Below, in pieces: positions 1 to 38,276 of a stretch of 38,276 bases of DNA; positions within the stretch are counted from its first letter, which is position 1, and each line of letters begins with the position of its first letter. Both the position numbers and the translations under genes were made by a program. The notes beneath the pieces are model-generated. The model worked only from the letters and a program-made list of their open reading frames with translations. It had not been told where the DNA came from and did no database searches. The stretch lies in IMG/VR virus record IMGVR_UViG_3300048060_000032, positions 1-38,276 of that record. The stretch is one strand, 5' to 3'. The DNA is from a virus (Duplodnaviria; Caudoviricetes).

Positions 1-168
1 GCCTTACGGCACTGCCAGAACTACCCAATATGAAGCATCTGGACTTACGGGGCTGCACCGGCCTTACGGCACTGCCAGAACTACCCAATGTGGAGTCTCT
101 GGACTTACGGGGCTGCACCGGCCTTACGGCACTGCCAGAACTACCCAATATGGAGTCTCTGGACTTAC
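1..168 (+). repeat. 60-bp tandem repeat (about 2.8 copies) encoding LRR units
   Basis: Lines starting at 1, 61 and 121 are near-identical, differing mainly in the MKH/VES/MES codons. Confidence 0.95.
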
Positions 169-188
169 CAGAACAGTTGAAAGATTAA
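3..188 (+). CDS. Leucine-rich repeat protein, C-terminal part (5' truncated by window edge)
   Basis: Frame 3 reads LTALPELPNMKHLDLRGCTG / LTALPELPNVESLDLRGCTG / LTALPELPNMESLDLPEQLKD*: 20-aa LRRs with LxxLPxLP and LDLxxC; TAA at 186-188. Not in the ORF track. Confidence 0.85.
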   Translation, partial: LTALPELPNMKHLDLRGCTGLTALPELPNVESLDLRGCTGLTALPELPNMESLDLPEQLKD

Positions 189-249
189 TGAGAATAAGTA
201 CGGAGATGAAGCCGCCGCAAAACTTAAGGATAAACGAACAGAGGAAATA

Positions 250-426
250 ATGTCAGCCAAAACAGTTAAAATAATGATTTACTTGCCGAAAGACCTGGAT
301 GTAAAGTTGCGGAGGGAGGTTAACCGAGCATATGAAGATACCGGACAGAAGACCAGCATGTCAGAAATATGCAGGCAGGCCATAGCTGAGTACCTGGACA
401 AGCCGGGGAAAAATAATGGAGGGTAA
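250..426 (+). CDS. Ribbon-helix-helix (CopG/Arc-like) DNA-binding protein, 58 aa
   Basis: MSAKTVKIMIYLPKDLDVKLRREVNRAYEDTGQKTSMSEICRQAIAEYLDK..: alternating beta-strand, helix, SxSEIxRxAI helix; GAGG RBS upstream. Too short for the ORF track. Confidence 0.7.
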   Translation: MSAKTVKIMIYLPKDLDVKLRREVNRAYEDTGQKTSMSEICRQAIAEYLDKPGKNNGG

Positions 427-432
427 CTGGAT

Positions 433-765
433 ATGGACATAGCCAAAATATTAGCAGAGCATGAGCTGTGGATTGATTCAGCAGGCAAGGAAGGTAAACG
501 AGCCAACCTGGGGAAAGCCAACATGAATATAGACGAATGGGATGAAAAGTGTAAAAATGCTAGAAAGCTAAGAGATGAACAATTGCTTAAAGTGCAATGC
601 GTTTTCGAAGCACTAAAAACAGACAGAGAATCCATGGTTGTTGCTAATGCAACTCGAATGCAAAATGGAGAGGCACCAGCATATGGAGAAGTAGCATTTA
701 ATAAACTTGCCAAACAATTTCAATTTCTAGTTGAAAATTATCTAAGTGGAGACTTACTTAAATAA
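433..765 (+). CDS. Hypothetical protein with pentapeptide-repeat-protein-like N-terminus
   Basis: ILAEHELWIDSAGKEGKRANLGKANM resembles the N-cap of pentapeptide repeat proteins, then diverges; GGAGG RBS. Confidence 0.55.
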   Translation: MDIAKILAEHELWIDSAGKEGKRANLGKANMNIDEWDEKCKNARKLRDEQLLKVQCVFEALKTDRESMVVANATRMQNGEAPAYGEVAFNKLAKQFQFLVENYLSGDLLK

Positions 766-1836
766 CTAAACATCCACCAAGTTCACCACCTTCCCCTTAT
801 CCCCCTTGGAAGCTTTTTCAATGGCGTTGAAATAACTGCGTGACTTTTGTGCTGATTCCTGGAGGTGTTCCGGCGACAGGTGAGCATAACGCATCGTTGT
901 TGCAATGTTGCTATGCCCAAGCAGTTTTTGAACTGTAGCAATGTCGACCCCGGCCATTACCATCTGACTCGCATAAGTGTGACGGAGGGTGTGCAGGCTC
1001 CCACTTCCTATGCCAGTTCTTTTTAATATCCCCTTGAAAGACCGTGATAGGCTATGAGCATGACAATAATTAAAAACCAAATTGCCATCCCGCGGGATCC
1101 GTAATAGCAATTCTTTTAATTCTTTGCTCAGGGGTATTACCCTGGCCTCGTAAGTTTTTGGCGTCCAGTCAGGCTTAGGTTGAATGTATAGCCAGTTTTC
1201 TTTTAGGTTTATATCTGTCCATTCCAAGTGCATTAACTCATCCCGGCGCATGCCAGTCATCAATAGGACGCTTATCATTGCACTCAGTGGGCCGGACCTG
1301 TCTTCAATGTTAACCATAATCGCCTTAATTTCGTCTAAACTGAAAAACCTTAACAAGCTCTTGGGCTCTTTAAATCGTTTGACGGGCCTTATAGGATTTG
1401 ATTTTAGATAGCCCAATTCTACCGCCCAGCCGAAAGCCGCCTTTATGGTATTTAATTCCCGATTTACGGTAGACTTGACAACCACTTTTAGCCGGTTTCT
1501 CTTATATGCCTCTACCTCTTTGGCGCCAATTTCAGACAGATTCTTTCCCCTGAATATAGGCTCAAAGTTTTTAATGATTGTCAAGTCTCTTTGGTAGGAT
1601 CGTTTTGCTTTGTTCGATTCTGAATAATCTAGATATTCAATGAAGAACTGTTCGGCTGGTATTTCTTCTACTGTTCCCATCCTTTTGTGGTGGATTTTCT
1701 GCGTTATATCGGCCAGGGCAAGTTCCGCCAATTGCTTTCCTTGTGCATTTTTGCCGAAAAAGCGCCGGGTTTGCTTTCCTTCAACAGAATAATTTAGGTA
1801 CCAAGAACCTCGGTTATCTTGTTTTATAGTAGGCAT
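766..1836 (-). CDS. int: Tyrosine recombinase / phage integrase
   Basis: TGMRRDEL, HTLRHTYAS, LLGHS and TMRY catalytic motifs; SAM-like core-binding region (STVNRELNTIK); N-terminal arm-binding-like strands. Confidence 0.95.
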   Translation of the reverse strand: MPTIKQDNRGSWYLNYSVEGKQTRRFFGKNAQGKQLAELALADITQKIHHKRMGTVEEIPAEQFFIEYLDYSESNKAKRSYQRDLTIIKNFEPIFRGKNLSEIGAKEVEAYKRNRLKVVVKSTVNRELNTIKAAFGWAVELGYLKSNPIRPVKRFKEPKSLLRFFSLDEIKAIMVNIEDRSGPLSAMISVLLMTGMRRDELMHLEWTDINLKENWLYIQPKPDWTPKTYEARVIPLSKELKELLLRIPRDGNLVFNYCHAHSLSRSFKGILKRTGIGSGSLHTLRHTYASQMVMAGVDIATVQKLLGHSNIATTMRYAHLSPEHLQESAQKSRSYFNAIEKASKGDKGKVVNLVDV

Positions 1837-1855
1837 AATTCATCCAATTATTGTA

Positions 1856-1899
1856 TTTCCCCAGGGTGCCGGTTACCGCTTTCCCCCGGGTGCCGGTTA
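1856..1899. repeat. 20-bp direct repeat pair upstream of int
   Basis: TTTCCCCAGGGTGCCGGTTA (1856-1875) and TTTCCCCCGGGTGCCGGTTA (1880-1899), 19/20 identical. Confidence 0.85.
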
Positions 1900-2448
1900 A
1901 TGTATCCCGTCAGCAGATAGCCCCAACAAAGTTGTTTGGGATTTTAAAATTCCCTTAAGCTGATAAGTTTGTCCCACTTGCAGTTTTAGCACATATCGTT
2001 TAGCATCATCTTCGTAAGAAATTAAAATATCAGAAATAAGCGAATTGGACTTAAGGCATTTGCACTGAACATTATAGCCACCTAAAAAGCCAGCACTTAC
2101 TTCAGTGATTACAAGCGGCCATTCAAACATTTTACCCTGGTAATTCTTCCAGTATTCGTCTTTTTGTAAATCAGAATGTTGTGATGTAGAGCCAAAGAAA
2201 CTTGTAAGCTGTTCACAGGTATCTTTAATAAATACATTTTGCATTTCTTGTTTTGTCGGTTGTTCTGAATCTCCATCCGCCAACAATGCGAAAACAAATC
2301 CCAAAGCAATGATTACGGCAAAAGACCAAAGAAACAATTTGCCAATACTTTTTAATGATATACTCGGATACGGAACACCACATTTTGGGCACTTCTCAGC
2401 CTTTGTGCTAATATCTGCACCGCATTCTTTACATTTTTTAATAGCCAT
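1897..2448 (-). CDS. Zinc-ribbon plus single-TM membrane protein with probable OB-fold domain (immunity-region accessory protein)
   Basis: CKECG..CPKCG ribbon, hydrophobic helix LFLWSFAVIIALGFVFALLA; located between repressor and int. Confidence 0.7.
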   Translation of the reverse strand: MAIKKCKECGADISTKAEKCPKCGVPYPSISLKSIGKLFLWSFAVIIALGFVFALLADGDSEQPTKQEMQNVFIKDTCEQLTSFFGSTSQHSDLQKDEYWKNYQGKMFEWPLVITEVSAGFLGGYNVQCKCLKSNSLISDILISYEDDAKRYVLKLQVGQTYQLKGILKSQTTLLGLSADGIH

Positions 2449-2475
2449 ATTAATCCTTTGTTAAAGTATTAGTGT

Positions 2476-2901
2476 TTACGCTGCCTCTTCTTTTGCAAAA
2501 CCCGCAAAGGTGTCCATGGTTTTAACCAATAAAGACATTAGCATCTTTTGTTTTTTTGGGGCCAATTTCGTGACATTACCATATAACTCCCTGAGCCCCA
2601 TTAAAAAGCCCCCTGATTCTTTTTCCATTTCAGCAAACATCTGATATGTCTGGGCATCAATATTGCCCGGTGTTAAGCTCTTTGGTTTCTGTTCAACATC
2701 GGCGAATAGCTGCGAGACCGGATAGTTGATAGCGCCGCATATTTTTTCTATGTGTTCAATATTAAAAATGCTCTTTTTGTTGCCAATAATACTATTTAAA
2801 AATGTTGGACTATAACCCATTTCAACAGATAGTCTAGTTTTTTTAATATTATTTTCTTCAAGTAACTCCTTGATTCTATTTTTAATATTACCCTCTAGCA
2901 T
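2476..2901 (-). CDS. XRE-family HTH repressor (cI-like, no S24 autopeptidase domain)
   Basis: RIKELLEENNIKKTRLSVEMGYSPTFLNSII..IEKICGAINYPVSQLF is an XRE HTH pattern; divergent from a Cro-like gene. Confidence 0.8.
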   Translation of the reverse strand: MLEGNIKNRIKELLEENNIKKTRLSVEMGYSPTFLNSIIGNKKSIFNIEHIEKICGAINYPVSQLFADVEQKPKSLTPGNIDAQTYQMFAEMEKESGGFLMGLRELYGNVTKLAPKKQKMLMSLLVKTMDTFAGFAKEEAA

Positions 2902-2943
2902 TGTTATACACCTTACTATATTTAGTTATTCGCAAACTATTCC

Positions 2944-2972
2944 TTGACAACATAGAGTTATGGCTATATACT
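2944..2972 (+). promoter_or_regulatory. Sigma70 early rightward promoter (PR-like) with internal CATA-N4-TATG palindrome
   Basis: TTGACA (2944-2949), 17 bp spacer, TATACT (2967-2972); CATAGAGTTATG at 2951-2962. Confidence 0.8.
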
Positions 2973-3035
2973 TTATACATGAATTCAGTTAACTAATTTA
3001 ACACAACTTAACCAACTAAACGAGGTTAACACATC

Positions 3036-3308
3036 ATGAACAAAGTAACAACCCCTAAAGAGCAAAAAAAATATAAAAACTATCTGCATGTCTCAAAATA
3101 TGACCTGGACGGCCTACGTCAGGAAATGGCTAATAAGGGATTAACTAATGAGGCAGTGGCCCAACTAGTCGTCAAGCGAATGGGAGAAGGCTGGGTAAGC
3201 AGAAGATACATACAAGGCTTACTATCGGTATCTTCAAATTATAAGTGGCCGAACCCTGAAATAATGGCCGCAATTCAAGCGGTAATTGAGGAGGCCGCCA
3301 ATGAGTAA
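3036..3308 (+). CDS. Cro-like HTH protein
   Basis: First gene after PR, divergent from the repressor; LRQEMANKGLTNEAVAQ..VSRRYIQGLL HTH-like; GAGG RBS. Confidence 0.6.
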   Translation: MNKVTTPKEQKKYKNYLHVSKYDLDGLRQEMANKGLTNEAVAQLVVKRMGEGWVSRRYIQGLLSVSSNYKWPNPEIMAAIQAVIEEAANE

Positions 3309-3615
3309 GCCTAAATTTACACCGGGGCCGTGGGCAATAAGTAAAGCATTAGACAATAAAATTATTCTGGGAGGCGACAAAAAATTCCCGAAAGTTCTTG
3401 CTAAGATTTTTATTCCACACTTTTTTGACAAAACCCTTGAAGCCCAAACATCTGCCATAAAAGCCAGAAATGCCAATGCTCGCCTAATAGCTGCTGCTCC
3501 TGAGATGTATAAAATCATGAAAATAGCCTTGACAGCTCATAGATGTCAGCCTGAGCTAAAGCGTAATTTAAAAAAGATAACCGAGGTCTTATCCAAAATC
3601 GATGGTGAAGCATGA
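3301..3615 (+). CDS. Conserved phage hypothetical protein (TPGPW...ANARLIAAAP family)
   Basis: Both hallmark motifs present; ATG at 3301 follows GAGGAGG. Confidence 0.75.
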   Translation: MSKPKFTPGPWAISKALDNKIILGGDKKFPKVLAKIFIPHFFDKTLEAQTSAIKARNANARLIAAAPEMYKIMKIALTAHRCQPELKRNLKKITEVLSKIDGEA

Positions 3616-3902
3616 GCAATCAAGATAATAAATTTACCGATATCGATAGAGATAAAATAATGCGGCTTGTTCTTGCAATGGATGATCACTGTAAGAAACA
3701 CCAAATGTCTCAAATAGAAAGATTGGTGTTTTCGCAAATGCTCTTCCGTACTGAGATTATCCAAAACATTGAGAATATAACCGGATGTGACTTCATAGAA
3801 CCACCAGAGGAACTTGAAACATTTCTTGCGGATAAAATCAACCAAGTATTCAGTGAGCTATCCGAATACGGGATTAAATATATGCATAAAAACAAGGCGT
3901 AG
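3612..3902 (+). CDS. Hypothetical protein
   Basis: ATGA-coupled ORF in the early operon. Confidence 0.55.
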   Translation: MSNQDNKFTDIDRDKIMRLVLAMDDHCKKHQMSQIERLVFSQMLFRTEIIQNIENITGCDFIEPPEELETFLADKINQVFSELSEYGIKYMHKNKA

Positions 3903-3904
3903 TC

Positions 3905-4150
3905 ATGGCCTGGATAACCCAAAAAAAATTCATGGAGGAAACTGGTCTTTCCTATAAGGAGACTATAAACCGTAGGAAAGCTGGTATTTTGGGCAATGCC
4001 GTAAAAGACGGTCGCCGGTGGATGGTAGACATTAAAGAATATTATGAAAATATTGAAAAACTCAAAGAGAACAGGTCTGTTCGCCTTAAGCCCAAAAAAG
4101 TAGTATCGCTTTTACATTCACACCATTATCAAGGAGCGAGTCATGACTAA
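3905..4150 (+). CDS. Excisionase-like winged-HTH protein
   Basis: WITQKKFMEETGLSYKETINRRKAGILGNAVKDGRRWMVD fits the Xis/AlpA/HTH_17 pattern. Confidence 0.6.
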   Translation: MAWITQKKFMEETGLSYKETINRRKAGILGNAVKDGRRWMVDIKEYYENIEKLKENRSVRLKPKKVVSLLHSHHYQGASHD

Positions 4151-4379
4151 ACCTGCTTGTGCTAACTGCGATATGCAAAAGGAAAGGATTCGGAAAATTG
4201 GTGAGCTTGCAAGTAATTATTGTTTGAGCTGTGAACCTCCTTTCGGTGGAGCTTGTAAATGGTGTGAGATTCGCAAAATACAGGTAATTTGTCGTGTCCA
4301 GACAAACAAGGTATTGGATGGTGACATGCCGGAACCTTTACCAGAGGCCAAGGCCAAGATGACGGAGGGTATATTATGA
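4143..4379 (+). CDS. Cys-rich hypothetical protein
   Basis: Three CxxC motifs; AGGAG RBS. Confidence 0.5.
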   Translation: MTKPACANCDMQKERIRKIGELASNYCLSCEPPFGGACKWCEIRKIQVICRVQTNKVLDGDMPEPLPEAKAKMTEGIL

Positions 4380-4495
4380 AAGCAATTGAAGAACTAAAAA
4401 AAGACATAAATACCGCTGCACAGTTTGTGGAAGTCGTTGAGGTGGTAGCAGTATTAATCATCGTGGTTGTTGCGTATTTAGCACTATCGCTATAA
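4376..4495 (+). CDS. 39-aa single-TM peptide
   Basis: MKAIEELKKDINTAAQFVEVVEVVAVLIIVVVAYLALSL*; ATGA overlap with the upstream stop and GGAGG RBS. Confidence 0.5.
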   Translation: MKAIEELKKDINTAAQFVEVVEVVAVLIIVVVAYLALSL

Positions 4496-4514
4496 ATATC
4501 ACTGCACCATAGAC

Positions 4515-4718
4515 ATGGAGGCGGAGAACATGAAATTCAAAAGAGGCGATATGGTAAGCCTGAAAGACGGTGATTGTGACAAAGGTACCGTAATTCAGGT
4601 CGGCAAAAGCGGACATAGAAGCTCAATTAATGTGGTATGTGTTAAATGGGATTCTGGCAAAACAGAGATCATAAATGAATCAAGGCTTTGCTTTGCGAGC
4701 GTACATAAACGAGGATAG
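4515..4718 (+). CDS. Small SH3/KOW-like protein (YodC/DUF2158-like); start may be 4530
   Basis: KFKRGDMVSLKDG..GTV..VCVKWDSG pattern. Confidence 0.55.
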   Translation: MEAENMKFKRGDMVSLKDGDCDKGTVIQVGKSGHRSSINVVCVKWDSGKTEIINESRLCFASVHKRG

Positions 4719-4781
4719 CAATTAATTTAACCAAAGAACAGCTTATTAACCGATACAACAAATATGTAAAGGAGGAAGAAA

Positions 4782-5534
4782 ATGATTGAACAAAAAACAG
4801 TGGATATACTTGACAAATGTAACATTAAAGAGAATGTTGTGTTCTTGCCTAATGTGCAAATGGATAGAAAAACTTATTTGCAAGTAAATAAATGCTTAGA
4901 GGGTATTGGTGGTAAATGGAATAAAAAAGCAAAAGGACATGTGTTCGACAGCGATCCAATTGAATCCTTTAACCGTATGCTTGCCTCAGGTAAGCATATT
5001 AACCTAAAGAAGGAATTGCAGTTTTTTGAGACACCTGCTGAAATGGCAACTGAAATGATAATAATGGCTGACTTACAAAACGGTGACACCATCCTTGAAC
5101 CATCCGCAGGAAAGGGGGCTATTTTAGATAGCATGTCAAGATACATAAAATCAAATGGATTGCAAGGAGTTAATATAACAGCTGTAGAACAGAACCATCA
5201 AAACAACAACATCCTTTTAGAGAAAGGGTATATTGCCCATACATTAGATTTCTTGGAGTTTACAGGAATGAAGTTTAACAAAATTATAATGAATCCACCA
5301 TTTACAAAACAACAAGATATTGATCATGTTTTGCATGCATATTCACTCTTGTCAAATGACGGAGTATTAGTATCAGTGGTTAGCGAATCACCGTTTTTCA
5401 GGGGAAACAAAAAATCTCTGAACTTTAGGAAATTTATTCTTGACCGTTCTGTTGAAGAACGCAAGAACAAAAAAGGAGCATTTAAAGCTTCTGGAACAAT
5501 GGTTGAAACACGAATTATAAAACTGTGTAAATGA
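4782..5534 (+). CDS. SAM-dependent N6-adenine DNA methyltransferase
   Basis: Motif I ILEPSAGKGAI, motif IV IIMNPPF, upstream QFFETP; AAGGAGG RBS. Confidence 0.85.
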   Translation: MIEQKTVDILDKCNIKENVVFLPNVQMDRKTYLQVNKCLEGIGGKWNKKAKGHVFDSDPIESFNRMLASGKHINLKKELQFFETPAEMATEMIIMADLQNGDTILEPSAGKGAILDSMSRYIKSNGLQGVNITAVEQNHQNNNILLEKGYIAHTLDFLEFTGMKFNKIIMNPPFTKQQDIDHVLHAYSLLSNDGVLVSVVSESPFFRGNKKSLNFRKFILDRSVEERKNKKGAFKASGTMVETRIIKLCK

Positions 5535-5614
5535 GATGGGTAGGAGAAAATAGATACTACAAAGAAACCTAAGCCTACACACGAGGTGTGGGCGGTCAAG
5601 AGGATGGGAAATAA

Positions 5615-6499
5615 GTGTTAACGGAAGAACAGCTTATTATTAGAAAAAACGGCATCGGCGGCAGCGATGCGGCGGCGGCGGTCGGCCTCTCACCATGGAA
5701 AACGGCGCTTGAGCTATACCTTGAGAAAACCGGACAGACTGAACCGCCCGATTTTTCCGACAACCAAAAGATTGAATTCGGCAATAAACTTGAGGCCGTG
5801 ATAGCTGATACATACGCTGAACGGACAGGTTATAAGATTCGTAGAGTCAATCGGACACTGCATCATCCGGAATACGATTGGATGCTATGTCACCTTGACC
5901 GGGAAGTATTGGGGAATGGCAAGCGTGCACTCGAGTGCAAGGCAACATCTTCTTACATGGTCAGGGATTGGGGCGAAGAGGGCACAGACGAAGTGCCGGA
6001 GCAGGTACTGATTCAGTGCCAGCACAACTTAGCAGTATCCGGCAAGGATGTTATGGACGTACCTGTGTTGGTTGGAGGATATGACTTTCGCATTTATAGC
6101 GTGGAGAGAGACGAGGGATTAATAAGCAATCTGATTGATCGAGAGGCCGACTTTTGGGACAGGGTAAAGACTGTCAATCAACCCGATCCGGATTTTAATC
6201 ACAGAACGACTGAGGAGTTGTTCAAGCGCATGTATCCAGGAACTAACGGAGAAACGATAGAGCTACCCGGAGAGGCGCATAATTGGCATATCGCTATGAA
6301 TGAGGCCAAAGAGCAAGTCAAGCTGTATAAGGGCGTAATAGACGGCGCAAAAGCTCACTTGCTGCACCTTATGGGAGAAGCGGCAGTGGGTAGGTTGCCT
6401 GACGGCAATGCTTACACTCGGAAGGAAGTTAACCGAAAGGGATTCTCAGTCGAGCCGTCAAAACACATTGATTTTAGGTTTAAAAAGGGAGGTAAGTGA
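5615..6499 (+). CDS. YqaJ-family viral recombination exonuclease
   Basis: RKNGIGGSDAAA, GNKLE, CHLDR, LECK and QCQHNL motifs. Confidence 0.92.
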   Translation: MLTEEQLIIRKNGIGGSDAAAAVGLSPWKTALELYLEKTGQTEPPDFSDNQKIEFGNKLEAVIADTYAERTGYKIRRVNRTLHHPEYDWMLCHLDREVLGNGKRALECKATSSYMVRDWGEEGTDEVPEQVLIQCQHNLAVSGKDVMDVPVLVGGYDFRIYSVERDEGLISNLIDREADFWDRVKTVNQPDPDFNHRTTEELFKRMYPGTNGETIELPGEAHNWHIAMNEAKEQVKLYKGVIDGAKAHLLHLMGEAAVGRLPDGNAYTRKEVNRKGFSVEPSKHIDFRFKKGGK

Positions 6500-7602
6500 T
6501 TATGAGTAGTGATATTGCACTATCAGGAAAGAACGAGTTAGCGGTTGCCCATTCAGCGGCAACAGCAAAGTCAGAAATTGAGGCTAGCTTTACAATGGCT
6601 ATGCACCGGCCAAGAAATGTTTTAGACGCTAGAGACAAGATGTTGGAATCTAGCCAGAGGAAGGGATTTGCGGAAGCAGCTTTATACAAGAAGCCATTGG
6701 GCGGGAACAAGCATGTTGTTGGTATGTCTATCCGGGCGGCTGAGGAGCTAGCAAGGTTATGGGGTAACATCCGGGTGGTTGTACGCACTAGTCACGATGA
6801 TGACGAGAAAAGAATACTGAGTGTAACCACAATCGACCTTGAAACCAACATGGCTTTTTCCTCTGATGTTACCGTTGAAAAAATACTAGAGAGATCAAGA
6901 GTAAAGGAAGGTCAAATTGAGGTAAAGCCGTCTCGTATGAACACTTCCGGTAAGCCCGTATTTTTTGTAAGACCGACCGAAGACGAAATGACCATAAAAC
7001 AAAATGCTTTAGTTTCTAAGGCGATCAGAAACAATGTCTTGCGCTTAATCCCGGCAGACATAAAAGAAGAGATTACTATGCAAATTCAAAAGACTCTAAA
7101 GGGTCAAGTAAAAGAAAACCTGGCCGAGCAACGCAAGAAAATAGCGGATGCCTTTTCCTCTATAGGCGTAAAGCCATCGGATTTGGAGTCTTATCTAAAG
7201 CACTCTCTTGGTTCTACCTCTCCCCAAGAAATAGTTGATTTAAGGGCAACTTTTCAAGCCATTAAGGACGGAGAAGCCACTTGGGCAAGTGTTATAACTC
7301 CACCGGAAACTGATGGTGGCGATCAGGGGAAAAACAAAAAGCCCCGTACCAAAACTACTGCGGAGAAGCTTGCGGAGAAGAATAAAACCGTCCCTGTCTC
7401 CCCACAGGAACAACCCACTTTACCAACGGATGGAATTGAATCCTTGAAAGTAAAGGTGACTGAGGGTATCGGCATAATTGGCGACCAGTCGTGGGAGTGT
7501 ATCCGTGCAGAGGAAGGTTTCCCGAAGGCCTTAAACAAAATGACAGAAGAGCAGCTTAAGGTTGCTCTTAGAAGAATTGACCAGAAGGCAAGCGAAAAAT
7601 AA
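6496..7602 (+). CDS. Putative ssDNA-annealing/recombination protein
   Basis: Coupled to YqaJ; GMSIRAAEELARLWGNI core; low-complexity C-terminus. Function inferred from synteny. Confidence 0.55.
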   Translation: MIMSSDIALSGKNELAVAHSAATAKSEIEASFTMAMHRPRNVLDARDKMLESSQRKGFAEAALYKKPLGGNKHVVGMSIRAAEELARLWGNIRVVVRTSHDDDEKRILSVTTIDLETNMAFSSDVTVEKILERSRVKEGQIEVKPSRMNTSGKPVFFVRPTEDEMTIKQNALVSKAIRNNVLRLIPADIKEEITMQIQKTLKGQVKENLAEQRKKIADAFSSIGVKPSDLESYLKHSLGSTSPQEIVDLRATFQAIKDGEATWASVITPPETDGGDQGKNKKPRTKTTAEKLAEKNKTVPVSPQEQPTLPTDGIESLKVKVTEGIGIIGDQSWECIRAEEGFPKALNKMTEEQLKVALRRIDQKASEK

Positions 7603-7606
7603 CACC

Positions 7607-7682
7607 TTGCGGCGGCTGGCTGACATCGTAAAGACGTGTAAGCCCTACAACGGCAGCGCAGAGCAGCTGACAGCCGCTGCAA
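7607..7682 (+). ncRNA. Putative structured RNA, three-way junction, copy 1
   Basis: Closing stem TTGCGGCGGCTG/CAGCCGCTGCAA enclosing hairpins ACATCGT-AAAG-ACGTGT and CAGC-N8-GCTG; intergenic. Confidence 0.5.
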
Positions 7683-7705
7683 ACTTTAACCAAGGAACAT
7701 AGCTC

Positions 7706-7912
7706 ATGAAACGCAGAAAAACCGCAGACTTAATCCAGGCAATACGACCCGGATGGAAAGGCTATCAAAATCCTCCATGGAGAGGGAAGATACATCTTTT
7801 TAATGATGAAAAGGTGTCAACTGCTTGCGGACGAACACTAAATACGGCTTTAACTTCATATGGTTATAAAGATGAAATAAACTGTAAACATTGTTTAGGG
7901 AGAATGGCATGA
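7706..7912 (+). CDS. Small putative Zn-binding protein
   Basis: H..TACGR..NCKHC; AAGGA RBS. Confidence 0.5.
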   Translation: MKRRKTADLIQAIRPGWKGYQNPPWRGKIHLFNDEKVSTACGRTLNTALTSYGYKDEINCKHCLGRMA

Positions 7913-8130
7913 AAAAAATGCCTGTTAGGTGGGACAAACTTGGAGATTGGTGGATTTTATCTGCTGTTAAATCAAAGATGTGCTGGATGGCCAACCTAAA
8001 GAAAAACGGTGGACAAGGCAAGGACAGAAACAAATGGGTAGCGACTACTGGAGGGACTGTGGAGCGCAAACTATTCGACACCATAAAAAACGCAAAAGAA
8101 TGGGTAGAGGTTGAATTGGATATACGCTAA
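7891..8130 (+). CDS. Hypothetical protein (start likely 7909)
   Basis: ATGA overlap at 7909; FDTIKNAKEWVE tail common in small phage proteins. Confidence 0.5.
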   Translation: MFRENGMKKMPVRWDKLGDWWILSAVKSKMCWMANLKKNGGQGKDRNKWVATTGGTVERKLFDTIKNAKEWVEVELDIR

Positions 8131-8154
8131 AGATTAAAACATAAATAACAGATT

Positions 8155-8231
8155 CGGCGGCTGGGTTTGCTGTAACCGGATATATACGGCCAGTAATCAA
8201 AGTGCTTTTTAAAAGTCACGTCCAGCCGCCG
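8155..8231 (+). ncRNA. Putative structured RNA, three-way junction, copy 2
   Basis: Perfect stem CGGCGGCTGG/CCAGCCGCCG enclosing TTGCTG..CCG..CGG..CAGTAA and GTGCTTTT..AAAAGTCAC hairpins; intergenic. Confidence 0.5.
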
Positions 8232-8232
8232 C

Positions 8233-8559
8233 GTGAATTTAAGGAGAGGATTAATGAACATAAAAAAACAGTACAGAAAAGAATACGAGCTAGCCAAGAG
8301 AAACCTTGCCAATGAACCAGGAGCGTTGGTGTGGGTTAAGCACGAATACCAATTATTCAAATACAGCGAAAATTGCGTCAGGTTGGTATTTTATCCTCAT
8401 AAAACCAAAGGAACTGGAAATATCCATGTACGTGTTAGAGATGAGCACAGCAAAGACAAGCAAAGAGCAGATTATTTAATGAAGCGATTGGATGACAGCG
8501 CAGGAAATAATTGCACCTTTACCAGGAAACATAAGGTATGGGATGGTAATAAAAACTAA
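8233..8559 (+). CDS. Hypothetical protein (start likely 8254)
   Basis: AAGGAGAGGA precedes the ATG at 8254. Confidence 0.55.
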   Translation: MNLRRGLMNIKKQYRKEYELAKRNLANEPGALVWVKHEYQLFKYSENCVRLVFYPHKTKGTGNIHVRVRDEHSKDKQRADYLMKRLDDSAGNNCTFTRKHKVWDGNKN

Positions 8560-8746
8560 GTACGGCACAGAAATAGAGATTATCGGTGCGCATTCTCCTG
8601 ATAGTGTCATAGTTAAAGTTGTCAAGGACGGCAGGGTGACGGATATACTAAAAGATGACATAGACATGTCCCGCCAGGAGATAGAAGAAGTATTGTCAGA
8701 GGTTGGGGTAAAGCCGTTGGGGGTTTACCCTTTTGTTGGCGCTTAA
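8492..8746 (+). CDS. Hypothetical protein (start likely downstream, about 8543)
   Basis: ORF fills the gap in the early operon. Confidence 0.45.
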   Translation: MTAQEIIAPLPGNIRYGMVIKTKYGTEIEIIGAHSPDSVIVKVVKDGRVTDILKDDIDMSRQEIEEVLSEVGVKPLGVYPFVGA

Positions 8747-8758
8747 TGGAGGTGTGTA

Positions 8759-9217
8759 GTGATTAAGGCCAACGCAGCACATATGCCTATACAGGATAAA
8801 TCAGTGCAATCGATTATCACCAGCCCGCCGTATTGGGGGTTGCGTGAATATAATATTCATGACGTAGAATGGCCTGACGGCTGGCGTGGTCAGCTTGGTA
8901 ATGAGCCCACCCCAAAACTTTATATCTCTCACCTGATGCTGGTCATGGCTGAATGCTGGCGGGTGCTGCGGGATGACGGTGTGTGCTTTGTGAACTTGGG
9001 CGACACTTATGGCGGTAGTGGCCAAGGCGGCTATGGTAATTGGTGGAAACATCTCCCTGCAGGGGCATTACCTAGGACAGCCAGAAGATCAAAAATAAAA
9101 CCCAAATCCATGTGTTTAATTCCAGAGAGGTTTGCGATCGGTTGCTTTGAATCTGGCTGGATAATTCGTAATAGTATAATTTGGCATAAGCCCAACGGTA
9201 TCCCAAGCAGTGTTTAA
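8759..9217 (+). pseudogene. Truncated beta-class (N4C/N6A) DNA methyltransferase
   Basis: IITSPPYWGLR, RVLRDDG..VNLGDTY and IIWHKPN present; stops before the TRD and the motif I (DPFxGSG) half; no continuation seen downstream. Confidence 0.75.
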
Positions 9218-9264
9218 AAAACCAGAAGAAAAAATCGTACTCAATAGTAAAAGGATATAGTGTA

Positions 9265-9738
9265 GTGGCTGAAATAACACATAAAGCATTAGTAAAACGG
9301 GCAAGTCTTTGGCTTAGAAACAGCCAAAGCTATACAGTTGTTTTGAGTGAGTTATCAACCAATGCAGGCGAAGTGCCTGATGTCATAGGGTTTAGGTCTT
9401 GCGATGGTAACTCACTATTAATTGAGTGTAAGGCAAGTAGAGCAGACTTTTTGTCAGATAAGAAAAAATATTTTAGACAAAATCCATATATGGGTATGGG
9501 AAGCCTTAGATATATGTTTGCCATTAGGGGATTAATTAAACCAGAAGAGTTACCAGAGGGATGGGGATTGCTTGAGGGAACTGCCAATAGAATATATGTG
9601 GTCAAAAAGTCAGAAGTTTTTGGAGAAGTAAGCAAGAGAAATGAAGTGATTATGCTTACATCGGTTTTGCGTAGACTTGAAATATCAACAGCAGTATTTG
9701 TGCGACATGATAATAGTTTAAATAGTGAGGTATCGTAG
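9265..9738 (+). CDS. MmcB-like PD-(D/E)XK nuclease family protein
   Basis: EVPDVIG..LIECKASRADFLSD..ELPEGWGLL. Confidence 0.7.
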   Translation: MAEITHKALVKRASLWLRNSQSYTVVLSELSTNAGEVPDVIGFRSCDGNSLLIECKASRADFLSDKKKYFRQNPYMGMGSLRYMFAIRGLIKPEELPEGWGLLEGTANRIYVVKKSEVFGEVSKRNEVIMLTSVLRRLEISTAVFVRHDNSLNSEVS

Positions 9739-10775
9739 TGAAATCAATTTATTTCAGGTCTAAATTTTGGGGCAGCAAGACCGTTGTTCGGTTTGCGTCG
9801 CAAAAGGCCCCGCTTTACATCCTCCTTTATACCTATCTTATTACAAATGAGGAGAACCCACCGTCTGGAATCTATAAATTTGACTTGGAAGAATGTGCAT
9901 TTCAAACCGGTATGACAGAAGAGGTAATAAATGAAGGGTTAAAAGCCTTAAGTGATATTGGTAAAATCTTAACGATTAGAAGGTGGATATTTGTGGTTGA
10001 GTCACTCTGGGAGACATTTAAACTTGAGAAAGGAACATTAAGCTCGAAACTTAAGATTAGTATTGATAAGCAGCTATCAAAAAGGAATATTCCTAAAGAG
10101 ATAACATGCTGTTTTTATGAACGATATTGCAATGAAACCTTACAGCGTAGCAAATTCGAAGATGACCTATGGCCACAATCTCCAAATACCCTATCGGATA
10201 CCCTATCCCATACCGTATCGGGTGCCGTACCCGATGAGAGTGTAGGTGTAGAGAGTGTAGATAAGAGATTAGAGATTAGAGATTTGAGTGTAGAGAGGGG
10301 AGAGTCTGAGAGGGGAGATGGAGCTACACCTAACGGCTCTACACTGGGTAATAAAAAATTAAATACTTTTTTAAAAGACAAAAACAATAGCGAAGGCAAT
10401 AGCAAAGTAAGTACCCAGGATAAACCTTGGGGAAATAGCAAGCCAGGGAATGTTGAGCATAAGCCAGCACCCGAAAGCAAAATCAGAAGCCGTATAGAGT
10501 ATATTTTCAGGACGTTTAACAAGCCACTGGGCAATTCAAGGCAAGATCAAATCAACTTGCTTAGTGTTTTTAGGAAGCAAATTGACAGGAAGTTGCCTGA
10601 AGATGAGATGTTATTTCAGTTGGAAAGTTTTCATCTAAAAAACAAAGAAGATGGAGAGAACGGTCAGCCTAACTATCTGCAATTTAAGAACAAAGAGCAC
10701 ATGTTTAATGGACTGCTTAGGTGGCTGGATAAGGCAGACCCTAATTTGGCAGCATCTGGGAAAAATAGGAGATAA
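9738..10775 (+). CDS. Phage replication initiator protein
   Basis: N-terminal wHTH-like (LLYTYLITN..GIYKF..AFQTGMT), iteron-encoding linker (TLSDTLSHTVS), C-terminal helical domain. Confidence 0.75.
   Translation: MKSIYFRSKFWGSKTVVRFASQKAPLYILLYTYLITNEENPPSGIYKFDLEECAFQTGMTEEVINEGLKALSDIGKILTIRRWIFVVESLWETFKLEKGTLSSKLKISIDKQLSKRNIPKEITCCFYERYCNETLQRSKFEDDLWPQSPNTLSDTLSHTVSGAVPDESVGVESVDKRLEIRDLSVERGESERGDGATPNGSTLGNKKLNTFLKDKNNSEGNSKVSTQDKPWGNSKPGNVEHKPAPESKIRSRIEYIFRTFNKPLGNSRQDQINLLSVFRKQIDRKLPEDEMLFQLESFHLKNKEDGENGQPNYLQFKNKEHMFNGLLRWLDKADPNLAASGKNRR
10186..10300. repeat. Putative replication origin: four 12-bp iterons plus purine-rich repeats
   Basis: ATACCCTATCGG, ATACCCTATCCC, ATACCGTATCGG, GTGCCGTACCCG (10186-10233), then GAGTGTAG and AGAGATT repeats. 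Confidence 0.7.
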
Positions 10776-10777
10776 AC

Positions 10778-11128
10778 ATGAGCAATAAACCTGATGGATG
10801 GGTGGCGAGGGATAAATATGAAAGTCCTTTTAAATACAGTATATGCTTTTTCACTAAAAAACCAGTAAGGGACGGAACTCATTGGGTGCTAGATCAGTCA
10901 GACGGAAGTGGATCGGGTGGAGAACACTATGAACTATCAGAAGGTCACCCTATCGGCAAAGGGCTAACCTGGGAAGACGATCCCCGACCGGTATACTTGA
11001 CGCCACATAGCCAGGAGAAGATAAACGATCTGGTGGATGCTGCGAATGAAGTTATTGAAAGCTGTAGAAGATGTGGCATTGCTGACGACCTAAAGAAAGC
11101 CCTTGAGCCGTTTACGGAGGTGGAATGA
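10778..11128 (+). CDS. Hypothetical protein
   Basis: AGGAG RBS; coupled to the next gene. Confidence 0.55.
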   Translation: MSNKPDGWVARDKYESPFKYSICFFTKKPVRDGTHWVLDQSDGSGSGGEHYELSEGHPIGKGLTWEDDPRPVYLTPHSQEKINDLVDAANEVIESCRRCGIADDLKKALEPFTEVE

Positions 11129-12153
11129 TGGTAATAACTAAAATAGAGTATCTTGACCGCACATGGAACCCTGTCACAGGATGCTCGCATTCTGGATCGC
11201 CAGGATGTGATAATTGTTGGGCTAAGCGCATGGCAAGCAGGCTTAAGGGTAGGTGCGGTTATCCTACAGACAACCCATTCAAAGTTACATTACATCCAGA
11301 TCGTCTTGAGCAACCGCTACGATGGAAAAAGCCTCAGCGTATCGGGGTGTGCTTCATGGGTGACCTTTTTCATGAGGACGTACCGTTTGAATTTATAGAT
11401 CAAGTTATGTGTAAAGTTGCCATGAGAACACAGCATACCTTTATTATTTTAACAAAACGGCCTGAACGGATGAAAAAATACTTTTGCGATATAGCAAATA
11501 ATTCACCAAGTATGATCGATAGAATTATTAAGACTAATAATTATCCCAAAATGCATCAACAGATAATAAGATTACGTAAAGGCAAACATTTTACCAATCT
11601 CCACCTCGGCGTATCAGTAGAGAATCAGCAGACTGCCGATGAGCGCATACCGATTTTGCTACAGATACCGGCTGCGGTGAGATTTGTCAGCGCAGAGCCG
11701 TTGTTGGGGGCGCTGGATTTGAGGCGTTCGACACACATTGATTTAGCAAAACGGCAACGGTTACAGAGCCTTTCATATGTGGATGCAACACGTCTTGACC
11801 AGGTAATCGTAGGCGGCGAATCAGGCCCCGGCGCAAGGCCGATGCATCCGGCTTGGGTGCGTAGCATTAGAGACCAGTGTAAGGATGATGGCGTGTCTTT
11901 CTTTTTTAAGCAACAGGGGGCATGGAAGGAAGTGTATAGCTTCCGCTCGTTTCAGCATTGGGTAAATAAGGCATACACTCGTGTTGACAGTAAATGTATC
12001 TGCTTAGATTTAAGCGGGACTGCTTGTCGAATAGGAAAAGATTTCCGGTCTGCGAAATATCCAATCTCGGTTATGAGAAAAGTCGGCAAGACGGTCGCAG
12101 GTAGGCTACTGGACGGCGTCACACATGACGAATTACAGAAGGAGGGGGCGTGA
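11125..12153 (+). CDS. Phage Gp37/Gp68 (DUF5131) family protein
   Basis: TWNPVTGC..SPGCDNCWA, MGDLFH, LTKRPERM, GVSVENQ, SAEPLLG, VGGESG and FFFKQ motifs. Confidence 0.92.
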   Translation: MMVITKIEYLDRTWNPVTGCSHSGSPGCDNCWAKRMASRLKGRCGYPTDNPFKVTLHPDRLEQPLRWKKPQRIGVCFMGDLFHEDVPFEFIDQVMCKVAMRTQHTFIILTKRPERMKKYFCDIANNSPSMIDRIIKTNNYPKMHQQIIRLRKGKHFTNLHLGVSVENQQTADERIPILLQIPAAVRFVSAEPLLGALDLRRSTHIDLAKRQRLQSLSYVDATRLDQVIVGGESGPGARPMHPAWVRSIRDQCKDDGVSFFFKQQGAWKEVYSFRSFQHWVNKAYTRVDSKCICLDLSGTACRIGKDFRSAKYPISVMRKVGKTVAGRLLDGVTHDELQKEGA

Positions 12154-12245
12154 CCCGCTTAATCCCAACAGAGAATGACATAACCAAGCAGATAACGGCT
12201 CCTTATGAGACTATGGCAAGCTTTAGTCGCAAAATTGAGAGATGA
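12150..12245 (+). pseudogene. Duplicated, diverged 5' end of the VRR-NUC gene
   Basis: MTRLIPTENDITKQIT versus MTRLKPSENEIAKQVT at 12438; 24-bp identity 12139-12162 = 12427-12450. Confidence 0.7.
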
Positions 12246-12441
12246 AAGAACAATGAGCATACAAGAGATGATCCATTTTGTCAGTTATTTTATATTAATT
12301 ATTTTGTTTTCCTTAAAAGCCAATCGGTTTATACGCAGACACATAGGTTATTATTTTATAGGCAAAAAAATGTCATGGTGGGTAAATAATCACCCTGGCG
12401 AGGTTATCACGCTCACACCAGAATCAAAGGAGGGGGCGTGA
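12205..12441 (+). CDS. Small membrane protein
   Basis: Hydrophobic IHFVSYFILIILFSL; start uncertain. Confidence 0.45.
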   Translation: MRLWQALVAKLRDERTMSIQEMIHFVSYFILIILFSLKANRFIRRHIGYYFIGKKMSWWVNNHPGEVITLTPESKEGA

Positions 12442-12752
12442 CCCGCTTAAAACCATCAGAAAATGAAATAGCCAAACAGGTAACCGAATGGCTTGATTGG
12501 CATCATTATGCGTGGCACTATGTCCCGAACAGGGGCCGGTTTGACACTGGCCAGGACAAGAAAACCAAAGGTGCACCGGATATAGTTATTTGTGCTAATG
12601 GCTTATATGTAGCGGTAGAATTTAAGGCTCAAGGCAAAAAACAGTCAGGTGAACAAGAGGATTTTCAGCGAATGATTGAACAAAAAGGCGGCGGTATATA
12701 CGTGCTGGCTAGAGATATAAATGATTTGATTCCAGTGTTAAAAAAATATTAG
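12438..12752 (+). CDS. VRR-NUC domain endonuclease (probable Holliday junction resolvase)
   Basis: SENEI..KGAPDIV..VAVEFK..QSGEQ..GGIYVLAR. Confidence 0.9.
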   Translation: MTRLKPSENEIAKQVTEWLDWHHYAWHYVPNRGRFDTGQDKKTKGAPDIVICANGLYVAVEFKAQGKKQSGEQEDFQRMIEQKGGGIYVLARDINDLIPVLKKY

Positions 12753-12781
12753 CAATAAACCGTAGCATATAAAAGGAGCGT

Positions 12782-12832
12782 CACTGCCGTTTCACGGCGG
12801 CGACAGGGGTTCAAATCCCCTTGGGGACGCCA
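12782..12832 (+). mobile_element. 3' half of tRNA-Glu(TTC): probable attP core
   Basis: Anticodon arm CTGCC-GTTTCAC-GGCGG, T-arm AGGGG-TTCAAAT-CCCCT, 3' acceptor strand GGGGAC-G-CCA; no 5' acceptor strand or D-arm upstream. Confidence 0.85.
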
Positions 12833-12841
12833 TTCTAAACG

Positions 12842-12871
12842 AAAGCCAGGAGCTACTTTCCTGGCTTTTTT
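12842..12871 (+). terminator. Rho-independent terminator after the tRNA fragment
   Basis: AAAGCCAGGA-gctactt-TCCTGGCTTT followed by a T run. Confidence 0.85.
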
Positions 12872-12918
12872 GTTTTCTGGATAAATCCCAAGGCTGTAAC
12901 TCGCTGCTATTTCGCTGC

Positions 12919-12948
12919 TTGACAAAATATAACCACCGTGTTTATACT
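12919..12948 (+). promoter_or_regulatory. Sigma70-type promoter for the lysis/structural operon
   Basis: TTGACA (12919-12924), 18 bp spacer, TATACT (12943-12948). Confidence 0.6.
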
Positions 12949-13000
12949 GTTAAGCAGAACAAGATCACCTAAGAAGTTACCACAGGAGGGAGCTATCGTC

Positions 13001-13480
13001 ATGAGTCAACTTACAAAAAACTTTAAGGTAGAGGACTTTGCGGTATCAAATGATTACCCTGATTTGGCTAAAAATATTAAATTTTCAGACGTAGACAAGG
13101 CAAAGCTGTTTTACTTAGCCTCAACTATTTTAGAACCAGCGTGGAAAGCTCTTGGCCAGATTATTAATCTGTCGGGTAAGCGCTCACCTGAACTAAATGA
13201 GGCTGTTGGCGGGAGCGACGATTCAGATCACAAGTTTGAAAAAATATCATGTGCAGATGATTTCACGTTTGCAAGGGCTTTTGATAGGGGGGTAAACACT
13301 AAAGACTACATCCGCAAAGGCTTTATATGGGTACAAAACACCATGCCTCATGCTTTCGGGCAGCTTATTTATTATCCCGGGAAGAAATTTATACACATAA
13401 GCCTACCGACTCCCAAGCATCAAGGCGAGGTAATATGCATACCGGCGAAACGTGGGGATACAAGTGTCACAAAAGCCTGA
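13001..13480 (+). CDS. Peptidase M15A-like endolysin
   Basis: MSQLTKNF start after AGGAGG; SGKRSPELNEAVGGSDDSDH..ADDF..FIHIS Zn-binding motifs. Confidence 0.8.
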   Translation: MSQLTKNFKVEDFAVSNDYPDLAKNIKFSDVDKAKLFYLASTILEPAWKALGQIINLSGKRSPELNEAVGGSDDSDHKFEKISCADDFTFARAFDRGVNTKDYIRKGFIWVQNTMPHAFGQLIYYPGKKFIHISLPTPKHQGEVICIPAKRGDTSVTKA

Positions 13481-13736
13481 TGCGTCAGCCTTAGAAAAAG
13501 CTAAAGAACAAGGACGCTTTGAGGGCATGATAGCAGAAAAGCTTGCCTGTATTGAGGAAGCGATGAAATCAATTCAGGTTGATATAGGTTTTATACGTGG
13601 CGATACTAATGATCGCCTTAATATAAATGCCCAAGATATTGCCAAGCAAAAAGGTTGGATGGCTGGAATTGGGTGCGTGGCAGGAATAATAGGTACATTT
13701 GTAGGTACATTTATAAGCGGATTGTTCTCTAAATAA
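13452..13736 (+). CDS. Holin/XhlA-like coiled-coil plus C-terminal TM protein
   Basis: Next to the endolysin; single C-terminal TM helix. Confidence 0.5.
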   Translation: MGIQVSQKPDASALEKAKEQGRFEGMIAEKLACIEEAMKSIQVDIGFIRGDTNDRLNINAQDIAKQKGWMAGIGCVAGIIGTFVGTFISGLFSK

Positions 13737-13750
13737 CAAAAAGGAAAATC

Positions 13751-14167
13751 ATGTCTAAACTTGACATCGAACAGCGACAGGCGCTAAAAACAGAAGTTGC
13801 CAAATCAAAATATGACGAGAAGTCACCAGAAGAAATAGCTGACATGTTAAATGATGTAAATGGGGGTGAGACTACTGACAGCGTTAACGTTGCCTGTAGC
13901 GTCTTCACATCGGCCATTTTGTTAGCTGATGTTGAGCAGTTATCACAGTCTCAGCGGGATTGGCTAATAATGCTAGCGAGTTCAGGTGACGGCCTGGTAA
14001 GCATTACTGATCCGGACGTTAAAGATGGCCTACTCGAACTGTTTAAGCTAAAGCCGACAGAAGCCAAGATGATTGCTTTAATGTCAAGACCGGTAAGTGT
14101 TGCCGAAAAAAACAATTGGCCAAAAATAAAATATTGGCATGTAGCCAGAGAAATGGAGGGTCAATAG
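13751..14167 (+). CDS. Hypothetical virion-associated protein
   Basis: AAGGA RBS; in the late operon. Confidence 0.6.
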   Translation: MSKLDIEQRQALKTEVAKSKYDEKSPEEIADMLNDVNGGETTDSVNVACSVFTSAILLADVEQLSQSQRDWLIMLASSGDGLVSITDPDVKDGLLELFKLKPTEAKMIALMSRPVSVAEKNNWPKIKYWHVAREMEGQ

Positions 14168-14622
14168 TGGAGGCTAAAAAAAAGTTTGCAACTCCGGTGG
14201 AGTTAGATATTGACCTGGGAGGACTTGCTAATGATGCAGCCATGCAGACCGAATTAAAAGACATCGCAGCTGACGGATTTGAGGTTGCAAAGATAGCCGT
14301 CAGCATAAAACTCGGTGCTAGTCCCAGCGGGGATACCAGCGTAAACATATACCTGTTGACGGGGGATGGCGTTATACGTACTGACGGAGCTACTGTGGGC
14401 AAGGGTAGTTTCACCGCCAATCTAAAAAACGCCTCACTGCTAATACCACTTAGTACTGGAGACTCGCCAGTCACCGGGGATGTACTGGAAGAGGTGATTA
14501 CGGTATATGTGCCAGGGCCGGAAATTGGAGTGGTTGTGGAGAATAAATCAGGGGTAGCGCTTGACGCTGACAACAACAATCACAAAATCCAGTTCACAGG
14601 TGTTACAACGGACATTTCATAA
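14168..14622 (+). CDS. Hypothetical beta-rich (jelly-roll-like) virion protein; start approximate
   Basis: Beta-strand-rich ORF (track 14116-14622); start probably near the upstream stop, after GGAGG. Confidence 0.55.
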
Positions 14623-14623
14623 T

Positions 14624-15526
14624 ATGAAATTTTCATCGACAACGTTCGCTACAGGTTATGCCAGGAATGCGGGCATGTCCAGATATCCGCACCTTTGGAA
14701 AGGCTTGGAAGCGTTTTATGCTCCCATGATGGGGAATCAGGGCGCACGTCTGTATGATTTTGGTTATTACAGGCACCAAGGAAATCTAGCTCACGGTCCA
14801 TCTTGGGAGGTTGGCGAAAACGGCTACGAGCTAAAATTCAACATAGGTCAAGACTACGTAAACGTTCCGCATCATGACAGATTAAATCCCCGTACTGGAT
14901 CGTTTACGGTGGCAGTGTTGGTAAAGGTGGATAGCGCACCAACTGGTGGGGTATTTATTTCTAAGAGCGATGGTCGTTTCGATAATGGATATGCTTTGGT
15001 TTTTTACGAGAGCACCTCAAAATTTTCGGTTGTCGTTGACCATGTTGGCGGCCCAGTCTGGCAACAATTTTCCATTAGAGATTTCACCTTGGGAAGTTAC
15101 TATTTAGTGACTGGCGTCATAGATAGGGTGGCCAGCCTGCTCAAATTATATGTGGATGGGAAACCTGAAGGATCAATGGATATTTCCGGCTTGGGAGACA
15201 TAAACCCATCAAATCCATTGAACATAGCTCGGTATGTTTCTGGCCCAAATACACTTTTATTCGCTGGCAGCGTAGCCTTTGTCGGGATATGGAGCCGGGC
15301 ATTACATGAAGCCGAAATCAGACAACTATCTATAAAACCACTCGCTCCGCTGGAGTTGGCGGGCTTGTTTTTATTGCAGCATGTGGCCCCTGAGTTGCTT
15401 GGGTTGATCGACATAAAAAACCCACAAATTGAAGCAAACAATTACGATAAGAAAATAGCAGCTATCAATTATGACAACAAAATAGAGACCAACAACCATG
15501 ATTATCAAATTGAATGGACAAATTGA
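14624..15526 (+). CDS. LamG / concanavalin A-like lectin domain protein
   Basis: SFTVAVLVK, YYLVTGV, LKLYVDG, LNIAR, FAGSVAFVGIWSRAL..EIRQL. Confidence 0.85.
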   Translation: MKFSSTTFATGYARNAGMSRYPHLWKGLEAFYAPMMGNQGARLYDFGYYRHQGNLAHGPSWEVGENGYELKFNIGQDYVNVPHHDRLNPRTGSFTVAVLVKVDSAPTGGVFISKSDGRFDNGYALVFYESTSKFSVVVDHVGGPVWQQFSIRDFTLGSYYLVTGVIDRVASLLKLYVDGKPEGSMDISGLGDINPSNPLNIARYVSGPNTLLFAGSVAFVGIWSRALHEAEIRQLSIKPLAPLELAGLFLLQHVAPELLGLIDIKNPQIEANNYDKKIAAINYDNKIETNNHDYQIEWTN

Positions 15527-15889
15527 ATGGTAATGAAAAACGGTAATGTTGAGATGATTCAAGGCTCAACGGACAAAAAAACATTTACTATATACAAAGA
15601 AGATGGGGTCACGCCTCAGCCATTACCAAACACAACAGATTTAACGTTATGGCTTAAGCACACAGTTTCGAAAGAAAACATATACTTTAATGGTTCTCAG
15701 GTTCAAGTTGTAGATGTCGATAAAGGAATAGTTGATTTTTTCCCTTCTGCAACAGATTTTGAAACAAACAAGGGCGACAATGTATATACATATCATTTTG
15801 CCTTTAATGATGCAGCTAGCAATCCGATAAAGATTCCAATCGATCCAGGAAGATATACATTTACTGTGTTTGACAACTGCGAGAGCTAA
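15527..15889 (+). CDS. BppU N-terminal-like Ig-fold protein
   Basis: MIQGST..FTIY..G..PL..VD..KGIVDF..YTYHF pattern; follows LamG. Confidence 0.55.
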   Translation: MVMKNGNVEMIQGSTDKKTFTIYKEDGVTPQPLPNTTDLTLWLKHTVSKENIYFNGSQVQVVDVDKGIVDFFPSATDFETNKGDNVYTYHFAFNDAASNPIKIPIDPGRYTFTVFDNCES

Positions 15890-15891
15890 AA

Positions 15892-16170
15892 ATGGCATTT
15901 TTAACATCGTCTAGAAAGTCAAGAATTCAGTCCAGAATCGCAACCAAAGAATCTGCTTTAACTAAGGCATATGAAGCATACGATGCAGCATTGGTTGAGG
16001 TAAAAGAGTACAGGTTTGATTCTGGCGAAGGGTCACAGCGAGCTGAAAATCGTGACCTTAAAGAATTTACAAAGGCCATAAGCATATTAGAGCGAGAGAT
16101 TGAACATTTATATGGACAGTTAAATGGCACTGGAATTGTAAAAATGAATTTGCGCAGGAGACTTTGCTAG
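15892..16170 (+). CDS. gpW-like head-tail adaptor
   Basis: Helix-hairpin-helix pattern (EYRFDSGEGSQR..DL); immediately before the portal. Confidence 0.65.
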   Translation: MAFLTSSRKSRIQSRIATKESALTKAYEAYDAALVEVKEYRFDSGEGSQRAENRDLKEFTKAISILEREIEHLYGQLNGTGIVKMNLRRRLC

Positions 16171-17813
16171 TGTCTTTTATTGATAAAGCCATAAACAAGG
16201 TATTTTCCAAAAGGATCACAAAGCAAATTAAAGAAGAAGCGGAGATTATTGCCGAACAGGGCATTGAAAAAATGAAGGCGCAACTTGGATATGGCGGATA
16301 TGGTTCTAATGGACATGCTGGAGGCTATGGCGGTGCAAAATGGGAAGGTGGGTTGTCAAGTGATGGAAGCCCATTAATATTAGATCATTCTAGGTTGAGA
16401 CGAAATGCGAGAAACGCATATCATGGCACGCCTCAAGCCAAGTCGCTAGTTGATAGATATGCCGACACGGTAGCCGATACCGGGTTAATGCTGGAGCCCG
16501 CACCTAAAGCTGAAATATTGGGGATAAGCACGGAAAGTGCCGAAAGGTGGGCATCAATGGTAAGCGAAAGTTTTGATTCTTGGGCCAGATCAAAGAATCA
16601 ACATCGAGCTGGTACAATTAACTTTTACCAGTCACAGCGCCTGTATCAGATATTTCAACACAGAGACAATGATATATTTACCAGGCTTTATTATTCCAGT
16701 GAGAAGAAATTGTTAAATCCATTGCAATATGAGTTTATTGACCCCGACCAGATTAGAGGGGATGCATTGACCACAAATTATGGCTTTCAGGGCAATGATG
16801 ATGGAATAATTAGAGACAGCCAAGGCAGAGAAACCGCCTATAGAATATGTATAAAAGAAAAGGATAAAAACAAAATAGTGCAATTTAAACCTGTTACAAT
16901 TCCGGCAATCGGAGAAAGGTCTAAGCGGATTTTTATGCTACATGGGTTTATTCCTGAATATGCGGGCCAGGGCCGGGGTTATTCAAGGCTTGCTCACGCA
17001 TTGCAGGAGTTTCAGAATATCACCGATTTTTCGTTAGCGCAGATAAAAAAAGCGATTAATGAGTCCAGTATTACGATGTATGTTAAGCCCTCGCCTGACG
17101 CTCCGGCTTCAAATCCGGTGGTGGATGCATTGTCAAGGGGAGGTGCAGGGCCAGTCGCTAATCAAGTTGGATCAAATCCCACACCATCGGAATGTGCTAC
17201 AAATACACAGGCTACAGTGGCTTTTAATGAATTACCAGAAACAACAAGGAGAGCGCCTGGAAGCGATGGATATTTTAATCTTGAGGGTGGCGAGGATTTA
17301 AAGCCTTTCCAGGGAACGGCCCCAGCAGCGTCTTTTGACAAGTTTGTTGATGCTTTTACGTCGCACTTATCAGCATCGCTGTCAATGCCTCTTGAAGTTA
17401 TGTTGATGAAATTCAACCAAAATTATTCAGCAAGCCGGGGTTCCTTGATATTGTTTTGGAGGGTGGCGCAAATATTCAGAGACGAAATGGCCAGCGATTT
17501 TTTAAACCCAATATATGAAATGTGGTTAGCCGGAGAAATAGCGGCTGGCAGGATTAGCGCTCCGGGATGGCTAGATCCCAGGCTAAGGGCGGCATGGCTT
17601 AATAATCGATGGATAGGTTCTCCAATGCCCAATATCGATCCCAAAAGGACTGCCGACGCCGACATGACATATGTAGAATTGGGGGCACAAACGCTGGACA
17701 GGGTTGCTAAAAACCTAAATGGTTCTTCTGGAAAAACGAACAGAGCAAAATTAACCAGGGAGTACTCAGAATTGCCAATTGCTCCATGGAATAAGAACAA
17801 TAATAACAATTAG
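16164..17813 (+). CDS. Lambda-family portal protein
   Basis: LRRNARN, GQGRGYS, NYSASRG, WIGSPMPNIDPKR motifs; 549 aa. Confidence 0.92.
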   Translation: MLVSFIDKAINKVFSKRITKQIKEEAEIIAEQGIEKMKAQLGYGGYGSNGHAGGYGGAKWEGGLSSDGSPLILDHSRLRRNARNAYHGTPQAKSLVDRYADTVADTGLMLEPAPKAEILGISTESAERWASMVSESFDSWARSKNQHRAGTINFYQSQRLYQIFQHRDNDIFTRLYYSSEKKLLNPLQYEFIDPDQIRGDALTTNYGFQGNDDGIIRDSQGRETAYRICIKEKDKNKIVQFKPVTIPAIGERSKRIFMLHGFIPEYAGQGRGYSRLAHALQEFQNITDFSLAQIKKAINESSITMYVKPSPDAPASNPVVDALSRGGAGPVANQVGSNPTPSECATNTQATVAFNELPETTRRAPGSDGYFNLEGGEDLKPFQGTAPAASFDKFVDAFTSHLSASLSMPLEVMLMKFNQNYSASRGSLILFWRVAQIFRDEMASDFLNPIYEMWLAGEIAAGRISAPGWLDPRLRAAWLNNRWIGSPMPNIDPKRTADADMTYVELGAQTLDRVAKNLNGSSGKTNRAKLTREYSELPIAPWNKNNNNN

Positions 17814-17822
17814 GAGATTGCA

Positions 17823-18923
17823 ATGAAAAAGAAAATTATAGCTTTGTCAATTTTATTTTGCGTATGTTTTTCGTTAAATGCAATGGCCGCCGATCCGGTC
17901 TTGGTGGATTGCCCCATTGACACATGGACAAAAGTCGCTACTGACGTTAAAAACGCAGATGTGTTTCCCATGAAAAAAACATTTTATATTTATACTGTGC
18001 GAGATACTGGCGGAGCGGCACCGACAAATGATGACGATGCTGTGCTTCTGCCGACTAATGGTAAAAATGTAATTGCTAACCCAGCAGTGGATATATACAT
18101 AAAAACAAGAAGCACACCGGGAAGGGTTAGGGTTTTTGTTGTTGAACCTACGTTTAGCATACAGGAAAGCACTGGTAATGTTAATGTACACGATGCAGAT
18201 TCACATTTTAATTTATTAAATTTACATGCAAGAAGGGATACTGGTGTATTTACTACAATGGGTGCTGGTGGTGCAGCAGCAGGTGTAAGCGTATTTGATG
18301 TAACTACTGGCGCCGGCAGTTTATTTAGTTCGGATGATAGAATTGTCATTGAGGAAGGCATTATAAGTGAATCTAACACGTTAAGGATATTTTCAATAAA
18401 TTCCGATACATTAACCGTAGATGTGCCATTAGAAAACACATATACCGCATCAGCGGAAGTAAGGAAAGTTGAAATTGACCTTTCATTGGCTAACGGAACA
18501 ATAACAACACCTGTAATCTATGAAATAGCTCCACCTGTGTCCGATGTTTTTCACATTACGGAAACGAAGCTATATATCGAAGATGGCCCACAGCCAGGTA
18601 TTGAGCTATATGGCGGTATACCAGAATTGGCAGCCCCAATAGTTTTTAGATTTGAAACAACACTGTCAGGTAATAGAGATATATTGAAACTGAGAAGTAA
18701 TGGTGATATGAAAGAATATTTCGGCCCTCCCAATGTAGAATTTATTCCTAAAATAGGTGGTGGAGATTATGCCACCATTGGCCATTGGCGTTTAGAAGAA
18801 CAAACTGCTTCAATTATACGGCTTGATGGTTCTGTAGGAGATAAATTAAAAATAATTATTCAAGATGACTTAACAGCACTTACATGGCACGAGTTGGTTG
18901 TGCTAGGTCACAAAGAAGAATAA
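17823..18923 (+). CDS. Beta-rich multi-domain protein with Sec-type signal peptide
   Basis: MKKKIIALSILFCVCFSLNAMA-ADP; AGGAG RBS. Confidence 0.65.
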   Translation: MKKKIIALSILFCVCFSLNAMAADPVLVDCPIDTWTKVATDVKNADVFPMKKTFYIYTVRDTGGAAPTNDDDAVLLPTNGKNVIANPAVDIYIKTRSTPGRVRVFVVEPTFSIQESTGNVNVHDADSHFNLLNLHARRDTGVFTTMGAGGAAAGVSVFDVTTGAGSLFSSDDRIVIEEGIISESNTLRIFSINSDTLTVDVPLENTYTASAEVRKVEIDLSLANGTITTPVIYEIAPPVSDVFHITETKLYIEDGPQPGIELYGGIPELAAPIVFRFETTLSGNRDILKLRSNGDMKEYFGPPNVEFIPKIGGGDYATIGHWRLEEQTASIIRLDGSVGDKLKIIIQDDLTALTWHELVVLGHKEE

Positions 18924-18933
18924 AAGGGGAAAT

Positions 18934-19356
18934 ATGTCAGACAAATTTAACTCAAAATGTTTTTTGTGGAGCTTGGTAGTTATATTGTCATTGTTGTTAA
19001 TAGCTGTCTCTGTGTATATTGCCAAAAGTGAAGCATCCAAATACATGACACGAGTACATGGCTGGTGTGATGTGGCCAACGTTATTGGGCCTATTACTTT
19101 GAATGCATCAACATCGGTTAAAATAGCAGATGCTAACCATAGAAGGATATATTTCTACGTTACAAATGGAGACGGAGAACCGGTATGGATTAAACCGCAA
19201 CCTGCCAATACAGATAATGAAAAGAAGGGCATATATCTTGGTCAATCTGGAGAAACACCTAACTTTTGGGAAATGCAAGTTACTAACATATATGCTGGTG
19301 AAATATCCGCTATTGCTGTTAGCGGAAACCCTGAAGTATATGTTACAGAATACTAG
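18934..19356 (+). CDS. Small beta-sandwich protein with N-terminal TM/signal segment
   Basis: FLWSLVVILSLLLIAVSVYIA..ASEA-like cleavage region; ANHRRIYFYVTN..YAGEISAIA motif seen in phage virion proteins. Confidence 0.6.
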   Translation: MSDKFNSKCFLWSLVVILSLLLIAVSVYIAKSEASKYMTRVHGWCDVANVIGPITLNASTSVKIADANHRRIYFYVTNGDGEPVWIKPQPANTDNEKKGIYLGQSGETPNFWEMQVTNIYAGEISAIAVSGNPEVYVTEY

Positions 19357-19364
19357 GAGGTAAA

Positions 19365-20699
19365 ATGCAACACCAACTTTGGTTAGCCGAGCCCGAATAT
19401 ATCGCCATGTATGTTGAAAGGATAGAAAACGCTACCACTGAGCAAATTCAGGCCGCAAATGACATGTTTAGCAATACTGAATTGCCAAACATAATGACAA
19501 TTGCCAACGGTGAGGCTGTAATTAAAATAGAGGGAGTATTATCCAGAACAGGCCCCTCGCCAATAGCTAGATTTTTCGGATTTAACGGCACAGGATTTAA
19601 TGACATTATTGAATCGTTGCAAATTGCTCAAGAAGACCCTGAAGTTAATGTCATTAGGCTATCCATGAATACTCCGGGCGGGACTGTTGATGGCACAGAC
19701 GAGACTTTTCAGGCAATCATGGAGGCCAGAAAAACCAAACCAGTTATTGCCGAAAACCATGACATGATCGCCTCTGCCGGATATTGGATCGCTTCTGCCG
19801 CTGATAAAATAACCGCAATGTCACCAGCCGCAGAAACCGGTTCGATTGGCGTTGTAGTAGTTGGGGCGGATTTTTCAAAAGCATACGAAAAGATAGGAAT
19901 AAAAATCGTTAAAATAGTATCGAAGTCTGCCCCGGATAAAGCCCCGGATATAGGCAAAAAAGAGGGCGTCGCAGTTATTCAGGATAGAGTTGATGCCATA
20001 GAGCGTGTATTTTTAGAGCGAGTTTCCCAGGGGAGGGGAGTCTCAGTTGAACATATAAAAGAGAACTTTGGGCAAGGAGGCTTATTGATCGCCCAAGATG
20101 TAGAGAATAAACCTGGAGCACTGTCAGTTGGCATGATAGATGCCATAACAGCTCCTACTAAGCCAGTAACAGTACAAAATCAAGGCGGAGCTTCCTCATT
20201 ACACAGCAATGAATCCAACGATTTATCCACTGTCGATAATGCAGAACGCAACAAAACCGCCAAAACAACCAAGCATGAAAGAGAGGAAAAATCTATGGAT
20301 TTACAAACATTTTTATCTGAAAATCCAGCGGCTAAAGCTGAGTTCGAAGCAAAAATATCTGAGGCCCGAAATGCCGGTAATCAGTCCGGGAGAAAGACTG
20401 TAACCGACAGGATAAATAAGGTTTTGCCACATTTAGCGGTAGACAGTAATTATCCTAAAGCAATAAAAGAATTGTGCCTTAAGGTTTTAAGTGGTGAAAG
20501 CCCGCCTGAAACTTTGGATGCCTGCGTCACTATGCATGACGCCAAAAAGGAAGAAGCGGCGGCCAATGCAGCTGAAGAAGAAACTGCAAACCAGGCCGAA
20601 ACTCCGCCAAGCCAGCAAGTGGCTATTGTACAAGGCGGTAGCATAGATTCACCTGATGATCTTGATGCCGAGGCCGCTAGAATAAGGGGGGATGTATAA
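19365..20699 (+). CDS. S49 (gpC-like) head maturation protease with C-terminal scaffold
   Basis: NTPGGTVDG, ASAGYWIASAAD, TGSIGV. Confidence 0.92.
   Translation: MQHQLWLAEPEYIAMYVERIENATTEQIQAANDMFSNTELPNIMTIANGEAVIKIEGVLSRTGPSPIARFFGFNGTGFNDIIESLQIAQEDPEVNVIRLSMNTPGGTVDGTDETFQAIMEARKTKPVIAENHDMIASAGYWIASAADKITAMSPAAETGSIGVVVVGADFSKAYEKIGIKIVKIVSKSAPDKAPDIGKKEGVAVIQDRVDAIERVFLERVSQGRGVSVEHIKENFGQGGLLIAQDVENKPGALSVGMIDAITAPTKPVTVQNQGGASSLHSNESNDLSTVDNAERNKTAKTTKHEREEKSMDLQTFLSENPAAKAEFEAKISEARNAGNQSGRKTVTDRINKVLPHLAVDSNYPKAIKELCLKVLSGESPPETLDACVTMHDAKKEEAAANAAEEETANQAETPPSQQVAIVQGGSIDSPDDLDAEAARIRGDV
20295..20699 (+). CDS. Nested in-frame scaffolding protein (Nu3-like)
   Basis: GAGAGG RBS before the in-frame ATG (MDLQTFLSENP..), as in lambda C/Nu3. 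Confidence 0.55.
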   Translation: MDLQTFLSENPAAKAEFEAKISEARNAGNQSGRKTVTDRINKVLPHLAVDSNYPKAIKELCLKVLSGESPPETLDACVTMHDAKKEEAAANAAEEETANQAETPPSQQVAIVQGGSIDSPDDLDAEAARIRGDV

Positions 20700-21502
20700 T
20701 GTCAGTACAAGTAAGCCGAGATATTAATACCCAGCCGTTTCTTTTAGGCGGTCATCCAGTTTCGAAACATGACGGCACGATTTTACAGGATGCCGGAAGG
20801 TCGGCAGCCCTCGCACCTTTTACCGTAATGGCTCAGGTGCCTAGTTCTTTGAAGTTTGTGCCACTTACAGACGTAGACCCTACTATTACAGTCGCTAAAA
20901 TGGTTTGCGGTGCAAATGGAGCAAACCTAGCCGCATGGCAGGCCGTCACTGATGGTGAATTTAAAATTAGTGTTGATGGGGTTGAAATATCCGTGACCGG
21001 ATTGGATTTTTCCTCAATTACCGCCTTAGATGAAATAGTAGACACCATTAACGCCGTGTTTTTAGGGCGCTGTGTGGCTATATATGATTCCAAAGCGGAT
21101 GTCGTAAGCTTTATAAGCCCTACCCCTGGACTGAATGGCTCCGTGACTGTTTTAACCGCCGGGGCCGCTGGAACGGATATATCTGGCGCAGGGTTTTTAA
21201 ATGGTTTAACAGGTACCGGAACAGCAACCGCAGGTGCGGGAGACGACGGCCAGAATCTACCCTACGGCATTTATATGGGGCCGAGCATTACCGCCGCTGC
21301 ATTGGTGGCTGGGGATGTTTCAGATAGCCCGATATTAATCGGTGGCACCGGAGCTTTGGTTGATGAAAATCAAATAGTACTTGAGAATTCATTAACTCTT
21401 GATTCGGTTGTTATCTCAAAGAACGCAACCATTAGGGGCGTTTTAGAGGCCAGGGGAATCGTTCCTAAAGATTCTGTTGACATTTCATCTTATCAAGCAT
21501 AA
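20699..21502 (+). CDS. Head decoration protein (gpD position) with inserted domain
   Basis: Between protease and capsid; FTVMAQ..KFVPL and DG..LPYGI..LEARGI flank an insert of about 120 aa. Confidence 0.7.
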   Translation: MSVQVSRDINTQPFLLGGHPVSKHDGTILQDAGRSAALAPFTVMAQVPSSLKFVPLTDVDPTITVAKMVCGANGANLAAWQAVTDGEFKISVDGVEISVTGLDFSSITALDEIVDTINAVFLGRCVAIYDSKADVVSFISPTPGLNGSVTVLTAGAAGTDISGAGFLNGLTGTGTATAGAGDDGQNLPYGIYMGPSITAAALVAGDVSDSPILIGGTGALVDENQIVLENSLTLDSVVISKNATIRGVLEARGIVPKDSVDISSYQA

Positions 21503-21517
21503 GGAGGTAAATAAACA

Positions 21518-22732
21518 ATGAGTCAGTTATCAAATCCTATAGCCCTCGATTCGTATAGCCGTTTTATGGTTCAGGCATTCGATGAGCGAGACATTATAGG
21601 AGTTCCGACAGCTTTTCAAGCGTTTTTTGGGAGGCCAGAAACAGGAGGAAAAACCCTGTTTTCCCCTAACTCCAGCGTAGTTGATATTGATATTCTGAGG
21701 GGGAATGAAAAGATAGCGCCACTTATCAGGAGAGGCGTTGTTTCCACTAATTCTTCTGGAATGAGTACCCAGGAAGGAAAATCTACCAACCAGTCTCGAA
21801 TATATCCCTTGATTGAGGAAGAGGGAAGCATTTCGGCATCAGAGCTTAATGACCGGGTTGCCGGGGAAGCTGTTAGTGGTTCAGGCGTAACAAAGGAAGG
21901 CCGATTACGCTTAAAAGCGCTTGCAATCCACAAAGAGCATGTGCGGCGTATTGCCAGAACCTTTGAGGTGCTTTGTGCTCAAAGCATTCTTACAGGTAAA
22001 ATGGATGCAATAATAGGGACTAGTGAAACTGCCTTACAGTATGACTTCCGCAGATTGGCGACACACATCATAACAGTAGGTACGGCCTGGGATGCTGCCA
22101 CCCCAGACATAATGGGAGACTTTGATACCGCTTGCGGGTTGATCCGTCAGGATGGGCATGTAACCGCCGACATGACTATTATTGGGGAGGGTGCTTTTTC
22201 GGCTTTTCTAAATGATACAACCACCAAGGCACTAGCAGATAATCGCCGTATCGAAATGATACAGGTTAGCAAAAACCATCCAGTCCCGGATAAGTTCGCT
22301 AGGTTTATAGCCGGGGGACTTACTCCCCGTGGCAGCTTGACAACTCCCGGTGGTCGCACCCTGTGGATGTTTACTTATGATGATTTATACGTTGATCTGT
22401 CGGATGCAAGCACCCTGTATATGCCAACTGGCTCAGCGCTGGTTTGTGCGTCAGGTGCCCGTTGTGACCGCTATTTCGGCCCCAGTGAATTGTTGCCAAT
22501 GGATACGGTACGCAGTACATGGTATCAGTCATTGTTTGGTTTTTCTCCGGCAATTCCACCCATGCCGCCCAATATTAAAGGTATGGATCACGCCATTAAT
22601 CCGGCAATGTTTTACCATGACGCTTATCATGGTGGAAATCAAAAAGGGGTAACTGTTCGTAGTCAAGCAGCCCCTATTTTCTCCACAACCATGACCGATG
22701 CGTTTGTGACCCTTAACGGATTATTAACCTAA
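21518..22732 (+). CDS. Major capsid protein (lambda gpE family)
   Basis: VDIDILRG..IAPLI, RRIARTFEVLCAQSILTGK, QSAP-like SQAAP; AAGGAGG RBS. Confidence 0.9.
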   Translation: MSQLSNPIALDSYSRFMVQAFDERDIIGVPTAFQAFFGRPETGGKTLFSPNSSVVDIDILRGNEKIAPLIRRGVVSTNSSGMSTQEGKSTNQSRIYPLIEEEGSISASELNDRVAGEAVSGSGVTKEGRLRLKALAIHKEHVRRIARTFEVLCAQSILTGKMDAIIGTSETALQYDFRRLATHIITVGTAWDAATPDIMGDFDTACGLIRQDGHVTADMTIIGEGAFSAFLNDTTTKALADNRRIEMIQVSKNHPVPDKFARFIAGGLTPRGSLTTPGGRTLWMFTYDDLYVDLSDASTLYMPTGSALVCASGARCDRYFGPSELLPMDTVRSTWYQSLFGFSPAIPPMPPNIKGMDHAINPAMFYHDAYHGGNQKGVTVRSQAAPIFSTTMTDAFVTLNGLLT

Positions 22733-22749
22733 TAACGAAAGAGATTAAA

Positions 22750-23106
22750 ATGCTAAAATGGATCGGTGAAGGGGTGTTGAAGTATGGCACTAAACTCATC
22801 AAACATGGTGAAAACATACCGGCAGATATGCCAAAGTCACATGTAAATTCACTCAAAAAACGGGGGTTGATAGGGGAACTGCTTTTAGCGGTTCCCCTAG
22901 TTGCCCCGGAAGTGTCCACATTAACAAGTAATCTGGAAAAAGCAAATGAGAATATAATCGCTTTGGAGAGTGAGCTTGAAAAGTCTAAGAATGTCGTATT
23001 ATCTTTGGAGGCGGAGGTTGCGGAATTAAAAACCTCTAACAACGATTTAATACAGAGGATTAAAACACTTGAAAACCAAAAGAAAACAAGAGGGGGAAAC
23101 AAGTGA
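22750..23106 (+). CDS. Hypothetical protein with C-terminal coiled coil (gpFI position)
   Basis: Directly after the capsid gene; heptad repeats. Confidence 0.55.
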   Translation: MLKWIGEGVLKYGTKLIKHGENIPADMPKSHVNSLKKRGLIGELLLAVPLVAPEVSTLTSNLEKANENIIALESELEKSKNVVLSLEAEVAELKTSNNDLIQRIKTLENQKKTRGGNK

Positions 23107-23255
23107 AACTAACTAAAGGAGTAACCGTCCGGCATGAGGGCAAAGTCCACAAGGGAGAGTGTCCAGATGATGTTGCGGAAGCGGTTAGGCTGAAAGCGAA
23201 AGAATCAGTTGTAGAGTTGGTTAAGCCTAAACCAAAAAAGGAAGCCAAACCTTGA
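23103..23255 (+). CDS. 50-aa basic protein
   Basis: GTG..TGA ORF MKLTKGVTVRHEGKVHKGECP.. coupled to both neighbours (GTGA and TTGA overlaps). Confidence 0.55.
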   Translation: MKLTKGVTVRHEGKVHKGECPDDVAEAVRLKAKESVVELVKPKPKKEAKP

Positions 23256-23653
23256 CAACTAACCTGCGGGAAAGAGCCGAATCTGACCTGAAACATTCAC
23301 TAGAGAGTGGGTTCGGACTTCCCGTCACATTGATAGACCCGGACGGTGTAACTATTGACACCAAAAATGGCACAACCGATCCATTGGTTGGCCAAGTGTT
23401 ATATGATACCGTCCGGGTTAATCCTGAAACGGGAGAGGATATGATCGTCAACAACCCGATTGTGACTTTAAGGCGATCCAGCCTCTCCCGTATTCCTAAG
23501 GCAGGGGAAAAGTGGTTTGTTAAAATACCTGTTACACCAAGCGAAACGGCAGAGCTTGTCGATTTTGTAACAGATTCCACAAGGCCGCCAGAGGGTGGCA
23601 ACTCCATCGGTTTTGTCAGATTGTACTTGCGAAAGGCGCAGCAGAAATTATGA
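23252..23653 (+). CDS. Head-tail joining protein (gpFII-like)
   Basis: Synteny; beta-rich; PIVTLRRSSL..P..GE.W. Confidence 0.6.
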   Translation: MTTNLRERAESDLKHSLESGFGLPVTLIDPDGVTIDTKNGTTDPLVGQVLYDTVRVNPETGEDMIVNNPIVTLRRSSLSRIPKAGEKWFVKIPVTPSETAELVDFVTDSTRPPEGGNSIGFVRLYLRKAQQKL

Positions 23654-24294
23654 TGAACTTTCGTAATACACAAGAAAGCCTAATTAAAAACATCTTGGGG
23701 CCTGCTGAAAAAGGCAGATTCAGGGTTATTGGATTCCAGCGACAAGCAAAAAGTGCCTCTGAAGTCTTAGACTGTAAAAGGCTTGTTCAGGTTTATTATT
23801 CAGCTGGTGAATTTGGTAAATCAGGTGGTAGGCTTACCGGGCCGGTTCAACACGACATAACGTTTAAGGTTGAATTAACAGTTAGCAAGGGAGTTGAAGC
23901 CGATCTTAACATTATAAATTCAGAGTCATCAACAGAGCAGGAAGTGAGCCTTGAAATTGCCAAAATAAAGGAAGGCTCTGCTGAAGCCGATAAATCATTT
24001 GACGAGTTAGTGGAAATAGTATATCAGATTTTGATGGATGCGAGGAATTATGACCTTGGAATGCCTAAAGGAACTGTGAGTAATCGTTGGATTGATAGAA
24101 TACAAAAAGACATTCCAGCCCCTAATGGAGAATACGTTATACTTACCGGCTCTATGGATTTAACTGTAAGGGCTGTTGAGGATGTTAAAGGCGAGGAAGG
24201 GTTTGGAATTGCCGAAATTTACGATGTCATCGTCGATCAAGACGGTGACGATGTAGAAAAAGCCGGGGTATCCGGCACACTAGGAGGTAGTTGA
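23650..24294 (+). CDS. Putative tail terminator/completion protein
   Basis: Directly upstream of the sheath gene. Confidence 0.5.
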   Translation: MMNFRNTQESLIKNILGPAEKGRFRVIGFQRQAKSASEVLDCKRLVQVYYSAGEFGKSGGRLTGPVQHDITFKVELTVSKGVEADLNIINSESSTEQEVSLEIAKIKEGSAEADKSFDELVEIVYQILMDARNYDLGMPKGTVSNRWIDRIQKDIPAPNGEYVILTGSMDLTVRAVEDVKGEEGFGIAEIYDVIVDQDGDDVEKAGVSGTLGGS

Positions 24295-24295
24295 T

Positions 24296-25840
24296 ATGCC
24301 ATTAAACGATACAAGTTTAGCCGCAGCTGTCGGTGTAGCGGCTAAAAACGTTCAATTTATACCGGCTGCGGAAAACGTCCCCCGCAAGATTTTAGTTATC
24401 GGGACATACGACCCATTAAAAATACTAGTTGTAGATGAAGTTCCTGTGCAGGTTTTCAGCCCGGAAGATGCCGGTGACAAGTTTGGGTTTGGGTTTATGA
24501 TTCACCGGTTAGTCACTCAGGTATTTACCGGTTCTGATGGAGTAGAGTGCTGGGTAATTCCCCAGACCGAAACTAGCGCACAATCTGCTGGATCACATAC
24601 TTTTACGGCAGTCGGGGTTAAAGCAGGTACTATGCATATGTATATAGCTGGGATATACGTACCATTTGCTGTTGAGGATGGAGATGATGCCACGGCCCTT
24701 GCGGCGGCGGCCGATGCAGCTATCGCAGCTATAAAGGAACTACCAGTAACGTCAATTCCCACTATTGGTGTGCTTGATGTTACGTCAAAGTCAGAGGGCC
24801 TATGGGGAAATGATATCTCTTTGACTTTTAATGAGCGGCCCGGTGAGGAATTTCCGGTAGGAGTATCGGTAGTTACTGTGGACATGGCTTCTGGTGCTGG
24901 AACTCCCACAATAGCGGACGCACTGGATGGCTTGGGTACTGGCGATAACGCTAACGAGGCATTTTTTACTGATGTTGTACATGGCTACGGACAGGAAACC
25001 ACTACCCTTGATGCTATTTCCACTTATGTAGGTCCCGGCAACGATTTTCTGGGCTTATATTCAAAGACAGTGGCGAGGCCATTTAGGGTGCTAACCGGAG
25101 ACGTTGCGACTGGCTCGGCGGGCTTGACCGCTTTGATTGCTTTGGGTGATGGGAGAAAAACAGATCGGGCTAGTGGTGTTATAGCGGTACCGGCATCGCC
25201 TAATCATCCCGCCGAAATAGCCGCCCAGACGATAGGACATATGGCAAGGATAAACAATGACAGGTCCGCACAGCATTACTTAGGTGTTCCATTGATTGAT
25301 ATTCTACCCGGCGCCACCGCAGATAGGTGGACAAGCGAGTATGACAACAGGGACAATGCTGTTAAAGCTGGAATATCGCCAACCAAAATACAGAGCGGCG
25401 TCGTAACGTTACAGAATGTTGTAACGTTTTATCATCCTGACAACGTGCCTGTATCATCGAATGGGTATCGCTCAATGCGCAACATTTCTATCTTGCAAAA
25501 TATCCTGGACAGTATCAGGGTAAATTTTGAGCAAGAAAAATGGCAAGGTGTGAGCATTGTATCCGATACTAGAAACGTATCCAACACCAGGGACAGACAG
25601 AAAGCCAGGGACGTCGACAGCGTTATAGATGATCTGGTTGCATTGGCAAGGGCATTTGAGCAACGTGCGTGGATATTTGATGCTCAGTTTACCATTGATG
25701 CGCTTAAGGTAGCCGGGGCCGTATCTGTCCGTTCCGGAGCTAATGGTTTTAATAGTACTCTGTCAATCATATTGTCAGGCGAGAGCAGCATATTCGATAC
25801 ATTGATTGAGTTTGATACTTCAATCGCTGTATTGCTATAG
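24296..25840 (+). CDS. Contractile tail sheath protein (Mu gpL-like)
   Basis: RKILVIG, FGFGFMIHR, GLWGNDI, AVKAGISPT..VVTFY; 514 aa. Confidence 0.88.
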   Translation: MPLNDTSLAAAVGVAAKNVQFIPAAENVPRKILVIGTYDPLKILVVDEVPVQVFSPEDAGDKFGFGFMIHRLVTQVFTGSDGVECWVIPQTETSAQSAGSHTFTAVGVKAGTMHMYIAGIYVPFAVEDGDDATALAAAADAAIAAIKELPVTSIPTIGVLDVTSKSEGLWGNDISLTFNERPGEEFPVGVSVVTVDMASGAGTPTIADALDGLGTGDNANEAFFTDVVHGYGQETTTLDAISTYVGPGNDFLGLYSKTVARPFRVLTGDVATGSAGLTALIALGDGRKTDRASGVIAVPASPNHPAEIAAQTIGHMARINNDRSAQHYLGVPLIDILPGATADRWTSEYDNRDNAVKAGISPTKIQSGVVTLQNVVTFYHPDNVPVSSNGYRSMRNISILQNILDSIRVNFEQEKWQGVSIVSDTRNVSNTRDRQKARDVDSVIDDLVALARAFEQRAWIFDAQFTIDALKVAGAVSVRSGANGFNSTLSIILSGESSIFDTLIEFDTSIAVLL

Positions 25841-25851
25841 AAAGGAGGTTA

Positions 25852-26235
25852 ATGATGGGAGACGTAGCGGGTTCAATTAGAAAAGTTATATTAGATGGTG
25901 TGACATATGATGTTCCGGGAGATGTAAATATAACAGAAATTGGCGGAGCGTATGAAAACGAATCAATTCCCTCCTCTGGACGTAATATGAAAAAAATGAC
26001 TAAACGATCAGAAAACCGTGAGGGGGTTGTGCTGCTCTGTAATGGCGGAGAGAGAGAATTATTAAAAGAGCTTTCAGAGCGTACTACTGATTTTCCCATG
26101 TCATATGAAACCGCCGGTGGTGATACTTATACGGCTGTTGGTTGGATTGAATTTGAAAACCGAGAAACCGAGGAAAACAGAGCCACCGTGCAGTTACACC
26201 CCAGGGGAAAATGGGATTCATTTTTAGCCAATTAA
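25852..26235 (+). CDS. Tail tube protein
   Basis: Follows the sheath; 127 aa, beta-rich; AAGGAGG RBS. Confidence 0.75.
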   Translation: MMGDVAGSIRKVILDGVTYDVPGDVNITEIGGAYENESIPSSGRNMKKMTKRSENREGVVLLCNGGERELLKELSERTTDFPMSYETAGGDTYTAVGWIEFENRETEENRATVQLHPRGKWDSFLAN

Positions 26236-26339
26236 AAATAAGAGTATGCCGCATGCCGGATAAAACAGCATCGAATCCTGACGGCGCAGGCTGCCATGAG
26301 TCCGGCATTACTTTAACCCTTTGATTCGGAGGAATCGAG

Positions 26340-26759
26340 ATGACTGAAGAAAAACCCGCCAAAAAGCAAATAATCAGCGAAGAAGTAGCTACAGAGCAAA
26401 TGCAGATGTTCTATGACTACTACGATATGGCAATTGAAGAAGCCTCAGAAAGACAAAGCGAGGTTTTGCAGCTCATCAACAAGCGCCTTATTAAGGCCAT
26501 TCGCAATGGCAGGCTTACCATAGATAATAAAAATGGTTTAGAAGTAATCCAAACCTTACAAACAGGTAAACAATTGAAATATAAAGTAATATCTGGCGAA
26601 GCAAAGCAAGCCATGAAAGCAAGTGCAGAACAAGACCACCTAAGAAATTGCCAGTTGATCGGTTATTTAACTGGAAAAGGTAGTGGAGGTATTGGAAAAT
26701 TGGAAGGAATCGATATGTCGGTTTCTGAGTGTTTAGGTGCGCTTTTTTTGCATGTATAG
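26340..26759 (+). CDS. Tail assembly chaperone (G-like)
   Basis: Between tube and tape measure; ends at a slippery site. Confidence 0.7.
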   Translation: MTEEKPAKKQIISEEVATEQMQMFYDYYDMAIEEASERQSEVLQLINKRLIKAIRNGRLTIDNKNGLEVIQTLQTGKQLKYKVISGEAKQAMKASAEQDHLRNCQLIGYLTGKGSGGIGKLEGIDMSVSECLGALFLHV

Positions 26760-26935
26760 AACAGGTTAGTCAATGGATGGGAAACCTGTTCTACAGAAGA
26801 GTGCAACCGTCTGAAATAAACGCTATGGATTATAGCGAAATGAAATATTGGAACGGATGGCACTTGCTCATGGAGCAAGCTGAAAAAGATGCCATCAAAG
26901 ATGCTGAAAACAAAGGAAAAAGGAAAAGTCGATAA
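26744..26935 (+). CDS. -1 frameshift extension of the tail chaperone (GT-like)
   Basis: T TTT TTG heptamer at 26744-26750 in frame; the -1 frame stays open to 26935 (QPSEINAMDYSEMKYW). Confidence 0.7.
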   Translation, partial: FFACIEQVSQWMGNLFYRRVQPSEINAMDYSEMKYWNGWHLLMEQAEKDAIKDAENKGKRKSR

Positions 26936-28758
26936 TGCCAACTTTTGCCGTAAGTACCGCATTTAAGGCGATAGATAAGGTAACCCAGACGTTCAAGCGA
27001 ATGGGGAAAGGTGCGGATAAATTTGGCAATCAATCTTCAAAAGCATTTCAAAGGGCTTCCAAATCGGCATCCATATTCGGCAAAACAGCAAAGAGAGTCT
27101 TATCGGCTGGTATTTTAGTTGGCGGTATTTTGTTGGTCAAACGCGGTATTGGCGAGGTTACACGTGAGTTTGTCTCTTTTGATCAAGCCATAACTGCGTC
27201 AAGCGCCAAATTCAAGGATTTAAGGCTTAATACTGAAGCCGGACAAAAAACCCTGTTAGAACTAAAAAAGACAGCCCGTGATGTTGGTGCTGTAACTCAA
27301 TTTACAGCTACCGAAGCAGCCGGCGGGCTTGATTTTCTGGCCATGGCCGGGTTTGGGGCTGCACAATCCATGGCATTGTTGCCGGGTGTGGTTGATTTGG
27401 CCACCGTAGCGAATGTTGACTTGGCCCGTTCCACGGACATAGCTTCCGATACTCTCGGTGCATTTGGCTTAATGACCGATGATACTGCGCAGCTCACGAA
27501 AAACTTCGCCCGTGTCAATGATGTAATGGCGAAAACTATGGTTTCTGCAAATGCAGACATGGAGACCATATTCGAGTCTGTCAAAAAGGGTGCCCCCTCG
27601 TTTACTGCCGCTGGACAATCAATGGAAACTTTCAGCGCCCTTTTGGGCGTTATGGCTAATTCAGGAGTTAAGGGAGCCGAAGCTGGTACTTCATTACGGA
27701 ATATGATGCTGAGGCTTGCCGATCCATCAAAAGAGGCCCAAGCGGTATTAGACAAGCTCAATATAACAACTCAGGATTCACAAGGGAACTTCCGGGATAT
27801 CGTTGACATAATAGCTGATTTTGAAAAAGGCTTGAAAGGAATGGGTACGCAGCAAAGAACTGCGGCGCTATCAACCGTGTTTGGCGCAAGGGCAGTAACC
27901 GGGTTTAACATAATATTAAAAGAGGGCACTAAATCAATCCGAGGTTACCGTGGAGAATTGGAAAACGCAGGCGGAGAAAGTGAGCGCATGGCGGCTATTA
28001 TGAGAAAGTCGCTTGGAAATAGAATGAAGGCTTTGGGTTCGGCGGCTATTGAGCTTGGTTTTAAGTTTTTTACCGCATTTGAGAAAGATGGTGGTGGAGC
28101 GATAGATTCGCTTACTAATGCCGTCCGTAATTTTAATGTCCAGCCAATTATTGACGGTCTTAAATTCACGTTTTCGGCTATTAAATCATTAATTAATATT
28201 ATAACTCCATGGGCACCGTTGATGATGGAAGTTGTGGCTGCGTTCGTTGCTTATTCTGTAATCATGAAAACAATTTTAGGGCTTAAGGCGGCTGTAGCGT
28301 TTTTGAGCATTGCCAAGGCTATTACAGCAATCAACTTGGCATTTGCAGCTAATCCCATTGCTTTCATAGTGGGTGGAATAGTAACCGCTGTGTTTTTGCT
28401 TATAAAGGGTCTGGGGTTGCTACAGAAAAAGTTTAAAATATTTGACAAATTAGCGGAATCTACCGGGTTTAAATTTATAAAATCATTTGGAGAATTTGTA
28501 ATAGACCCACTTGGGTTTGTTGGTGGTGGTATAAAGGCAATAGCTAGACAAAGTAGGCTAGAAGAAAAATTTAGCAGTAAGGACAGAAGGACTTTTAAGC
28601 CTCCAGTAGCACCTAACCAAACAGAGATTGAGGCCCGGCAAAAAATAGATTTTCAAGGTCGTGTGCAATTTGAAAATGCTCCGGCAGGCACCTCCGTATC
28701 TGGCAAAACTACCGGCGCTCCCCCGATAGGCTTAGAGCTTTTGGGGGTAAATCCATGA
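26935..28758 (+). CDS. Tail tape measure protein (TP901 core)
   Basis: TQFTATEAAGGLDFLAMAG, MANSGVKGAEAGTSLRN. Confidence 0.92.
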   Translation: MPTFAVSTAFKAIDKVTQTFKRMGKGADKFGNQSSKAFQRASKSASIFGKTAKRVLSAGILVGGILLVKRGIGEVTREFVSFDQAITASSAKFKDLRLNTEAGQKTLLELKKTARDVGAVTQFTATEAAGGLDFLAMAGFGAAQSMALLPGVVDLATVANVDLARSTDIASDTLGAFGLMTDDTAQLTKNFARVNDVMAKTMVSANADMETIFESVKKGAPSFTAAGQSMETFSALLGVMANSGVKGAEAGTSLRNMMLRLADPSKEAQAVLDKLNITTQDSQGNFRDIVDIIADFEKGLKGMGTQQRTAALSTVFGARAVTGFNIILKEGTKSIRGYRGELENAGGESERMAAIMRKSLGNRMKALGSAAIELGFKFFTAFEKDGGGAIDSLTNAVRNFNVQPIIDGLKFTFSAIKSLINIITPWAPLMMEVVAAFVAYSVIMKTILGLKAAVAFLSIAKAITAINLAFAANPIAFIVGGIVTAVFLLIKGLGLLQKKFKIFDKLAESTGFKFIKSFGEFVIDPLGFVGGGIKAIARQSRLEEKFSSKDRRTFKPPVAPNQTEIEARQKIDFQGRVQFENAPAGTSVSGKTTGAPPIGLELLGVNP

Positions 28759-30017
28759 CCTGGCAAGAAAGAGTAAGGCCAACCATAAAACTTGCTTCAC
28801 CAAACGGGAATATATTTGAGCCACTATGGAGCGGTAATTCGCGCACCATTGAAAAAAAACTGGGTATATTCTCATTCCCTAAAATTAAAGGGATAAAAAT
28901 CCAGGACTTAGATGTCGGTGGTGTCAGTTATCCGCTAACACTTCTTTTTGAAGGCCCGGATAACGATATAAAGGCGAACAGTTTTTTTAACGCTTGCAAA
29001 GAAACCGGAGAGTGGATAGTCGACCACCCTGTTTTAGGCCCATTAGAGCTGCAATTAGTATCTGTGACGGAGCAAATACAACCCGTCACGTCAGGCAATC
29101 TCACGGTCATAGAAACTGCGTGGCTCGAGCCAAAGGCGAGCAATGTAGAAATACAACCTATCCAAATCGGCACACTAATACAAAACAATTCGTCAATCGC
29201 AAACGAATCAGCGATTAATCAATTAGAAAATAATACATCGCAAGAATTGGCCGGATTTACTAAAAAAATAGCTACTGATACCGATAAGATCGTGACGAAA
29301 ATAATTTCGGCCATGAAAACGATAACATCGTCGGTGGCAAGTATAAACGCAAGGCTAAACAGCATAAATCGTTCAATTAATACCACTATTACTCAGGCGA
29401 CTATAGACATTCTTTCGCTTGGTGGTCAAATACAGCAATTGGTACAATTACCGGTATTGGCTACAAATAACATAAGCGCCAGATTGACGGCATACTCTGC
29501 CATGGTATCCGATATTTTTACATTGCTACCATCCGGCGACAGCGAGATTGATAAAAATACTGTATCGCTAATCGAAGCGGCCCTATCAGCAACCATTGTG
29601 GCTATAGCGCAAACCGTATCTACTGGAACGCTGCAAACCCGGAGTCAGGCAATAGAGGCAATAGAAATAATAAGTCAATTATTTGCCAATATAACTGACG
29701 GCCTTGATGAAGTGCAGGAATTATTTCAAGCAAAAACACTTGATTTGCAATATTTCAGTCAATCGGATAGCTTTGCCGATGCCGCTCAAATAACGTCACT
29801 GGGAATAAAGTATTTATTAATCTCGTTATTCGATCTTTCTGTTGAAAAGCGATTTAGTCTAAAAACTCCCAGGGCACCCATTGAAATTACGATAAAAGAA
29901 TATGGCGAGTTAGGTGAAGCCGATTCAAATTTTGATTTATTTATTGAGTCGAATGAATTAACCGGTAATGATATTTTATTGCTGCCAGCAAAGCGAGAGG
30001 TTGTTGTATATGTCTAA
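28755..30017 (+). CDS. Mu gpN/gp43-like DNA circularization protein
   Basis: MTWQERVRP, QDLDVG and HPVLG N-terminal motifs; follows the tape measure. Confidence 0.8.
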   Translation: MTWQERVRPTIKLASPNGNIFEPLWSGNSRTIEKKLGIFSFPKIKGIKIQDLDVGGVSYPLTLLFEGPDNDIKANSFFNACKETGEWIVDHPVLGPLELQLVSVTEQIQPVTSGNLTVIETAWLEPKASNVEIQPIQIGTLIQNNSSIANESAINQLENNTSQELAGFTKKIATDTDKIVTKIISAMKTITSSVASINARLNSINRSINTTITQATIDILSLGGQIQQLVQLPVLATNNISARLTAYSAMVSDIFTLLPSGDSEIDKNTVSLIEAALSATIVAIAQTVSTGTLQTRSQAIEAIEIISQLFANITDGLDEVQELFQAKTLDLQYFSQSDSFADAAQITSLGIKYLLISLFDLSVEKRFSLKTPRAPIEITIKEYGELGEADSNFDLFIESNELTGNDILLLPAKREVVVYV

Positions 30018-31266
30018 TCCGACACCAGGCAAGCAATATACAGTACAGTCGGGGGACACACTGTCGTCTATAGCCGCCAGAGCATATGGAGATGACAAGC
30101 TGTGGCCGAAAATAAAGGAAGCTAATCAATCAAGTTTAAAATCAGATGACCCAAATGAGGTCTTTCCTGGTGAGATTATAAACATACCATTGTTGCCAGA
30201 GCATGAGGCTCTTAGAACCGCCCAAGTAGCAAGTCAATTATCCGGCAACCCAAAAGACAAATTGACAATATTGGTTGCGGATATTGAGATAAAAGCTTTA
30301 TCTGCGAACATTCTGAAACCGCTTGATACCGCCGCCGATGCATGGACGTCTGTTATAGAGTGGACACCTGGAGAGAACAAACAGCTTGACGAAGCATTGC
30401 TTCCATATCAATACCCAAAAGCGCAAGTTTATATCGGGAATGAATTGGTAATAAACGGCTTGGTATATACGGTTGCGCCTAGATTGGATTCCTCTGGGCT
30501 ATCTAAGGCCATAACAGGATATAGTTTCAGCATTGACGCAGTAGATTCAACAATTAAGCCGCCATATGAAAAAAACAATATTACCTTAGAACAGAGAGCA
30601 AATGCTTTGGTGGCTCCATTGGGAATAAGAGCGATATTTAACTCGGACAGTGGTGGCCCATTTAAAAGGATCACAGCGGACTCTGAGGACACCATATTTA
30701 GCCATCTGTCCAAACTGGCATTTCAGCGCGGGATGCTGGTATCATCAACCCCAGAAGGTGACTTGTTATTTACTAAAGCCGGTTCTGTTGGTTCAGTGGG
30801 GACTATAAGCGAGGGAGATGCTCCGGTATCTGGGTGGTCGGCTACATTCGATGGGCGCAAGCGATTCAATGTATATCGTGCAATAGGGCAAAGCCCAGGA
30901 GGGAAAGCTAAGGTAGCCATAGCAAATGACCCAAAAGTGCCGAGGCCACGTTTTTTAACTTTTTCTGCTGATGACACTACGACAGGTAACATAGAGATGG
31001 CTGCCAAATGGAAGAGGTCAAAGCAATTAGCTGAAGCCCTATCAATCCCCCTAAAACGTGATGGGTGGATTGCTCCAAATGGCGAAATATGGAGAAATAA
31101 CACAAGCTTGAATGTAAAATCAGAAACATTGCATGTGCCCAATGGATTTGAGTTCTTAATAAAATCGGTTAACTTTTTATTTGATAATGCTGGGAAAAAA
31201 ACCAGCTTACAATTAGTCCCGCCGCAGGTATATACGGGCGAGGAAATTAAAGAGGAATGGACATAA
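30010..31266 (+). CDS. LysM domain fused to Mu gpP/gp44-like baseplate hub
   Basis: YTVQSGDTLSSIA..YGD..W..I.EAN..GEIINIP LysM; RGMLVSSTPEGDLLF and W.APNGEIW motifs. Confidence 0.85.
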   Translation: MSNPTPGKQYTVQSGDTLSSIAARAYGDDKLWPKIKEANQSSLKSDDPNEVFPGEIINIPLLPEHEALRTAQVASQLSGNPKDKLTILVADIEIKALSANILKPLDTAADAWTSVIEWTPGENKQLDEALLPYQYPKAQVYIGNELVINGLVYTVAPRLDSSGLSKAITGYSFSIDAVDSTIKPPYEKNNITLEQRANALVAPLGIRAIFNSDSGGPFKRITADSEDTIFSHLSKLAFQRGMLVSSTPEGDLLFTKAGSVGSVGTISEGDAPVSGWSATFDGRKRFNVYRAIGQSPGGKAKVAIANDPKVPRPRFLTFSADDTTTGNIEMAAKWKRSKQLAEALSIPLKRDGWIAPNGEIWRNNTSLNVKSETLHVPNGFEFLIKSVNFLFDNAGKKTSLQLVPPQVYTGEEIKEEWT

Positions 31267-31297
31267 ATAAGAGAGGAAAATAAGAAAGGAGTATACA

Positions 31298-31540
31298 ATG
31301 AAAAGAATGATTGTAACTGTATCGTTAATTATGGTGATGGCATGCTCTGGCACCAAGATAAAGCCAGTATATGAAGCTGTAAAGATTATGCAGATTAAGC
31401 AGCACAAGGAAGCTGCATTACAAATGGCGCTTAGATATTTTGTTACTGGCGAACTGAGCAAAGAAAAAATTAAAGAACGTTGTGTAAGTTGCCATCCCGA
31501 GCTTGACGAGCCAAAAGAAGAAGCCGAACTGATTATATAG
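31298..31540 (+). CDS. Small lipoprotein with CxxCH motif
   Basis: MKRMIVTVSLIMVMA-C lipobox-like; CVSCH; AAAGGAG RBS. Confidence 0.6.
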   Translation: MKRMIVTVSLIMVMACSGTKIKPVYEAVKIMQIKQHKEAALQMALRYFVTGELSKEKIKERCVSCHPELDEPKEEAELII

Positions 31541-31557
31541 GAAGAAAAGGCAAGCGA

Positions 31558-32064
31558 ATGATAAAAGTCGGCACAGTAACCGGGCGGGAAATAAGACCAA
31601 ATATTGACGGTAGCAAAGATGTCCTGTTATTACAGGTGGAAATAACCGACCCGGAAGATATACAAACAGTCGAAGTCATTGGTCATGCCGGTGAAGACAG
31701 TAATCCGCCAGATGGATCAACCGTTCTTATAGTCAAAGTAGGAAATGCATGGAAACTTGCTCCAGCAGTAAATGATGGGATAGAACCCGATGCGTCACTC
31801 ACACCTGGCGAGAAAAAGGTATATAGCTCAGATGGCGGTACTATAAAATCATTTATAAAATGGCTCAAGAACAAGCTCGTGTTGAGCGGTGACGTGATTG
31901 AGGTTAACGGGAGTGCTGACTTCGCAGTGCGTCTCAATGCTTTGAATACTGCGCTTCAAACTATGTTAACGAGTCTTAACGCTGATATTGTAACCGCTGG
32001 CGGTTCGGGAACGACAACGCTTGATATTTCAGGTGCTAAAGTGGATACGGTAAAACTACCATGA
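31558..32064 (+). CDS. Baseplate spike (Mu gp45-like)
   Basis: G.DSNPPDGS..LIV and L.PGEKKVYS motifs. Confidence 0.8.
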   Translation: MIKVGTVTGREIRPNIDGSKDVLLLQVEITDPEDIQTVEVIGHAGEDSNPPDGSTVLIVKVGNAWKLAPAVNDGIEPDASLTPGEKKVYSSDGGTIKSFIKWLKNKLVLSGDVIEVNGSADFAVRLNALNTALQTMLTSLNADIVTAGGSGTTTLDISGAKVDTVKLP

Positions 32065-32498
32065 CTGATATTTATCAAGGCGATCCCCAGATAAACATTA
32101 ATGAAAACGGCGCTTCCTTAAATTTTGTAGGTGGCCAGCCTACAATGGATAGGGGGCTGGAAAACTTAGGAAAGATTTCTTTGTTTACTGAGCCCGGTTG
32201 GGCTGGCAACACATTATTTGATGAAATTGACCAACAAGCAGGTAGTAAATTTGAAGAAATAAGTCGCCAACCAATAACATTGCAAATGCTTAACGATTTA
32301 CGAAATGCCGCCGAGAATGCGCTTGATAACCCAGCATTTGGCAACGTGGAAGTTTCAATTAATAATCCGTCTGGATACAGGCTTAACGTCACGATTACTT
32401 TAAGCCCGCCGGGACAGGATATAAAAACACTATTATTGACAAAAAATGGGTTGAACTGGATTGCGCAGGCACTCGACCCAGCTCACTTGAGAGGATAA
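32061..32498 (+). CDS. Mu gp46-like baseplate wedge protein
   Basis: GLEN..ISLFT..GWAGN..GSKF. Confidence 0.8.
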   Translation: MTDIYQGDPQININENGASLNFVGGQPTMDRGLENLGKISLFTEPGWAGNTLFDEIDQQAGSKFEEISRQPITLQMLNDLRNAAENALDNPAFGNVEVSINNPSGYRLNVTITLSPPGQDIKTLLLTKNGLNWIAQALDPAHLRG

Positions 32499-32500
32499 AA

Positions 32501-33685
32501 ATGCCTCAAAATATGCCAACAACAAAAGAAATTAAAGATCAAAATCTAGCTAACTATGAAAGCAAATTAAATCAAACCTCGCCGTTAGCTGATAAGGCAT
32601 TTTTGCGCGTACAGTCGGCAGTCGAAGCGTTAATATTCACAATATTATATAAATATGGCGCCGATCGGGCAAGGCAAGCATTAGCAATAACCGCCACGGG
32701 TGACGGCCTGAAGCTGCATGGTGATGAACTTGACGTAGTGAAAGTTGCCGCTGTCGCAACTGTCCTCACGTTCGAATTGCCTGGTACTGACACAACGGTA
32801 ATCCCCGCTGGAACTGATTTTATAGGCGACAGCAATGGAGTTAGATATTTTTCCGATTCGTCGGCAACCATAACAGGTGGAGTAGCTACCATTACAGCTA
32901 CAGCGGAAACACCGGGAGTTGCTGGGAATCTAAATGTTAGTGATACTCTATCTCTCGGTACACAAATTGCCGGGGCAGAAAATACGGCCACGGTAACCGT
33001 AATCGAAACTACCGGTGCCGAAGAAGAAACCGAAGAATCATTCAGAACCAGGATATTATTCGCTAAAAGGGCTACTTCCGGTGGGAACAATTCAACTGAT
33101 TATAAGACTTGGTCAGAAGAAGTGGCTGGAGTTAAAAGGGCATATCCTTTTAGCGGTAAGTTTTTTGGTTCTGTGTTGGATAGCTTCCCAGGTGACAGGA
33201 CAATATATATTGAAGCGGTAACATCAGTGCATCCTGATGGCATCGCTCCTGGTTCGCTATTGGATTCTGTTAGAGAAGCAATAAATACCAATTCAGAAAC
33301 AAGCCGATCACGGCCATTATTGGGCTTGAGTGATGCTACCTTAGATATCCGATCAATATCGAGGCGGCCATTTTACGTCAATGTGATAAACCTCGATGTT
33401 GATGCAGGAGTGGAAACCCAAGTAAAAGCGGATATCGAAGCGGCCCTAACCACCTATTTTTTAACTATAACTCCGTTTGTGGATGGAATCGACCTTCCGC
33501 AAGAACGGAATGACTTAATAACGGATGTAAGCTTGTCTGCCGTAGTGCAAAGCGCAATTACTGATTCCGGCGGTTCGGTCGACGATGTTGATTTTGGAAT
33601 AGTGCCCGCAGTATTTACGGACATTTCTTATCGGCTTGACCCTGGTGAATTAGCCAAACTTGGGAGCGTTACGTACAGTGTCTAA
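32501..33685 (+). CDS. Baseplate J / Mu gp47-like protein
   Basis: TATGDGL, PGVAGN, GAEEETEESFRTRIL, GGN..DYKTWSEEVAGV.RAY. Confidence 0.92.
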   Translation: MPQNMPTTKEIKDQNLANYESKLNQTSPLADKAFLRVQSAVEALIFTILYKYGADRARQALAITATGDGLKLHGDELDVVKVAAVATVLTFELPGTDTTVIPAGTDFIGDSNGVRYFSDSSATITGGVATITATAETPGVAGNLNVSDTLSLGTQIAGAENTATVTVIETTGAEEETEESFRTRILFAKRATSGGNNSTDYKTWSEEVAGVKRAYPFSGKFFGSVLDSFPGDRTIYIEAVTSVHPDGIAPGSLLDSVREAINTNSETSRSRPLLGLSDATLDIRSISRRPFYVNVINLDVDAGVETQVKADIEAALTTYFLTITPFVDGIDLPQERNDLITDVSLSAVVQSAITDSGGSVDDVDFGIVPAVFTDISYRLDPGELAKLGSVTYSV

Positions 33686-34463
33686 CATATCAAGAGCAGT
33701 AATCGATGCGATAATGCCGAAAGGGTCGGCGTGGTTTCCGGCAGTAGGCAAGGGCCTTGACCTCTTTTTAGATGGTAGCGCTGATAACATAGAAATAATA
33801 AAAAATGCATTAAACGATTTGTCAACAATACAAATCGCCGAATTAACTCAATATATTGAAGACTTGGAAAAAGAATACGGACTGCTTTTTGACGCCTCTT
33901 TGTCAGAGGCGACCAGGCGCAATAGAATTAAAAATGCAAAGACTGATAATCAGGGGTACGGTACTGATTGGGATATGCAGGCAAAGCTCAGGAGAGCGGG
34001 ATTTGATAATATATTTGTCTATCAAAATGATCCCACGATAGACATTAACCAATTCTTAGGAAATACCGCTAATGTGACATGTGGCGATCCAGAGGCCACT
34101 TGCGGTAATCCAGGAGCTACATGCTCAAGTACTGGCGGATTGTTGGTTGTAAATGGTGATATTTTCTTTAATCAAAGCACCTTTTTTTATAAAGTCCCAA
34201 CTCAGGAATATTGGGATAATGTGTTTTTCGTCGGCGGAGAGGCAACATTTGGTTTAGTTGAGAGAGCGGATGTAACCTGCGGCAATCCATCATCTACTTG
34301 CGGCAATCCATCGGCAACCTGTGGCAGCAAGTTCGAACGTAGCGAGATAACAGATATAGAGGAAGCTGAAATATCTTCTGGGCGGAGGGATGAGCTAATA
34401 CGATTAATAGTTAAATACAAGCCTATACATTCATGGGCAGCACTGAGGGTAAATTTTACATAA
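33678..34463 (+). CDS. Mu gp48/DUF2313-like baseplate protein with TCGNP repeats
   Basis: MPKGSAW, EKEYGL..RRNRI, KYKPIHS; GTG start overlapping the upstream gene. Confidence 0.8.
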   Translation: MSNISRAVIDAIMPKGSAWFPAVGKGLDLFLDGSADNIEIIKNALNDLSTIQIAELTQYIEDLEKEYGLLFDASLSEATRRNRIKNAKTDNQGYGTDWDMQAKLRRAGFDNIFVYQNDPTIDINQFLGNTANVTCGDPEATCGNPGATCSSTGGLLVVNGDIFFNQSTFFYKVPTQEYWDNVFFVGGEATFGLVERADVTCGNPSSTCGNPSATCGSKFERSEITDIEEAEISSGRRDELIRLIVKYKPIHSWAALRVNFT

Positions 34464-34485
34464 AATGAATTGAAAGGGGTAAACA

Positions 34486-35433
34486 ATGGCTTTAGACTTT
34501 GATAATGAATATTCACCAGCTTCAAACCCACCAGACGCAAACTATCCATTCGGATCATCAAAAAATGATAGCATTCCAGGCGATTTGACTGGCACGCCGC
34601 TTGAAAAAGCATGGCTTAATGATTTTTTGGGCTATTTTCAAAAACTGCTTGATTTTGCAGGTATAACGCCATCTGGTAATCCAGATACTATATTGGCATC
34701 CGACTATTTTGATGGATTGATAAAGCTCATTAACGCTTTGTCGCCATATTTGGTTGATACCGGCGCAGTAAATGCTATAATAGTTACCGGCGATCCACCT
34801 GCTACTGCTTATGTCGTCGGGGAGAAAGTACGGGTCAAGATTGTAGCGACAAACACCGGTGCTGTCACAATAAACAAAGATAGCATAGGAATTGTAAACG
34901 TTAAAAAGCAGCTCAATACCGCTTTGGCGGCTGGAGATTTACCGGCTGGCTCGATAGTTGACTTAACGTATGACGGCACTAATTTTTTACTGGAACTTAT
35001 AAATCATGGCCATACCGGGCTCGGAGATGGTGGCCATTTAGGGCAGGTTCAGGCAACCGATGTTACAGTAACCGGAGCGGCAGCCAGCCCGCCTGATGCC
35101 AATACTCTGGTTACAGATAATATTCCCAAAGGCTGGATTAATTTCAAAGGAACCGGGACTATTGCAATCAACGATACCTATAATGTATCGAGCATTGTGG
35201 ACGAAGGTGTAGGAGAATATACGATTAATTTTGATCGTGATTTTGCTAATGCCAACTATGCACCCGTAGGCGTTGCCAAGCGCCTTGCGGCAGATGGGTC
35301 AAATATTGTACAAATGGCGATAGAGAAAAGTAGCGGGTTATCTGTAGGTTCAATGAGGGTAATTTTTCATGACCAAAATAATTCCGCGATTGATGTGGAA
35401 ATTGCTAGTATTATAGCAATTGGAGACCAATAG
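34486..35433 (+). CDS. Tail fibre protein
   Basis: YPFGSSKND..GTP..WLND..G N-terminus; TNTGAVTIN..GDLPAG; KGWINFKG..YNVSSIVD.GVG.YTINF C-terminal domain. Confidence 0.85.
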   Translation: MALDFDNEYSPASNPPDANYPFGSSKNDSIPGDLTGTPLEKAWLNDFLGYFQKLLDFAGITPSGNPDTILASDYFDGLIKLINALSPYLVDTGAVNAIIVTGDPPATAYVVGEKVRVKIVATNTGAVTINKDSIGIVNVKKQLNTALAAGDLPAGSIVDLTYDGTNFLLELINHGHTGLGDGGHLGQVQATDVTVTGAAASPPDANTLVTDNIPKGWINFKGTGTIAINDTYNVSSIVDEGVGEYTINFDRDFANANYAPVGVAKRLAADGSNIVQMAIEKSSGLSVGSMRVIFHDQNNSAIDVEIASIIAIGDQ

Positions 35434-35444
35434 GAGGAGGTTTT

Positions 35445-35831
35445 ATGAATTTATGTCGAATATTTTACAAAGAAGATGGAACTGTATCTATTATGTCTTT
35501 CCCACCGAAGGCAAGAATACCGGGAGAGACAGACCAAGAGATGATAGATAGGATAGCGGAGAAAGACGCTCCAAAGTCTGGACTTGATGGACTGGAATAT
35601 GAGGATGTAGAAGCTTCTGAACTACCACAAGGAGACAAGGAAAAGAGGCGAGGAGCAAAAGGCCAAGGCGTCTACATTGACGAATCTGTTGTAACCACCG
35701 CCGAAAAGCGGCAGGCATTGGAAGATAAGATTGATACAGAACTTGCGAAGCCCGAAGCCGAGGTCGATACGGCCAAAGTAATTAAGTGGAACAGGAAGCT
35801 ACAAAAAGGTAACTATGATGACGAGTTATAG
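35445..35831 (+). CDS. Tail fibre assembly/chaperone-like protein
   Basis: Follows the fibre gene; RIFYK..GTVSI..P..ELP pattern. Confidence 0.6.
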   Translation: MNLCRIFYKEDGTVSIMSFPPKARIPGETDQEMIDRIAEKDAPKSGLDGLEYEDVEASELPQGDKEKRRGAKGQGVYIDESVVTTAEKRQALEDKIDTELAKPEAEVDTAKVIKWNRKLQKGNYDDEL

Positions 35832-35845
35832 CCGATCGGTGTAAA

Positions 35846-36529
35846 ATGCCAGAACAATTATTTGACATAGATGCTAAAGACCTGGTTAGGCTTAAAAAAT
35901 TTTATAAAAAAGCGCCTAAGCAATTTGCCCGCGCCTCCGCATCCACTTTAACGTCGTTTGCCGCTGGTACCCGCCGAAAATCACTGTTAATCGTAAACAA
36001 CAGAATGACTGTGCGGAACAAGAACTTTGTCAGCGGCGCGCTTCGGTTCAATAGAGCAAAGGGCAATGTTCCTATGGCCGCTCAGGTGGCCACGGCGGGC
36101 TCTATTAAGCGTAACCGGTTCACTGGTTGGGAAGAGCAAGAACTGGGTACACAGACTGAGAGGACGCGCACAGCAACCTTGTTTGCACGTGGAGGCGGCT
36201 CGAAACAAATACCCAGATCGCTAAGAATGGATAGGACCTCCACGTTTGATACTCCGGATAACTACGAAGGCAAGACATACGAACAGCGAACCTTCCTTAT
36301 GCTTAAGGCCAAAGCAAAAAAAGCCTTTGTAATCACGAAGCACAGGAAATTCAGAAAGGGCCTTTATAAATTCCGGGGGAAAAAGATAAAGATGGTTCAG
36401 GCATTCGATAACAGAAAACAGCCCAAACGCATCAAGTGGCTGACTATGGCAAGAAAGCTTTATTTCTCTACCACGAGCATTGATAGCGTTTGGGCTAATT
36501 CACTGAGGCGGGTGCTAAAGTTTAAGTAA
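35846..36529 (+). CDS. Basic tail completion protein (lambda gpZ-like)
   Basis: Highly basic; KQFARASASTLTSFA N-terminal helix typical of this family. Confidence 0.5.
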   Translation: MPEQLFDIDAKDLVRLKKFYKKAPKQFARASASTLTSFAAGTRRKSLLIVNNRMTVRNKNFVSGALRFNRAKGNVPMAAQVATAGSIKRNRFTGWEEQELGTQTERTRTATLFARGGGSKQIPRSLRMDRTSTFDTPDNYEGKTYEQRTFLMLKAKAKKAFVITKHRKFRKGLYKFRGKKIKMVQAFDNRKQPKRIKWLTMARKLYFSTTSIDSVWANSLRRVLKFK

Positions 36530-36689
36530 GTCTCTCTTCCTGGAATGTCAGAAAAGCCCTCCGCATTTGGGGTAAAATTAATAAATTCTACCTTTTTTAC
36601 CTTACCTGTTTTATTCATTTTTTCCCTTTCGCAAATTACGCAAGTTTTAAGTGGCTCTAAACTTATTTGAAAATCATCCTTATCAAATT

Positions 36690-37079
36690 TTACTCACAAT
36701 TTATTTCAATGGGGTGCCTTCTAGTAGATATGTGGGTTTTCGTTTGGCTTCTTATATGTGCTAATAAACGAGATCGATATTGATCGTCAGGTTCTTTTTT
36801 TGTTCTTAACAATCCATGCTGATTACCCAAAACATCAAGACCACTTCCCTTTAAGACCAGTTTTTGTGATATTGACATTGACTGAGCAAGAATCTCTTTT
36901 TGTGCGGTTACTAATCTAGTATTTAACACTACTAACAATCTTTTCAAATGTCTCTCTTTCAATTCCACCAGACAATTCACGCGGCTAACGGTGGAAACCG
37001 ACACTCCCACAAGGGGGGCTAATTGTTCTTGGGTTAACCCCAGGCCTTCCCGTGTTTTCTTTATTTCCTCTCCAGTCAT
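36690..37079 (-). CDS. XRE HTH protein with atypical C-terminus
   Basis: AGGAG RBS then MTGEEIKKTREGLGLTQEQLAPLVGVSVSTVSR. Confidence 0.7.
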   Translation of the reverse strand: MTGEEIKKTREGLGLTQEQLAPLVGVSVSTVSRVNCLVELKERHLKRLLVVLNTRLVTAQKEILAQSMSISQKLVLKGSGLDVLGNQHGLLRTKKEPDDQYRSRLLAHIRSQTKTHISTRRHPIEINCE

Positions 37080-37156
37080 TTTGTCTCCTGTGGTTGACAT
37101 AAACAAATTCTTTGAAGCTTTTGGGCTCGTTTTTTGGGTCGATAATTCTTCCCATC

Positions 37157-37327
37157 TTACTCCCTCCATGTTGTTAACTGCTTTGCATGCTCAGTCAAGT
37201 AAGAATCTATAGCTTGCCGTATAATTTCAGTGTGCTTGACATCATCCAGGTAACCCTTCTTTCTCAGCTTTTGAAATGTCTCTTGCGAGATGTAGATTGT
37301 CATTTTTACCGTGTTTTTTTTATCCAT
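37157..37327 (-). CDS. Ribbon-helix-helix protein, 56 aa
   Basis: MDKKNTVKMTIYISQETFQKLRKKGYLDDVKHTEIIRQAIDSYLTE..; AAGAGG RBS; not in the ORF track. Confidence 0.7.
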   Translation of the reverse strand: MDKKNTVKMTIYISQETFQKLRKKGYLDDVKHTEIIRQAIDSYLTEHAKQLTTWRE

Positions 37328-37356
37328 GTTTACCTCTTTTCAATGACTGTTTACAT

Positions 37357-37467
37357 TATTGCCCGGTGTTAAGCTCTTTGGTTTCTGTTCAACATCGGCG
37401 AATAGCTGCGAGACCGGATAGTTGATAGCGCCGCTTCAGCAAACATCTGATATGTCTGGGCATCAAT
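37357..37467. repeat. Circularly permuted exact copy of repressor CDS segment 2629-2738
   Basis: 37357-37434 = 2661-2738 (78/78); 37435-37467 = 2629-2661 (33/33); same strand. Confidence 0.97.
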
Positions 37468-37477
37468 CTTATTCGGA

Positions 37478-37654
37478 TCATATCCCATGATTGTTTATAC
37501 AAACCTGCGGACGCTTGGTATTGCTTTGCTCATCATAATTTGCATAATCCCAATATCCCATACTACAATAAGTACTTCCATCATTGGGATGGTTGGCTTT
37601 ACATGGACAATCGTTACATAATCGACCATCGTCAAGTTTTATAGTTATTGTCAT
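37478..37654 (-). CDS. Small Cys-rich protein, 58 aa
   Basis: GGAGG RBS before the ATG at 37654; CNDCPC..C..C. The longer track ORF overlaps the promoter. Confidence 0.6.
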   Translation of the reverse strand: MTITIKLDDGRLCNDCPCKANHPNDGSTYCSMGYWDYANYDEQSNTKRPQVCINNHGI

Positions 37655-37708
37655 TACAATATATCCTCCGTTCTGTGTGTTACGCAATGCTATCCTGATC
37701 TTGATTGC

Positions 37709-37737
37709 AGTATAACTGCATAACCGTATGCTGTCAA
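37709..37737 (-). promoter_or_regulatory. Leftward sigma70 promoter with CATA-N4-TATG palindrome
   Basis: Minus strand TTGACA-GCATACGGTTATGCAGT-TATACT (17 bp spacer). Confidence 0.8.
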
Positions 37738-37833
37738 GCATTGTTTTAAATTATTTTTGTATAGCTCTCAATATAGTATATTAATCAATGGCTTAGCATA
37801 ATTACGTATGTGATAGATTAAGGCCGCACGCAC

Positions 37834-37862
37834 TTGACAATACTGTCTTGTGTGTGTATTAT
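37834..37862 (+). promoter_or_regulatory. Sigma70 promoter
   Basis: TTGACA, 17 bp spacer, TATTAT. Confidence 0.65.
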
Positions 37863-37961
37863 TAAGTTAATTATGGTCATCGTCTTCTCAATGATGTCGC
37901 TAACCAAAGGAGGACAAAATGGATAGCTACTAAATAAATTTAAAAGATATTTTATATTAGC

Positions 37962-37993
37962 AAGCCCCATCTACATTCAGGTGGGGCTTTTTT
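37962..37993 (+). terminator. Rho-independent terminator
   Basis: AAGCCCCATCT-acattc-AGGTGGGGCTT followed by a T run. Confidence 0.85.
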
Positions 37994-38276
37994 GTTTATA
38001 TACATCAATGACTTAGCACAACACACATACTGATTTAGTAATAATACATAACAAAATTGTTGCATCGTTGTTGCACTCGCTCTCTGTGCAACCGGTTTGA
38101 CTTGACATCGTAACACATGTGTGTATATACTTGATTAAGTTACGGCAAGCAACAGCTTGACAAACATATGACAGTGTGGGCAGGCAGACATGGCAAAGAC
38201 TAAACTACGTAAGTCCTTGAAAAACAAAAGGTACTGTGGCACTTGTTATGGAAATGGAGGGATTCTAGTCGCACAG

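What the first reader, a model, noticed from the sequence alone, without database searches (positions are those of the whole stretch)
37357..37467. Exact, circularly permuted copy of 110 bp of the repressor gene, 35 kb away
Seen: the intergenic gap between the Cys-rich gene and the RHH gene holds 2661-2738 followed directly by 2629-2661, both 100% identical. The repressor segment B-A thus reappears as A-B, sharing one T at the breakpoint. The repressor reading frame is broken at the new junction, so this is not a protein duplication. A possible + strand promoter (TTTACC 37329, 17 bp, TACATT 37352) would start transcription at the first bases of the copy, giving an RNA fully antisense to repressor mRNA. 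The leftward operon would transcribe it as a sense decoy. Inference: either (i) a trans-encoded two-block antisense or decoy RNA controlling the lysis-lysogeny switch (the repressor lacks an autocleavage domain, so another induction route is needed), or (ii) the footprint of a DNA microcircle or template-switch capture. CAT flanks both ends of the source segment, but the junction lacks the AT, so simple microhomology excision does not fit exactly. An assembly or library chimera is a real alternative.
Basis: partly seen in the sequence, partly recalled or inferred. Interest (0 to 1): 0.88.

Follow-up and report, generated by a model that had tools for sequence, protein, structure and literature searches.

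The report
Phage repressor microcircle reinsertion scar
A sediment phage carries an exact 110-base piece of its own repressor gene, head and tail swapped, between two genes far away; it is likely the fresh scar of a tiny DNA circle that re-entered the genome by accident, and nothing found here shows that it regulates the repressor.

Summary
37357-37467 is exactly 2661-2738 followed by 2629-2661. It is unlikely to be a chimera: in run X1 (possibly the source sample) all three new junctions have their own contigs, the 78-nt block has double depth, and no empty-site contig is seen. Run X2, from another study, has both outer junctions but lacks the inner one. The junctions are blunt (0 and 1 nt of microhomology). 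This is the signature of circle-mediated duplication described in mammals; two-ended templated break repair fits too. The antisense idea is weak. The proposed + strand promoter scores 8/12, a chance-level match, and the RNA fold is unremarkable. A strong - strand promoter would read the copy in sense, in an operon that is likely repressor-controlled. Co-variation could not be tested, because no DNA of a close relative was found; 0 of 70 capsid-related records carry a permuted duplication. This scan noted a similar case in another phage (e1-10004176, portal gene). Verdict: a real, recent, probably accidental duplication of a kind known in eukaryotes, not found described for phages in my searches.

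The parts
37357..37434 (+). Copy of block A (= 2661-2738), 78 nt, 100% identical
   Evidence: double-depth 78-nt contig in X1 (24.3 vs 11.6-12.6)
37435..37467 (+). Copy of block B (= 2629-2661), 33 nt, 100% identical; blunt new junction at 37434|37435
   Evidence: 60-nt junction contig, depth 6.7, in X1 and not in X2
2629..2738 (-). Donor segment, 110 bp, codons 55-91 of the repressor (end of the HTH domain plus linker)
2652..2668 (.). 5-7-5 palindrome in whose loop the donor was opened (at 2661)
   Evidence: about 5.5% of window positions lie in such a loop, noticed post hoc
2476..2901 (-). HTH repressor gene, 141 aa, no peptidase domain found
2944..2972 (+). Strong sigma70-type promoter (11/12) of the divergent early operon, with CATA-N4-TATG at 2951-2962 (putative repressor operator)
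   Evidence: operator role inferred
37709..37737 (-). Strong sigma70-type promoter (11/12) of the leftward operon, with the same CATA-N4-TATG motif at 37719-37730; would transcribe the copy in sense
   Evidence: transcription inferred
37478..37654 (-). Cys-rich 58-aa gene, upstream of the insert in the leftward operon; no relatives found
37157..37327 (-). RHH (Arc-like) gene downstream of the insert
36690..37169 (-). Third gene of the leftward operon, HTH protein (start codon uncertain)
37329..37357 (+).
5615..7602 (+). YqaJ exonuclease gene and a neighbouring 368-aa gene (possible annealing protein, weak lead only); candidate recombination machinery
   Evidence: Atlas features 0.77-0.79 to Rad52/RecT/Sak clusters, below the bar

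Best explanation
The phage genome holds an exact, head-to-tail-swapped 110-bp copy of part of its repressor gene, likely left by a one-off accident in which that piece was closed into a tiny DNA circle, reopened at 2661 and joined into a 40-bp gap of an early operon, where it is likely a neutral passenger. Shown: the exact copy, the swapped order with no gap or overlap, blunt junctions, the repressor as donor, and its presence in the phage population of two samples. Inferred: (1) a copy of 2629-2738 from a sister genome had its ends joined without homology; (2) the circle was cut at 2661 and joined into the gap between the Cys-rich and RHH genes; (3) the event is recent, since no substitution has arisen; (4) the strong leftward promoter would read it in sense, inside an mRNA that is likely repressor-controlled, so it would not knock the repressor down.
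For: Exact B-A to A-B swap of one unit length. Takahashi and Innan (PMC7188851, passages) argue that two independent insertions are very unlikely to abut exactly. Microhomology of 0 nt at the closure and 1 nt at the insertion matches the 0-2 nt scars of circle-type duplications (PMC7450558, Discussion). The donor is ancestral: its C..YPV..LF motif is invariant in 16 of 16 aligned family members. Without the insert the gap is 40 nt instead of 150; 24 of 28 listed co-oriented gaps under 400 nt are 17 nt or less, and the largest is 135. Junction contigs and double depth in X1, outer junctions in X2, no empty-site joint in either. Not a clade trait: 0 of 70 related records (1.42 Mb; 11 of them 40 kb or longer) have a dispersed permuted duplication. 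Signs of a designed RNA are lacking, and the copy holds no operator-like site.
Against: No free circle was or could be observed, and two-ended templated repair gives the same sequence. CAT flanks both donor ends, yet the junction lacks the AT, so closure needs end-trimming or another blunt route. 110 bp is 10.5 helical turns, a poor length for closing double-stranded DNA, so a single-stranded circle would be easier. Neutrality is untested. The copy appears fixed in both samples, and it happens to come from the one gene (1.1% of the window) that likely controls the recipient operon. X2 lacks the inner junction contig.
Confidence: 0.5

Rival explanations
1. Two-ended templated break repair without a circle. 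A break in the gap left two ends that both paired weakly with the repressor gene at 2661. One copied 78 nt rightwards, the other about 33 nt leftwards, and the two new ends were joined bluntly. This is also an accident, and likely neutral.
For: It gives the same order and explains the homology-free inner junction directly. Donor and target agree at 9 of 20 positions around the crossover, reached by 8 of 220 rotations and strands of the unit. The phage has a YqaJ exonuclease. RecET is reported to recombine 5-13-bp homologies (PMC2327257, passage).
Against: The similarity is marginal and depends on window size (15/220 at 10 and 16 nt, 25/220 at 24, 42/220 at 30). Both ends must prime at adjacent bases with no gap or overlap, which a circle gives automatically. 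The annealing-protein call for 6496-7602 is below the bar.
Confidence: 0.24
2. A selected RNA regulator. A + strand transcript, from a weak promoter or late-operon read-through, would carry 78 + 33 nt fully complementary to repressor mRNA and would promote its cleavage; or the sense copy would soak up an antisense RNA.
For: Perfect complementarity, with predicted duplexes of -161 and -59 kcal/mol. The repressor has no autocleavage domain. The recipient operon likely shares the repressor's operator. The scan found no + strand terminator between 36529 and 37000, so read-through is possible. Lambda OOP acts on cII mRNA through RNase III (PMC12197685, passage). The copy seems fixed in two samples.
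Against: The 8/12 promoter and a 9/12 site at 37271 are at chance level (3.4 and 1.2 per kb per strand). Fold z is -1.10. No Rfam match lies over the copy. The target is mid-gene rather than the ribosome-binding site, and the swapped order adds nothing to pairing. The only strong promoter reads it in sense. 100% identity is also what a recent accident gives.
Confidence: 0.11
3. Assembly artefact: the pieces are real but wrongly phased, or the inner junction is a chimera.
For: Only 31-mer contigs could be laid, and none spans the whole insert. The inner junction contig is absent from X2 and is the lowest-depth piece in X1 (6.7 vs 8.8-12.6). X1 may be the source sample.
Against: Both outer junctions are at about genome depth in two runs of two studies, with one other difference (10231) in the 14 kb laid. 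No empty-site joint. X2 depths balance only if an inner edge of depth about 4 was dropped (missing 4.5 and 3.6), and X2 has other dropouts nearby.
Confidence: 0.07
4. A recombination switch. A crossover between the two 33-bp B copies would put the repressor's C-terminal 61 residues in frame behind a short leader under the strong leftward promoter, giving a possible dominant-negative anti-repressor.
For: The predicted product is an open 68-aa frame. X2 shows the B-to-right-flank junction without the inner junction.
Against: An in-frame join has a 1 in 3 chance. The leader ATG has no Shine-Dalgarno sequence. The crossover would split the genome into two pieces, neither with all essential modules. 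X2 depths fit the assembled structure better.
Confidence: 0.03
5. Integrase action at a secondary site, or a reverse-transcribed RNA circle.
For: The opening site is a 5-7-5 palindrome like the T-loop hairpin of the att-like tRNA fragment near 12805.
Against: Both junctions fall at one position inside the 7-nt spacer rather than at its edges, and the target has no symmetry (staggered cutting by tyrosine recombinases is recalled knowledge). No reverse transcriptase was found among the 57 window proteins scanned, though about 25% of the genome is missing.
Confidence: 0.05

Closest known systems
Duplication through a circular DNA intermediate: human cSDPs (Chicote et al. 2020, PMC7450558; abstract and Discussion read) and eccDNA-mediated duplications (Takahashi and Innan 2020, PMC7188851; first quarter of the text and passages read)
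   Same: Swapped block order in the same orientation, non-tandem position, abutting blocks, junctions with 0-2 nt of microhomology, two copies only.
   Different: Those are eukaryotic segmental duplications (over 1 kb by definition in PMC7188851); this is 110 bp in a phage. They had outgroups or many genomes; here no empty-site relative was found.
Minihomology recombination and repair of phage T4 (PMC8262927, passages read); RecET and Red short-homology recombination (PMC2327257, passages read)
   Same: Phage break repair with little homology; this phage has a YqaJ exonuclease.
   Different: The passages read report deletions at short flanking repeats and insertions of 1-5 nt. Here there is a 110-bp templated, permuted insertion with 0-1 nt of microhomology.
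Phage antisense RNAs of the lysis-lysogeny switch: lambda OOP and P22 sar (review PMC12197685, passages read); P1 C4 (seen there only as a reference title; its two-block pairing is recalled)
   Same: A transcript of the + strand would be complementary to a regulator's mRNA.
   Different: Those have defined promoters and shown effects, and target cII or anti-repressor mRNA. Here there is no credible promoter and no expression data, and the element is a duplicate of the target itself.
   Same: A short permuted self-copy in a phage, inserted in an early region.
   Different: Another genome, and a structural donor gene, which argues that the donor need not be a regulator. I could not check it.

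Membership tests
Circular-intermediate duplication | Swapped block order, same orientation, distant site | tested here: met
Circular-intermediate duplication | Blocks abut in the donor with no gap or real overlap | tested here: met
   1-nt ambiguity at 2661 only
Circular-intermediate duplication | No homology at the junctions beyond 0-2 nt | tested here: met
   closure 0 nt, insertion 1 nt
Circular-intermediate duplication | Junctions supported by sequencing data | tested here: met
   3 of 3 new junctions in X1 contigs, 2 of 3 in X2; raw reads were not available
Circular-intermediate duplication | Empty recipient site in an outgroup | tested here: inconclusive
   no relative with the locus found
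Circular-intermediate duplication | Free circular intermediate | not testable with these tools
   needs inverse PCR or circle sequencing
Phage antisense RNA (OOP, sar, C4 type) | Own promoter on the antisense strand | tested here: not met
   only 8/12 and 9/12 sites at chance density; consensus scan only
Phage antisense RNA (OOP, sar, C4 type) | Defined 3' end or stable structure | tested here: not met
   fold z -1.10; the nearest + hairpin (37578-37592) has a weak T tail
Phage antisense RNA (OOP, sar, C4 type) | Complementarity to a regulator mRNA | tested here: met
   78 + 33 nt perfect, codons 55-91
Phage antisense RNA (OOP, sar, C4 type) | Conserved, co-varying with the target in relatives | tested here: inconclusive
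   no DNA for the 64% and 48% identical repressors; 2 weak HTH hits in 70 related records have no second copy
Phage antisense RNA (OOP, sar, C4 type) | Expressed and lowers its target | not testable with these tools
   needs RNA data and a reporter
Minihomology (UvsX/RecET-type) junction | Flanking identity of 3 nt or more retained at the junction | tested here: not met
   CAT flanks both donor ends but is not retained; 0 nt at the junction
Tyrosine-integrase secondary-site event | Junctions at the edges of a shared overlap between symmetric core sites (recalled criterion) | tested here: not met
   junction mid-spacer, target not symmetric

The most novel reading that the evidence does not exclude
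The birth of a regulator caught in the act: the phage re-captured a microcircle of its own repressor gene into an operon that the repressor controls, and kept it because it feeds back on the switch, either as a perfectly matched antisense RNA made by read-through or a weak promoter, or as a repeat that can place the repressor's C-terminal domain under the early promoter as an anti-repressor.
Probability: 0.12. Interest if true: 0.8.

Novelty: new variant of a known kind. Interest (0 to 1): 0.35.

Why it matters
If the circle reading is right, phages can make and re-absorb DNA circles of about 100 bp without homology. This route of duplication is described for mammals and yeast, and I did not find it described for phages (paper searches). 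It leaves an easily searched signature and would be one concrete mechanism behind the illegitimate half of phage mosaicism. A single case with no shown function is a curiosity. It would matter much more if a survey showed many such scars, or if this one affected lysogeny.

Tried and rejected
No RNA holder listed. The inner-junction 21-22-mer gave 0 matches in metagenome and viral contigs, where the own genome may be left out. Searches for DNA of repressor relatives: viral contigs gave 1 distant HTH and then none; metagenome contigs gave none; genome contigs gave 4 false hits in a metabolic enzyme (glucose-6-phosphate isomerase-like, label recalled); annotated phages gave none. The integrase query found none, and the Cys-rich protein found only itself. 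Alignment A1 matched 0 of 5, 1 of 2 (weak) and 0 of 27 related records. Rfam found nothing over the copy. Protein-duplication reading rejected: block A has no start in the repressor frame, and the short frames over the copy (up to 39 aa) lack a Shine-Dalgarno sequence. Operator-copy reading rejected: no CATA-NNG-TTATG match within 1 mismatch in the copy. The donor is not a specially conserved island: 11 of 105 windows of 37 aa are as conserved, and the conserved motif is a protein motif. The predicted fall in RHH ribosome-site accessibility (0.88 to 0.66) is a single fold estimate and is not used. The opposite-strand joint 38/12786 was judged a likely spurious match at 85% likeness and not followed. 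The bioRxiv paper 10.64898/2026.02.14.705889 (passages) is about inversions and is unrelated. No supplementary files were read; they could hold unreported cases.

Full report
1. Observation. The 111 nt at 37357-37467 equal 2661-2738 followed by 2629-2661, letter for letter (also found by the repeat finder). Apart from the leucine-rich repeats at 1-180, no other exact repeat in the window exceeds 24 nt. The window is a linear virus record of about 75% completeness. It is a temperate, contractile-tailed phage with integrase, HTH repressor, YqaJ exonuclease, portal, capsid, sheath and baseplate genes. Terminase is absent from the record. If the genome is circular and about 51 kb (inferred from the completeness figure), copy and donor are about 16 kb apart the other way round.

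2. Is it real? Two runs hold the region: X1, possibly the source, and X2, from another study; both are kept as contigs only. In X1 block A is its own 78-nt contig at depth 24.3, against 11.6 and 12.6 for the long neighbours. The left junction lies in a 24,417-nt contig, the inner junction in a 60-nt contig (depth 6.7) and the right junction in an 839-nt contig (9.25). The native repressor junctions are present as well (8.8-11.2). No joint skips the insert, so no empty allele is visible; contigs drop rare variants. X2 differs from the phage at one site (10231) in the 14 kb laid; the differences at 12835-12888 sit in a separate, related contig. X2 has both outer junctions (depths 6.7 and 4.8) but no inner-junction contig, which counts against my reading. 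Its depths balance only if an edge of depth about 4 is missing (4.5 and 3.6), and X2 has other gaps nearby, so dropout is the likelier cause. No piece spans the whole insert, so the phasing rests on the original assembly. I put artefact at about 7%.

3. Direction and junctions. The donor is the repressor. The segment covers codons 55-91, including a C..YPV..LF motif invariant in 16 of 16 aligned family members. Removing 110 nt leaves a 40-nt gap between the Cys-rich and RHH genes instead of 150. The inner junction has no microhomology: CAT stands at both donor ends, but the AT is not kept. The outer junctions share one ambiguous T, so a target duplication is not required. Donor and target agree at 9 of 20 positions around the crossover, reached by 8 of 220 rotations and strands, and less clearly at other window sizes. 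The opening lies in the loop of a 5-7-5 palindrome; about 5.5% of positions lie in such a loop, and I noticed it post hoc.

4. Transcription context. A 9/12 site at 37271 is also at chance level: 6 sites found in the region against 5.9 in shuffles. A strong 11/12 promoter at 37737-37709 on the - strand heads the Cys-rich, RHH, HTH operon and would read the copy in the same sense as repressor mRNA. This promoter and the 11/12 promoter at 2944, next to the repressor gene, both carry CATA-NNG-TTATG one base after the -35 box. The palindrome occurs 3 times in the window against 0.75 expected, and 4 of 100 shuffles reach 3. I infer that the repressor controls the recipient operon. The copy itself has no such site. 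Neither strand of the copy folds better than shuffles (z -1.10 and 0.70), and Rfam has no match there. Read-through from the late operon is not excluded, since no + strand terminator was found between 36529 and 37000. It would come late, after the decision is made (inference).

5. Relatives. The closest repressors are 64% and 48% identical, and 12 cluster representatives reach E 1e-10, but no scan returned their DNA. As a weaker test I collected phages by capsid similarity and scanned 70 records or loci totalling 1,416,632 bases. Of these, 18 are 29 kb or longer and 11 are 40 kb or longer; the set was not de-duplicated, and many entries are fragments or loci of up to 20 kb. 0 of 70 had a dispersed permuted duplication, while the same script found the window's own. 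None shares the Cys-rich, RHH or HTH genes of the recipient operon. Two weak repressor-like genes among them have no second copy. So this is not a clade-wide trait, but its absence in close kin is unproven.

6. Mechanism. An exact one-unit swap with blunt junctions is what closure of a 110-bp piece into a circle, followed by reopening and insertion, produces; it matches the criteria of PMC7450558 and PMC7188851. Two-ended templated repair gives the same letters and cannot be told apart from one case. Together these accidental routes get about 0.75 of my belief (0.5 and 0.24). A selected RNA function gets about 0.11. In its favour: the donor gene likely controls the recipient operon, the donor makes up only 1.1% of the window, and the copy seems fixed. 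Against it: no credible promoter, no need for the permutation, and a parallel case noted by this scan with a portal gene as donor (e1-10004176, unchecked). The lack of an autocleavage domain does not demand an RNA route, because protein anti-repressors are the usual answer (recalled); the three-gene operon itself could encode one (untested). A crossover between the B copies would put the repressor's C-terminal part in frame under the leftward promoter. But it has no ribosome-binding site and would split the genome, so I rate it 0.03.

7. Literature. Ten searches listed no paper on short permuted self-duplications in phages or on a repressor-derived distant antisense copy. Most hits were seen only as listings, and the library lacks most subscription journals. 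What I read: PMC7450558, abstract and Discussion; PMC7188851, part 1 of 4 and passages; PMC12197685, PMC2327257, PMC8262927 and bioRxiv 10.64898/2026.02.14.705889, passages only. No supplements were read.

8. Verdict. Real, recent, most likely accidental. It is a new, very small, phage variant of circle-type duplication, with function not shown. Interest 0.35.

Noticed in passing
window 12782-12832 (+): 3' half of a tRNA (tRNA-Glu-like, label recalled; ARAGORN found no gene) between the nuclease and lysin genes. It is probably attP, about 11 kb from the integrase gene, and both flanks are phage genes, so the record is the unintegrated form.
   Followed up: partly
window 2951-2962 and 37719-37730: The same palindrome, CATA-N4-TATG, at the same offset in two strong promoters: a likely repressor operator linking the far leftward operon to the immunity region.
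   Followed up: partly
window 37834-37989 (+): An 11/12 promoter and a strong terminator enclose about 120 nt with a strong Shine-Dalgarno sequence and a 4-codon frame (37919-37933): a candidate small RNA or minigene. A second 11/12 promoter at 38102 shares GTGTGT boxes with it.
   Followed up: no
whole window: No terminase gene. The phrog_4688 gene (35846-36529) ends the tail operon here, whereas in G006 and G007 it stands ahead of terminase and portal.
   Followed up: partly
window 8759-9217 (+): The N6/N4 methyltransferase frame covers only positions 1-89 of the 221-position Pfam model, so it is likely truncated.
   Followed up: no
window 12806-12919: Both runs hold a second element with 12 differences over this stretch and a different continuation, at similar depth: a related mobile element that likely uses the same tRNA site.
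   Followed up: no
window 12139-12196 and 12427-12484: A 58-nt repeat (86% identical, first 24 nt exact) covering the ribosome-binding site and start of two neighbouring frames.
   Followed up: no
window 1-188 (+): Leucine-rich-repeat gene with 60-nt tandem units, cut by the record's start; high summed depth there.
   Followed up: no
window 6496-7602 (+): Widespread unnamed viral protein family next to YqaJ, with only weak feature likeness to Rad52, RecT and Sak; a candidate new annealing protein.
   Followed up: partly
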